This document shows, in pieces, positions 1 through 64,000 of a stretch of 64,000 nt of DNA. Each line of letters opens with the position of its first letter. Position 1 is the first letter of the stretch. The position numbers were made by a program, and so were the translations under genes. The stretch spans positions 465,026-529,025 of the forward strand of contig CAVUEQ010000001.1 in the NCBI GenBank assembly GCA_963740635.1, given 5' to 3'. The notes under the pieces were generated by a model that saw only the letters and a list, made by a program, of their open reading frames with translations, made no database searches and was not told the DNA's origin. The stretch is from an uncultured bacterium. GTDB taxonomy: Bacteria > Patescibacteriota > Saccharimonadia > UBA4664.

Positions 1-2
1 GC

Positions 3-84
3 TATCAGTTGGGAATCACACCTGGTTCGTGCGCGCCGATACCAGCGACGCCACCGATCCGCTGACGTTTAAGGTCAAGCCTTA
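3..84 (+). CDS. 3' end of an unidentified gene entering from the left edge
   Basis: Open frame from the window edge ending at TAG 82-84 (..SVGNHTWFVRADTSDATDPLTFKVKP*). Composition is like neighbouring genes. Too short to name. Confidence 0.3.
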
Positions 85-404
85 GAGCTTCGGCTGCTGG
101 GTAGCAGCGAGGAATTTTCTTTTAAGGAGAATTACTGTCGGCTTATTTTTTGTATACCGGCACAGGTTCCGCTCCCGTTATTTTTCCGACGGCACCCACA
201 TCCTGTGGGTGTTCCAGTTTATGGAATTTTGGGAATTTTTTACCCTCAAGAATTTAGAAGAATTCCATATACTGGAATACCTTCAAGAAATGAATCGCTC
301 GAAAATTCGTAGATAATTTACGCAGATACATTTTCCATAAAAGTGCCTTTGCCAAGGGGGCGTCTGACAGGATGTAGCTATCGGGCGAGATGGGTTTTCG
401 ATAA

Positions 405-1535
405 TTAGGCTTTGGGCGGTTGGGCTGCGCCCCGGTTTCGGTTGCGGCCGAAGCGGCGGTGGCCTTGGTTGTCGCCCTTGGGGCGGTTGCCGGCGTCCGG
501 GGTGGCGGCATCGGGTCCGGCTGCAGCCGGGGGCGTGGACGCCGGCGCGGGAGCGCCATTGGCGCCGGGCACCGCCTGCCGCGGCACAGCGAAGATCATC
601 TTGCCGGCTACGGTCTGGAATACGCGCGTGACTTCGGTTGCAACCTCCTGGCCGATCAGCTTGTCGCCGTTTTCGACCACAATCATGGTACCGTCGGCCA
701 GGTAGCCGACCCCCTGGTTGCGCTCTTTGCCGGGCTGCACCACACGTACGATCAACTCTTCGCCGGGCAGCACCACCGGGCGGATGGCGTTAGACAATTC
801 GTTGACGTTGAGCACGCGCACGCCCTGGATTTGGGCCACCCGGTTGAGGTTATAGTCTGTGGTGAGGACGTTGCAGCCGAAGCGCTGGGCCAGGGCCACG
901 AGCTTGGCGTCGACCTCGCGGACGCCCTGCACGTCGTCGTCGATGATACTGGTTTCGACGTCCTTCATTTCGCGGAGGCGGTTGAGTACGTCGAGACCGC
1001 GGCGGCCGCGGCCGCGGCGCATGGCGTCATCGGAGTCGGCAATGTTTTGCAGCTCGGCCAGCACGAAGTGAGGCACCGTGAGGCGGCCGGGCACAAAGCC
1101 GGCGGCGGCGATGTCGGCGATGCGGCCGTCGATGATCACCGAGGTGTCGACCAGGATTTGCGGAAGCTCGGGGGCAGCCGGCTCAGCGGGTTCAGGCGGC
1201 GCAACCGGCTCGGCCACACCGGCGGCCGGGGCGGGCGGTGCGGATTTGAGGTCAAGAAACGGCAAAGCGGCCATCAGCGCCGTGCGCCGCGAGAGCACCA
1301 CGACCATAGCGAGAGCCGTGAGGCAGACCGAGACCACCACCGGCAAGACGGCGCCAAACGGGCCCGGCAATTTGCTCAAAGGCACGCTGGCCAGGGCACC
1401 CAGCAACAGGCCGATTATGGCTCCGCTAACGCCAAAGACTAGACCCTGGAGCGACACGTGCCGCAACCTGAGCAAGCCCAACAGGAGCGTGAGCACCCCA
1501 ACGATTGTTAATGAGGCGGCCATAGTTTGGGTCAT
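405..1535 (-). CDS. PIN + TRAM domain membrane protein (YacL-like)
   Basis: N-terminal TM helices. PIN-like core ILVDTSVIIDGRI..VPHFVLAELQNIADS..TTDYNLNRVA. C-terminal TRAM-like GEELIVRVVQPGKERNQGVGYLADGTMIVVENG. Sits next to radA as yacL does in Firmicutes-type synteny. Confidence 0.8.
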   Translation of the reverse strand: MTQTMAASLTIVGVLTLLLGLLRLRHVSLQGLVFGVSGAIIGLLLGALASVPLSKLPGPFGAVLPVVVSVCLTALAMVVVLSRRTALMAALPFLDLKSAPPAPAAGVAEPVAPPEPAEPAAPELPQILVDTSVIIDGRIADIAAAGFVPGRLTVPHFVLAELQNIADSDDAMRRGRGRRGLDVLNRLREMKDVETSIIDDDVQGVREVDAKLVALAQRFGCNVLTTDYNLNRVAQIQGVRVLNVNELSNAIRPVVLPGEELIVRVVQPGKERNQGVGYLADGTMIVVENGDKLIGQEVATEVTRVFQTVAGKMIFAVPRQAVPGANGAPAPASTPPAAAGPDAATPDAGNRPKGDNQGHRRFGRNRNRGAAQPPKA

Positions 1536-1553
1536 GATGGATAAATCCTTGAA

Positions 1554-2903
1554 TTAATGGTGGACAGTCTGCAGGAGACTTACGGCTGCGGCGACGTCAG
1601 TGACGCCCTTCATGCCTTTGACTGCGCCGAAGGCCGGGCCGACCTGGAACTTATACCCGAGGCGGGTGGCTTCGGCTACGCGCCGGGCGGCTTGGTTGAC
1701 CGAACGGACCTCACCACTGAGGCCGACTTCGCCAAAAGCTACCAGCCCGGCAGGTACTTGCGAATTTTTGAGAGCTGAAGCAACGGATAAAATAATTGCT
1801 AAATCGGCGGCCGGCTCTGCTACCCGCAATCCGCCCACTACATTAACATAAATATCCGAACTGCTCAAATTGAGACCGGCGCGTTTGGTGAGCACGGCCA
1901 CCAGGAGGTTGAGGCGGTTGAGATCGAAGCCGGCGGCGGTGCGCTTGGGGTAGCCAAAAGGCGTGGGCGACACCAGCGCCTGCACCTCCACGAGCAACGG
2001 CCGGCTGCCTTCGATGGTGGCCAGCACCACCGAGCCGGAAGTGGCCCGGCGTTCGGCCAGCAGGGCCTCGGACGGGTTGGGGACCGCGGTGAGGCCGGCG
2101 TCGCCCATTTCAAAGATGCCGACTTCGCTGGTGGAGCCGAAGCGGTTTTTGACACCGCGCAGGGCTTTAAAGGCGCCATAGCGCTCGCCTTCCAGATACA
2201 GCACGACGTCCACGAGGTGTTCGAGGATTTTGGGGCCGGCAATGTTGCCCTCCTTCGTGACGTGGCCGATGATGAGCACGGCCGGCCCGCGCCGCTTGGC
2301 CACCGCCTGCAGCACTTGGGCGCTGGCGGTGATTTGTCCGACGGTGCCGGGCGAACCGGCGAGCGCTTCGACCGCCATGGTTTGGATGGAATCGACAATC
2401 ACTAGCCCGTAGCCGCCCTGCTCGATGGTGGCGGCGATGGCGTCGACGCTGGTTTCGGCCAGCAGTTCGAGCGCACTGGAATGCAGTCCCAGCCGCTCGG
2501 CCCGCAGGCGGATTTGGGCCGCACTCTCTTCGCCGCTCACGTACAGCACCTTGTGGCGCGCGGCCACAGCGGCAGCCACTTGCAGCACCAGGGTGCTCTT
2601 GCCGATGCCGGGGTCGCCCGACAGCAGCAGCACCGAGCCCGGCACGATGCCCCCGCCGAGCACTTGGTCGACCTCGCCGATGCCGCTGGGTGTCCGTGGC
2701 AGCCGCTCGGCCGTCACGTCGCTGAGTGCCACGGGCTTGAGGGCGGCGGCCGCCTTGGCCTTGCCGAAACTACCGCCGGCCGGGGCCGCTACTACTTCCT
2801 CGACCAGCGAGTTCCAGGTGCCGCACTGCTCGCAGCGGCCCATCCAGCGCGCGTAGCTGGCGGCACAGGTTTGGCAAACGTATCTAGTGGCGACTTTGGC
2901 CAT
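1554..2903 (-). CDS. radA: DNA repair protein RadA/Sms
   Basis: Zn-ribbon YVCQTCAASYARWMGRCEQCGTWNS, Walker A GDPGIGKST, KNRFG motif, Lon-like C-terminus. Start placed at MAKVATRY (ATG 2903), inside track ORF 1554..2957. Confidence 0.95.
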   Translation of the reverse strand: MAKVATRYVCQTCAASYARWMGRCEQCGTWNSLVEEVVAAPAGGSFGKAKAAAALKPVALSDVTAERLPRTPSGIGEVDQVLGGGIVPGSVLLLSGDPGIGKSTLVLQVAAAVAARHKVLYVSGEESAAQIRLRAERLGLHSSALELLAETSVDAIAATIEQGGYGLVIVDSIQTMAVEALAGSPGTVGQITASAQVLQAVAKRRGPAVLIIGHVTKEGNIAGPKILEHLVDVVLYLEGERYGAFKALRGVKNRFGSTSEVGIFEMGDAGLTAVPNPSEALLAERRATSGSVVLATIEGSRPLLVEVQALVSPTPFGYPKRTAAGFDLNRLNLLVAVLTKRAGLNLSSSDIYVNVVGGLRVAEPAADLAIILSVASALKNSQVPAGLVAFGEVGLSGEVRSVNQAARRVAEATRLGYKFQVGPAFGAVKGMKGVTDVAAAVSLLQTVHH

Positions 2904-3123
2904 TTTGCTCCGGGTCTTTTCGGATAATTTCCATGATTTCGTCCAGTTTGCGTTCAATCTTAGCCATGACCGCCTCTAATGATTGCTGCTGCTTTTTTGC
3001 CATTGTCGCACCTGTTATCCGTTTATACTACGCGTTTGAATATGCCGATTATACCGAACAAAAGCCGTATACGCAAGAAGATTTTGTTGACGCAAAAATT
3101 CCTGGGCTTAGTCAGCTGGAATT

Positions 3124-5694
3124 TTAGGCGCCGGCATCGGCCGGGGCGGGCGTTTCAGTAGAGGCAGGGGTTTCGGTTTCGTCGGGTACGGCTTCGGGCT
3201 CATTGACCGCGGAGTGTTCAGCGGTGAGGTGGATCTGGTCGCCGCGGCGAGTGGCGGTGATGGTGTCGCCGGAGGTGAAGCGGCCGTCGAGCAGGCCGGT
3301 GGCCAGCGGGTCTTCGAGCAGGTCCTGGACCGCGCGGCGCATGGGGCGGGCGCCCTGTTTGGTGTCGTAGCCGCGCTCAATTAGCAGCCCCTTGGCCGAC
3401 GGCGTTACTTTGAGCTTGAGCTCTTGTTCGTCGAGGCGTTTGCTGAGGTCGGCCAGTTGCAGCACCAGGATTTTCTTTACGTCGTTGACACTGAGGGTCT
3501 TAAACACCAAGGTGGCGTCGATACGGTTGAGGAATTCCGGGCGGAATTGCTTCTTGAGGTCTTCCAGGACCTTGGCACGCACCTTGGCGTGGGTGGCCTC
3601 GAGTTGCTTTTCCTGGCTGGCGCTTTCGGTGCGGAAGCCGAGCTCCACCTCTTTGTTCATGTCGGAGGCGCCGACGTTACTGGTCATGATAATGACCGTG
3701 TTGCGGAAATCGACCCGGCGGCCCTTGGCGTCGGACACATAGCCGTCTTCGAGAATCTGCAGCAGCATGTTGAACACGTCGGGGTGGGCTTTTTCGAGCT
3801 CGTCGAACAGGATGAGGCTGTACGGCTTGCGGCGGACTTGCTCGGTCAGCTGGCCGCCCTCGTCGTAACCTACGTAACCAGCGGGTGCGCCCAGCAGGCG
3901 GCTCACGTTGTGGCGCTCCATGAATTCAGACATGTCGATCTTGATCATGGCGTCGCGGTCGTGGAACAGCTCTTCGGACAGCACGCGGGCGAGCTCGGTT
4001 TTGCCGACGCCGGTGGGACCCAGGAAGATGAAGCTGCCGATGGGGCGGCGGCTGTCAGAAACCCCGGTGCGGCTGCGGCGGATGCTGCGGGCGATCGCCT
4101 CGATGGCGTCGGCCTGGCCGATCACGCGGCGCTTGAGCGACTCTTCGATCTTGAGCAGGCTGTCGACTTCGGTCTTAATGAGGCGGGTGACGGGGATGCC
4201 GGTCATCATGGCCACCACTTGGGCGATGTCTTCGGCCAGGATGCGCACGGTGGCGTCGGCGGCGCCTTCCTTGAGCTTGAGCTGGCTGAGGCGGTTTTGG
4301 ATCACCGATTCGCGGGTCTTGAGGCGGGCGGCCAGCTCGAAGTCCTGGTCGAAGACGGCATTTTCGATGTCGTCGCGGATTTCTGAGACCTGCTTTTGGA
4401 GGTTGCGGAGAGCCTTGCTGGAGCCGCCGCGCTTGATGCGGGCCAGGCTGGCGGCCTCGTCGATGAGGTCAATGGCTTTGTCGGGCAGGAAGCGGTCGGC
4501 CACGTAGCGCTTGGCCAGCTTGGCGGCGGCGTCGATGGCCTCGTCGGTGATCTCCACGCGGTGGTGCTCCTCGTAGCGGGGGCGCAGGCCGCGCAGCACT
4601 TCCACGGTTTCCTCGGGCGTGGTCTCGGGGACCTGCACCGGCTGGAAGCGGCGCTCGAGGGCGGCGTCTTTTTCGATGTGCTTGCGGTATTCGTCGAGGG
4701 TGGTGGCGCCGATGACTTGGATTTCTCCGCGGCTGAGGGCAGGTTTGAGAATGTTGGCGGCGTCGATAGCGCCCTCGGCGGCGCCGGCGCCTACGACGGT
4801 GTGGAGCTCGTCGATAAACAGGATGACTTCGGGGCTGGCTTTGGCCTCGTCGAGGATTTTCTTGAGGCGCTCTTCGAATTCACCGCGGTACTTGGTGCCG
4901 GCAATGACCGACGCCAGGTCGAGCATCACGAGGCGCTTGCGCAGCAGCAGCTCGGGGACCTCTTCGGCGATCACGCGCTGGGCCAGGCCCTCGGCGATGG
5001 CAGTTTTGCCGACGCCGGGCTCGCCGATGAGCACCGGGTTGTTCTTGGTGCGGCGCCCCAGGATGGAGATCACGCGGCTGATTTGCGGTTCGCGGCCCAC
5101 CATGGGGTCGAGCTTGTTTTCGCCTGCCTTGCTGGTGAGGTCAATGCCGAAATGGTCGAGGGCGGGGGTTTTGGATTTGGCGTTGCCGGCCGCACCTTTG
5201 GTGGCCGTGCGGGTGCTGCCGCGCTCTTCGTCGGCGTAGAAGTACTGCTGGTTGCCCAGGTAATTTTCGAGCTCACCGCGAATGATTTGGGGGTCGATTT
5301 GCAGGTCGTTTTTGAGCAGGCTGATGGCCCGGGCGCTTTTTTCGCTCAGGATGGCAAACAGGATGTGCTCGGTGCCGCAGTAGGGCTGGCCGAATTCTTT
5401 GGCCACGCGCAGGCTGTAAGTGAGGGTGCGCTTGGCGGTTTCCGAGGCCCCCTTGTAGCCGCCGCCCGCCAGCTGCTGCGAGAAACTCAGCACGAGCTGG
5501 GCCTTCTCAAAGGTAACGCCAACATTTTTCAGAATTTTGGCCCCGATGGAGGTCTCTTGCTGCAGAACGCCGAGCAAAATGTGCTCAGTGCCCACGTACG
5601 AAGAGCCCATTTGGGTCGCTATGGCTTCAGCGTTCTCGAGACTGCGCTTGGCATTCTCGGTGAAGCGGTCGAATTGTGAGCTGAAGTCGGCCAT
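3124..5694 (-). CDS. clpC: ATP-dependent Clp protease ATP-binding subunit ClpC
   Basis: 856 aa. Double Clp_N repeat, two AAA+ modules (GEPGVGKTA and GPTGVGKTE), UVR-like linker, ClpB_D2-small C-terminus. Uninterrupted frame. Confidence 0.95.
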
Positions 5695-5772
5695 GGCGCT
5701 GCCCTTTATGAGACCAGTATATCATTGTTAGCACTCCATGCAAGCGAGTGCTAATTTGTGCTCTGCGGGCGG

Positions 5773-6144
5773 TCAAACGTGCAGCCGCTGCTTCAATATC
5801 AGGCGCTGGTTTTCCATACGATTGTGCTCCCGGTGGAGCGTGCGCCAACCCTTGTCCGTGAGTGTGTACGAACCGCGCACTTGGAGGTAACCTTTGGCGG
5901 TTAGTTCTTTTATCAGGGTGTAGCCTGTGGTTTTCCTGATAATGACTGCGCCTACCGTGTCCGCCAGCACGGCTTCGGGGATGCGCGCCCTGTCGATCGG
6001 GCCGGCCGCGACTGCCAGCAGAATGGCCATGCGCTCATAGCTCAGCGGGGCGAGGCGGGAATGCGGCCGGCGCGTGCCGTCCGGTGCCGGGCGGGCTTGA
6101 GGGCCGTATTGCCAGGGTTGGAGGCTGACTTGGGGATCGTTCAT
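5773..6144 (-). CDS. small winged-helix DNA-binding protein, family unassigned
   Basis: C-terminal half reads as a wHTH (..IRKTTGYTLIKELTAKGYLQVRGSYTLTDKGWRTL..). Lies directly upstream of clpC on the same strand. A perfect inverted repeat sits just upstream of its start. Confidence 0.5.
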   Translation of the reverse strand: MNDPQVSLQPWQYGPQARPAPDGTRRPHSRLAPLSYERMAILLAVAAGPIDRARIPEAVLADTVGAVIIRKTTGYTLIKELTAKGYLQVRGSYTLTDKGWRTLHREHNRMENQRLILKQRLHV

Positions 6145-6156
6145 ACCGGCAGGGTA

Positions 6157-6222
6157 GTCCTAACTTGGGACTATTGCAAATAATTCGAGCTCAGGAACAC
6201 CGCGCATGTCCCAAGTTAGGAC
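6157..6222. promoter_or_regulatory. pair of 15-bp inverted repeats (candidate operator)
   Basis: GTCCTAACTTGGGAC at 6157-6171 and its exact reverse complement GTCCCAAGTTAGGAC at 6208-6222. The nearer copy lies 13 nt upstream of the wHTH gene start at 6144. Confidence 0.4.
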
Positions 6223-6269
6223 ATGTATGGATATGAGGGCGCTCAAAAAGTTACGAGAATGGAAGCTAT

Positions 6270-7508
6270 TTAATCGGTCGATTCGCGGCCGGAAAGCACG
6301 TCAGTTTGGCCGTCGGTGGCCTCTTCGGACATGGCCGGGTCGATGGCGGATTGCGCGTTGATGGCGTCGATGAGGGAGCTCTCGAGGTCCGTCTTGGCTT
6401 CTGAAGTGTCGGCGGCAGCAGCGGCAGCGGCTTCTATGCGGGACTCGTCGGCCGAGATGATGTCGATGTTCCAACCGGTGAGCTTAGCGGCCAGGCGGAC
6501 GTTTTGGCCCTGTTTGCCGATGGCCAGCGAGAGTTGGTCTTCGGGCACGCGCACCACGGCCTTCTTGTCGGTCTCGTTGAGGCTCACGCTGACGACCTTG
6601 GTCGGAGACAGCGCGTTGGCAATGTAGGTCTCGGGGTCTTCGGCATAGGGGATGATGTCGATCTTCTCTTCGCCAAGGTCGCTCATCACGGCTTGCACGC
6701 GGCTGCCGCGGCCACCCACGAAGGTGCCGACGGCATCGACGCCGGCGGCGTGCGACTGCACGGCCACCTTGGAGCGGATGCCGGCCTCGCGCGCGATGCC
6801 GATGATCTCGACCGAGCCCGCCTCAATTTCGGGCACCTCGAGCTCAAACAGGTGGCGCACCATGTTGGCGTGGGCACGGCTGAGCACGATCTGCGGGCCG
6901 CGGGCGGTCTGTTCCACGCGCACCACATACACCTTCAGGCGCTGGCCGGTGTAGTAGCGCTCGCCGGGAATTTGCTCGCTGGCAAACAGCACACCCGTGG
7001 CCTTGCCGAGGTCGACGTAGGCGACGCTGCCCTCCACGCGCTGGACGTTACCGTTGAGCACCAGGCCCTCTTTGTCCTTGTACTCGGTGAACACGATTTC
7101 GCGCTCGGCCTCGCGCAGGCGCTGGATGATGACCTGCTTGGCGGTCTGGGCGGCCACGCGGCCAAAGTCTTCGGGGTGGGCCTCCATTTCGACCATGTAG
7201 GGCTCGATGCCGGCCTCTTCGTCGCGGGGGCGGACTTCGGCCTTCTTGTCGATCTTCTTGGCGGCAGTGAGGCCGATCTGCAAAAATTCATTCTCGACCT
7301 CGCCGTCCGGCACTACTTCCTTAGACTCGTAGATGTGGACTTCGCCGGTTTCTTCGTCGAGCTCGGCGCGGACCTCCTGGTCTTTGTCGGTGTAATCTTT
7401 TTTGTAAGCAGCGGCCAGGGCGGCCTGCACGGTCTCGATAATAATGTCGCGGGGGAGGTTCTTCTCCTCGGCGATCAGGTTGATGGCAGCTAAGAAATTC
7501 GTTTGCAT
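6270..7508 (-). CDS. nusA: transcription termination/antitermination factor NusA
   Basis: N-terminal NusA domain ([26 protein letters not shown]), S1 domain, two KH domains ([19 protein letters not shown]; [22 protein letters not shown]). Confidence 0.95.
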
Positions 7509-7648
7509 GGGGACTCCTATTCAATTGTTATTTAGTTGTATGAACAATTAGGCCGGCCCGGTGGCCGACATTGGAGTGATTATACTCCTAGCGCCGCCGG
7601 TACGCAATCGGTATACTCGAATGACATTAACGCGCGAGGTGCCGAGAT

Positions 7649-10210
<2,562 letters not shown>

Positions 10211-10221
10211 TCTATTCTTGA

Positions 10222-10250
10222 GGCTAAATGTCGAATTTCGACATTTAGCC
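10222..10250. terminator. perfect 14-bp hairpin between convergent pepN and yraN
   Basis: GGCTAAATGTCGAA-T-TTCGACATTTAGCC. Overlaps the yraN stop codon. No clear U-run. Confidence 0.45.
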
Positions 10251-10601
10251 GGTGATGTCGGGCAGAAATTCGATCTCGGGTGAGTCCAGCGAGCCGGTCA
10301 CGCTGACCAGCCCTATCTGATAATGCCCGTAATGCCGATGGGCCTGGTTCCAGGCGAGGGCCGCGCGCGTGAGGCGGGTTAGCTTGTCATAATTAATGTA
10401 ATCGGCCGGGCTGCCCCAAGCGGTGCTGGCGCGGTATTTGACCTCCACAAAGTGGATGGTGCCGGCGCGGCGGGCCACGATGTCGAGTTCGCACCAGCGG
10501 TTGCGCCAGTTGCGGTCGAGAATTTGGTAGCCGCGGTGCTCGAGGTATTCGGCAGCCACGGTTTCGGCGGCGCGGCCGGTGCTAGTCGCCGACATGGCCA
10601 A
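10245..10601 (-). CDS. YraN-family (UPF0102) endonuclease-like protein
   Basis: AEYLEHRGYQILDRNWRNRWCELDIVARRAGTIHFVEVKYR is the classic YraN PD-(D/E)xK core. Follows rnhB, as in many genomes. Confidence 0.8.
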   Translation of the reverse strand: MAMSATSTGRAAETVAAEYLEHRGYQILDRNWRNRWCELDIVARRAGTIHFVEVKYRASTAWGSPADYINYDKLTRLTRAALAWNQAHRHYGHYQIGLVSVTGSLDSPEIEFLPDITG

Positions 10602-11241
10602 AATCCAAGCTGGCGAAAAATCCGGCGGCCGCTAGCTGTACGGGCTTGAAGAGCCGGCGGTGCAGTGGGCTTAGTTGCTCGCGCACGACGCGGGCATGGT
10701 GGGGGGTGCCGTAACCTTTGTTACTGGCAAAATTGTATTCGGGATACAGCTGGTGCAGCAGCATCATGTATTGGTCGCGGGCCACCTTGGCCACAATTGA
10801 GGCCGCGGCGATGGAATAGCTGAGACGGTCGCCCTTGATGATGGTTTGGGAGTAGCAGTGATCGCGGAGGTAATTGTGGTTGCCGTCGAGGAGGACGGCA
10901 TCGTAGGGGTGGGCCATGCCGTCGAGGGCCCGCAGACCGGACTGGTGCACTGCCCAACTGAGGCCGTGGGCGTCGATATCGGCCGGGCTCACCCAGCCTA
11001 TACCCACTGCCAATGACCGGCGCTTGATGAGCCTGGCCAGCTCCACCCGCCGCTGGTGGCTGAGCAGCTTGGAATCCGTGACGCCGCTCAAACGCACCCG
11101 GGGCGGCAATATCACCGCTGCGGCCACTACCGGCCCGGCCCAGCAACCGCGGCCGACCTCATCGATTCCGGCCACCAACGGATAGCCGGCGCTCATAAGC
11201 GCTATGGCATGGCGGTTGGTTGGGCTCGCAACTCTTGGCAT
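10582..11241 (-). CDS. rnhB: ribonuclease HII
   Basis: GIDEVGRGCWAGPVVAAAV catalytic motif, DSK, and IAAASIVAKVARD near the C-terminus. Confidence 0.9.
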   Translation of the reverse strand: MPRVASPTNRHAIALMSAGYPLVAGIDEVGRGCWAGPVVAAAVILPPRVRLSGVTDSKLLSHQRRVELARLIKRRSLAVGIGWVSPADIDAHGLSWAVHQSGLRALDGMAHPYDAVLLDGNHNYLRDHCYSQTIIKGDRLSYSIAAASIVAKVARDQYMMLLHQLYPEYNFASNKGYGTPHHARVVREQLSPLHRRLFKPVQLAAAGFFASLDFGHVGD

Positions 11242-11303
11242 CGTGCACAGTTTAACACAAAGAAAAATAGACCTGACAAGCCTTTAGCATTAGCTACGTT
11301 TTA

Positions 11304-11951
11304 TTAGGACTGGACGGCTTCGCCCTCGCCGGGCTCAGCCTGAGCCACGCCGGATTCGGCTTCGTCGGAGGCGGCTTGGTTTTCGTCGGCGGCCTCTTCC
11401 CCGGTACTGGATTCGGGATCTTCGCCGGCAGCAGCCTTGTTTTCGGCATTTTCGACGTCCGACAGTGGTGAGGCGTCGTTGAGGGCGTCTTCGGCCTGCT
11501 CACCATCAATAGTTTCGGAGTCGATGACCTCAGGTTCGGTCGGTGCGGCCTCGTCGGCTACGGCCTCAGATTCGGGCACGGTCACATCGTTGGCGGCGGC
11601 CTTGTCGAAGCCAACTTCGCGCAGGCGGGCCGACTTGCCGCGGCGGTCGCGCAGGAAGCTGAGGAAGTTGCGGCGGACCTTGGCGCGGCGCAGAATATCA
11701 ATCTTGGAGACGTTGGGAGAATGCAGCAAGAAAGTCTTCTCGACGCCCACACCTGAGGCAATACGGCGCACTGTAATAGTGGCGGTTACCTCCGCCATAC
11801 GGTGGCGGCGGATTACAACGCCCTCGAAAACCTGGATGCGCTGCTTACCGCCTTCCTTGATGAGCTGGTGCACACGCACAGTGTCGCCGGTCTGCAGCTG
11901 AGGCTGCGCGGGCTTGCGGTAATTCTGCTCGAGTTGGCGGATGGCTTCCAT
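11304..11951 (-). CDS. rplS: 50S ribosomal protein L19 with long acidic C-terminal extension
   Basis: Core FQTGDTVRVHQLIKEGGKQRIQVFEGVVIRR..TVRRIASGVGVEKTFLLHSPNVSKIDILRRAKVRR, followed by about 100 aa of D/E/A/S-rich tail. Confidence 0.9.
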   Translation of the reverse strand: MEAIRQLEQNYRKPAQPQLQTGDTVRVHQLIKEGGKQRIQVFEGVVIRRHRMAEVTATITVRRIASGVGVEKTFLLHSPNVSKIDILRRAKVRRNFLSFLRDRRGKSARLREVGFDKAAANDVTVPESEAVADEAAPTEPEVIDSETIDGEQAEDALNDASPLSDVENAENKAAAGEDPESSTGEEAADENQAASDEAESGVAQAEPGEGEAVQS

Positions 11952-11994
11952 AACTTCGGTACTTTAGCATATCTGAGTGGGTCTATCAAGGGTA

Positions 11995-12002
11995 AGTAGG
12001 AC
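11995..12002. repeat. left 8-bp target-site duplication of the IS element
   Basis: AGTAGGAC immediately outside the left inverted repeat. An identical copy is at 12895-12902. Confidence 0.7.
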
Positions 12003-12894
12003 GGCTCATTCCACGAAAACGGAACACTAGGTCAAGTTACTTGTAAGGGTAAGGAATGTTAGCGGGTCCGTAAAGAGTTCTGGGCGGTTTCTCCGCGCAC
12101 AGTACTCCTGCAGTAACCCAGGCAAGGATCGCTTTAGGAATTGGACCCGGGTACGAATAACAAACCTGTCAAAACTACTCCAGACACCCTCAATCCGGTT
12201 CGTGGGACCAAAGTGGCCTCGGTCGTGGTTGCACAACACGAGGCCGTAACCCACGTCCTCCAGGCTTAAATGTGAGGCGTGAGCGTCGGCATGAATCAAG
12301 GTTTCCGGCTCGACCCAGTCGTCTAGGAAGCCCTCGACGCTGTCTTGCTCCATGTCGGGGATGACGCGGATGCGAACCTCGTCAGTCTCGCGGTCCACCA
12401 CGCCCATGACGAGCACTTGGTTGCCGTGCTTCTTGCGCCCCAGATATGATTGGTCTATTTCGACCAATCCGGCCAGCTTGCCGGCATCCTCTGGCAATCG
12501 CTTGCGCAGCCGTTCCAACCACCGCTGGATGGTTTCGTAGCTGGTGCCTACCATGCCCAGGATGTCACCCGGTGAAAGTTTACGCACCCAGCCCAGGACA
12601 AGCGCCAGGATCTGCCGCCAGCTGAGCTTGGCGTACCCAAAGCCCAGCATCTTTTTGAGGCTCCACTTGCGACGGCAGCTTCGGCACCACAGATACTTCT
12701 CTCTCAGGCAAATACCTGGGTGATGCTTCCAGGGACACCGGGCGCCCTCAGGAAAGATATGATTGATGATTATTTGGACGCATCCGTAGTCATCTACGGG
12801 TAAATCGAGTACCGTATACACGGGACAGGCCTCCTAGCTTTAGTTGTTTCCGCAACTTGATTCTAGTGCTTGTTCCGTTTTAGTTGAATGAGCC
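12003..12894 (-). mobile_element. IS1595-family insertion sequence (892 bp, intact)
   Basis: Imperfect terminal inverted repeats: left GGCTCATTCCACGAAAACGGAACACTAG; reverse complement of right GGCTCATTCAACTAAAACGGAACAAGCACTAG. Single transposase ORF. 8-bp direct repeats AGTAGGAC flank it. AT-richer than the surroundings. Confidence 0.8.
12027..12821 (-). CDS. IS1595-family (ISXO2-like DDE) transposase
   Basis: N-terminal Zn-ribbon (C..C..WCRSCRRKWS), HTH segment, then the DDE_Tnp_IS1595-type core (VEIDQSYLG..VMGVVDRETDEVR..IHADAHASH..HFGPTNRIEGVWS). Confidence 0.85.
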   Translation of the reverse strand: MYTVLDLPVDDYGCVQIIINHIFPEGARCPWKHHPGICLREKYLWCRSCRRKWSLKKMLGFGYAKLSWRQILALVLGWVRKLSPGDILGMVGTSYETIQRWLERLRKRLPEDAGKLAGLVEIDQSYLGRKKHGNQVLVMGVVDRETDEVRIRVIPDMEQDSVEGFLDDWVEPETLIHADAHASHLSLEDVGYGLVLCNHDRGHFGPTNRIEGVWSSFDRFVIRTRVQFLKRSLPGLLQEYCARRNRPELFTDPLTFLTLTSNLT

Positions 12895-12902
12895 AGTAGG
12901 AC
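12895..12902. repeat. right 8-bp target-site duplication of the IS element
   Basis: AGTAGGAC, identical to 11995-12002. Confidence 0.7.
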
Positions 12903-13045
12903 ACGACCCCTAGCATTAGCTTGATGCAAAGCTATTGAACCATTACGCGATATTGACTTTTCCGCTGTTTTGGGTTATTATTTCCACGGCTACTTCACAA
13001 TCCATCGTCCGGAATCCGCCGGACCATCTCCTCTGGGAGGACGTA

Positions 13046-13948
13046 ATGACCAATTTCGACCCAACGACGACTGCTTCATGGGAGCAGCCTACGACACCCG
13101 CGCAGCGGTTGCCCGCTGTGACCACGACCGTCGTCATCACGATTCTGTTCGGATTTTTCGGACTGATCCCGGCGAGTTTGCACACCAAGCGCGCACGCGA
13201 AGCGGGCGTCAAGACGAACAAGTACTGGAAGGCCTTCGGCTGGACGTACGGCATCTCGCTCGCGACCGGGATCGCTCTGCTCTTGATCGTCATCGCGGTG
13301 GCAAATGCGAGCCTCAACAACAGCTCCCAGGGGCTGAACTATTCGGCCCCGACCGCTGCGGCTCTTCCCGGTTACCCAGCGGCCACTTCGGATCCGAGTG
13401 CGGACGCGCAGGCATCGCTTGACGCGGCTAACGCGCAGACGTCGCTCGACGCGGCCGCATCAGCTGCGGCATCTTCGGATGCTGCGGCGCAGGCCTCGGA
13501 GTCAGCATCATCGGCTGCCGCATCGGCTGCGATGAACCCCACGCCTCAGGCGATCCCTAGCAAGTCCACCATCACGCTGGACGACGGCACCGTCGCGGGA
13601 ACCGTCACAGTGTCGAACTACCGCACAGGCACGGGCCCGCTCACGCCGGAAGGTTCGCTGCCTTCGCAGGGCCATTTCGTGGCCTTCACTGTCCGTGTTG
13701 ACTCGAGGGTAAACGGGCTCAGCGTCGACCTGGCGAGCTTCACCGCGCTCGTTCCAAACCCTCCGAATGATGACGTCCGCGTAGACGTGGACCAGGGCGA
13801 CACCGTGGATGGTGCGCTGCAGACTACGACGCTCGACGCCGGCGAGTCCGCGCAGGGCACCATCGTGTTCGATGCGCCGTCCAAGCACGGCGTGTTGCAT
13901 TACGCGCTGCAAAGCGACGGTAGCCCGACCGGCGCGTGGGCGTACTGA
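13046..13948 (+). CDS. membrane-anchored protein with low-complexity linker and DUF4352-like beta-sandwich C-terminus
   Basis: Start at ATG 13046, preceded by GGGAGGA. Two TM helices, an Ala/Ser-rich linker, and a C-terminal pattern (GHFVAFTVRVDS..LASFTALV..LDAGESAQGTIVFDAP) typical of DUF4352. Confidence 0.6.
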   Translation: MTNFDPTTTASWEQPTTPAQRLPAVTTTVVITILFGFFGLIPASLHTKRAREAGVKTNKYWKAFGWTYGISLATGIALLLIVIAVANASLNNSSQGLNYSAPTAAALPGYPAATSDPSADAQASLDAANAQTSLDAAASAAASSDAAAQASESASSAAASAAMNPTPQAIPSKSTITLDDGTVAGTVTVSNYRTGTGPLTPEGSLPSQGHFVAFTVRVDSRVNGLSVDLASFTALVPNPPNDDVRVDVDQGDTVDGALQTTTLDAGESAQGTIVFDAPSKHGVLHYALQSDGSPTGAWAY

Positions 13949-13961
13949 CTGAACGACTAGC

Positions 13962-13991
13962 GGTTGGGCAGCGCAAGAGCGCTGCCCAACC
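13962..13991. terminator. GC-rich hairpin between convergent genes
   Basis: GGTTGGGCAGCGC-AAGA-GCGCTGCCCAACC, a perfect 13-bp stem. Confidence 0.5.
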
Positions 13992-14033
13992 GTGGCCAAA
14001 CTGTACCCAGCCCCCGATCTGGCTCACCGCCAT

Positions 14034-14062
14034 GGTGAAGCCCCCGGATCGGGGGCTTCACC
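14034..14062. terminator. second GC-rich hairpin between convergent genes
   Basis: GGTGAAGCCCCCG-GAT-CGGGGGCTTCACC, a perfect 13-bp stem about 60 nt downstream of the dnaE stop on the opposite strand. Confidence 0.5.
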
Positions 14063-14121
14063 ATGTCTGGGCGGCGTGCTCTTGTACGGGTTTTTCTACC
14101 TCATCACGCACCAGCAACTAA

Positions 14122-17100
14122 TTACTGTGCATGGGTGACTTGGCCCTCGCCGATGAGGTGGCTGAGGCGGTCGATGAGGGCGTCGGAGACTTCGACCTTG
14201 AAGGGCAGGCGGATTTTCTTGGGGGTGTCGGAGCCGATGACGAGGAAGATTTCGGATTGGCCGGAGTAGGCCGACAGGGCCGCCTTGATGTCGTGGAGGA
14301 GCTGCTGGTCGGACAGGTCGGACAGGTGCAGCAGCAGGTAGCCCCCGAGGGCCTCGGTGGAGGTGGCCGGCGGTGCGGGCGCGGGTTTTGCCGGGACCGG
14401 CGAGGGGGCGGCGGCTGGGGCAGCTTGGGCAGGAGCCTGGGGCGGTTCGGGCTTGGCCGCGGGTTGGGTTGGGGCATTGATGGGCACATGGCTGGTGGCG
14501 GCGTCGTAGTTGACGATTTTGGCCGAGTCGACCATGATTTTGGGCTCGGCGGTGAGGCGGCCTTCGCGGTCGCGGGCCGAGACTTTGCCGGTGGCCATGA
14601 TGACGTTGTCGGGCTCGTAGACTTCGGGCGACTTCTCGTAGGCTTTGGGGAACACGATCAGCTCTGTCAGGCCGGTCTTGTCCTCGATGCCCACGAAGGC
14701 CATGGTGGCGCCCTTTTTGGTGATGATTTTGCGGACGGTCGTGATGATGCCGCCGATGCGCACGAGTTTGCCGTCTTCGTCGGGGGTGAGGCCGGAGATG
14801 GGCGCGCAGGTGTCGGACAGGTAGGCGGCGTACTCGTCGAGCGGGTGGTGCGACAGGTAGAGGCCCAGCAATTCCTTTTCCCAAGCTAATAATTCGCGGC
14901 TGCTGGCCGGCTGCGGCGGCGGGTCGAGGCGTAGGGCCGGCAGGTCCTCGTCGGCGCCGAGCGAGCCGAAGATGTCGATCTGGCCCGACAGCGCATTTTT
15001 TTGGGCCTTGGCGGCGTAAGCGGTGATGGTTTCGAGGTTGTGCAGCAGCTCGGCGCGGTTGCCGCCGATGAGCGTGTCGAAGGCGCCGCATTTGGTGAGT
15101 GACTCCCAGACTTTGCGGTTGCATTCGCGGGCGCTCACCCGTTTGGCGAAATCTTCAATACTGGCAAACGGGCCGTCAACGCCCCGGGCGGCTAGAATCG
15201 CCTCGATGGGGCCGGTGCCGACGTTCTTGATGGCCGACAGACCGAAGCGGATGTTGCCCGAGTCTTTGACAACCGCAAATTCCAGGAATGACTCGTTGAC
15301 GTCGGGCGGGAGCACCTGGATGCCCATGCGCGTGCATTCGGCCACCTCGATGGCAATTCGGTCGATGTTGCCGAAGTCGGAGGTCATGAGGGCGGCCATG
15401 AATTCGCCCGGGAAGTGGGCCTTGAGGTAGGCGGTTTGGTAGGCAATGAGGCCGTAGCAGGCGGCGTGGGATTTGTTGAAGCAGTAGGCCGCGAAGTCTT
15501 CGAGGCTGGTCCAGAATTCTTCCATGAGCGCCCGGTCGGCGCCGGCCTTGGCCACCGCGCCGTCGATGAATTTGGTCCGCATTTTGCCCATCATGGAGGC
15601 GTTCTTTTTGCCGATGGCTTTGCGCAGGGTGTCGGCCTCGCCGCCGGTGAAACCGGCACACTTCCTTGGAAATCTGCATCACCTGCTCCTGGTACACCAG
15701 CACGCCGTAGGTGTTTTTGAGGGCGTTTTCCATCGACGGGTGGATGTAGGTGATGGGAGTGCGGCCGTGTTTGCGCTCGATGAAGTCCTCGATCCACTGC
15801 ATGGGACCGGGGCGGTAGAGGGCGACCATGGCGATGATGTCGTCGAACACGGTGGGTTTGAGGTCGCGGAGGTAGCGCTTCATGCCGGCCGATTCCAGCT
15901 GGAACACGCCGGTGGTGTCGCCGGAGCTGAGCAGCTCGAAGGTTTGGGGGTCGTCCAGCGGAAGGCGGGCGATATCGATGTCGGTGCCGTGGACTTTGCG
16001 GATGATGCGCAGCGCATTGTTGATGATGGTGAGGTTGGACAGGCCGAGGAAATCCATTTTGAGCAGGCCGAGCTCCTCGACCGGGCCCATGGAGTATTGC
16101 GTGGCGAGGCCGCCTTTTTGGGCGCGCTGGAGCGGCATGTAGGTAACGATTGGCTCGGGCGCAATCACCACGCCGGCCGCGTGCACTCCATTCGAACGTA
16201 TGGTGCCCTCCAGGCGGATGGCCTGGTCGATGAGCTGCTTGGCGCGGGGGTTGCCCTGGTATTCCTTTACCAGATCGGGCTCGGTACGCTGCTCGAAGCC
16301 CTTGCCGGTTTTGAGGCCCACCGCCACAGCCAGCGGAATGTGGCGGCCCTGCACCGGCATGCGGTACCAGTCTTGGCCATGCGGTCGACTTCGTCATAGG
16401 GCATGCCCAGCACCCGGCCGGTATCTCGGACGGCGTTGCGGGCCGCCATGGTGCCGAAGGTGATGATCTGCGCTACGCGTTCCTGGCCGTATTTCTCGGT
16501 GACGTAGTCGATCACCTCGCCGCGGCGCGTATCCTGAATGTCGATGTCGATATCGGGCATACTGATGCGGTCGGGGTTGAGGAAGCGCTCGAACAGCAGG
16601 TCGTATTTGAGCGGGTCGAGGTCGGTAATGTTGAGGCTGTAGGCCACGATGGAGCCGGCCGCGCTCCCCCGCCCCGGGCCGAAGATTATCCCAGCGTTTT
16701 TGCCCCAGTTTATGAAATCGGACACGATCAGGAAGTAGCCGTCGTAGCCCATGCGGCCGATGACGCCGAGCTCGTAATTCAGGCGTTCGGAAACGGCATT
16801 GTCGACCAGGTCGACGGCTTTGTCCTGGGTGATGTGCGGCACGTCCTCTTTGGGAATGCCGCCGTAGCGCCAGGCCAGGCCCTGCCAGCACAGCTGCCGC
16901 AGGTAGTCGCGCTCGGTGAGGCCTTCGGGCAGCGGGAAGGTGGGGATGAGGATACCGCCCAGCTTGATTTCCACCTGACAGCGCTCGGCGATGGCCACGG
17001 TGTTTTCGTAGACTTCGGGCAGGTGGCTCCACCGCGATTTAACGTCGCCGGGACCGGTGACGTAGAGGTCCATTTCCATGGTCATGCGGCCGGCGTCGCC

Positions 17101-17798
17101 GATGGTTTTGCCGGTCTGCACGCACAGCAGGATCTCGTGGGCCTCGCGGTCAGTAGGGATGGAGTAGTGGGCGTCGGCCGTGACTACCAGCGGCACGCCG
17201 GTCTTCTTGCTGAGACCGATCTTGGCCTCGTTGATGGCGCGCTGCTCGTCCCACTGGTGCGCGTGGGCCTGTAGCTCCAGGTAATAATTGCCGTGGCCGA
17301 AGGTGTCGTCGTACCAGCGGGCCACCCGCTCGGCCTCTTCCAGGTTGCCGTTGCGGATGTGGGTGGCGACCTCACCGCCGGCGCAGGCCGACAGCGCGAT
17401 GAGGCCCTCGTGGTACTGCACCAGCAGCTCGCGGTCCACGCGCGGCTTGTAGTAGTAGCCGTCGAGCTGGGCGATGGTGACGAGCCGCATAAGGTTGTGA
17501 TAGCCGGTATTGTTGTAGGCCAGCAGGATCGAGATGGTACGGGTTGGCATCCTGGCGGCCGGCTTTGTCCTGGTGACCGCGCGGCGCCACATACGTCTCC
17601 ACGCCGATTATTGGCTTGACACCGCGCTTTTTGGCCTCTTTATAAAACTCGATCGCGCCTGACATGCGTGCCGTGGTCGGTGAGAGCCACCGCATCCATG
17701 CCCAGATCCTGCACGCGGTCCAGCATCTCGGGCACTTTTTGCAGCCCATCGAGCAATGTGTAATGGCTGTGGTTATGCAAATGGACAAATTCGGACAA
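14122..17798 (-). pseudogene. dnaE: DNA polymerase III alpha subunit (DnaE), frame broken by five single-nucleotide insertions
   Basis: Four track ORFs (17372..17788, 16267..17592, 15176..16360, 14122..15594), plus a TTG-initiated N-terminus at 17798, together spell one continuous DnaE. It runs PHP domain [17 protein letters not shown].., palm/fingers, OB fold, C-terminal domain. Frame switches at about 17666, 17530, 16371, 16361 and 15658. Confidence 0.9.
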
Positions 17799-18009
17799 GC
17801 GTCACTCCCTCACACATCTAGAGAATTACTTTTAATGGTAACACTTATCGCGCGCGTTTGAGTTCAGCAGGGTTAGCAGAGTCGCTATGTATGGCGTTTT
17901 TTATACCATATATGGGTTCAGGCTGATACCATATATGAGCTAAAAAGAGAGATGCACCCCGGAAGCTGTGCTCCCTATACCAAATGAGAGTTTCCCATTA
18001 AAAGAATTT

Positions 18010-18297
18010 CTACTTGCCGCTCTCGATGGCGTGGCTGATGTTCTGGATATATTGACCGATGACGGGGGCACCGCCGAACAGCTGGAGGAGGCTTATTAGA
18101 AGCGTGACGCCGAGTGTGGCCCCGATGAAGCCGCCCAAGCCGGCAAAGAAGCCGCGTATAAACGAGCTCCAGATCTGGCGCCTCGTGCTGTGGAGCACAT
18201 AGATGTAATCGAGGATCAACGCGTCCTCGACGGCTTTGCCGAGCTTCTCGTAGTTTATGCCGCTTTTTTTAGACGGGTCGGGGCGCTCACCGATCAT
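18010..18297 (-). CDS. small membrane protein (DUF5665-like, tentative)
   Basis: 95 aa. C-terminal hydrophobic GFFAGLGGFIGATLGVTLLISLLQLFGG. Abuts the YtxH-like gene. Confidence 0.55.
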   Translation of the reverse strand: MIGERPDPSKKSGINYEKLGKAVEDALILDYIYVLHSTRRQIWSSFIRGFFAGLGGFIGATLGVTLLISLLQLFGGAPVIGQYIQNISHAIESGK

Positions 18298-18298
18298 T

Positions 18299-18775
18299 TT
18301 AGGACTGCTCGCCTCCCTTGTCAGCGGGGGTGCCGGCGCCGTTCATTTTGGTCTTGGCCGAGTTGGCCAGGTGCCGCGTGACCCGCTCTAGCTCACTCAT
18401 CACCGCCGCGCCCTCGTTGAGCAATTGTTTCACCTCTTTGACGGCAACGTCTTTGGTCTGGGCGCCGCTCTTGGCCAAATTATTCGCGGATACGCGCAGG
18501 TCTTGCTTGAGCACCTCGGCCCGGCGGATCAGCTCCTGGCTCTCTTCTTTGGCCTCACCCTGCAAGTCCTTGGCCACTTCTTTGAGGCTGTCAACGCGGC
18601 CGCCGACGTCGTCGCTCATCTTTTCTAAGCGGCGCTGGATGTCCTCGTAGGTGCCTTTGACCTTGCGCTTAATGTCGGCCTGAGTTTCCTTGCCGCTCTT
18701 GGGCGCCAGCAACACGCCGGCTACCGCGCCAATGAGCGCGCCAATAATCGTCCCTTTTAAGAATGTTTTCTTCAT
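18299..18775 (-). CDS. YtxH-domain protein
   Basis: GTIIGALIGAVAGVLLAPKSGKETQADIKRK is the YtxH signature, followed by a coiled coil. Start placed at MKKTFLKG (ATG 18775). The longer track ORF start would read through the tandem repeat. Confidence 0.75.
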   Translation of the reverse strand: MKKTFLKGTIIGALIGAVAGVLLAPKSGKETQADIKRKVKGTYEDIQRRLEKMSDDVGGRVDSLKEVAKDLQGEAKEESQELIRRAEVLKQDLRVSANNLAKSGAQTKDVAVKEVKQLLNEGAAVMSELERVTRHLANSAKTKMNGAGTPADKGGEQS

Positions 18776-18795
18776 TTCCCAATCCCTTTCTCTAT

Positions 18796-18854
18796 TGTCC
18801 ATTTGTTTACTGTCCATTTTGTTACTGCCCATTTTGTTACTGCCCATAATTTAC
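18796..18854. repeat. four tandem ~15-bp repeats
   Basis: TGTCCATTTGTTTAC / TGTCCATTTTGTTAC / TGCCCATTTTGTTAC / TGCCCATAATTTAC. Located between the DUF948-like gene stop and the YtxH-like start. Confidence 0.8.
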
Positions 18855-19114
18855 TCACCTTTTTCCCCGCGCTTACGCGTGAAACGCTTCACCAGCATCC
18901 CGATGATACCCGAAGCGGCCAAGGGGGCGACTTTGCTGCTCAGCGTTTCGGCAAAGCTGGCAAAATTCGTGGTTGCCACTTCGGCACGGTCAGAAATGCG
19001 CTTGAGGTTTCGCATGATAGCGATCATCAGGCTCACCAAGATGATGCTCAGAATAATTAGTGTTAGAAACCCGACGCTCAGCAGTATTACGAGAATTAGC
19101 TCAACGGTAGTCAC
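18851..19114 (-). CDS. DUF948-like small membrane protein
   Basis: 87 aa. N-terminal TM helix then an amphipathic segment. The DUF948/YtxH pairing is a common arrangement. Confidence 0.5.
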   Translation of the reverse strand: MTTVELILVILLSVGFLTLIILSIILVSLMIAIMRNLKRISDRAEVATTNFASFAETLSSKVAPLAASGIIGMLVKRFTRKRGEKGE

Positions 19115-19176
19115 GACGTATGCTCTTGTTAATTATTCTAACTGTAATCTCATAATACACGGCTGGACTGATATCG

Positions 19177-19839
19177 CTATTGTTCATTCTTACGATACTT
19201 AACACGGCGTTCGCCCCGATTTGTGCGTTTTTCCAGAGCGGAAGCGCCAATACGCTTGGCGGTGCCGGCCGCCCGGGCCAGGGCGCTGATTTCGGAGCGG
19301 CGGTGCAGGATGGTCCATTGGTTGCGCTCCACCTGGGAGTTGGGAACGACATGCAGGATGTCTTCGTCGTCGCGCAGGCGGATGCGGCGGGCGTCCATCG
19401 ATACAATCACGCCCTGGGCCGGCTTGGCCGAGTCGCCCACGATCACCTCATCGCCGACGTTGAAGTCGCGGTCGCGGGCGAGGAAGATGGCGGCTACAAT
19501 GTCGGACACTAGCGTGGAGCCGCCCATAGCCATGGCCAGGCCGATCGCCGCGATGGAACCGGTGAAGAAGACGATGATGCCGGTGAGGCCCAGCTCCTGG
19601 AGCAGGATGATGATCAAAAAGATCCACAGCAGGGTCTCGATGATCGATGTTATGACGTAGCGCAGGCCGGTTTGAATCTGGGTGGCCTTAAGGACCAGCC
19701 GCACAACGCGCACCAGGATGCGGATAGTGAGAATGCCGACGAGCAGGTCAAACAGTGTCGGCAGCAGGTGTACCTGCAAACCCTGGACGATGTGCAGGAT
19801 GTGATTGATAAAGCTGGAGTTCAAGTCGAATGGAACCAT
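19177..19839 (-). CDS. small-conductance mechanosensitive channel (MscS family)
   Basis: Three TM helices followed by the MscS beta-domain pattern FNVGDEVIVGDSAKPAQGVIVSMDARRIRLRDDEDILHVVPNSQV. Confidence 0.8.
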   Translation of the reverse strand: MVPFDLNSSFINHILHIVQGLQVHLLPTLFDLLVGILTIRILVRVVRLVLKATQIQTGLRYVITSIIETLLWIFLIIILLQELGLTGIIVFFTGSIAAIGLAMAMGGSTLVSDIVAAIFLARDRDFNVGDEVIVGDSAKPAQGVIVSMDARRIRLRDDEDILHVVPNSQVERNQWTILHRRSEISALARAAGTAKRIGASALEKRTNRGERRVKYRKNEQ

Positions 19840-19985
19840 AATGGTTAAGCCTAGTTTAACACGTTTGGCGCCTGTCGTTGCCCTGTGCCCTCACATAACT
19901 TACAGGTGTATGTATTCTCAAAAACTACTGGTCACCGGATTACTAATCAGCTGACCAGTAAAACGCCAAAAGTGCATGCCCGACA

Positions 19986-21437
19986 TTAACCCAAGCGATC
20001 GCGCAGGAGCTGGTTGATGAGGGGCGGGTTGCCCTTGCCCTGGGTGGCCTTCATGGCCTGGCCCACTAGGGCGCCGAACGCCCGCTGGTTGCCGGCCTTG
20101 TAGTCGGCCACGGCCTGCTGGTTGTTGGCGATGACGTCGTCCACGACTTTGGCCAGCTCGCCGGTGTCGGATTGCTGGAGGAGGTTGAGCTGGGTGGCGC
20201 GGGCCAGGGGGTCGGCGGCCTTGGAAAATAGGTCGGCCAGGAGGATCTTGGCGTTGGACGAGCTGAGTTGGCCAGCGGACACGAGGCGGCCGGCCGCCAC
20301 CAGAGCTTGAGGGTCGAGGGCACTGGCACTGAGGGCGGTCGACAGAGCGTCGGCCACCTTCACGCGGTCGCCGATGAGCCAGGTGAAGGCGAAGCGGCCC
20401 TGGGCCGGGTCGAGGACGGTGGCGTGATGCCAAAACACGGCCGCGTCGGGGTCGGCCACGAGCGCCTCGGATTCATTTGCGGGCAGGCCGGCGGCGGCCA
20501 GCTCGGCGCGCAGATCGGCGGGCAGAAGGCCGAGCTCGTTTTGCTGCTCGGCCACCATGGCCGGCGTGATGACCAGCGGCGGCAGGTCGGGTTCGGGGAA
20601 GTAGCGGTACTCGTCGGCGTCCTCTTTACTGCGCATGGAGTAGGTTTCGCCCAACGCGTCGTTCCAGCCGCGGGTTTCCTGGCGTATGTGTTCACCCTGC
20701 TCGAGCGCGGCGATCTGGCGGCGGGTTTCGTACTCGATCGTCTTCTCGATAGCTTGGAAACTGTTAAGATTCTTCGTTTCGGTGCGGGTGCCAAACGGCG
20801 TACCTGGCTTGTGGACGCTCACATTCACGTCGTAACGAATGTTGCCGTAATAGAGATTGGCGTCCGACGCCCCGGTGTAACGGGCCAAGTTGTATAGTTC
20901 TTTCGCGTAGGCCTTGGCCTCGGCGGCGCTGCGCATGTCGGGCTCCGAGACAATTTCGAGCAGCGGCGTTTCGGCGCGGTTGAGGTCCACGAGCGAATAA
21001 TTGGCGCCGTCGGGGTGGGTGAGCTTGCCGGCGTCGCCCTCGAGGTGGGCGCGAGTAATGCCCACACGGACGGTGCGGCCGTCCACCGGGAATTCAACGG
21101 CTCCATTCGGCACGATTGGCTCGTCGAATTGGGTAATTTGATAACCCTTGGGCAGGTCGGGGTAGAAGTAATTCTTGCGGTCGAATTTGGTGTGCAGGTT
21201 GTCCGGATATTTAGCGCCGAGGGCCAGGCCCAGCCGCAGCGCCAGCTCCACGGCGCGCTTGTTGAGCACCGGCAGCGTGCCGGGGAGCCCCATGCAGACC
21301 TCGCACACGTGGGTGTTGGGTTCGGCCTCGCGGCTGTCATTGTCGCAGCCGCAAAACAATTTGGTCTTAGTGGCCAGTTGCACGTGCGTTTCGAGGCCGA
21401 TCACGACTTCGTATTTGGCTCGCAGTTCGGGGTTCAC
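19986..21437 (-). CDS. gatB: Asp/Glu-tRNA(Asn/Gln) amidotransferase subunit B
   Basis: YEVVIGLETHVQLATKTKLFCGC..MGLPGTLPVLN..RKNYFYPDLPKGYQITQ..ANLYYGNIRYDVNVS, plus a GatB_Yqey C-terminus. Confidence 0.95.
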   Translation of the reverse strand: MNPELRAKYEVVIGLETHVQLATKTKLFCGCDNDSREAEPNTHVCEVCMGLPGTLPVLNKRAVELALRLGLALGAKYPDNLHTKFDRKNYFYPDLPKGYQITQFDEPIVPNGAVEFPVDGRTVRVGITRAHLEGDAGKLTHPDGANYSLVDLNRAETPLLEIVSEPDMRSAAEAKAYAKELYNLARYTGASDANLYYGNIRYDVNVSVHKPGTPFGTRTETKNLNSFQAIEKTIEYETRRQIAALEQGEHIRQETRGWNDALGETYSMRSKEDADEYRYFPEPDLPPLVITPAMVAEQQNELGLLPADLRAELAAAGLPANESEALVADPDAAVFWHHATVLDPAQGRFAFTWLIGDRVKVADALSTALSASALDPQALVAAGRLVSAGQLSSSNAKILLADLFSKAADPLARATQLNLLQQSDTGELAKVVDDVIANNQQAVADYKAGNQRAFGALVGQAMKATQGKGNPPLINQLLRDRLG

Positions 21438-22000
21438 AGCTTGACTCCAAAAACGGTGTTTAGATCTATCTGACGTTTAAGCTCAGCAAGTTCGTCTTCT
21501 GTCAGTGCCCGGCTGATTTCGTCTATTTGACGATCGCTATTTATCCCGATTGGCAGGTCGCGGGCGGCGTAAAGCGTAACATGGGAGGGCTGGATTGGCA
21601 TCGAGAGCTCAAGCTGCCGGCTGAGATTATCGAAGAATTCCGCTAGTTTGCTGACTTTTACTCGAATGATTAGTGTCTGGCGGTCCCGGGCCGCATCAGA
21701 AACTACCCGCAGATCAGGCAGAAATTGTTCAACCTGGGGATTCACGTTCTCCAAAATGACGGCCGCCTGCTCTAGCGCGAGCTTTCCGGCTGCGTCGGGT
21801 GTAATTTTGCGAGCCTCGACTAACATTGGCACCAGCCGCTTGATGGCAATGATCGTGCAGTGCAGGTGTGACCGGCGCTGGTAGGTATTCCCGCTAAGCG
21901 TAATTGTTTCTGGCAGAGTGGAAACAAGTTTCGGGGCGAGGCTCTCAATAATATTGCCTTCCATAAATTCGTATGGGGCTTTGAGCGTAATGGTAGTCAT
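21434..22000 (-). CDS. hypothetical protein with two HxTx motifs (2H-phosphoesterase-like, tentative)
   Basis: 188 aa. HCTI at residues 47-50 and HVTL at 140-143, about 90 aa apart as in LigT/CPDase-type 2H enzymes. AT-richer than gatA/gatB. ATGA overlaps at both ends. Confidence 0.45.
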   Translation of the reverse strand: MTTITLKAPYEFMEGNIIESLAPKLVSTLPETITLSGNTYQRRSHLHCTIIAIKRLVPMLVEARKITPDAAGKLALEQAAVILENVNPQVEQFLPDLRVVSDAARDRQTLIIRVKVSKLAEFFDNLSRQLELSMPIQPSHVTLYAARDLPIGINSDRQIDEISRALTEDELAELKRQIDLNTVFGVKL

Positions 22001-22454
22001 CCCATCGCCTGCAAATCTTTTAGGGCTTGCTCGAAATCGTTGAGAGCCTCTTTGGCCTGGCTCGGGACGAGGTCGAAGCCGACTTCGTGGGCCAGGGCGT
22101 TGCGCAGTTTGTGGGCGCGCCAGACGGCGTTTTGATCGGTGAAGCGCGGTCCGGCCAGCTTGAGACGGTCGGCCATTTTCTCGCCGCCGTAGCCCAACTG
22201 CTTCATGACGTGGTCGAGCAGTTTGTCGGCCTCGTTAAGCGAACTTTTGAGGCCTGAGGCGCCGGTGTTGCTGACGTGCATTATGGTCTCCCAGCGGGAT
22301 TTGATTTCGGATTGGTCAACATGACCGCGGTAGCCGCGGCTGGATGCTACGGTGCGTGTGTATTTGCGCTTGGGAGTGCCATTAATGACGACAGCGTACA
22401 AAATGACACCGGCTAACAGGGCAACGAGGAGGAAGGCAAACATGGCGGTGGTGG

Positions 22455-22458
<4 letters not shown>
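21997..22458 (-). CDS. membrane-anchored hypothetical protein with Rx4H (HEPN/DUF4145-like) motif
   Basis: N-terminal TM helix (AMFAFLLVALLAGVILYAVVI) and a helical domain ending ..AVWRAHKLRNALAHEVGF. ATG 22458 overlaps the gatA stop (ATGA). Confidence 0.45.
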
Positions 22459-23895
<1,437 letters not shown>

Positions 23896-23903
<8 letters not shown>

Positions 23904-24189
23904 TCAGCACCCGCTTCACCACAATGTAGCCGTCCTTTTGCTCCGGGGCATTGGCCAGCAGCTGCTCGCGCGGAGGGCTCGGCACCACCACGTCCTCGCG
24001 CCACACGTCGACCAGGCCGGTGACTTGATCGGTCGGTTCAGTATCGGATATGTCTACGGCCAGCAGCTGCTCCACAAATTCCAGAATATTGCCGAGCTCG
24101 ACCGACATTTTGGCGGTTTCTTCCGGGCTCAGCCCGATACGCGCGAGCTTGGCAATCCGCTCGACCTCAGTAGTTCCAATCTTTGACAT
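23896..24189 (-). CDS. gatC: Asp/Glu-tRNA amidotransferase subunit C
   Basis: MSKIGTTEVERIAKLARIGLSPEE..ILEFVEQLLAVD..PTDQVTGL. Start trimmed to ATG 24189 within track ORF 23896..24279. Overlaps the gatA start by 8 nt. Confidence 0.85.
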
Positions 24190-24344
24190 GGGCATAGTAT
24201 ACGGTCGAATCGGGCGTGAGACAACTTGCACGGGGCAAATATCCAAGGGTTCACCAATTGTGACGCAAATCATAGCCAAAATGAACTGATTATGGTAAAT
24301 CGTGGCTAGCTAGAAGTTCTAGTGTTCCTACGAAAGGAGCGATC

Positions 24345-24737
24345 ATGTATACCTCCTATCAGTGCGGCGCCGAGCGGATGACGCTTCCGGCGACCGTGAA
24401 CGACCTGCCGGACGCGCCGCTAATGCCCGAAGTGGCAGCTTCCAGCCGCGCGCAGGACACGTACCTGGAAGGCCTGCTACCGCCTGAGCTGTACGACCTC
24501 CTGCTAAAGCGGCACGATTGCTTCGCGGGCAATGGCGGGGTTTGCTGCCGGATTCCAATGGTCACGGTGGCCCACCTCGGGGGAACCTCCGTCAGATGGC
24601 TGGCGTCGCATACGCCGGTGTACCTGAGGCATTTCCCGGCGATCACCGCCTGGCTGAATGCCTTTTGGGCCGGGTCAGCGCCACCGCCGGCGGGAGACCT
24701 CCTGCACACCGGGCCCTTGCGGGTCGAGTACTGCTAG
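24345..24737 (+). CDS. hypothetical protein
   Basis: 130 aa. ATG preceded by AAAGGAG at correct spacing. No recognisable motif. Cys-containing. Confidence 0.5.
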   Translation: MYTSYQCGAERMTLPATVNDLPDAPLMPEVAASSRAQDTYLEGLLPPELYDLLLKRHDCFAGNGGVCCRIPMVTVAHLGGTSVRWLASHTPVYLRHFPAITAWLNAFWAGSAPPPAGDLLHTGPLRVEYC

Positions 24738-24750
24738 CCGCACGATTGCG

Positions 24751-24789
24751 CCCGTGAGGAGCGCGCCAGATTGGGCGCCTCTTCACGGG
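24751..24789. terminator. imperfect hairpin between convergent genes
   Basis: CCCGTGAGGAGCGCGCC..GGCGCCTCTTCACGGG. Confidence 0.35.
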
Positions 24790-24791
24790 CG

Positions 24792-25184
24792 TTAGCCTTG
24801 GGCGGACAAGATAGTGAGGTCGAGCAGACGCTCGCGGGGGCCGTCGAGCTCCACGAGGATGATGCGCTGCCATGTGCCCAGGATTAATTTTTGGCTTTGT
24901 ACGGGTAAAACTATGCTGGGTCCAATAATCGACGATAGCAGATGGGCCGGTGTGTGCGTGGGGTTGTGCGGGTGGCGCCATTTGACATTGGGCGTGATGC
25001 CCTCGAGAAAATCCAGGAAATCCAGGTCGGTGCCGGGGTCGAGGTCGGCGGTGGTGACGGCGGCCGTGGTGTGGAGCACCGTGATAACTCCGGCGCCGGT
25101 CGCGCCAGGCGGCAACCGGCGCTCGACCTCATCGGTGATGTCGAGGACTTGGCGCTTGGCGGTGGTGCGCACAGAGAAATTCAT
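24792..25184 (-). CDS. YjbQ/UPF0047 family protein (secondary thiamine-phosphate synthase-like)
   Basis: VLDITDEVERRL..GVITVLHTTAAVTTADLDPG..HNPTHTPAHLLSSIIGPS..GTWQRIILVELDGPRER. Start at MNFSV (ATG 25184). Confidence 0.8.
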   Translation of the reverse strand: MNFSVRTTAKRQVLDITDEVERRLPPGATGAGVITVLHTTAAVTTADLDPGTDLDFLDFLEGITPNVKWRHPHNPTHTPAHLLSSIIGPSIVLPVQSQKLILGTWQRIILVELDGPRERLLDLTILSAQG

Positions 25185-25222
25185 GGTTACTAGTATATGC
25201 TCAGGCCGGTCCCGTGCGAAAT

Positions 25223-25651
25223 TTATTCGACGCAGTACATCGGGCACATCATCAAGGGCTGGGGACCGGGGCCGGGCCAGGGGCCGCAGCCGCCGCAGCG
25301 GTGAGTGGGCGGGTCGGTGGGTTCGGGCTCAGGCGTGATAACGGGTTCAGGTGAGGGCGCGGCAGACGGCCAAGGGGTGGGTTCGGGTGTCGAGGGTGCC
25401 GGCGCAGAATCGTGATGCTTGGACTCATTGGCATCCCGGTCGTTATCTTCGTCAGCGCCTGTGACTGAGACGGAGGGCGTGGGGCTGGGCGAGATAGTGC
25501 TATCCCCCGCCACATCCCCGGCGTTGGATGCGGTGGTGGCGGCCGGGCTGCTGCCCGCGAATACGTGCTTATCAGCCACCGGCCGGTTGGCCAGCAGCAT
25601 TAACCCGATGGCCAGCAGTATGAATCCCAAAATGTACAAGCGGATTTTCAT
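25223..25651 (-). CDS. signal-anchored Pro/Ser/Thr-rich protein with Cys-rich C-terminus
   Basis: MKIRLYILGFILLAIGLMLLA TM anchor, low-complexity P/S/T/E region, terminal HRCGGCGPWPGPGPQPLMMCPMYCVE. Start chosen at ATG 25651. Confidence 0.45.
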   Translation of the reverse strand: MKIRLYILGFILLAIGLMLLANRPVADKHVFAGSSPAATTASNAGDVAGDSTISPSPTPSVSVTGADEDNDRDANESKHHDSAPAPSTPEPTPWPSAAPSPEPVITPEPEPTDPPTHRCGGCGPWPGPGPQPLMMCPMYCVE

Positions 25652-25677
25652 TCCTACGCGCCCCCTTGCCGCGCGGA

Positions 25678-26076
25678 TTAGTGAGCCAAAATGGCCCCGG
25701 CCAGCACGATGCCCACCAGGTGGTAGCCCTGGTCGATGGCGTACAGCTTCATCGAGCCGCCCTGAAACGAGCTGTTGACCAGCGCCGTGGTGGCGGTGAA
25801 ACCGAGCCACAGCTTAAAGCCGAGCAGCGCCCCCATGAACCAGCCGGCCGTGCCGGTGGCTTCCACCAGCCACGCCTCCACGATCACGAGCACCACCATG
25901 GCGATGAAGGTGGTCACCATGGCCTGGGTGGCCATAGTCATCTCGGACCGTTTGCGCTTGATCTCTTCCAGCCAAACGTTCGCGAACAACACGGGCGAAT
26001 ACCAGACTGCGCCAATGCCGAAATACACGACTACGGCCAAAGCGATCCACCAGAGCGAAATACCGAACAGCATCAC
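25678..26076 (-). CDS. DUF1761-family membrane protein
   Basis: Four TM helices. N-terminal ..YFGIGAVWYSPVLFANVWLEEI.. matches the DUF1761 pattern. Confidence 0.65.
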   Translation of the reverse strand: MMLFGISLWWIALAVVVYFGIGAVWYSPVLFANVWLEEIKRKRSEMTMATQAMVTTFIAMVVLVIVEAWLVEATGTAGWFMGALLGFKLWLGFTATTALVNSSFQGGSMKLYAIDQGYHLVGIVLAGAILAH

Positions 26077-26135
26077 ATTATTCCTTATATATAGGGAATG
26101 ATAGTCCTTTTTGCGCGGGGTTCAAGCCTGATGGA

Positions 26136-26738
26136 TTAGACGTTGGCGGTTTGGTCGCGGGCGGCGGCAAGGGTTGCGGCGTACCAGGAGAGGCCCTCGA
26201 ATAACTGGCTCAGGGCAATGTGCGGACCGTATGGCTTGGACGTGACGTCCTGGGACAACCGACCCGCCTCGTCAAACAGCATGGAGGCAAAATTGACCGT
26301 GACCGTGTCGGGGACGTTAATACCGCCCAATTGCCGCACCGCCTCGCGAATCCCGGCGGCCGCGAGCGCGCCACCGGTGCTGCCGTGGCTCACGATGGCG
26401 ACCGGCTTGCGTTCAAATTGCCAGTCGAGGTAGTCGATGGCGTTCTTGAGCACGCCGGGCATGTTCCGGTTGTATTCGGGCGTGACGATGATGTAACCGT
26501 CGGCCTCGTTGAGCTTATCGAGCCATTTTTTAACCACCGGCTTGGAGTCGCGGTGCGGGTTGAACCGGGGGCTGCCGGTCTCATTAAACAAGTCCATCGG
26601 ATAGCCGGCCAGGTCGACCAATTCGACCGCCAGCCCGTCGTGCCCGGCGGCTCCGGCCATCACCCACTTGGCCAGGCGTTCGGTGACGCGGCCCGGCCGG
26701 GTACTCGCGAGTATTACTTGGATTTTCAATTTATTCAC
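26136..26738 (-). CDS. NAD(P)H-dependent FMN reductase family oxidoreductase
   Basis: KIQVILASTRPGR..YIIVTPEYNRNMPGVLKNAIDYL..KPVAIVSHGS. Divergent from an HxlR regulator, a typical pairing. Confidence 0.85.
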   Translation of the reverse strand: MNKLKIQVILASTRPGRVTERLAKWVMAGAAGHDGLAVELVDLAGYPMDLFNETGSPRFNPHRDSKPVVKKWLDKLNEADGYIIVTPEYNRNMPGVLKNAIDYLDWQFERKPVAIVSHGSTGGALAAAGIREAVRQLGGINVPDTVTVNFASMLFDEAGRLSQDVTSKPYGPHIALSQLFEGLSWYAATLAAARDQTANV

Positions 26739-26775
26739 TCCTCCTGTGTGTGATCTACTATAATTAGTATAGTAG

Positions 26776-26803
26776 ATGACTTTAAAAAGTAAAGTTGTAT
26801 AAT
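26776..26803 (+). promoter_or_regulatory. sigma70-like promoter placing +1 on the ATG of the HxlR gene
   Basis: ATGACT-N16-TATAAT. The TATAAT is at 26798-26803, so the predicted +1 is about 26810, the A of the ATG. Confidence 0.4.
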
Positions 26804-26809
26804 GATCCC

Positions 26810-27148
26810 ATGAATTTGAATTCCGATCACAAAGATTGCGGCGTGACGCGCGCGCTGGAAGTGATAGGTGCCAAGTGGACGCTGCTGCTAATTCGCGACC
26901 TGCTGGAGGGCACGCGGCGGTTTAGCGAGCTGGAGGCGTCGCTGGGCGGCATTTCGCCGCGCACGCTGGCGATGCGGCTGAAGGAGCTGGAGCACGACGG
27001 CGTGCTGGAGCGCGATTGCAGCGCCGGCGACGCGCACCCGGTGTACCGGCTGACGGCCAAGGGCCGGTCGCTGTCGGCGATAGTGGACCAGATGCGGGCC
27101 TGGGGCGAGGCCGACGCCCGCACGCAGACGAAGGCGGCGGCGGTTTAG
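26810..27148 (+). CDS. HxlR-family transcriptional regulator
   Basis: CGVTRALEVIGAKWTLLLIRDLLEGTRRFSELEASLGGISPRTLAMRLKELEHDGVLER. Confidence 0.85.
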   Translation: MNLNSDHKDCGVTRALEVIGAKWTLLLIRDLLEGTRRFSELEASLGGISPRTLAMRLKELEHDGVLERDCSAGDAHPVYRLTAKGRSLSAIVDQMRAWGEADARTQTKAAAV

Positions 27149-27945
27149 CCCTTGCGATACGGGTTGGGGGCCGGCTGGTCGTGCGGGCAATAGAAGGTTT
27201 CGCTGCCGCCGAGCTTGCGGGCTGTGAGCTCCACGCCGCAGTGCGGACAGCGCTGATCGGTGCGGCGGTGCGGGATGAGCCAGCCGTCCGGGAAGCGCTC
27301 CGGGTCGGCGCCGAGCTCGATGGCCTGGGCGGTCACGCGCATGAGGGTGTCGTAGAGGGCGCCGAGCTCGTCGTCGCTCAGGCGGTCGAGCTTGGTGTTG
27401 GGGTGGAGCTTGGCTTGCCACAGCACTTCGTCGGCGTATTTGCCGCCGACCCCGGCCAGGATGCGCTGGTCCATGAGCACGTCGCGGGCGCCGCGGCGTT
27501 TGCGGCGCAGAGTGGTCACGAAATAGTCGCGGGTGACGGAGAATTGGTCGGGGCCGAGCTCTTTTTCGGTTTTGAGTTCGTCGAAGTTGCGAACGTAGAT
27601 TTTGCCGAGGTGGCGCTGGTCACTCATAACCAGCCGGCCGGCGCCCTCGAAATCGAGCGTGAGACAGCTGTAGCGCGGAAGTTGGTCGTCCGGGGATTGC
27701 ACATGGAGCTTGCCCGTAAGACCGAGGTGAAATATTAATTGCTCCGGCAAGCCAAGATCGAACATCAGCCACTTGCCGTAGCGCGCAACGTTTTGGATCG
27801 AATTTCCTACTAAATGGCGAGTGAGTGATTCGTTATCCGCGCGCACCACCCGGTAATCGAGCGCCTCAAAGGCCGTGACCGTCTGCCCGGCTAGTTGGTT
27901 GGTGAACTCGGTGCGGTAGACTTCTAATTCGGGAAGCGATGGCAT
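27145..27945 (-). CDS. Fpg/Nei-family DNA glycosylase / AP lyase
   Basis: N-terminal MPSLPELE (the catalytic P2/E3 position), H2TH region, C-terminal zinc finger CPHCG..x..YCPHDQ. Confidence 0.85.
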   Translation of the reverse strand: MPSLPELEVYRTEFTNQLAGQTVTAFEALDYRVVRADNESLTRHLVGNSIQNVARYGKWLMFDLGLPEQLIFHLGLTGKLHVQSPDDQLPRYSCLTLDFEGAGRLVMSDQRHLGKIYVRNFDELKTEKELGPDQFSVTRDYFVTTLRRKRRGARDVLMDQRILAGVGGKYADEVLWQAKLHPNTKLDRLSDDELGALYDTLMRVTAQAIELGADPERFPDGWLIPHRRTDQRCPHCGVELTARKLGGSETFYCPHDQPAPNPYRKG

Positions 27946-28255
27946 AAACTCTCTCCTTTAGCTGATTATAGCTTCCCCGCGGGACGGGGCTTGGTTCAAA
28001 TTGATGTCATAAAATGCGTAACAGATAGACAGTTGGGTTTAGCTTGTCAGAAATAGTCCTTCGCTGGATGGTCGGCGCAATAATTAGGGACGGGTCGCTT
28101 GATAATGACGAAATTTTAGGGGAAAAGGCAGCAAGAACACAAAATTTAGATGTGCCCCGTCCCCTGGGGACGGAGTTTGAGGTCATGTCCTTGGGTATTC
28201 TGAGGGTATACTGTCATTATGTCTTCCCCCCCTCAACGCGGCGCTGCTGGCAGCC

Positions 28256-28672
28256 GTGGGTTTGGGTGGGGCGATGGCCGGGTATCTGCGCACGAGGCCG
28301 GCCCTTATGCTGGCTTGGCTGGGTGTACTCCTGACGGCAATCGTCTCGCTATTGTTCGTGCGGAATTTTTGGTTACTGGTGAGTGCGCAGACCGTGGTGA
28401 TCACCGCCATGGTGACGATCGAGGTCATATTTACCAAATTGCTGCACGACCAACTGACATCGGACGTGCGGGCCGGGGCGGCTTCGGCGGTGTCGACGAT
28501 GGCCCGGATGTTGATGATTCCGCTGGCCTTGGTGTTTGGCCAGCTCAGCCGGAACTTTAGTGTGTTTAACGCCAACTGGCTGATGGTGGGCCTAACGGTA
28601 GTGTTGGTTGGATTAGTCGCAAGCCGTGAAGTCAGAGAATTTGGGCACAAAAATACGCCCGTTCAGGCGTAG
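28256..28672 (+). pseudogene. C-terminal remnant (last ~4 TM helices) of an MFS-type transporter
   Basis: Only about 140-155 aa of hydrophobic helices (..RAGAASAVSTMARMLMIPLALVFGQLS..). The frame is closed by TGA at about 28199. About 300 nt of non-coding sequence lies upstream. Confidence 0.35.
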
Positions 28673-28722
28673 CGGTGGGGCGTGGGGATCCGGGACTGAG
28701 CCCGGATCCCCCGCCGTGTTGG

Positions 28723-29472
28723 TCAAGCGACTGCCTCCTCTGCCTGTTCGGCCGGCCGCAGATCGCCGGCTTCGTAATCGGCAAAGATTCCCAGCCGCTC
28801 GGACACCGGGAGGTTCGCGAGATGAAGTACGTGCGGGTCGGTCACTGTGGGAGAACTTTCTGGTCGCCGGTGATACTGGTCGGGCCGGCCGCCGTAGTAG
28901 AGCGTGTTGAACGTGGCCGGAAGCCAGGTCGTGCCGCCAGAGAATGCGGTGCCACGACCAGGCCGGGCGCCGGTGTAGCTGAGGAGGTCCGAGCCCATGT
29001 GGAAGCCCAGGGCGCGCATGCAGGCGGCTTGATCGGCCCAGGCTTCACCCGGCTGGATGCCGATCTGTTCCATCCGTCTCAAGAACCGGAACGTCGTTGG
29101 GCGGTTTCGCACCACCCAGACGCCGGTATTGGGATTGATGCGGTCGAAGTCCGGGACGACCTGGAACACGAGGCCCTGGAAGTCGCTCTCGCGTACGCAG
29201 TCGGCGATGTCGTCGTCGAAGCGCCGGAAGATCGCGTCGACATCGACCCACAGCACGAGATCAGCGCCTGCCTGGAGCTGGGCGCGCATAAAGCCCAACT
29301 TGGCAAAGCGGGCTTCGCGGGCGACCGAGGGGCCATCCGCATCGAGGTCAGCAACCACAACTCTGTAGCCGTGGCGGCGGGCGTACTCCTGGAACGTGGG
29401 CAGCGTGTAGCTCAGCAATGGGCGCATGTGAGCGCCCACGGCGGTCAGCAACACTTTGTGAAGAGCGGTCAC
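28723..29472 (-). CDS. putative nucleotide-diphospho-sugar (GT-A, DxD) glycosyltransferase
   Basis: ..LVLWVDVDAIF.. is a DxD-like motif within an alpha/beta pattern. Weak resemblance to GT8/GT34-type enzymes. Assignment tentative. Confidence 0.4.
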   Translation of the reverse strand: MTALHKVLLTAVGAHMRPLLSYTLPTFQEYARRHGYRVVVADLDADGPSVAREARFAKLGFMRAQLQAGADLVLWVDVDAIFRRFDDDIADCVRESDFQGLVFQVVPDFDRINPNTGVWVVRNRPTTFRFLRRMEQIGIQPGEAWADQAACMRALGFHMGSDLLSYTGARPGRGTAFSGGTTWLPATFNTLYYGGRPDQYHRRPESSPTVTDPHVLHLANLPVSERLGIFADYEAGDLRPAEQAEEAVA

Positions 29473-29566
29473 GGTGTTCTCCTAACGTCGGGTGGGATGG
29501 TGGCCGCTCAACATAATGAATTATTTGCTTAGCAATGGCAATAGCGGCGCTTATCCGACCGGCGGG

Positions 29567-30337
29567 CTACTTCAGTTCGAACTCGACGGTAAAGGTATAC
29601 GTGACGTCGTTGGTGCCGGGTTGAACGACCGGGCCGGAACTGCCGGCACTGTTGGTGGCGGATGGGACGGCCACGCCCTTTTCGAGCGGGTAAATGATGC
29701 CGCCGGAATTGTCGCTAATCTTGAGCACTTTGCCGACGTGGGCGCCGAGATTGCCGGCCGTGGCTTTGGCTTTGGCGAGGGCGTCCTTGCTGGCGGCGGA
29801 GCGGGCCTGGATGTCGAGTTTGGAGCGGGCGGCGGTGCTAAACGTGGCCTGGGGCGTCACTTGGCCGGTGGCGGTGGTGGTGGCCAGATAATCCGCGACT
29901 TTTTGGGCCAGCGACTGCTCGTGCACCGTCACCGTGAGGCTAAATGTAGACGAGCCGCCGCTGCGAATGGGATAGCCGGCGTTCGGCTCTAGCGGCTCGG
30001 GTCCGCCGGAAGCACTGGATTGCACCGAGGTCTTGATGTCCGCGTCCTTCACGCCGAGCTTCTTGAGGGCCGCGACCGCCTCATTACCGGTGGCGGTGAC
30101 TTTCTTGACGTCAGCATCTTGGAAGTACGGCGAGAATTGGTATTCGTCGGGAGTGGCCTGCACAGTGGCAGTACCCTCGACGGAGATAGTCCGGGTGGAC
30201 GTGGCGGCCCAGGGTTTCCAATAATACAGCATAACGACAATGGCGAGGGCGAGCGCCACCGAAATCACGCGCCAGTCGAGGGCTATATGAAGCTGCGTTT
30301 TCGACCCGGCCGGTGGGGTTGGCGTCGTGTCAGTCAT
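29567..30337 (-). CDS. SIMPL/DUF541 domain protein
   Basis: N-terminal TM anchor, then ISVEGTATVQATPDEYQFSPYF..TFSLTVTVH..YTFTVEFELK, typical of SIMPL. Confidence 0.8.
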   Translation of the reverse strand: MTDTTPTPPAGSKTQLHIALDWRVISVALALAIVVMLYYWKPWAATSTRTISVEGTATVQATPDEYQFSPYFQDADVKKVTATGNEAVAALKKLGVKDADIKTSVQSSASGGPEPLEPNAGYPIRSGGSSTFSLTVTVHEQSLAQKVADYLATTTATGQVTPQATFSTAARSKLDIQARSAASKDALAKAKATAGNLGAHVGKVLKISDNSGGIIYPLEKGVAVPSATNSAGSSGPVVQPGTNDVTYTFTVEFELK

Positions 30338-30358
30338 GCGTTAACGATAGCATAAGTT

Positions 30359-31627
30359 TTACCCAGAGATGGTTGACTTTTTGTGCGTGGACTCGATTGG
30401 GTCCGACGCGGGACGCTCGCGCTGGGCGAGCAATATAAACGGCAGCGCCATTAGTTGGATCACAGCTCCCACCAGGAATGATTGCGAATAACCCCAAACG
30501 TCGGCGACCTTACCGAGTATCGGCTGGATCACGACACCGCCGGAAGAGCCGAGGACGTTGTCAAATGACAAAACGGTGGCTCGCTGCTCCGAGGCGATGA
30601 GGCCGTTCATGTAGGCTTGGCGAACCGGCGCAGTGGCGGCAAACATTAGTCCCCAGAACACTAATAGTACGAGCGCCAGCCAGAAGTTGTGAGTCAGGCC
30701 GACCGCGGTCAGCAAAGCGGCCGTGATGCAGATGCCGGTAGCGGCTACTGTGGTGCGGAGAATGAACAGCTTGCGTATGTAGGGCACCAGGAAGCCACCC
30801 GCGATTTGGGCGCCGCCGACAATCGCCGCCGCCAGACCAGCGATGGCGTAGGCGTGGGTGTTGCCGTAGAGCTGTAGCAGCAGCGGCTGCATGGCATAGA
30901 AGGCATAGAAAACGACGCCGATCGTAAACGGCGCGGCCAGCATCACCCACCGCACCGCCGGATTACGAAATCCCTGATCGGTGGAGGTTTTGAGAATATG
31001 GCGCATTTGACCGAGCGGGGTCTTGCCTTTTTGGGGTGTGAATCCCCAGTCGCGCATCATAAATAAGGCGATGAAGAACGTGATTCCGAGCGCGATGGTC
31101 CGCAGCACGTACGGAACACCCAGGTTTGTGGCCTGGGCGACAATACCACCGCCAATGGAGCCGGCGAGCATGGCCACGCCGCCGATGATCTGGCCCTTCG
31201 CAAACACCGACTCGAGCGCGCCGGTGAAGCCGGTAAAATGCAGGGCGTCAACCAGCCAGGCTTCGGTAGCCCCGGAGAAGAACGTAAAGCCTAGGCCCAA
31301 CAGGGCAGAAGTGAGCGCCCAAACCCAAAACGGTGAATGCGCGTGCCACGCCAAAAGATACAGAAAAGTCGACGTCCCCAAGGTGAGGGTGCCAAGCAGA
31401 TACGAGAGGCGGCGCCCCCACATGTCCGCCACAACCCCGGTGGGCACTTCAAATAAAACCTGCCCGGCGGTGAAAAAGGCGTTGGCGGCAAAGGCCTCGA
31501 GATTGTTGAGGCCGGCATCGAGCAGAAAGAGCGTATTAATACCCCAAATGAAAGAGGCGGCCAGGGTATTAAATAGAGTTAATGTGAGGTAAACCCGCTG
31601 GACACCGGCGGCGGTGGTGTGTTTCAT
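30359..31627 (-). CDS. MFS transporter
   Basis: 12 predicted TM helices. MFS loop motif ADMWGRRLSYLLG. Start tentatively at MKHTT (ATG 31627); the track ORF extends to 31687. Confidence 0.8.
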   Translation of the reverse strand: MKHTTAAGVQRVYLTLTLFNTLAASFIWGINTLFLLDAGLNNLEAFAANAFFTAGQVLFEVPTGVVADMWGRRLSYLLGTLTLGTSTFLYLLAWHAHSPFWVWALTSALLGLGFTFFSGATEAWLVDALHFTGFTGALESVFAKGQIIGGVAMLAGSIGGGIVAQATNLGVPYVLRTIALGITFFIALFMMRDWGFTPQKGKTPLGQMRHILKTSTDQGFRNPAVRWVMLAAPFTIGVVFYAFYAMQPLLLQLYGNTHAYAIAGLAAAIVGGAQIAGGFLVPYIRKLFILRTTVAATGICITAALLTAVGLTHNFWLALVLLVFWGLMFAATAPVRQAYMNGLIASEQRATVLSFDNVLGSSGGVVIQPILGKVADVWGYSQSFLVGAVIQLMALPFILLAQRERPASDPIESTHKKSTISG

Positions 31628-32750
31628 GAGCGGATTATACATCACAAACGCTGTAGTGCTCTTCGCGCTGGTATTTGATTTTACCAACGGGCTTCACGAT
31701 ACCGCCAACGCCATCGCCACGAGCGTGGCTACCCGGGCGGTGCCGCCCAAGGTGGCAGTGGTAGCCGCGGCTATTTTGAACTTTGTCGGGGCGTTTGTTT
31801 CGCTCAAGGTGGCCGCGACGGTCGCCAAAGCCATCGTGGCGCCGGGTGCGATTACCTTGCAGGTGATCTTGGCGGGCATACTCGCGGCCACGGTCTGGAA
31901 CCTCACTACCTGGCGGTTTGGACTGCCCAGCAGCTCCTCGCACGCGCTGATCGGCGGTGTGGCCGGAGCGGCGGTGGCGTCGGCCAGCTGGCCGGTGTTG
32001 ATAGCCGGCGGGCTCACGAATAAAGTCCTGATCCCCTCTCTGCTGGCGCCGGTGATGGGATTATTGGCCGCCGCTACGATCACGCTGGTGGTGGCACGCG
32101 TGACGCGCCGGTTTGCCCAGGAGCAGCTCAACCGCGTGTTTAAGCGCCTGCAACTGGTGTCGGGTTCGGTGGCGGCCTTCACCCACGGCATCAATGATGC
32201 TCAAAAAACCATGGGCATCATTGCGCTGGCACTGCTCGTGGGACACCCCGGCCGGCAATTTCAGGTGCCAATGTGGGTGATCTTCTCGTCGGCCACCGCT
32301 ATCGCGCTCGGCTCATACATTGGCGGCTGGCGGATCGTGAATACTCTAAGCAGCAGGCTGGTTCGCATTGAGCCGCAGCAAGGGTTTTCGGCTGAGTTGT
32401 CCACGACCGTTATTTTGGCCACCACTGCTTCCCTGGGCTTTCCAGTTTCCACGACTTACACCGTGAGCGGCTCAATTATGGGCACGGGCGTTGCCAGCGG
32501 CCTCGAAAAAGTCCGCTGGAAAGTCACGCGCGATATTCTGATAGCTTGGGCCCTGACTATCCCGGCGGTGGCAATGCTTGGTGTGCTTTTTGTGATCCTA
32601 ACCCGCGCGACAGACGGGGTCGGGTGGGCGACGCTGTTGGCGGCCACGGCCGGCCTATCAATTGTGGTCACGCGCCACTGGACATGGGAGAGCACGGCCC
32701 AAGTGCGGGCCCGGCTCAACTTCCTGGAGCGGGTCCGCCGCGCGCGCTAA
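31626..32750 (+). CDS. pit: inorganic phosphate transporter, PiT family
   Basis: Signature FDFTNGLHDTANAIATSV, repeated as AFTHGINDAQKTMGII. About 10 TM helices. Start tentatively ATG 31626. Confidence 0.9.
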   Translation: MSGLYITNAVVLFALVFDFTNGLHDTANAIATSVATRAVPPKVAVVAAAILNFVGAFVSLKVAATVAKAIVAPGAITLQVILAGILAATVWNLTTWRFGLPSSSSHALIGGVAGAAVASASWPVLIAGGLTNKVLIPSLLAPVMGLLAAATITLVVARVTRRFAQEQLNRVFKRLQLVSGSVAAFTHGINDAQKTMGIIALALLVGHPGRQFQVPMWVIFSSATAIALGSYIGGWRIVNTLSSRLVRIEPQQGFSAELSTTVILATTASLGFPVSTTYTVSGSIMGTGVASGLEKVRWKVTRDILIAWALTIPAVAMLGVLFVILTRATDGVGWATLLAATAGLSIVVTRHWTWESTAQVRARLNFLERVRRAR

Positions 32751-32754
32751 GATA

Positions 32755-32943
32755 TTAGACTCTGAGGAAGGTGAACAGGTGGTAAATCAGGAACGCAGGC
32801 CAAACCAGGGCCTCGAACACGCCGAGCACTCCCGCCCAAAATGAGCCGGCGTGGTTAATGAAGTAGACCAGCGCGCCGATGAAGCCCAACCCGTACCCGC
32901 CGCCCATAAAGCCGGCGCTGCCTTTGCCGCCATAATGTGTCAT
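32755..32943 (-). CDS. small Gly-rich membrane protein
   Basis: 62 aa, two hydrophobic helices. GAGGAG Shine-Dalgarno 7 nt upstream of the ATG. Confidence 0.5.
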   Translation of the reverse strand: MTHYGGKGSAGFMGGGYGLGFIGALVYFINHAGSFWAGVLGVFEALVWPAFLIYHLFTFLRV

Positions 32944-33169
32944 GAGACGCTCCTCGTTATGTTTGAATTATGCGCCCTGTCCAACACTTTCGGCAAAAGT
33001 ACTCATGTTGTGCATACTCTCCAAAATGAATGTAATTTCATAATTAGGCTATCTATTGTGCGAGCTATCTGGTATAGTGTTCGTGATCTTGAAGACGGCT
33101 TTGGCTCATTCCGGACCACATAATATTTAGAGGTTCCGGAATAAGTTATCCGCGAACAGTAGGAGTTTC

Positions 33170-33448
33170 ATGCAACAGCAGAACAAATTATTTGTAGGAT
33201 CGTTGTCCTTCAACACCACCAACGAGACGTTGGCCGAGGCGTTTGCCGCCGCCGGCACCGTCGTGTCCGCCAAGGTTATTAAGGACCGCGACTCGGGCCG
33301 CTCCAAGGGCTTCGGCTTTGTGGAGATGAGCTCGGACGAGGAGGCACAAGCTGCCATCCAGATGTTCGCCGGCAAGGAATTGGACGGCCGCACGTTGACC
33401 GTCAACCTGGCCAAGCCCATGACCGAGCGCCCCGCCCGCCGCTACTAA
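33170..33448 (+). CDS. RRM-type RNA-binding protein
   Basis: RNP-2 LFVGSLSF and RNP-1 KGFGFVEM. TAGGAG Shine-Dalgarno. 92 aa. Confidence 0.9.
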   Translation: MQQQNKLFVGSLSFNTTNETLAEAFAAAGTVVSAKVIKDRDSGRSKGFGFVEMSSDEEAQAAIQMFAGKELDGRTLTVNLAKPMTERPARRY

Positions 33449-33477
33449 TAACGGCTACGGTCCGCATAGAAAACAAC

Positions 33478-33502
33478 CCCGCCCAGGCGGGGCTGTTTTT
33501 TG
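33478..33502 (+). terminator. rho-independent terminator
   Basis: CCCCGCC-CA-GGCGGGG followed by CTGTTTTTT. Confidence 0.75.
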
Positions 33503-33513
33503 TGGCGCAGGGT

Positions 33514-34047
33514 TCATGGCTTCACAGCCGTTAGCTCTTCTTCGTAGCGCTTCACCTGGAATTTGGAGATGCTCACCGGCTCGTCCGGGCGGATTCCGCC
33601 CTTTTCGCGGCAGATGGCTATTTGTTCCGCCGCGCTGGTGACGTCCGGGAGCGCGGGCAGCAACACGCCTTGGCGGCCATCGCCGGCCGACACGACCACG
33701 CCGAACACGGCGGGATCGAGCTGGGATTGATCCGGCTCGGGCACGGATGATGTGAGCACGTCGACGCTGATTTTCAGCCCATCCAGCTCGGCCAAACTTA
33801 CCGGCGCAAACCGGGGATCGTGGGCGGCGGCACTGACGGCGTTGGCGATAACCTCGGCCGCCACGTTGGCCTCAGCCGCCTGGGTGGTGCCGATGCAGCC
33901 GCGCAAACTGCCGTCCGCCTCGTGCAGCGACACGAACGCGCCGGCCCGGCGGCCGAGCTCCGCGGGTAAACCGTAGGGTACCGGCAGTACCTTGCCCGAC
34001 CGCAGGTAGTACTCGAGCGAAAGCCGGGCCAAAGCGGTGATGATCAT
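33514..34047 (-). CDS. AMMECR1-domain protein
   Basis: GAFVSLHEADGSLRGCIGT signature. Confidence 0.85.
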   Translation of the reverse strand: MIITALARLSLEYYLRSGKVLPVPYGLPAELGRRAGAFVSLHEADGSLRGCIGTTQAAEANVAAEVIANAVSAAAHDPRFAPVSLAELDGLKISVDVLTSSVPEPDQSQLDPAVFGVVVSAGDGRQGVLLPALPDVTSAAEQIAICREKGGIRPDEPVSISKFQVKRYEEELTAVKP

Positions 34048-34673
34048 GCCCCGTCTCCGGCTGTGGGTTCGTAGGTGGCCACCAGGTAGCCGACGCCGAA
34101 CGGGCCTTCATACGACAAGACGCTGGGGGTAAAATTGCGCCCGAGCACAGCGCCCAGCAGGAATAAAACCGACCTCAGCCCGCATTCCGCCCCCTGCTCG
34201 AGAGTCGCCGGGTCGAGGTGCAACAGCGTTTGGTCGTCGCCGGCGCGCACGGCCCGCACGATGGCCTCGTCGAGTACCGGCCCGGCCGGGTCGAAGCCGT
34301 AGGGCCCGTCGGGTTTGAGCACATGCGACAAATCGCCCGAGGCCAGGATGGCGTAGCGCCTGCGCTCACCGGCGATGCGGTCGCCCATCTGTTGGCCGAG
34401 CTCATAGTAGTGCTCGTACGACGGCTCGGTGACGAGAATTTGCTCCACGCCGGTGCCGGGCGGGAGGTGTTTGCGCAGGTAATACAGCGGCACGTCAAAC
34501 CCGTGGCCCTCGTGCGGGGCAATAATAATGAGCCCATCGGGCCGGGCCTGTGCCAGCAATTGCGCTGCCCTGGCGAGGGCGTCGACGGTATGTTGGACCT
34601 TAGCGATGTCCTCGCGCCCGACCTCGGGCAGAATGATCGGCGGATGGGGCGAAATTAGACCATAAACCAGCAT
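34044..34673 (-). CDS. LigB/Memo-like class III extradiol dioxygenase-fold protein
   Basis: LISPHPPIILPEVG..IIIAPHEGHG..ASGDLSH pattern. Overlaps the AMMECR1 gene (ATGA), a recurrent pairing. Confidence 0.6.
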   Translation of the reverse strand: MLVYGLISPHPPIILPEVGREDIAKVQHTVDALARAAQLLAQARPDGLIIIAPHEGHGFDVPLYYLRKHLPPGTGVEQILVTEPSYEHYYELGQQMGDRIAGERRRYAILASGDLSHVLKPDGPYGFDPAGPVLDEAIVRAVRAGDDQTLLHLDPATLEQGAECGLRSVLFLLGAVLGRNFTPSVLSYEGPFGVGYLVATYEPTAGDGA

Positions 34674-34767
34674 CTGTACCTGTAATGGTTAAGCTAGGCT
34701 AATTGTACCAGTATTGCAAAATGCAGTGATTTGTTGTAAAGTGGCGCAAATTAAGCTGAGGACTTGA

Positions 34768-35331
34768 GTGTACTGTACTTTTTGCGGCGCGCGGGCCGTG
34801 GCCAGCGACCGTTTCTGCAATAGCTGCGGCCGGCCCATCCGGCGCTCCACCATGCGCTACGACCTCGCGCCGCGGACTTCGGCTCAGGCGCCGCGCGCCA
34901 TCCGCCCGGCCTCCCAAACCTTGAGGTTCTTGAATTTCCTGTTGGACTACGCCTTTTTCCTGGTGTTTTTGCTGGTGGTGGTATACATCGTGGCGGGACT
35001 TTTGTCGGTGGCGGGCAGCTACGACGTGGATTCGTGGAACCGGTTCTTCGGCGGGCTGGGCGGGTACTTATTTGTGGCGATATTTTATGTTGTATATTAT
35101 TGGCTTCAGGAAGGGATTTTTGGGCGCACATTGGGCAAACTCGTGACCGGCACCATGGTGGTCAAGGGCGACGGCTCCAAGGCGAGCTCGGCGGAGGCGC
35201 TCAAGCGCAGCCTGGCCCGGGCGGTCCCGTTCGAGGCCTTTAGCTTCTTTGGGTCCAAAACCCCGCGCGGCTGGCACGACGCCTGGACCCAAACACTGGT
35301 AGTGCGCGGCCGGCGGCAAGCTCAGCACTAA
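34768..35331 (+). CDS. RDD-family membrane protein with N-terminal zinc ribbon
   Basis: MYCTFCGARAVASDRFCNSCG, then the RDD-type TM domain (..GIFGRTLGKLVTGTMVVKGDG..). Confidence 0.7.
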   Translation: MYCTFCGARAVASDRFCNSCGRPIRRSTMRYDLAPRTSAQAPRAIRPASQTLRFLNFLLDYAFFLVFLLVVVYIVAGLLSVAGSYDVDSWNRFFGGLGGYLFVAIFYVVYYWLQEGIFGRTLGKLVTGTMVVKGDGSKASSAEALKRSLARAVPFEAFSFFGSKTPRGWHDAWTQTLVVRGRRQAQH

Positions 35332-36170
35332 GCGCAGGACTTGAGGGCTTCGGGGATGGCCTCGATGACGTCTGAGGCAATGACGCCGGGCTCGGTTTTG
35401 GCCGCGGTGGCCAGGTCGCCGGCCAGGCCGTGGAGGTAGGTGCCGGCCTCGGCGGCCGCACCCGGCTCCACGTGCTGGCCGATGAGGGCCGCGATGATGC
35501 CGGTGAGCACGTCGCCGGTGCCGGCGGTGGCGAGGCCGGGCCCGCCGGTGGTGTTGCGGTAGACGGCGCCGCCGGGGTGCGCAACCAACGTGGCCGGCCC
35601 TTTGAGCACGAGTGTGAGGCGGTATTCTTGGGCGAACTCGGTGGCCAGCGCCTCGGCGGCGGCGCGGCCGGCCGGCAGGCGGCCGGACATGAGGTGGGCA
35701 AACTCACCGGCGTGCGGGGTGAGCACGAGTTTGCGCCCGGTGGCGGCGCTGAGTGTCGCGGGGTCGAGGGCGGCGAGCGCTCCCCCGTCCACCACGGTGG
35801 GCAGGTCGAGATGGGCAATTATTTGCCTTACCAGCGGGGCGAGCTCCTGCCCCAGGCCAGGCCCGAGCGCCAGCACCAATACGCGCCGGTCTGTGATGAA
35901 TTTGGTGACGGCCCCGAGCTGACCGGCGGCGGCCTCCGGCAAGGCAAAGGTCATGGCCTCCAGAGTTCCGGCGTCGAGACTGCGGCAAATCTCCGGTGTG
36001 GCGGCCACCGTCACCAACCCGGCGCCGGAGCGCAGAGCGGCCCGGGCCGCCAGCCGCGGCGCGCCCACCATGCCCGGTGCGCCGCCCAGAACCAGGACGT
36101 GGCCGAAGTCGTATTTGTGGCCGGCCGGATCACGATGCAGGAGCTGGGCGATGGTTTGGCGCGGTGTCAT
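35328..36170 (-). CDS. nnrD: ADP-dependent NAD(P)H-hydrate dehydratase
   Basis: HKYDFGHVLVLGG..GAPRLAARAALRSGAGLVT..TPHAGEF..GLATAGTGDVLTGIIAALI. Confidence 0.85.
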   Translation of the reverse strand: MTPRQTIAQLLHRDPAGHKYDFGHVLVLGGAPGMVGAPRLAARAALRSGAGLVTVAATPEICRSLDAGTLEAMTFALPEAAAGQLGAVTKFITDRRVLVLALGPGLGQELAPLVRQIIAHLDLPTVVDGGALAALDPATLSAATGRKLVLTPHAGEFAHLMSGRLPAGRAAAEALATEFAQEYRLTLVLKGPATLVAHPGGAVYRNTTGGPGLATAGTGDVLTGIIAALIGQHVEPGAAAEAGTYLHGLAGDLATAAKTEPGVIASDVIEAIPEALKSCA

Positions 36171-36179
36171 GTATGAATG

Positions 36180-37157
36180 TTAGCAGCCGGGGACAGCGGG
36201 GTCGACAAAGGGAGTGCCGGTGAGTGAGCCCGACGTTTGCCCGTTATTGTAGAACGCGTCAGCCGATACATAGTAAGCGCCGTTCCAAGGGCTTGAGGCA
36301 ATGCGGTACCACCAGGTGTTGCCGTCGGCCACGCGAAAACCGGTGAGGCGGCAGACAATTTGGACCGTTTGACCACCAGCGATTGTGGGGCCGGCCGAGC
36401 CGCCGGCGCTGACGTAATTGGTCCAGGTATGGGCGACGCCGCCGGCCGTTTCGGCATAGGTGCGCGGGGCCGGCAGCGGGGTGGGCAGCGGGGTGGGCGC
36501 GGGAGCGGGGGTGGGTGTCGGGGCCGGGGTGGCGACAGGCAGGTGCGCCTGGGCCGGGGTCTGCAGCGCCGGCAGCGGGGACAACAGCGGGATCGGAGTC
36601 ACAGCCGGCGCGGTGTTGGCGAGGTGGCTCGGGTCGGCTACCGGCTTGGGGGCGGGGGTGGCAGGCTTGGGCGCAGGCTTGGGCGCAGGGCCCTTGATGT
36701 TCTCCTCCACGGCCGCCTTCTCCGCGCCATAGCTCAGCAGCGCAATATGTACGTAGCCGTCAGTGGCGAAGGTGCGGTTGACGTAGATTGTGTAGACGTT
36801 AAAACTCTGCCAGCACCCGCGGTTAACGGCGGAATAATAGGTGCCTACACTGCGCCCATTGTCATCGAAGAATTCGGCTTTGAGACTGGTGTTGCATAGA
36901 TAAGTGAGGACGCCGAAACCGTCAAAACCGCCGCCCACCGTGCTCACAAAGCGGCCGCTGCCGTAGACCTGGCCGCACCAGCGCGCGAGATTGATGCCGG
37001 TTTTTGGCACCTTGAGCAACCCGTAGCCGGTGCAACTGAAGGCGTTGGCCTGGGCGGTACCGGAAAACGCGGCTACCGAGCCGAGCCCGACGCTAAGCGC
37101 GAGCACACCCGCCGCGGCGAGGCGCGCGTATTTTTTGATAAATGCCGGGACGGACAT
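36180..37157 (-). CDS. secreted protein: Cys-containing N-domain, Pro-rich linker, SH3-like C-domain
   Basis: Signal peptide MSVPAFIKKYARLAAAGVLALSVGLGSVAAFSGTAQA. PAPKP repeats. C-terminal ..VQIVCRLTGFRVADGNTWWYRIASSPWNGAYYVSADAFYN. Confidence 0.6.
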   Translation of the reverse strand: MSVPAFIKKYARLAAAGVLALSVGLGSVAAFSGTAQANAFSCTGYGLLKVPKTGINLARWCGQVYGSGRFVSTVGGGFDGFGVLTYLCNTSLKAEFFDDNGRSVGTYYSAVNRGCWQSFNVYTIYVNRTFATDGYVHIALLSYGAEKAAVEENIKGPAPKPAPKPATPAPKPVADPSHLANTAPAVTPIPLLSPLPALQTPAQAHLPVATPAPTPTPAPAPTPLPTPLPAPRTYAETAGGVAHTWTNYVSAGGSAGPTIAGGQTVQIVCRLTGFRVADGNTWWYRIASSPWNGAYYVSADAFYNNGQTSGSLTGTPFVDPAVPGC

Positions 37158-37270
37158 GTTTTGGCTCCTCACACTGAAAAAGTCTCCCGATATTAACATG
37201 ATTCGGGTGATTAGTCAATTTGGAGAATGGCCCTGGAGATGATCGCCGGGTGCATTGTAAAATAACGGGC

Positions 37271-37648
37271 ATGAATGAAGTAGCGTTTTTCGAGATTCAG
37301 GCCGACGATCCAGAGCGGGCGATGGGCTTTTACGGGGACCTCTTTGGGTGGAAGTTTGCTAAGCAAACGGGACCGCCGAACGGGTACTGGCAGATTGAGG
37401 GCGCGGGAATCCGCGGCGGGCTGCTCCCCCGCCCAGCTTCAGCGCCGGCGCCGCACAGCGGCACCAATGCGTTTACTTGCTCGGTAATGGTGGCGGATTT
37501 TGATGCCACGGCCGCGCGAATCACCGAGCTGGGCGGCGAGGTGGCGTTGCCAAAGTTCGCCGTGCCGGGGAAATGTTGGCAAGGCTACTTCGTGGACACC
37601 GAACTCAACACTTTCGGTATTTTTGAGGTTGACGAAGCCGCAAAATGA
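37271..37648 (+). CDS. VOC (glyoxalase/bleomycin-resistance fold) family protein
   Basis: FFEIQADDPERAMGFYGDLFGWKF..GYFVDTELNTFGIFE. Start trimmed to ATG 37271. Confidence 0.75.
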   Translation: MNEVAFFEIQADDPERAMGFYGDLFGWKFAKQTGPPNGYWQIEGAGIRGGLLPRPASAPAPHSGTNAFTCSVMVADFDATAARITELGGEVALPKFAVPGKCWQGYFVDTELNTFGIFEVDEAAK

Positions 37649-37743
37649 AGAGCCCCCGGCCCCCTTTGTGATCTGTATCACATCTATTATCCTTGCCCTT
37701 TAGTATAATGCTTGTGGCTGATACCCGCACCTTACAAGAAGGG

Positions 37744-38114
37744 ATGATTCCCATGCCAGGTAGTGCAGTCACGCTCAATGTTTCCTACCAGGAGACAGTC
37801 CAAGTTCTGGACGCGCAGGTGATCTATTACGACCGGCGCCGAGAACACCGCCCGGTGCCCGCCCGCAACCACCGGCTGTCATTGCCACGGTTGACCGCCA
37901 CACGGCATATTGCCGGCCCGTACCAATGCCGGTGCCCGACGGTTTCACCGCCTGGCTCGGAGAACTGCCCGGCTGGGCAGCGGTGATGTTCGTCAGCTGC
38001 GACCACACCGTGAACGCCGTCTCGCAAGGCCGCAAGCTGAGCGCCAAGGATCGCGCCAACAGAGGCAGAGCGCAGGAGGTAGTCGAAGAATTGGTGGCCC
38101 AGCTGGGCCGCTGA
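37744..38114 (+). pseudogene. possible frame-disrupted small gene (unknown function)
   Basis: ATG 37744 with AAGAAGGG Shine-Dalgarno opens one frame. The terminal 62 codons (37926..38114, MPVPDGFTAWLGELPGWAAV..) are in another frame that is open back to 37764. A terminator follows. Only the last 62 codons form a standalone ATG ORF. Confidence 0.3.
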
Positions 38115-38121
38115 CCAACCG

Positions 38122-38165
38122 GGGAGTGGATTCGTGCAAGCGGATCCGCTCCCTATCTCATTTTT
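38122..38165 (+). terminator. rho-independent terminator
   Basis: GGGAGTGGAT-N12-ATCCGCTCCC followed by a T-rich tract (CATTTTTAT). Confidence 0.6.
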
Positions 38166-38310
38166 ATCGATAGCACTACATCAACATGGGTTTAGGAGCC
38201 GGGAGTTGGTCGTGGCGGCCCGGACCATCTTTCGTCACTATGCCCATGTATTTGAACCGGCCGGAGCCGGTATTGTAGGTTAAGTTAATTGCTACACGAA
38301 GGAGAGTGAA

Positions 38311-38715
38311 ATGGACAAGGTCACACATTTTGAAATTCCGTCCGACGACAAAAACAAGAGTTCGAATTTTTATGAGGCGGTGTTTGGCTGGAAGATCGCC
38401 GAGGTGCCGGTGAAGATGGGCGGCGGCACGGGCAGTTACACGACCGCCACCACCACCAAGACCGACCCGCAAACGATGGCGCCGACTGAGCCCGGCAGCA
38501 TTAACGGGGCGATTGTCGCACGCAGCGACAAGATTAAGGCGCCGGTGGTCACCGTAACGGTGGACTCCATCGAGGAGCACCTGGATAAGGTGGTGGAGAC
38601 CGGCGGCAAGGTGATCGAGGGCAAGAAAGAAATGGAGGACATGGGTTCGTACGCCTACGTCCAGGACCCGGCCGGCAACGTGATCGGGTTGTGGCAGGAG
38701 GTGGCTAAGGCTTAG
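38311..38715 (+). CDS. VOC family protein
   Basis: THFEIPSDDKNKSSNFYEAVFGWKI..YAYVQDPAGNVIGLWQ. GAAGGAG Shine-Dalgarno. Confidence 0.8.
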   Translation: MDKVTHFEIPSDDKNKSSNFYEAVFGWKIAEVPVKMGGGTGSYTTATTTKTDPQTMAPTEPGSINGAIVARSDKIKAPVVTVTVDSIEEHLDKVVETGGKVIEGKKEMEDMGSYAYVQDPAGNVIGLWQEVAKA

Positions 38716-38774
38716 TTTCTGCTACTTATCGACCGGGTGGGATACGTTAGCCAGTACTGGGTTATGCTAAGTGC

Positions 38775-39740
38775 ATGAAAGCCGTAGTCGTCGACAAATA
38801 CGGATCGCCCGAGGTGCAGCGGCTGGCTGAGGTGCCGGAGCCTAAGTCGGCCGCGGGCGAGGTGCTGGTGCGGGTGCATGCCACCACGGTCAACCGCACG
38901 GATACTGGTTTTCGCTCGGCCAAGTACTTTATTTCGCGTGGTTTTAGCGGGCTGCTGCGGCCCAAGCAACACACGTGGGGTAGCGAATTTGCCGGAGAGG
39001 TAGTGCAGCTCGGCGCGGGCGTGAGCGAACTGCGGGTTGGCGATAAGGTGTTTGGCTTTCAACCCATGGGCTTTGGGGGGCATGCCGAGTATGTGGTGGC
39101 TCGGGCGGCCGGGCCCATCACGACTACACCTGAGGGCTGGAGCTACGAGCAGGCGGCGCCGCTGGCAGAGGGCGCTGGTTACGCGCTGAACGACCTGCGC
39201 GGGGCCGGCGTGCGGAGGGGCCAAGAGGTGATGATTTACGGTGCCACCGGTGCCATCGGTTCGGCGGCGGCGCAGATCGCCAAGCACATGGGCGCGCGGG
39301 TGACCGCCGTGTGCGGCACGAAGCATGTTGCGTTGGTGAAAACGCTGGGAGCGGACTCTGTCATCGACTACCAGACCGAGGACTTTACCAAGACTGCTCA
39401 GCTCTTCGACCTCGTATTCGACGCGGTAGGCAAAAGCAGCTACGGGGCATGCAAGAGACTACTGAAACCTAAGGGTAAGTATTGCTCAACCGATCTTGGT
39501 CCCGGTGCGCAGAACCCGCTCCTGGCGCTGTGGTTTTGGGCTACGGGAAGCCGCAAAGTGATCATGCCGATCCCGCGGGCGAGCAAGGAAACGGTTGAGT
39601 ATTTAAGAAGCCTGGCCGAGACCGGCGCCTACAAGCCGCTGGTCGACCGGACGTACGGCGGCCTCGAGGACATCGTGGAGGCGAGCCGTTACGTGGAGTC
39701 GGAGCAGAAGGTCGGCAACGTGGTGATCCGGGTTACCTGA
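38775..39740 (+). CDS. medium-chain (zinc-type) NAD(P)-dependent oxidoreductase
   Basis: MKAVVVDKYGSPEV..VLVRVHATTVNRTD..GATGAIGSAAAQIAKHMGARV (Rossmann GxGxxG). Confidence 0.85.
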   Translation: MKAVVVDKYGSPEVQRLAEVPEPKSAAGEVLVRVHATTVNRTDTGFRSAKYFISRGFSGLLRPKQHTWGSEFAGEVVQLGAGVSELRVGDKVFGFQPMGFGGHAEYVVARAAGPITTTPEGWSYEQAAPLAEGAGYALNDLRGAGVRRGQEVMIYGATGAIGSAAAQIAKHMGARVTAVCGTKHVALVKTLGADSVIDYQTEDFTKTAQLFDLVFDAVGKSSYGACKRLLKPKGKYCSTDLGPGAQNPLLALWFWATGSRKVIMPIPRASKETVEYLRSLAETGAYKPLVDRTYGGLEDIVEASRYVESEQKVGNVVIRVT

Positions 39741-39745
39741 CGCCC

Positions 39746-40114
39746 TTAGTCGCCTTCGGCGTCGGCCTGGGCTTTGGTCTTGTGGATGAGGCCGTCGGGG
39801 TGATGCGGCGGCGCGTAGACCGTGATGATTTTGAGCGGCTTATCGGGGGCGGCCACGAAGTTGTGCTTGGTACCGGCCGGCACCAGCACCGCGTCGCCGG
39901 GCTCAAACGGCTGCTCGGCGCCGTCGAGCACCACTTTGCCTGCGCCCTGCACCAGGTACAGCAGCTGGTCGTTGTCAGGGTGCGTCTCCTCGCCCACTTC
40001 GGCGCCGGGCTCGATGCTCATCACTACCACTTGCAAGTGCGGGCCGGTGGCGAGCACGTGCCGGTAGTTCTCATTATCAATGGCTGTTTGTTTGATACCC
40101 GGAATTCGTCCCAT
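39746..40114 (-). CDS. cupin-domain protein
   Basis: G(X)5HXH-like ..EVGEETHPDNDQLLYLVQG.. and ..GDAVLVPAGTKHNF.. cupin motifs 1 and 2. TAGGAG Shine-Dalgarno. Confidence 0.8.
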   Translation of the reverse strand: MGRIPGIKQTAIDNENYRHVLATGPHLQVVVMSIEPGAEVGEETHPDNDQLLYLVQGAGKVVLDGAEQPFEPGDAVLVPAGTKHNFVAAPDKPLKIITVYAPPHHPDGLIHKTKAQADAEGD

Positions 40115-40198
40115 GTTGCAGCTCCTACTATTGTGGTTATTATTATCCCACCCGCGAGCCGGAAGCTGTGTGCATTGTCACACTGCTCTGGCAAGCAT

Positions 40199-40357
40199 AA
40201 AAAACGAGCCGGAGAGAGGCTTGCAAATCTCTCCCAGGCTCTCCTGGCGCAGGATTATGTAAGTACGGACCCCGCGAACGTTACCTTACCCAGCCATTCG
40301 GAAGGCTATTCGGTCATCCAGTGGAACGAATATAATGCTCGTGTTTGGCTTTGTCAA
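40199..40357 (-). promoter_or_regulatory. promoter + structured leader + intrinsic terminator upstream of the cupin gene (attenuator, riboswitch-like element or sRNA)
   Basis: Minus strand: TTGACA (40357-40352), N17, TATATT (40334-40329). About 124-nt RNA with overlapping alternative hairpins. Ends in GAGCCTGGGAGAG-N10-CTCTCTCCGGCTC + GTTTTTT (40241-40199), 85 nt before the cupin ATG. Confidence 0.55.
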
Positions 40358-40406
40358 CACTTTATGCAGTTCGGCTTTTTATTCGGTCACACGGCTCCTA
40401 CTAGGT

Positions 40407-40967
40407 TTATATCCGCTCCAACTCCCCCACCAGCACCCCCAGCCGCACCGCCAGCGGGTGGCCTGGCAGCAGCTCGGCCATCGTGTCGCGCACGCTGCGG
40501 TACCACCATTTCTGCTCCTCCAGCCCCGCATTAAACCGGTCCCACGAGCGCGGGCCCAGGGCGGCGTGGTCGGCCAGCATGTCGGTGAGGTTGTTGATTT
40601 TATCGGCGCACATGAGCAACACCGCGCGCGGGTCGCCCGAGGCGCGCACCCTCGCCAGGTAATCCTCATTGCGCGCCCGCCAGTCGGCAATCCGCGAGTC
40701 CTTGGTGACCGCCAGCACGATCCCCGTAATGTCTGGGCCATACTCCCGGCGCATGCGGGCCTCGGGGTACACCTCGCTGCGGTCCTCCAGCACGTCGTGC
40801 AGCAGCGCCGCGGCCAGCAGCTGTGGGTTGGGGTCATACTCCATAAGCAGCAACATCACTCCTACGGGATGAATGATGTACGGGATCTGCGTGCCTTTGC
40901 GGACCTGGCCCGCGTGGGCCTCCGCGCTCGTCTGGAGCGCCCGGCGGATGAGTGGTGAGTAAATCAT
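40407..40967 (-). CDS. HD-domain phosphohydrolase (RelA/SpoT-type hydrolase-like)
   Basis: AEAHAGQVRKGTQIPYIIHPVGV..ALLHDVLEDR. HD_4-like, 186 aa. Confidence 0.8.
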   Translation of the reverse strand: MIYSPLIRRALQTSAEAHAGQVRKGTQIPYIIHPVGVMLLLMEYDPNPQLLAAALLHDVLEDRSEVYPEARMRREYGPDITGIVLAVTKDSRIADWRARNEDYLARVRASGDPRAVLLMCADKINNLTDMLADHAALGPRSWDRFNAGLEEQKWWYRSVRDTMAELLPGHPLAVRLGVLVGELERI

Positions 40968-41182
40968 ATGTTTTGGCCTTTCTATTTGGGCCGGGTAAAA
41001 AACGCGGCCGACTTCCTTAGAAGCAGCCGCAATGGACGCCTATTGGCCGCTGTCCTACAGGTTAATTGTAGCATAATCGACTTGTCGCTCTGGGCGCACG
41101 CGTGCTCCGGGTGCAACGCGGCCATAGCGTCGTTCCAGCCCATCTCGAAGGTCTTTTTCCGCACAATCACGAGCGAGTAACG

Positions 41183-44100
41183 CTAGCTTACTTCTTCTTG
41201 TAAGCTGTCGTCGATTTTCTCCATTATCCTATTCGTCTCGCCGAGGATCTTTAAGATATGCTGGTAGTGCTCTATGTCGTCATTTGTTAGCTTATGGTTT
41301 TTTCTGTCCTTAAGCCATTTTTGAGCAGGACGATAACCCCCCAGGGTGGTTTCCCATGCTTTTCTGGGTACTTCGCCGAAGTACTGTTCATTATTGATGT
41401 AAACACTTCCAATATCAGGGTGATCGCCCTCAACCCAGTCAATACCATCTACGAAGTCACTCCCGCTAACCGGGAAGGTTGTGCTAAAACTCTCGATATT
41501 CTTAACTTTCATGAGGTGAAGCTCGCGTAGTTCTGACCCCTGCTGTGCTAACCGCGTAAATTCGGAGTCGCTTTTCGGAACAGGCACCCGAGCATAGTCT
41601 ATTTTCAGGAATTCTTTATACTTGTTGCGGTAATGAGCTGAATGAAATATTGCATACATATAGTCAAGCAAGTCTTCTGGCGAGAACTGGACATTAATGT
41701 TTCTAGTGAGTTTTCTCACTGAAGTGAGGTTCAGGTTTGCTGTTTTACTGCCGTCATCGTGATACAAATACAGCGGAAAAAAGCGACAATTATCGAACGG
41801 CGAAATCGCATCCTTATCGACAAGGGTATCCGCGATAAAAAAACAATTTGTATTTCCTCGCCGGGAATTTCGTATTGCTATTAGAGCAAGGTTGTCCCTA
41901 AGCATGTTCCTCATCAGCGGAGCACGTGGATATGCCATTAACCCTTTGGTCGTGCCGCTGTACCAGGTTTTTCTTATATCAAACGGCCGGTAAAGCACAT
42001 CGGCATCCACTCCTTTATCTTTTTTGACATCACCCACGGCTCCGTCAACAGTCCAGTCTCGACCATCATCCCCAAGATCGTATTTAGTCCTCAGTTCCTC
42101 GTTACTTAGAAAGAGAAATCTTCGATTATCTTACCCACTTTGTCTTGTGAGAACTGGTAAACAAGGTTATCTCTTTTTGTCTGCATCCCTGAGTTAAATT
42201 CTATAAATATCTCATCAATAGGCAGGTACTCGTCGTACTCCTCCTGCAGGCTAAAGTCCTTCGGAACAAAGAAATAGCCAGGCGCTTGCGGCTTTAGCTC
42301 TCTCCATTCTGCGGGTTTGCTTAGTTCGGAAAACTTGCTTTTGCGACTTCCAAATAACTCGGCAAAGTGTACTTTTGCCAGTTTGCCGCTTGAGTCTGAT
42401 CTCTTTACAAAGATGCTTATAGACACACCCTGCATAATGTCAAAGACATTTTCATCTTTACTGCCATCGGGTGCCACCTCGTTTTTATTACTACTCCCGT
42501 GCAAATCTAGTACGTATATTTCGTCGAAGGTTTCTAGTAAGTGCCTTCGCATTTGACGGTGAGTAATTCCATCAATAAAGGAATTGTTTGTGATCATCGC
42601 AACTATCCCCTCGCCATTTTTCGCAACCATCTCCTCAGCAAAGCGAATGAATTTGATGTAGTCATCATCAAGATTTATTTTTCTTTCGCCAAGGTTTTTC
42701 TTATAAATGGAAATGAGATCTTGTATGTACTCGCTTTTGTTATTGCTACTTATTGAGTATGGTGGGTTACCCATGACGACCATAATGGGTCGTTGATGCT
42801 TTATCTCGCTAGCAGCCTGACTTTCTTCTGAGACAGCCTGAGCCAGACCGAAGCTAAAAAGATCTGGTTGCGTCGGCACGCCTTCTTCGAGTGTATTTGT
42901 AAGGTACACGCCTAGACGTTTTGCGAAGTGCGTAACACCTGTTTCTTGTAGTGTAATTCCGAGCTTGAGGTGCGCTATTGTGTAGGGAGCCATCATCAGC
43001 TCAAAACCGTGCAGTCGGTCAATAAGGTCAATCTCGACGTAACTCGGCCACCTGCCTTCTTGGCCCTTGAAGCCCTCATAAATGTACTTGATGGTTTCAT
43101 TCAAGAATGTTGCCGTACCAACGGCGGGATCGAGAATTTGTACACGATGAAACTGTTTCTCGATCGAGTTTGTTTTAGTTTTTATACGACGGCCCGTAGA
43201 CTGTGTCTTAATAATATCCACATCTTGGCCGAGCTCGACCGTGCGAGTAATCTTACTGACATCGGCTAGGCCCTTGGGCAAGTTGAAGTCTCGTTTTAGG
43301 ATTTCATCCACCTGCTGGATGATAAAGCGGACAACAGGGACAGGGGTATAATATGCCCCCATGCGTTTTCGTTCGATTGGGTCGTATTCTTTTAGAAAGT
43401 CCTCATAAAAATGAATGATTGGGTCTTTATCAGAGCTATCAGCCGTCACCCCAAGGTGCTTGTGAACAATATCGTTAACCTTCGATGCCTGAAAAACCTC
43501 ACATAGTTCATCAACGATGTAGGCAAGGCGTATGTCAAAGTCGGCGCCAGCTATGTGATCGAAAAATTTACGTAAAAACGGGTTGCTTTTAGGAACGAGG
43601 TCCCGAGCCTCTTGCCTGCTGAAATCATCTGGGGTGGTATCGCTGTAACGGGCTACAAATAGCCCATATACCAATGTTTGCGCGTACATATCGGCAAATT
43701 TCTCTGAAGTAAGGTCATGAACAAGCAATTTGCGCAGCATGGCAAACATTTTTTCGAGCTCGGCATTTCGAGTCTCGTCCGGTTTGGCCAGATATAAAGC
43801 CACATTGTCACGGATGCGCCGGGCTTTTGCACCCATGAGCTCAGCGAGGCGACGCCCAGACCGAATGGTTTCTGGCGGAAGTCGTAAGAATTCGGCGAGT
43901 TCATCGGCGAGCTGAGGACCAGCACTTGGATCAATATGAAGTTCACCATCCTTCACTGTTCCTAGAGATATGGTTTGGTATTTCTCGCCGTTTTTAAAGA
44001 AACGAAATTCGAGATAATCGGTGAGGAAAAGATTGGAGTAACCAGCATAACGCTGCATTTGCTCGGATTTTTCGGTTTTGTCTAGGCTGATTCCGATATC

Positions 44101-44331
44101 TTTAGTCTCGGCGTAGCCTGAAATAATAGCCATATTTGAACTGTGCAAGAATACGAAATCTGGGTTGCCGTGCTCGCTACGGCTTGGATCGTTTACGACA
44201 TGGCAGTCGTCAAAACTTGCCATTAAATTATAAAGGGCTGGGCGGTAAGCATGCTCGCGCGCGTGTCCCGAAGCAAGTTGGGCGCGAATTTTGGCGATGT
44301 ATTCGGAGACTGCGGCGTATTTTGGACTCAT
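41183..44331 (-). pseudogene. single-chain nuclease-methyltransferase (Type IIG / Type ISP-C-terminal-like N6-adenine MTase), split by a frame change
   Basis: N-terminal PD-x16-ExK (NPDFVF..GYAETKD). MTase motif I ILDPAVGTATFL and motif IV GNPPY. The C-terminal ~300 aa continue in another frame (..IIEDFSF* versus open ..FLFLSNEELRTKYDLGDDGRDWTV..) at about 42100. About 20 points AT-richer than the flanks, by eye. Confidence 0.75.
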
Positions 44332-44374
44332 GGTTACGGCAAGTATATCTTATGCTGCCTACCTTACGGTAGCG

Positions 44375-45364
44375 CTAAGGTGCTGGCTTGGATTTGTTAG
44401 CATTTTCCCCTGACTCTGTAGGATCCTTCCCCCTCGCTTCGAGCTCTGGCGTGGGGTTATTGGCTTTATTAATCTCCTGGATCTTTTTGTAATCAATTGT
44501 TAGAGCACCGTTTATTTCTTTCGCATATGAGGGCGGGTTCAGCGATAGGTGAAATTCCACGCCACTTCCAAGTTCTTTTACCAACTCAGTGGTAGCCTTC
44601 ACCAACTTAGACTGCATCTCGGCCTCACCGTGGCCATTGGTTTCCGTAATCTTTTCTAGTAGCTTCTCAATCTTTCTCTCTAGCTCAATCTCTAAATGTC
44701 TATTCTGGTACTCCTCAAATTCTTTTTGGTCGAACTTTTCCTGCTGTTTTAACCCTGCCCGATAGTCTATTTCAGCCTTTTCGGATTTAAAGTATTCGGT
44801 TCGGGCTTTAAAGTATTCCTGCGCTACCTGGAGGCAGGCAATAAATATCGTATAGGTCGTATACCCCGTTAGCCATAAGGAGTACCAATCTGTTCCCTTA
44901 TCGAAGCCGTTAAACCGTATTTCACCATCGATATTGAATAGCTTGAACAGCTTGTTAAGCCGGGTATTTAGACTACTTACGCCTGTAAGGCTCCTTAGGT
45001 CTTTTGGAAGCTTAACATTTATTACTTGTTCCTCTTGGGGCTCGACAAGTGTGTCGATGATTCCGATGAACACCGGCAGCTGCTGGTTCACAGAGGTCAC
45101 ATACGAATTTAGCTCATTAAACTCTGCCGGCGTAAGCTGAGGCTTAAATGATGTTGCCCCATGAGCTTCTTTGATAGCTTCAATCTCTGAGTAATCGATA
45201 TCGTTCCACTTTTGTTCAGAGAGCACATCCAAAGCCTTAATTAGCATTGAATACCTGCTAATCTGATGGGCTTGACCGCCGAATAGCGGCTCTTGTGTAA
45301 GCACAATCTGGTTGTTTGAGCCAGCTACCGCCTTGACGATATTTCGAATTTCCCCCAGCCTCAT
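44375..45364 (-). CDS. hypothetical protein (329 aa, one hydrophobic helix + Lys/Glu coiled coil)
   Basis: Clean ORF with AAGGA Shine-Dalgarno, 43 nt upstream of the RM gene on the same strand. Central WYSLWLTGYTTYTIFIACLQVA, then a charged helical region. No motif I can name. Confidence 0.7.
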   Translation of the reverse strand: MRLGEIRNIVKAVAGSNNQIVLTQEPLFGGQAHQISRYSMLIKALDVLSEQKWNDIDYSEIEAIKEAHGATSFKPQLTPAEFNELNSYVTSVNQQLPVFIGIIDTLVEPQEEQVINVKLPKDLRSLTGVSSLNTRLNKLFKLFNIDGEIRFNGFDKGTDWYSLWLTGYTTYTIFIACLQVAQEYFKARTEYFKSEKAEIDYRAGLKQQEKFDQKEFEEYQNRHLEIELERKIEKLLEKITETNGHGEAEMQSKLVKATTELVKELGSGVEFHLSLNPPSYAKEINGALTIDYKKIQEINKANNPTPELEARGKDPTESGENANKSKPAP

Positions 45365-45476
45365 AAGATATATCCTTACATTCGTAACAGCTATTCTTGA
45401 CTATTTTAGGTGACAGGTCAATTTTAACCCTACTTCAAGCCTAGTTGTCGCCTATCGAAGCGTAGAGAATTTGAAT

Positions 45477-45505
45477 TTGCTAGTTCGCTTTTTGTTCGCT
45501 ATAAT
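45477..45505 (+). promoter_or_regulatory. sigma70-type promoter
   Basis: TTGCTA-N17-TATAAT, 40 nt upstream of ATG 45546. Confidence 0.5.
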
Positions 45506-45545
45506 GTTAGCTCCAAGCTGTGATAGGTGGTTATTGGGCTAATGC

Positions 45546-45872
45546 ATGCCAGATTCTGAAAAACAATTTACAATAGCATTAACAGGCATTGACCGGGTCG
45601 CTGTTCGCATAGAGCGTAATGGAAGGCTAGTTATCGACTTCTCTGTACAATACGAGGCACTTATGGGAGGCGTTTGGCGCAAGGTGAACAGGTTTGATGG
45701 TTCTCATAATGAGCCTCACCAACATGTTTTTTACCCTGACGAGACCGAGCGAAGGCGCATATTCCCGTACCAACCCATGAGTAAAGCGCTAACAGAGGCA
45801 CTGACAACTACAAAACAAACTTATGAGAGAATGCGGGCAAATTATGAGCGCGCGATGAGGAGGTCACGATGA
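45546..45872 (+). CDS. small protein, first gene of a TA-like pair (His-rich motif; TumE/DUF6516-like resemblance is weak)
   Basis: 108 aa, ..WRKVNRFDGSHNEPHQHVFYPDETE... The stop overlaps the next start (ATGA). Confidence 0.55.
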   Translation: MPDSEKQFTIALTGIDRVAVRIERNGRLVIDFSVQYEALMGGVWRKVNRFDGSHNEPHQHVFYPDETERRRIFPYQPMSKALTEALTTTKQTYERMRANYERAMRRSR

Positions 45873-46117
45873 GCGAACAATTTGTGAAGAAGAATGTGAA
45901 GCTCTCGCTGGAGTTCGATAATTATCTTGTTAAGCACCTGGATATGCTCGATCAAATTCCTGACAAGTCTTGGATTGTGCTAACGATTAACGGTGATGAA
46001 GATTTCAACCGGGATAGTATTTCTATTGCCAGGAAGAGCCGCTCTCGAAGGAGATTCGTAGAAGCGCATAAGTCGGGGCGCTCATGGGTGGTGCGCCCAC
46101 TGGAACTGAGCAAGTAG
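45869..46117 (+). CDS. small protein, second gene of the pair (DUF5647-like pattern, tentative)
   Basis: 82 aa, MSEQFVKKNVKLSLEFDNYLVKHLDMLDQIPDKSWIVL... Confidence 0.55.
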   Translation: MSEQFVKKNVKLSLEFDNYLVKHLDMLDQIPDKSWIVLTINGDEDFNRDSISIARKSRSRRRFVEAHKSGRSWVVRPLELSK

Positions 46118-46122
46118 TTTTT

Positions 46123-50025
<3,903 letters not shown>

Positions 50026-50246
50026 TTCCGCGTAGCCTGAATGGCTATTTGCTTCATTACGTCAGGGTTCTGCTCGGCTACCAGATGGGGGGTGGGTTTT
50101 TAGATTCACGGTTATTTGACGGCAAGAGTGACCGGCTGTTGAAGATAACGAAAGCCTAGCTCCGTGCCCACTGGGGATCACGGAACTAGGCCTCGGGACG
50201 TTACCGGACGGGCAGTAAGGGCTGCTGCCTTGAACTTCTGATCGCC

Positions 50247-50642
50247 TCATCGACCCGGCGAATATCGGCGGCGACGGCTTGGGTCAGCCGCTGCGTCGGG
50301 GACGACCTCTCCCCTCGCCCGCCGGCGGCGGTCATCTACGATCACCAGGGCGGGGTCCAGGCGCATCTGCGCGACCACCAGATTGACGGCCAAGGTGATG
50401 GCAAGGATGGCATAGGCCTCCTGGCCGGACTTGGCGCATTGGAGCTGGATGCTGGTTGGTGGAAATTGGATCAGCGCGAGTCTCAGCGTCCACTCCCAGA
50501 GCTCTTCGACCGGGGTCTGTGTGGTGATACCCGTGTTCTTGAGCACGATGGCATACGCAGCCTCGTCCATGTTCAGGGATGGGTCAGCTTCCATGAGCCG
50601 GGCGGCCTCAGCGGCCCAGCGCGTGACCGGAATTGGCTTCAT
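50247..50642 (-). CDS. hypothetical protein
   Basis: 131 aa. GGGGGAG Shine-Dalgarno upstream of the ATG. No recognisable motif. Confidence 0.5.
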   Translation of the reverse strand: MKPIPVTRWAAEAARLMEADPSLNMDEAAYAIVLKNTGITTQTPVEELWEWTLRLALIQFPPTSIQLQCAKSGQEAYAILAITLAVNLVVAQMRLDPALVIVDDRRRRARGEVVPDAAADPSRRRRYSPGR

Positions 50643-50747
50643 TGCTCCCCCTACGGCTCGACTGCCAGATTGACGGGCATAACGGATCCCTCTCTATGGG
50701 CCGGTAACACAGGACATTTCTCAACGAGCTATATTATTTTGCTGTGA

Positions 50748-51563
50748 TTATGCGGCTTCGTCAACAGTTTTAACTTCCGGGCCGTGCTCGAGGCTGCGGT
50801 AAAGCTTGAGCAGGTACATATTAATGAGGGGCAGGGCGGTAAAGGTGGTCACCAGGCCGAAAAAGAGCGTGGGGATGGAGCCGAGCTTGAGGAGGGCCAG
50901 GAGGGCAGTAACGATGGCGATGGGGGCGGCCAGCAGCATAATGAAGGCAAACAGCGCGGCGTAGCGGCTGCCGACACGCCAGAACCGGCCCAATGTCAGG
51001 CGGCGGGAATGGCGAAGCGCTGCCATGGGGCGCATGTCGGAGGCGACAGTGATGGTAGGCGCGAGCGCGAAGCGGACCATCCACCAGCCCGACACCGAGG
51101 CGATGAGCAGGCAGACGAAAATGAGGATGATTTGCTCGCCGGGGCTGCCGGAATTACCCGCGACCATGAAGGCGGCAATATAGATGGCGGCGGCGAAGGC
51201 GGCCGGGACCAGCATTAATACCAGGATGAGGGTCGAGATGGCAAACCGCACGATTGCCAGCGAGCCGCGGTGGTAGGCCTCGCCAACTTTGGGCGCGGTG
51301 CCGGTGCGCTCGGTTTCCACGATAGCCCAGACCAACGCCACGTTCATGATCACCGAGAGCACCTGCGCATAAGCGCCGAAGGTGGCGTCCTGGCTGAAGG
51401 TCGTCGAAAGGTTAAACAGGTTGAGGGGTACTGAGATAACGGCTAGGACGCCGATGTAGCGCTTCCAGTGAAGGCGCATCTCGGTCATGCTGGCGCGCCA
51501 CAGTTTCCAGGCGCTGGCTGGTTTGGGTGGGCGGGGGCGCTGGGCGCCGCGGCGGATCTTCAT
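50748..51563 (-). CDS. polytopic membrane protein (unknown family)
   Basis: About 6 TM helices. Start overlaps the htpX stop (ATGA). Confidence 0.65.
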   Translation of the reverse strand: MKIRRGAQRPRPPKPASAWKLWRASMTEMRLHWKRYIGVLAVISVPLNLFNLSTTFSQDATFGAYAQVLSVIMNVALVWAIVETERTGTAPKVGEAYHRGSLAIVRFAISTLILVLMLVPAAFAAAIYIAAFMVAGNSGSPGEQIILIFVCLLIASVSGWWMVRFALAPTITVASDMRPMAALRHSRRLTLGRFWRVGSRYAALFAFIMLLAAPIAIVTALLALLKLGSIPTLFFGLVTTFTALPLINMYLLKLYRSLEHGPEVKTVDEAA

Positions 51564-52438
51564 ACGTGGGTCTCCATTTGTCGCAAACGCTTAACCCGCT
51601 CGGCGATCGGCGGGTGGGTGTCGAATAGGCCGGCCAGGCTGCGGCCCTTGAGAGGATTCGCGATGTAGAGCGGCGCCGTGGCCGAATTGGCGCGGGCCAT
51701 GGGCTGGTCGGCCTCGGAGATTTTCTCGAGCGCCCGGGCCAGGCCTTCGGGGTAGCGCGTGAGCAGGGCGCCGGAGCTATCGGCCAGATATTCGCGCTGG
51801 CGTGACACAGCGAACTGGATGACGGCCGCCACGAGGGGCGCGAGGATGGCGCCGACTATGCCCAGAATCAGGAATAGCTGGTTGTTGCCCTCTTCGCGGT
51901 CGTCGCCGCCCCAGAAACTCAGCCGCAGCAGCAGGTCGGCAATCACCGACACCACGGCCACCAGCGCCGTCACCAGGGCCATGAAGCGGATGTCGTAGTT
52001 GCCGACGTGGCTGAACTCGTGGGCGATTACGCCCTCCAGCTCGGTTTTCTCGAGGCGCTCCAAGATGCCTGCGGTGACGGCCACCACGGCGTGCCCGGGA
52101 TCGCGGCCGGTGGCAAAGGCGTTGGGGCTGGCGTCATTGATGATGTAGACCTTGGGCATGGGCAGGCCGGCGGTGATGGCTAAGTTTTCGACAATGCGGT
52201 AGAGCTCGGGGGCGTCTTTTTTTTCGACCTCGCGCGCGCCGCTCATGGACAGCGCGATCTGGGCTGAAAAAAAATAGGAGATGGCGGCGTAAATGACGGC
52301 CACGATCAGAATGGGCACAAAGTATGACGGCTGGCCAAACACCCGCGACAACAGATAGTCGAGGCCGCCTACGAGCACAATGAAGCCCAGGACCAGCAAG
52401 AGACTGCGGCGCTTGTTAGACGCTATCTGGGTGTACAT
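51560..52438 (-). CDS. htpX: M48-family zinc protease HtpX
   Basis: HEFSHVGNYD (HExxH), TM helices, C-terminal THPPIAERV. Start trimmed to MYTQIASNKRR (ATG 52438). Confidence 0.85.
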   Translation of the reverse strand: MYTQIASNKRRSLLLVLGFIVLVGGLDYLLSRVFGQPSYFVPILIVAVIYAAISYFFSAQIALSMSGAREVEKKDAPELYRIVENLAITAGLPMPKVYIINDASPNAFATGRDPGHAVVAVTAGILERLEKTELEGVIAHEFSHVGNYDIRFMALVTALVAVVSVIADLLLRLSFWGGDDREEGNNQLFLILGIVGAILAPLVAAVIQFAVSRQREYLADSSGALLTRYPEGLARALEKISEADQPMARANSATAPLYIANPLKGRSLAGLFDTHPPIAERVKRLRQMETHV

Positions 52439-53024
52439 CGGAATCCTCGTCCGGCTTGGAGGTGGCCGCGGATTCGTCGGCCGCGGGCTCGGCGGTGACA
52501 TGCACAGTGGTAGGTTCGGCGGCCGCCGGCTCTGGGGTGTCAACGTCGCCGTTGGCCGAGACACTCACCTCGGACGGCAGCACGGGGGTATCGGCGGGTT
52601 CCGGCTTGGGCCCGGCGGCCTCGGGGTGGGCCGGCTCGGTTTCGGCGGGGGCGGTGACCTTGGCCGGGGCGGGCGCCACCGAAGCCGCGGTGCCGATGCT
52701 GCCGCTGGGCTTGGCGGCCACTTTATCGGCCAACTGCTCGAGCGCAGAGCGGGTGTCGCCGGTGTCGAGGGCCGGGTAGATCTTGTCGATGAGGTCGAGG
52801 ATGGCGGTCAGCCGCACAATGGGAGCCAGGCGCTTACGGCTGTCCACGCCCTTGGCAGCGTCGAGGGCGATCGATGCCGGCAGCTTCACCATTACCTTGC
52901 GCAGTTGAAAGCTGAGACCCATTTCTTCTGAGGCCGGCAGTTGCTCGGCGAGGTTGACTAATTTGGGACCGAGGTCGATGGCTTCTTGCCAGCCTGGCGT
53001 ATCACGGAAATCTGAGAGCGGCAC
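52416..53024 (-). CDS. four-helix-bundle-like protein with disordered acidic/Pro tail (tentative)
   Basis: The N-terminal ~110 aa are helical, reminiscent of 23S-rRNA-IVS / four-helix-bundle proteins. The rest is low complexity. Sits between lemA and htpX. Confidence 0.4.
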   Translation of the reverse strand: MPLSDFRDTPGWQEAIDLGPKLVNLAEQLPASEEMGLSFQLRKVMVKLPASIALDAAKGVDSRKRLAPIVRLTAILDLIDKIYPALDTGDTRSALEQLADKVAAKPSGSIGTAASVAPAPAKVTAPAETEPAHPEAAGPKPEPADTPVLPSEVSVSANGDVDTPEPAAAEPTTVHVTAEPAADESAATSKPDEDSDVHPDSV

Positions 53025-53039
53025 GGTAGGGTCCTCTAG

Positions 53040-53597
53040 TTAAAACTTTACGTCTACGGGCTTGTCGATGTCGGCCTGGTTCTCCACTTCGAAGAAGTCC
53101 CGGTGGGTAAACCCAAGCATGCCGGCCAGCAGATTGGTCGGAAAGACCTGGAGCTTGATGTTGTAGTCGCGGACAGCGCCGTTGTAGAAGCGGCGGGAGG
53201 CCTGGATTTTGTCCTCGGTGTCGGTGATCTCGCCTTGCAGCTGCTGGAAACCTTGGTTGGCCTTGAGGTCGGGGTAGGCTTCGGATACGGCGAACAGGCT
53301 CTTGAGAGCGCCGGCCAGCTGGTTTTCGGTCTCGGCTTTCTGGGCTATGCCGGTGGCATTCATGGCGGCGGTGCGGGCTTCGGTGACCTTCTCGAAGACT
53401 TCTTTCTCGTGCGCGGCGTAACCCTTCACCGTGTTCACGAGGTTCGGGATGAGGTCGTAGCGGCGCTTGAGCTGGACGTTGATGTCGCTCCAGGCTTCGT
53501 CCACGCGCACGCGCGACCGGATCAGCCCGTTGTAAACCGCAATCAGTCCGGCGATCAGAATTACGGCCACAACTAATATGATGATGCTTGCACTCAT
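53040..53597 (-). CDS. lemA: LemA family protein
   Basis: TM anchor, then YNGLIRSRVRVDEAWSDINVQLKRRYDLIPNLV..RRFYNGAVRDYN. Start at MSASIIIL (ATG 53597). Confidence 0.9.
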   Translation of the reverse strand: MSASIIILVVAVILIAGLIAVYNGLIRSRVRVDEAWSDINVQLKRRYDLIPNLVNTVKGYAAHEKEVFEKVTEARTAAMNATGIAQKAETENQLAGALKSLFAVSEAYPDLKANQGFQQLQGEITDTEDKIQASRRFYNGAVRDYNIKLQVFPTNLLAGMLGFTHRDFFEVENQADIDKPVDVKF

Positions 53598-53804
53598 TTG
53601 GTGTCCTTTGGTTGTTGGCTTTAGTATAGCAAATTGCCGGCGAGATGGGTTATGGCACTTACTTATATGGGATGTGCGTGCGAATTTTTTAAGTTTACCC
53701 ACTGCGCACTGGGTGTCCCATTTTGGGAGATTGCCCTCGAAATTAGCCTCAAAAATACAAACTATGTCCCAATTTGGGCAACCTAAGCGGGCATCAATAA
53801 TTGC

Positions 53805-53892
53805 TGGTACCCGGGGCGGGACTCGAACCCGCAAGCCAAATTTTGGCACTTGATTTTAAGTCAAGCGTGGCTACCGATTTCACCACCCGGGC
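53805..53892 (-). tRNA. tRNA-Leu (anticodon TAA)
   Basis: Cloverleaf by eye. Anticodon arm CTTGA-CTTAAAA-TCAAG, long variable arm, T-arm GCGGG-TTCGAGT-CCCGC, encoded CCA. Confidence 0.9.
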
Positions 53893-54364
53893 GTATTCGT
53901 TTCACATTTTTGCCGCGATGTGTGGACTGAAGACTATGGCAATTTGGGCAGAGGATACGCAAAATAACCAGACGATTATCCTTCCGGTCGCCATTGATAT
54001 GGTCCAACTCCACTGGGAGTCGCCCATCCGGCGCAAGCTCTGCCCAGCCGCACAATTCACAGCGAGGCAGGAGAATCCCCTCTCTGAATAATCTGCGCTT
54101 GAGTGTATTGCTTTGAATATCCGTTCCTTTGACCAAAACGTTCTTTATAGGCGTAACAGGACGAGGCCTGAATACAAGTCCGACATTCCAGCCTTTACCG
54201 GTCAAATGAGTGGTACTGAGGCCGAGTTCTGCAATGCGTCGCTTCACCTGGTGATAGTTGCCGCCAGCTGGGACAAGTCCTAATTTTGCAATAACTGACC
54301 GAATGCTTTTCGATTCAGTCACGGCCCAAGTAAGCTGGTCATCAGTCCATTTTCGTTTCGACAT
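53861..54364 (-). CDS. HNH endonuclease (free-standing, phage/homing type)
   Basis: C..CGW..LELDHINGDRKDNRLVILRILCPNCH HNH/Zn motif. N-terminal helical DNA-binding-like region. The last 32 nt, including the stop, lie inside tRNA-Leu. Confidence 0.8.
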   Translation of the reverse strand: MSKRKWTDDQLTWAVTESKSIRSVIAKLGLVPAGGNYHQVKRRIAELGLSTTHLTGKGWNVGLVFRPRPVTPIKNVLVKGTDIQSNTLKRRLFREGILLPRCELCGWAELAPDGRLPVELDHINGDRKDNRLVILRILCPNCHSLQSTHRGKNVKRIRPGGEIGSHA

Positions 54365-54427
54365 TGTATCTATTATAGCGAACATATGCCGAACATACAA
54401 TTTTTCAAATTGCTTGCGAATTCAAAC

Positions 54428-54501
54428 TGGAGGCACCTACGGGATTCGAACCCGTGTACGCGGTTTTGCAGACCGCTACGTAACCACTCCGTCAAGGTGC
54501 C
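54428..54501 (-). tRNA. tRNA-Cys (anticodon GCA)
   Basis: Acceptor GGCACCT/AGGTGCC, anticodon arm GCGGT-CTGCAAA-ACCGC, T-arm ACGGG-TTCGAAT-CCCGT, encoded CCA. Confidence 0.9.
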
Positions 54502-54573
54502 GCGGAGATAACCGCCTCATTATACGGGTTGTGCTCTGGATGGCCAAGTGGCATAATACGCCACCTGGACGGA

Positions 54574-55329
54574 CTAGGCCGTCTTGGTGCGGTAGACGCG
54601 CAGTGCGAAGTAATACGATATTGCGAGCAGGGCGGCGCACCAGGCCACGGCGGTCCAGGCGCTGGGGCCGGCGGTGCCGTTGACCAGCAGCGAGCGCATG
54701 GTTTCGATGATGGGCGTCATGGGCTGGTGATCGGCGAAGGCGCGCAGCGGGGCGGCCATTGAACCGGTGGGAGTGAAGCCGGAGCTGATGAACACGAGCA
54801 GCAGCAGAATGTAGCTGAAGCCGCCGGCGCCTTCGGCCGATTTGGCGAGCAGGCCGAATACCAGGGCCAGCCAGGTGGTGGCGACCGTGAAGAGCGTGAG
54901 GATACCGGCAAACTCGAGCCAGGGCATCAGGCCGGCCGGCGAGCGGAACCCGACCAGGAAAGCCACCAGCAGCACCAGTGACACCGAGAACAGGTTGGAC
55001 AGCACCGACGAGACGGCGTGGCCGCCCAGAATGGATGACGGCGCCACGGGCATACTGCGGAAGCGGTTGATGATGCCCTTGGTCAAGTCGTTATTAAGGC
55101 GCAGCGCCGCGTAGGCAATGCCGCTGACCACGCACATGATTATGACGCCTGGCGTCACGAAGTTAATGTATTTGACGGAGCCGGTGTGAATTTGGGTGCC
55201 GAAGACGTACACGAACAGCAGCATCATAGCGATGGGTGTAGCCGCCACCGTAATTATTGTGTCCATGCTGCGGACAGTGTGGCGCAGGCTGCGCTTGGCC
55301 ATTACAAGGGTGTCAGACAGTGCTTGCAT
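54574..55329 (-). CDS. ABC-2 type exporter permease
   Basis: 251 aa, 6 TM helices, DrrB-like organisation. Overlaps the upstream ATPase gene. Confidence 0.85.
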   Translation of the reverse strand: MQALSDTLVMAKRSLRHTVRSMDTIITVAATPIAMMLLFVYVFGTQIHTGSVKYINFVTPGVIIMCVVSGIAYAALRLNNDLTKGIINRFRSMPVAPSSILGGHAVSSVLSNLFSVSLVLLVAFLVGFRSPAGLMPWLEFAGILTLFTVATTWLALVFGLLAKSAEGAGGFSYILLLLVFISSGFTPTGSMAAPLRAFADHQPMTPIIETMRSLLVNGTAGPSAWTAVAWCAALLAISYYFALRVYRTKTA

Positions 55330-56296
55330 GTTTGGTCTCCTCGTGTTCGTTAATGATTTTTAGGAACGCATCGTCGAGTGTCGGCGATTTTTGCGAAAAT
55401 TCGGTGACCTCAATGTTCGCGGCTTGGATGTGGTTGAAAATGCGGGCGATCTGGGCCACGCTGCCGTCGGTGGCGATGGTGAGAGCGAGGTTGTCCTGGT
55501 CGGCCGTAGCATTGTAGCCCTGGAGCAGGGCGGCCGAGGCGGCTAGCTGCTTGCGGCTAGCGAACTTGAGCTCGATGTGGCCGTGGGGCAGCAGCTGCTT
55601 GAGCTGCTGCGGGGTGCCGTGGGCCACGATTTTGCCCTGGCTCAGGATGGCGATCTGGTCGGCCAGGCGGTCGGCTTCGTCGAGGTACTGGGTGGTGAGG
55701 AAAACAGTGGTACCGGTTTTGGCGAGCGTCTCAATTTTGTCCCACATCATGTTTCGGCTTTGCGGGTCGAGGCCGGTAGTAGGCTCGTCGAAAAAGATCA
55801 CCGACGGGTCGCCGATGAGGCTCATCGCGATGTCGAGCCGCCGGCGCATGCCGCCCGAGAATTCGGCGGTGCGGCGGCCGGCGGCGTCGGTGAGGTCGAA
55901 CTGCTCGAGCAGAGCCGTGGCGGTGGCGGCCGGGTCTTTTTGGTGGCGCAGCTGGGCGATGAGCACCAGGTTTTCGCGGGCGGTCAGTACGTCGTCGATG
56001 GCGGCGAACTGGCCGGTGAGACTGATGACCTCGCGGACCTTTTCGGGTTGCCGCGCCACGTCGTGGCCGTCGACCGTAGCGGCGCCGCCGTCGGCCGGGA
56101 TCAGGGTGGTCAAAATGTTAATGGTGGTGGTTTTGCCGGCGCCGTTACTGCCGAGCAGGGCGAAGATGCTCCCCCGCTCGACCGTGAACGACACATCGCG
56201 CAAAACGGTCACTTTGCCGTAGGATTTTTGTAATTTCGTGGCCGCGATGGCGGCAGAACGCTTTTCCATGCTGCCTCTAGACGATATTAATGTCAT
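55313..56296 (-). CDS. ABC transporter ATP-binding protein (DrrA-like)
   Basis: Walker A GSNGAGKTT, signature FSGGMRRRL, Walker B VIFFDEPTTGLD. The start may be ATG 56269. Confidence 0.9.
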   Translation of the reverse strand: MTLISSRGSMEKRSAAIAATKLQKSYGKVTVLRDVSFTVERGSIFALLGSNGAGKTTTINILTTLIPADGGAATVDGHDVARQPEKVREVISLTGQFAAIDDVLTARENLVLIAQLRHQKDPAATATALLEQFDLTDAAGRRTAEFSGGMRRRLDIAMSLIGDPSVIFFDEPTTGLDPQSRNMMWDKIETLAKTGTTVFLTTQYLDEADRLADQIAILSQGKIVAHGTPQQLKQLLPHGHIELKFASRKQLAASAALLQGYNATADQDNLALTIATDGSVAQIARIFNHIQAANIEVTEFSQKSPTLDDAFLKIINEHEETKHASTV

Positions 56297-57122
56297 TTAA
56301 TGTGGCCTTGGCTCCTTTGAGTAAGGCGTAGGTAACCTTGTCCATGGTTGCGCCGTCGAAAATGGCGTGCTTGACCGCGCTGTGGTGGAACGAGACATTC
56401 CGCAGCACCGTGCCCCGAAATGAGGTTTTCTTGAGAGACGAGCCATTAAATATCACACCGTCGAGGGTCATGCCATCGAAGACTATCTCGCTCAGGTCAG
56501 ATTGGTTAAACTCGGTGTTTACCAGAGTGGCGCCTTTGAAGCTAGCCCCTTTAAAGGCCGAGGCTTTGAGCTTGGTTCCGTTGAGGTTGGCGCCGTCGAA
56601 GTTGGCCCTGGACTGATCGCTAGCCCTTAGCTCGGCACCAGAGAGGTCGGCGTTTTTGAAATTGGCACCGCTGAGGTCGGAGCCGGATATTTTAGCACCA
56701 GTGAGATTGGCGCCTGCGAAGGTAGAGGCCTTGAGGTCGCTACCGGACAGGTTTGCACCGGCTAGATTGGCCTCGTCAAAGTCGCTTTCCTTGAGGGCTG
56801 AGCCCTTTAGATTGGCCTGGCGAAGGTTGGTACCAGCCAGGTCGGAGCCGGGGAGGTTGGAACCCCCGAGATTGCGGCCGGCGGGTGCTGTGCCGTTGGT
56901 GCCGGCGTCGTCGTGGGGCACGTGCTCCATGATTTCGGCCACGTCGCCGAACGAATCGACCGCTGCCTGGTAGGCCTCTTCGTCGGTTTTGCCTTGGCGC
57001 TTGAGGTCGTCATACTTCTCCATCAAGTTGGCGAGCAACTCCTGGGTAACGTCGGAACGGGCCGGGAAGTCCCCGTAGGGCTTGAAGGCTTCGTCTAGAT
57101 ATTTTTTGAACTTATCTTCCAT
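56277..57122 (-). CDS. pentapeptide-repeat protein with DUF1700-like N-terminus
   Basis: N-terminal MEDKFKKYLDEAFKPYGDFP..EEAYQAAVDSFGDVAEI, then about 35 A(D/N)LxG-type pentapeptide units. Confidence 0.85.
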   Translation of the reverse strand: MEDKFKKYLDEAFKPYGDFPARSDVTQELLANLMEKYDDLKRQGKTDEEAYQAAVDSFGDVAEIMEHVPHDDAGTNGTAPAGRNLGGSNLPGSDLAGTNLRQANLKGSALKESDFDEANLAGANLSGSDLKASTFAGANLTGAKISGSDLSGANFKNADLSGAELRASDQSRANFDGANLNGTKLKASAFKGASFKGATLVNTEFNQSDLSEIVFDGMTLDGVIFNGSSLKKTSFRGTVLRNVSFHHSAVKHAIFDGATMDKVTYALLKGAKATLNDINIV

Positions 57123-57133
57123 AATTTTCCTCC

Positions 57134-57463
57134 TTACAGAAGCTGGTCCAGGATCCGCTTGGCGGAATCCCAGTTACGTTTATTTGACGCGTAAAGGCGG
57201 CGGCCGCTCTCGGTCAGGCGGTAATACTTGCGCCGCCCGCCCTGAGTCTCGTCGCCCCAATACGAAGTGATGTGGCCGTCATTTTCGAGTCGCTTGAGGC
57301 TCGAATACATAGTGGCCTCTTTGAGTTCGTATTGGCGGTCGGATTGATCGTACACGAGCTTGGTTATTTCGTAGCCGTACTTGTCGCCACCAGCCAGGAG
57401 ACCCAGGATGATGGTGTCGGTGTGACCGCGAAGTAAGTCTGATGTGATGGATTTATCTACCAT
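57134..57463 (-). CDS. PadR-family transcriptional regulator
   Basis: LLRGHTDTIILGLLAGGDKYGYEITKLV..SLKRLENDGHITSYW. Start at MVDKS (ATG 57463). Confidence 0.85.
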   Translation of the reverse strand: MVDKSITSDLLRGHTDTIILGLLAGGDKYGYEITKLVYDQSDRQYELKEATMYSSLKRLENDGHITSYWGDETQGGRRKYYRLTESGRRLYASNKRNWDSAKRILDQLL

Positions 57464-57586
57464 GATTGCAGTGTATGCCACATTACTATGCCTGTCAAGG
57501 TACTTGGCCAAAGAAAATCACCAGGCCGCGTTGGGTTGCTCAGGCTTTGGCTCTGTTAAGCACTAAACTATCGCTAGGAAGCCGCG

Positions 57587-58180
57587 TTACTCTCCTACCG
57601 TGCCGGTCTTGACCTCGCCGGCGCGCTTGTAGTTGGCCATGATTACCCCGCTTGGCATAACCGTACTTTCGGTCACCGTGAACGCAGCCGGAATCGTGCC
57701 TTCTGCAAGCAGTTTTTGGCCGCTGCCAAGCGTTAGTGGGTAGGTAACGAGCCGGAGTTCGTCCACTAAATCATGCTTCAGTAGCAGCTGAATAAGCTTG
57801 CCGCTGCCCCAGACATGGAGGTCAGAACCACCAGAATCTTTAAGCTTCTTGATATCGTCCACGGTTTTGAGGAATTTGGTGTGCTTCCAATCTGACCTAT
57901 CTAAGGTGTTACTGAGCACATACTTCATACCGTCATTTATTCCCGGCCAAACCTCAGCGTGCTGCGGCCAGTAACCGGCAAAAATATCAAATGTTTTTCT
58001 GCCCAACAGATATTCTGCGGGCTGCATGTTCTTTTGGAAGAACTCACTCCCGTTATCGTCGGCATAAGGTGCGGTCCAACCCCCATATTTGAAACCATTT
58101 GACGGATCTTCCTCGGGCCCGCCAGGTGCTTGCATTACACCATCTAGAGTAATCATTGTTATGACGATTATTTTTCTCAT
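57587..58180 (-). CDS. dihydrofolate-reductase-like (RibD C-terminal domain) family protein
   Basis: MRKIIVITMITLDGVMQAPGGPEED..LHVWGSGKLIQLLLKHDLVDELRLVTYPLTLGSG. Confidence 0.8.
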   Translation of the reverse strand: MRKIIVITMITLDGVMQAPGGPEEDPSNGFKYGGWTAPYADDNGSEFFQKNMQPAEYLLGRKTFDIFAGYWPQHAEVWPGINDGMKYVLSNTLDRSDWKHTKFLKTVDDIKKLKDSGGSDLHVWGSGKLIQLLLKHDLVDELRLVTYPLTLGSGQKLLAEGTIPAAFTVTESTVMPSGVIMANYKRAGEVKTGTVGE

Positions 58181-58258
58181 TTACGGTCCCTCCCATATAA
58201 ATATTTCACAAATTCCCTTTTTCAGAGTTGTAAACTGCTAGGCTGCGATTCTACAGCA

Positions 58259-58675
58259 TCACGATGAGTGATTAAGAGTCGCCTCGTTGGGGGTTATATC
58301 AAACTCGCCGGATTCAAAATCAAAGGCGATGCGAAAGTGGTCGAAAAAGCCGCGCTGACCGGCCAGGCCAGCTAGCTCAAGATGTGGCACGTCCGCAAAG
58401 GCGGCCGTTGTCTCGAAGCTCAAACCTCCAACGGAGAGGGTGACGGGGTGCATGTAGAATGTCTCTGCCTCGCCAGTTGCGCCTCTAACCGTCAGAGGCC
58501 TGCCATTATCAAGGTTTATCCCAAGATCATTTGCAAGTGAGGCGCTGAACACGTTAATGTCAGCGCCTGAGTCAACGAGCGTCAAATATGGCGTTTCGCG
58601 GCCGCCGTGCCATACGGTAATTTCAGCGTAAGGTCGCTCAAACGAACTGTTGAGCGTGGTGTATTTTAGCTTCAC
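58259..58675 (-). CDS. retropepsin-like aspartic protease
   Basis: LVDSGADINVF (the D-S/T-G catalytic motif). 138 aa, single lobe. Confidence 0.75.
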   Translation of the reverse strand: MKLKYTTLNSSFERPYAEITVWHGGRETPYLTLVDSGADINVFSASLANDLGINLDNGRPLTVRGATGEAETFYMHPVTLSVGGLSFETTAAFADVPHLELAGLAGQRGFFDHFRIAFDFESGEFDITPNEATLNHSS

Positions 58676-58678
58676 CGG

Positions 58679-58876
58679 CTATCCAGCAAATGCCGTTAGC
58701 TCTTCTGGAAACTTCAACACTAACGGGTGCGGGTGCCCAAGTTTAGCGGCCGCCTCTTTAACCTCGCGCCGTGAGCTGCCATTCGCAATTGCCGTCATCC
58801 GATCATCCGCTAATGCGACCCATTGCCCTCGGTATTTCTGATACAACTTGCTCCAATCTCGTGTTGTTCGTGTCAT
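58679..58876 (-). CDS. DUF5678-like small protein
   Basis: 65 aa, ..YRGQWVALADDRMTAIANGSSRREVKEAA... Lies 3 nt upstream of the protease gene. Confidence 0.55.
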   Translation of the reverse strand: MTRTTRDWSKLYQKYRGQWVALADDRMTAIANGSSRREVKEAAAKLGHPHPLVLKFPEELTAFAG

Positions 58877-58913
58877 CCCGTTGTTCCCTATTTGAACTCA
58901 ATTATACCATGTT

Positions 58914-59141
58914 TCAGATACGATCATCTGATATTGCCTCGTTTGTCTTCTCTTGACCGTCACTGCTCTCCTTGGCGGTCTGCTTGTCTTTTTGTTCTTC
59001 GTTGTTGATATGAACCGCTAGCTCAACAAGCGCGGCTGCGAGCTTCTCGACGTCTAACGGCTTGCGCCTGACCGGACGCACCGTAACTCGGGAATTCTTA
59101 TATTTCCGCCGTTTTGGATCTACTTTCTTAAAGCTAGGCAA
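58914..59141 (-). CDS. hypothetical basic/acidic small protein
   Basis: 75 aa, TTG start, no Shine-Dalgarno. Weak coding evidence. Confidence 0.25.
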   Translation of the reverse strand: MPSFKKVDPKRRKYKNSRVTVRPVRRKPLDVEKLAAALVELAVHINNEEQKDKQTAKESSDGQEKTNEAISDDRI

Positions 59142-59155
59142 AGCCTAAGCCACGG

Positions 59156-59299
59156 TTGTCCCCTGCCCGGCGAAAGCTGAAGATTGAGCCGCTCGTAGCC
59201 GATTACAAGGCCGGAGGGTCACTTAGGGAGTTGGCTGTGAAGTATGGGGTTGATAGGAAGACGGTGGCGTTGCAGTTGCGTAGAGCGGGAGTGTATTAA
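59156..59299 (+). pseudogene. orphan helix-turn-helix remnant (resolvase/transposase-type HTH)
   Basis: Open frame 59138-59299 reads ..RRKLKIEPLVADYKAGGSLRELAVKYGVDRKTVALQLRRAGVY*. No catalytic domain and no ATG. Confidence 0.35.
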
Positions 59300-59342
59300 G
59301 ATTGCCCGCATGCCTAAGTCACTGCCTGAAAGCTGTGGCAGC

Positions 59343-59588
59343 TTAGGCATGGGCGACTTTGACCGGCACTACGAATTGACGTTTGTATTCAGACTCAATG
59401 GGCTCCAGGGTGTCATCCGAGTCTTCAAGATAAAGCTCAATTGCTTCCTTGATATTTTCGAGAGCCTCCTCGAGTGTTTCGCCCTGAGATGCGCAACCGG
59501 GCAAATCAGGTACCCAAACAGAGTACCCGCCATCAGTCTCTTCCTGGAAGACTGCCTGGTATTCAAGTGATAATTTATTGTCTTTCAT
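59343..59588 (-). CDS. hicB: HicB-family (UPF0150) antitoxin-like protein, no HicA partner visible
   Basis: YQAVFQEETDGGYSVWVPDLPGCASQGETLEEALENIKEAIELYLE. Confidence 0.75.
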   Translation of the reverse strand: MKDNKLSLEYQAVFQEETDGGYSVWVPDLPGCASQGETLEEALENIKEAIELYLEDSDDTLEPIESEYKRQFVVPVKVAHA

Positions 59589-59763
59589 ATAGTTCCTCGT
59601 TTAATCGTCGGCGTCTCGCTCGATTACGGGTGTATAGGCGTGGTCTTTCATGTCTTAATTATACACCTGTCGCCGTGCCTGAACGGGCCACCAAAAGGGA
59701 GCGGTTCCAGATGGACCTGTTGGCGAGCATATTTTTTGGCTTACGAAAGCCGAATAAGTGCTA

Positions 59764-59839
59764 TGGTGCGGGTACAGGGACTCAAACCCTGGACCTCCTC
59801 CTTGGCAAGGAGGCGCTCTATCAGCTGAGCTACACCCGC
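59764..59839 (-). tRNA. tRNA-Gly (anticodon GCC)
   Basis: GCGGGTG..anticodon arm CCTCC-TTGCCAA-GGAGG..T-arm CAGGG-TTTGAGT-CCCTG..CCA. Confidence 0.9.
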
Positions 59840-59852
59840 ATGAAAGTATATA

Positions 59853-59928
59853 TGGTGGCGAGACTCGGACTCGAACCGAGGACACGAGGCTCTTCAGGCC
59901 ACTGCTCTACCAACTGAGCTATCTCGCC
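59853..59928 (-). tRNA. tRNA-Phe (anticodon GAA)
   Basis: GGCGAGATAGCTCAGTTGGTAGAGC.. anticodon loop CTGAAGA.. T-arm CTCGG-TTCGAGT-CCGAG..TCTCGCCACCA. Confidence 0.9.
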
Positions 59929-60009
59929 GTGAGGTCGCCGCTAAGGCGCGGTACTGGCAAATAATACCCAAACTTAGGCGTTTTTTCAAGGCTGGCGGGT
60001 GGCCGGCCG

Positions 60010-60345
60010 TTAGCCTGAGACAGCTTTTTCCAGGCGCGCGATGCGGGCGTCGTGGTCGTCGAGCCGGGTGAAACTGTCGCGCTGGAGGAGATTAATAGCG
60101 GTGGTGAGCCGGCCTTCCATGCGGTCGAGATCGACTTTCGTTGCGAAACGGTCGAGATCCTTCTTGGTGGCGAAACGGTCGAGATCGACTTTCGTTGCGA
60201 AACGGTCGAGATCCTTCTTCGTGGCGCAACGGTCGAGATCCGCTTTGGTGGCGAAGTGACCGAGATCCTTTTTGGTCGCTAGACCTTCGACGGCTTTGCC
60301 CACAATGTTGTTGATGTTGTTAAGATCATCGGATGTAAGCGCCAT
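60010..60345 (-). CDS. small protein built from ATKxDLDRF nonapeptide repeats (DUF1640-like coiled coil, tentative)
   Basis: 111 aa. Six tandem 9-aa units flanked by short unique N- and C-termini. Confidence 0.65.
   Translation of the reverse strand: MALTSDDLNNINNIVGKAVEGLATKKDLGHFATKADLDRCATKKDLDRFATKVDLDRFATKKDLDRFATKVDLDRMEGRLTTAINLLQRDSFTRLDDHDARIARLEKAVSG
60118..60279 (-). repeat. six tandem 27-bp coding repeats
   Basis: ATKKDLGHF ATKADLDRC ATKKDLDRF ATKVDLDRF ATKKDLDRF ATKVDLDRM. The central 54-bp double unit is duplicated exactly. Confidence 0.85.
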
Positions 60346-60423
60346 GCGGGGTTCCCTTCTAAAGTTAGTATACCCCTTATTCCTGATCTGATTATACCGA
60401 ACAATTTGCGAACACGCAAAACC

Positions 60424-60861
60424 TTACTGGCTCAGGTCGCTGGCGCTGATGCTCACCGGCCCGACGTCCACCAGTTTGTGCAGGCTGGGCCGATAAATGT
60501 AGACTTTTTTGGCCTTGGTATAAATGAGCAGCCGGTCGCCGTTCTGGGCCTGAGCCAGGAATGGTTGGCTGGTGAGCTTGGTGTTATCGGTGACGGTGGC
60601 GACGACCGGGTCTTCGCCGGGCGGAAGAGTAATGTCTTTGGAGACGGCTTTGATGAGCCCCTGCGGGGAGGTGGCGGGAGATTGGGCGGCAAAGTGTAAC
60701 CACAGCCCGTAACCGGCGGCCAGGATGAGGACGGCGGCAGCGGCGAGCAAGAAAGGGCGGCGGAACCGGAGGAACTTGCGGAGTTTGCGGGGCGGGCGGC
60801 GGGCGGTCTGGCGCAGATCGATGGTAGCGCTTGGGGCCGACTGCTGGCGGGTGAATCTCAT
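60424..60861 (-). CDS. membrane-anchored hypothetical protein
   Basis: Arg-rich N-terminus, one TM helix (FLLAAAAVLILAAGYGLWL), about 90-aa ectodomain. Start overlaps the stop of the giant gene (ATGA). Confidence 0.55.
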   Translation of the reverse strand: MRFTRQQSAPSATIDLRQTARRPPRKLRKFLRFRRPFLLAAAAVLILAAGYGLWLHFAAQSPATSPQGLIKAVSKDITLPPGEDPVVATVTDNTKLTSQPFLAQAQNGDRLLIYTKAKKVYIYRPSLHKLVDVGPVSISASDLSQ

Positions 60862-63800
60862 CGGTCGGACTCGATATACATGCGCTGCATCATCATGTTT
60901 GAGATAGCAGCGCTTTCAGTCTCGATGCCCAAAGAGCCGCGCATGGCCGTGGCGCCCGCGGGCAGATTGGCGCTGGTGGAGCCTTCCTGGCTGGTGCCGG
61001 CGGTCATGTTGTCGATGCGCCAGTAGATGGTGCCGTTATTGGGATATGGCGGGGTGTAAATGTAGTAGTCATAGGCGCTGGTATCGACAAAGGGCAAGCC
61101 GGTGTCGATGAGGTTCTGGGTGGAGCCGTCTTTGGTGGAGAACATCCAGTCGGTATCGCCGCGGACCGACGAGTAACTGAAGCCGGCCCGGCTGCCGGAG
61201 TCGTTGTCGGAGCCGACGGATTGAGTGGTGGTACGGCTGGTAAGGCCGACGAAGATGCGGGCGCCGTTGGTGGTGGGGGTGCTGTCGGGAAGGGCTCCGC
61301 GGACCATGAAGAAGAAGCCGTTGGCGCCAACCTGCGAGCCGCGGAAGAACTGAGTGGAGTTAGTGCTGATACCGGAGTCGTTGCCGGATGCGGCGGTGGT
61401 AGCATATAGGGTCATGTAGCCGAAGTTCTCGGTCGCGGCTGGTGTACTGGGCGTACCGTCATAGGAGACGTTGGTGCCGAAGAAGTTGTTCTTGGCGGCG
61501 GACTGGGCGTTGATGATGGCGACCTGGTTTTGGAACAAGCTGGGCTGCAGCGGATAGTCGCGCCCGTTGGGGCCCATGACCTTGAGCATGACGCGCCCGG
61601 CGATGGCTTTGGCAAAGGTCATGAGGTGGCCGGCGGCCGGGACGGCGGGGTCGGCTTGGGCCGCCAGCTCGATGCCGCCGCCCTCGATGGCGAGTCCGAT
61701 ATCCCAGCCGGTGGCGATATTGATGGCGGTGTTGGTGCCGGCGCCGGAAGAGCCCGGACCTTCGAGCTTGAGGCCGTAGGCGCTGACGCCGCTAGCCGCG
61801 GGGGCGCCGGCCGCGATGCGCAGGCCGCTCCAGGTGCTGCCGGTGGTGCCGCCGGGCGTGTAATCAATGCGCAGGCCGGCGGCCTCGACCGCCGCGCTGC
61901 CGCCGAGGAAGCTGATGTGCTCGCCGTTGGCGTTGTCGGTGGCGACGCCGGAGGTGCCGGTGTTGTCCACGCTGAGCTGGTCCTCGGTGGGCGCCGACGC
62001 GGCGCTAACGGCGAACTTGCTGCCGCTCGACAGATTGACGGTGAGGTCCTGGCCGGCCACCGGATGCGCCACGATGCTGCCGGCGGGGTTGACGGTGAGC
62101 ACGTCGGCGGCGGAGCTTTGGACGGCGAAGCGGCCGTTGGTGCTGCAGCTGGTGGTGCACTCGAGGTTGAAGAGAATGTTGGGGTCGGTGGCTTGGTCGG
62201 TGGCGTCAATTTCGAAATCTTTGCCGCTGGCGAGTGCGATGGCCGCGGGCGAGGAGCTGGCGTCGTAGGCGTCCTGGAGGTCGCCGCCGGAAGCGGCCGC
62301 GCAAGTGCCGCCGGTGGTGATGCCGCCGACGACGGTTTGGTCTTGGAGGAACTGGCCGCCCGAGCAGGTGGCGGCGGCGCCGGAGCTGGCCCCGGCGGTG
62401 TAGACGCCGCCGACGCCGACGCCGATGGAGCCGCTGACGGCCAGGTTGGCGACATTGGAGCCGTTGGAGTTGGAGACCGTGAGGGTGGAGAGGCCGGCGG
62501 TGGCGAGGTCGAGCGTGAGGGCGTTGGCGGCTTTTTGGAGGGTAGTGACGTTGCTGCCCAGGATGACGGTGTTGCCGCCGGAGCCGCCGGTGTTGAGCGT
62601 GAGGTTCTGGCCGGAGGCGGCGGCCAGAGTGACGGCGCCGGAGCCGGTGGCGAGGTTGGTGGGGTTGAGGCTGGTGAGGTTTTGGCCGGAGAGCGCGGGA
62701 AGATGGCCGGAGCTGTCGTTTTCCACGAGTTGGGAGGTGCCGTTAAAGGAGTCTCCGTGGTGTGTGAGCGAAGCGTCGTTGGAGAGGTCGGTGCTGGCGA
62801 GCGGGGTGCCATTAATGTTGTAATGCTGGCCCGAGGCGATGTTGAGGCTGCCGGAAACGTCGAGGTTGGCGACGTGGGCGCCGTTGGTGTTTTTGACGTA
62901 GAGGGTGGAGGTGGCGGCGTCGTTTAAGTCGAAGTTGAGGCTGGCCTGGCCGGTGGTCTGGAGGGTGGCGGCGGCGATGCCGATGGTGCCGGACCCGGAG
63001 GTGAGGGTGAGCGCGCCGGTGCCGGCGGCTTGGACATTGAGGTTGGCGCCCGAGGCCGAGGTGAGGAGCGGGGCTTGCAGGCTGGTGCCGAAGTAGCCGG
63101 TGCGCCAGAGGTGGGTGGAGTCGCCGAGGTCGCGGTTGTTGGCCGTGGCGTCGGGCGAGATGTTGGCGTTGACGGCCGTGGAGGCCAGGTTGTCGAGAGC
63201 GGTGGTGGCTCCCCCGCCCGCGCCCACGGACGCGCAGGTGGGCGCGGTGGTTAGCACGCCGCCGGTGAAGGTGGCGGCGGTGACGGCCTGGCCGGCGCTG
63301 CAGGACACGGTGGAACTTTGGCCGGTACTGGCGCCGACGTTGTAGGTCTGGCCCGAAGCGACAGTGACGCTGCCGGAGGTTGAGATACCGGCGTTGGTGA
63401 CGGCCAGATAGGTAGTGGAGCCGGAGTTGTCCTGCACTTCCAGTAGGTTGCCGCCGATGCCGCCGGACGAATCGCGGACGGTGAGGCCGCCGTTGGTGGA
63501 ATCGACGGTGAATTCGGTGCTGGAGGACAGGTTGTAGGCGTCTTGGAGGGTTTCGGAGCTGGAACCGCCGGAGGTGTCGGCCGCGGGGGTGTAGACGGTG
63601 ATCTTGAGGTAGCCGTCGCCGCCGGCGCCGCCGGCCCGGGAGGTGGCAGAGGCGGTGTTTTGGCCGGCGCCTGACCCGCCGCCGCCGGTGGTGCCGGGGT
63701 TGCCCGCGGCCGCCGCGGTGGCGATGCCGATGCCGCCGCCCGCTCCGCCGCCGCAGCCACTTTGGAGGCCGGCGGTGGCGGCGGTGGAGTCGCAGCCCGG

Positions 63801-64000
63801 GGCGCCGGAGGCGGTGATGTCGCCAACGCCCGAGGTTGACAAGCCCCCGGCGCCGCCGGGGTGCGCTGCGGCGGGGGTGTTGGCCGCCGTGCCGCCGGAG
63901 CCGCCGACCGCGCTGGCGCTGGGGCCGGTGCAGGCGTTGCCCGAGTTGGTACCGAAGCAGCTGGAGCTGCCGGTGATGCCGTTGTTGGTGCCGCCCGAGG
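60858..64000 (-). CDS. giant Gly/Ser/Thr/Ala-rich surface (adhesin / fibre-like) protein, 5'-truncated by the window edge
   Basis: Frame is open to the window end (more than 1040 codons). Degenerate repeats of the type ..LTVxNSNGxxVANLxVSGSL... The unique C-terminal ~250 aa are beta-rich (..IFVGLTSR..DYYIYTPPYPNNGTIYWRIDNMT..). Confidence 0.8.
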   Translation of the reverse strand, partial: SGGTNNGITGSSSCFGTNSGNACTGPSASAVGGSGGTAANTPAAAHPGGAGGLSTSGVGDITASGAPGCDSTAATAGLQSGCGGGAGGGIGIATAAAAGNPGTTGGGGSGAGQNTASATSRAGGAGGDGYLKITVYTPAADTSGGSSSETLQDAYNLSSSTEFTVDSTNGGLTVRDSSGGIGGNLLEVQDNSGSTTYLAVTNAGISTSGSVTVASGQTYNVGASTGQSSTVSCSAGQAVTAATFTGGVLTTAPTCASVGAGGGATTALDNLASTAVNANISPDATANNRDLGDSTHLWRTGYFGTSLQAPLLTSASGANLNVQAAGTGALTLTSGSGTIGIAAATLQTTGQASLNFDLNDAATSTLYVKNTNGAHVANLDVSGSLNIASGQHYNINGTPLASTDLSNDASLTHHGDSFNGTSQLVENDSSGHLPALSGQNLTSLNPTNLATGSGAVTLAAASGQNLTLNTGGSGGNTVILGSNVTTLQKAANALTLDLATAGLSTLTVSNSNGSNVANLAVSGSIGVGVGGVYTAGASSGAAATCSGGQFLQDQTVVGGITTGGTCAAASGGDLQDAYDASSSPAAIALASGKDFEIDATDQATDPNILFNLECTTSCSTNGRFAVQSSAADVLTVNPAGSIVAHPVAGQDLTVNLSSGSKFAVSAASAPTEDQLSVDNTGTSGVATDNANGEHISFLGGSAAVEAAGLRIDYTPGGTTGSTWSGLRIAAGAPAASGVSAYGLKLEGPGSSGAGTNTAINIATGWDIGLAIEGGGIELAAQADPAVPAAGHLMTFAKAIAGRVMLKVMGPNGRDYPLQPSLFQNQVAIINAQSAAKNNFFGTNVSYDGTPSTPAATENFGYMTLYATTAASGNDSGISTNSTQFFRGSQVGANGFFFMVRGALPDSTPTTNGARIFVGLTSRTTTQSVGSDNDSGSRAGFSYSSVRGDTDWMFSTKDGSTQNLIDTGLPFVDTSAYDYYIYTPPYPNNGTIYWRIDNMTAGTSQEGSTSANLPAGATAMRGSLGIETESAAISNMMMQRMYIESDR

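Follow-up and report, generated by a model that had tools for sequence, protein, structure and literature searches.

In the window analysed here, a stretch of 64,000 nucleotides from an 829-kb contig of an uncultured Saccharimonadia (TM7/CPR) genome, probably a long-read metagenome assembly, the minus-strand dnaE gene coding for DNA polymerase III alpha (17798..14122, from a TTG start at 17798 to a stop at 14122) is cut into six frame segments by five frame changes, every one of them +1. We consider it very probable that the five extra bases are errors in the deposited consensus, absent from the organism's DNA. This reading is favoured because all five sites carry what appears to be the signature of two superposed alleles, because the window holds other indels of the long-read type (in a G5 run of ligA and in a T run of a restriction-modification gene), and because the same classes of error are found in the dnaE of sister long-read contigs. 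A localised consensus or assembly artefact, for example through strain mixing, was one of three explanations offered by an earlier, sequence-only reading of this DNA, and the anatomy of the sites, the indels of the window and the sister contigs all point to it.

Integrity of the repaired dnaE product

The pieces of dnaE run through frames 2, 1, 0, (2), 1 and 0 (start coordinate modulo 3, from the ORF list and the sequence), and removal of bases 17666, 17530, 16371, 16361 and 15658 yields a single stop-free ORF of 1223 aa, in agreement with the five +1 insertions proposed by the sequence-only reading. The repaired product is 79-81% identical over its full length to intact Saccharimonadia DnaE. 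An alignment with 11 intact orthologues shows no gap at any of the five junctions, which bears out the same reading in that conserved sequence resumes straight after each break and no residues seem to be missing. The repaired gene has no deletion, stop codon or missing residue. The PHP, DNA_pol3_alpha, finger, HHH_6 and OB domains are all present and colinear with those of the orthologues, the five Pfam profile spans being 1-260 of 260, 1-165 of 166, 1-164 of 164, 1-90 of 90 and 1-74 of 75; in domain content and order, the repaired product is a DnaE. It deviates at 2 of the 383 highly conserved columns (at least 97% conserved), which is the orthologue median. A full-length DnaE is found in all of the best 120 orthologues.

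Anatomy of the five sites

At each break, the codon and the extra base form a 4-mer from which alternative one-base deletions yield the residues that are most frequent in that column among the 120 orthologues, two or three per site. Site 1 (17663..17666, all sites being on the minus strand) reads CATG where the orthologues have Leu (CTN/TTG) or Met (ATG); removing A gives Leu (108/120 orthologues) and removing C gives Met (12/120). Site 2 (17527..17530) reads GATC at a codon for Ile (ATC/ATT) or Val (GTT), and loses either G to give Ile (109/120) or A to give Val (9/120). At site 3 (16368..16371), ACTG stands for a codon that is Leu (CTG/CTC) or, in a few orthologues, Met, obtained by removing A (97/120) or C (5/120), respectively. 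Three codons further on, site 4 (16358..16361) is again CATG, at a codon for Gln (CAG) or Met (ATG); here removal of T gives Gln (78/120) and removal of C gives Met (16/120). Site 5 (15655..15658) reads TGCC, where the orthologues have Cys (TGC/TGT), Ser (TCC) or Ala: Cys is obtained by removing one C (91/120), Ser by removing G (18) and Ala by removing T (11). A random insertion would give the same outcome with p = 0.20-0.32, and for all five sites together p lies between about 3e-4 and 3e-3. Seven relatives have ordinary 3-nt codons at all five positions.

As the sequence-only reading had noted, no site lies in a homopolymer run of 3 or more, with site 5 possibly a CC doublet. It had read Met, Met and Ala at sites 1, 4 and 5, where the orthologue consensus gives Leu, Gln and Cys. 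Judged from the sequence, which base is the extra one cannot be fixed, several deletions giving residues that the orthologues support. No motif common to the five sites was found. An error tied to a shared motif or methylation site was considered and rejected, as CATG, GATC, GGTACC, GCATGC and CGCATG recur 13 to 227 times across the window without any shift.

We infer a mixture of two alleles, followed by polishing, as the source of the extra bases, with the candidate alleles at the five sites read from the orthologue columns. The reads behind the consensus would have carried two alleles over about 2 kb of dnaE, coming from co-existing strains or from a close relative. Where they differed, at five variable codons, the alignment would have shown one inserted and one deleted base, and both bases would have stayed in the consensus, so that CTG/ATG became CATG at site 1, GTC/ATC became GATC at site 2, ATG/CTG became ACTG at site 3, CAG/ATG became CATG at site 4 and TGC/TCC became TGCC at site 5. 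Synonymous variants in the preceding codon, such as ACG/ACC, would account for the sites equally well. In either case, the true gene would be an ordinary intact dnaE.

Other frameshifts in the window

The genes clpC, pepN, nusA, radA, gatA and gatB and an ORF of 994+ aa (the >3.1 kb surface-protein gene of the sequence-only reading, which had described all of these as clean) are unbroken. The premise that dnaE is the sole broken gene of the window did not hold up, as two further genes are frameshifted. The NAD-dependent DNA ligase gene ligA (48166..46123, minus strand) loses its frame by +1 within a C4/G4/G5 stretch, likely through one surplus G in the G5 run 47667..47663. The DNA_ligase_aden profile matches one ligA ORF at positions 2-96 and the next frame at positions 101-253, and in relatives the gene is one ORF of 678-691 aa. 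In a Type ISP / type IIL-like restriction-modification gene (44331..41183, minus strand), which sits in a low-GC island, the frame moves by -1 at the T run near 42112..42110; its product reads to EDFSF and a stop, then resumes as FLSNEELRTKY in the next frame. ORF 42109-44331 ends with Type_ISP_C positions 1-33, and ORF 41186-42037 covers positions 79-341 of that profile. Both shifts fall at homopolymer runs, the classical long-read type of error, and this assembly thus carries sequencing-type indels outside dnaE as well. Homology checks were needed because a crude codon-usage HMM for frame switches detected those of dnaE and missed those of ligA and the restriction-modification gene. A further possible shift flagged by tblastn, at the junction of RNase HII and UPF0102 (10585-10595), was rejected, as both genes there are complete and the start codon needed is present.

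The clustering of shifts in dnaE is real: there are 5 in 3.7 kb, versus 2 in about 50 kb of other coding sequence. We estimate that a Poisson model predicts about 0.14 shifts in dnaE and gives at least 5 with a probability of the order of 1e-7 to 1e-6. Foreign reads drawn to whichever gene is most conserved would not suffice to explain the clustering, because clpC and nusA are more conserved (89-91% aa identity to the nearest relatives, versus 83% for dnaE), yet clean. The indels in ligA and the restriction-modification gene might suggest that dnaE merely lies in a patch of unpolished long-read noise, of low coverage or made of raw reads, with no mixture of alleles. Such a patch should also have brought deletions and substitutions, but dnaE has none above the orthologue background, and its five sites lie outside homopolymers of at least 3 and fall non-randomly at variable codons. 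A raw, unpolished patch was rejected for this lack of substitution and deletion noise, and we regard generic noise as quite unlikely.

The break in ligA, a second replication gene, could also be taken as a sign that the mutations are genuine, dnaE being then a very recent pseudogene, either of a genome that possesses a different replicase or of a defective sub-population, and the dnaE frameshifts, the last of them at least, do appear in the public record. The ligA lesion in a G5 run is, however, typical of sequencing error. Bacterial pseudogenes are deletion-biased, and five independent insertions without a deletion, a stop codon or an excess of substitutions would make a very odd spectrum of decay. 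A pseudogene would be expected to show mixed lesions and excess substitutions at conserved positions, whereas the gene has no decay beyond the five bases and only the two deviations among its highly conserved columns. Real insertions would moreover have no reason to hit codons where the 4-mer encodes two residues supported by orthologues. The genomes of Saccharimonadia measure about 1 Mb and are not known to carry a polC or more than one dnaE. A genuine pseudogene, the second explanation offered by the sequence-only reading, is therefore a poor fit, and we hold it to be improbable.

Related assemblies and public sequences

Three other Saccharimonadia contigs (L081, L082 and L084), with Flye-style names and from neighbouring ENA analyses, have six dnaE shifts in total: 2 are homopolymer deletions and 4 are non-homopolymer, of the +1 type, directly after a third codon base. 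Short-read (Illumina-type) relatives have an intact dnaE. Two scaffold-type relatives (L083 and L085) were discarded as cases of frameshift, as the breaks that split their dnaE are runs of N only.

Public protein sequences include a 489-aa C-terminal fragment of this DnaE, encoded on a single contig of 828,923 bp, so that the deposited assembly contains the final frameshift (site 5) at the least. The next-best match to the fragment is 72% identical, and the best full-length protein match to DnaE is 79% identical. No second assembly of the species, which could have offered an independent sequence lacking the extra bases, was found in the collections searched. The source genome is absent from the GTDB representative genomes, and an exact-pattern scan of metagenome contigs for the stretch around sites 3 and 4, in which the extra bases were optional, found 0 matches.

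Recoding

The common direction of all five shifts, and the perfect conservation of the flanking frames, as if the product were still made, would be expected if the extra bases were real and skipped in expression, through programmed +1 ribosomal frameshifting, quadruplet decoding or RNA editing. The five contexts, however, are unrelated (ACG-C-ATG, CTC-G-ATC, AAG-A-CTG, CCG-C-ATG and GTG-T-GCC), and they hold no slippery codon able to re-pair in +1 and no adjoining 0-frame stop, the next such stops lying about 9 (site 1), 52 (site 2), 34 (site 3) and 160 (site 5) codons further on. No significant stimulatory RNA structure was found near the sites (fold z between -0.4 and -0.7 for three sites, +0.4 for a fourth). 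The window has 4 tRNA genes (Leu-taa, Cys-gca, Gly-gcc and Phe-gaa), in which ARAGORN, run on the window only, found the usual anticodons and flagged nothing; quadruplet decoding would call for expanded-anticodon tRNAs, with an 8-nt anticodon loop, that match five different quadruplets. The nearest relatives all lack an extra base at these sites, and the inefficiencies of five serial events in an essential enzyme would multiply. We thus see no supporting signal, in motif, RNA fold or window tRNAs, for this third explanation of the sequence-only reading, which we judge very improbable. That the lineage should express its sole replicative polymerase through five context-independent +1 recodings, for which there is no known bacterial precedent, is scarcely credible.

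Significance and comparison with known systems

If the call of a consensus artefact is right, this dnaE belongs neither among the pseudogenes nor among the cases of recoding. The sites would instead illustrate a non-homopolymer class of error in long-read metagenome consensus, in which two variant codons become a 4-mer. Such superpositions would escape tools for frame correction and quality control that are tuned to homopolymers, and this class of error can mimic recoding. The sites may also reflect something real and local in the population, the joint occurrence of two dnaE alleles over about 2 kb, which would be of only modest interest.

The programmed +1 frameshift of prfB (RF2) likewise skips one extra nucleotide to make the full protein. 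It does so at a single site, CUU UGA C, which has an in-frame stop, is preceded by an SD-like stimulator and is kept across bacteria, whereas dnaE has five unrelated contexts, no stop and no stimulator, and its sites are not conserved in relatives; a shift of the prfB type needs a shift-prone P-site codon that can re-pair in +1 beside a stop or hungry codon, and none of the five contexts offers one. The frameshift or transcriptional slippage of dnaX also lies within a gene of the DNA polymerase III holoenzyme, but it is a -1 event on A AAA AAG or an A-run that yields a shorter alternative product, while the dnaE shifts are +1 at run-free sites, the unshifted reading giving truncated fragments only. 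In the endosymbionts Buchnera and Blochmannia, essential genes of a reduced genome that seem frameshifted are rescued by slippage on poly-A tracts. This requires long homopolymer tracts, and none of the five dnaE sites has the long A or T homopolymer on which transcriptional slippage depends.

The dnaE breaks also resemble the residual indel errors of Nanopore-only or long-read metagenome assemblies, where genes are also split into adjoining ORFs with conserved sequence back at once, where homopolymer indels occur as in this window, and where short-read relatives are intact. Nanopore-only metagenome assemblies polished by a single round of Medaka are documented, as are residual indel frameshifts in assemblies of this kind (PMC12313526, PMC9262707), and IDEEL tests, proovframe and Homopolish target the residual indel and frameshift errors of long-read assemblies (PMC9262707, bioRxiv 10.1101/2021.08.23.457338). 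The dnaE events differ from such errors in being non-homopolymer, insertions only and clustered in 2 kb. Their resemblance to two superposed variant codons thus suggests population heterogeneity rather than classical homopolymer error.

Five extra bases in dnaE

The dnaE gene of this uncultured Saccharimonadia bacterium (TM7, Patescibacteria) lies on the minus strand of a window with about 61% GC, from a TTG start at 17798, preceded by GAGGGAG, to a stop at 14122. Gene order is the same as in locus L001 (MAG UBA6017) over about 3-27 kb. The pieces of dnaE in the ORF list have start coordinates of 2, 1, 0, (2), 1 and 0 modulo 3, with five frame shifts, all +1. Taking out one base at 17666, 17530, 16371, 16361 and 15658 (sites 1 to 5) gives a single ORF of 1223 aa. 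The top matches of the protein are Saccharimonadia DnaE (79-81% identity); once repaired, it aligns with 11 intact orthologues free of gaps at every junction and matches the PHP, DNA_pol3_alpha, finger, HHH_6 and OB profiles of Pfam end to end. The sequence-only reading, which had reported five +1 insertions in dnaE, is thus right in each literal statement. Beyond the OB fold, residues ~1094-1223 (14122-14520, minus strand) comprise a Pro/Ala-rich linker and, at the C-terminus, a domain of some 70 aa (LLHDIK...PKKIRLPFKV), conserved in Saccharimonadia orthologues and covered by no Pfam model.

We compared the sites codon by codon with seven relatives and took residue counts from the best 120 full-length DnaE orthologues, every one of which is intact. 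Each site carries a 4-mer where the relatives have one codon, and the extra base within the 4-mer is not assignable. One deletion gives M (12 of 120 orthologues) or L (108) from CATG at site 1, I (109) or V (9) from GATC at site 2, L (97) or M (5) from ACTG at site 3, Q (78) or M (16) from CATG at site 4, and C (91), S (18) or A (11) from TGCC at site 5. All five 4-mers thus hold two or three residues in real use at that column; the residues read earlier at sites 1, 4 and 5 differ from the orthologue consensus (L, Q and C). When we simulated the insertion of a random base at a random place of the repaired gene, at least two orthologue-supported residues resulted with p = 0.20-0.32, and five of five sites with a probability of 3e-4 to 3e-3. 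The pattern is that expected from the merging of two alleles with different versions of a variable codon: C-TG and -ATG would give CATG, TGC- and T-CC would give TGCC. The sites are equally well explained if it was synonymous variants of the codon before (ACG/ACC, CTC/CTG, AAG/AAA, CCG/CCC, GTG/GTT) that were merged.

We therefore regard a consensus artefact as the most likely reading of the five bases, and a probable one. The read set over some 2 kb of dnaE would contain two alleles, the polisher would have retained both variant bases at five variable codons, and the real gene would be an ordinary, intact dnaE.

Neither genuine frameshift mutation nor recoding would give a reason for such 4-mers. 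Moreover, in the 383 alignment columns with at least 97% conservation, the repaired protein departs from the majority residue in 2, the median of the 120 orthologues (range 0-24), and the repaired gene has no deletions, stop codons or missing residues. These features speak against a pseudogene, whether old or young, and genuine recent mutations are unlikely. They also count against generic noise from an unpolished raw-read patch, which would bring substitutions and deletions as well, and which we hold to be slightly less likely still.

Recoding appears the least probable, and very improbable indeed. The contexts of the five sites (ACG-C-ATG, CTC-G-ATC, AAG-A-CTG, CCG-C-ATG, GTG-T-GCC) have nothing in common, none of their P-site codons is able to re-pair in +1, and the following 0-frame stop lies about 9 to 160 codons away. 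RNA folding near the sites is not better than for shuffled sequence (z of -0.4 to -0.7 at three sites, +0.4 at one). The palindromes found there (CATG, GATC, GGTACC) are common across the window, with no shifts at the other copies; the four tRNA genes of the window have usual anticodons and no ARAGORN flag; and an extra base is present at none of the sites in the seven relatives.

Other genes of the window

Broken genes were surveyed by tblastn of the window against all ORFs of 82 related loci (26 kb covered), and by Pfam searches of about 50 ORFs over most of the remaining coding sequence. The neighbouring long genes had been described as clean, which stands for clpC, pepN, nusA, radA, gatA and gatB, but two other genes are split. 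The first, ligA (46123-48166, minus strand), is one ORF of 678-691 aa in relatives; here the adenylation-domain profile is matched over positions 2-96 in the ORF at 47663-48166 and over 101-253 in the next frame. The +1 shift lies within GACGACCCCAGGGGTAGGGGGTAA, a C4/G4/G5 stretch, and the frame returns when one G is taken from the G5 run (47667-47663). It is a second broken replication gene, absent from the sequence-only reading, yet its context is typical of homopolymer error. The second is a Type ISP / type IIL-like (MmeI-like) restriction-modification gene on the minus strand, in which a T run near 42112-42110 coincides with a -1 shift. It lies in a low-GC island (about 41000-46000, 45-53% versus about 61%; minus-strand ORFs 41183-42037, 42106-44331 and 44375-45364) that was probably acquired horizontally; no family match was obtained for the upstream ORF of 329 aa.

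Shift density is thus 5 in 3.7 kb of dnaE versus 2 in about 50 kb elsewhere, and the clustering in dnaE survives. Only the two elsewhere are classical homopolymer events. Foreign reads recruited to conserved genes are not a sufficient explanation of the clustering, since clpC and nusA are more conserved (89-91% aa identity to the nearest relatives, versus 83% for dnaE) but clean. The population may include a dnaE allele with local divergence. Downstream of dnaE, at a distance of 1.3 kb, is a transposase gene of the IS1595 family (ISXO2-like DDE; 12027-12821, minus strand), and a polymorphic or repeated IS there could complicate assembly of the neighbourhood.

What looked like a shift at the boundary of RNase HII and UPF0102 (YraN) was rejected as an ordinary two-gene junction: at 10248-11241 (minus strand) these are separate, overlapping genes, and in several relatives (e.g. 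loci L082 and L038) one fused ORF of 306-333 aa. Between gatA and gatB (21434-22470, minus strand) lie ORFs of 157 and 188 aa with overlaps of 4 nt and 16 nt, neither with a Pfam match and the latter with a weak coding signal; relatives have a single small ORF in this gap (139 aa in L082). The minus strand at 33514-34673 carries AMMECR1 and then a short LigB-like gene (Memo-type, 209 aa). The best Pfam stretch of the latter covers only profile positions 119-268 of 269, so it may be truncated at the N-terminus.

Public record and sister assemblies

A 100% identical, 489-aa C-terminal DnaE fragment (P0121) is present in the public protein collection, from one 828,923-bp contig (NCBI, ENA), so at least the shift at site 5 was already in the deposited assembly and not added later. 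The P0121 search also gave truncated DnaE fragments on further large Saccharimonadia contigs. Two scaffold-type loci with a split dnaE (L083, L085) were rejected as frameshifts, runs of N causing the splits. Three others, named in Flye style and with ENA analysis numbers close to each other, have dnaE in three pieces, with two shifts each: L081 (ERZ25039522, contig_10049, shifts at 5320-5830), L082 (ERZ25039483, contig_4599, 5040-6060) and L084 (ERZ25039485, contig_33485, 4420-5040). Two of these six shifts are homopolymer deletions (G5 read as G4, A4 read as A3); four are of the non-homopolymer +1 type, each directly behind the third base of a codon (TAC-T-GGT, CTT-G-CTT, ATT-G-ATG, GTG-C-GCG), although for TAC-T-GGT in L081 a 2-nt deletion is equally possible. 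No shifts were seen in the homology-covered flanks (about 17 kb), a hint that dnaE is struck more than its surroundings, in a sample biased by loci having been found through a broken dnaE. The AK(L/I)(V/M)P stretch that holds sites 3 and 4 of the window is also where ATT-G-ATG occurs in L084, and it may be a hot spot of consensus error in dnaE. metaFlye assemblies built from Nanopore reads only and polished by a single Medaka round are on record, as are the indel frameshifts left in assemblies of this sort (PMC12313526, PMC9262707).
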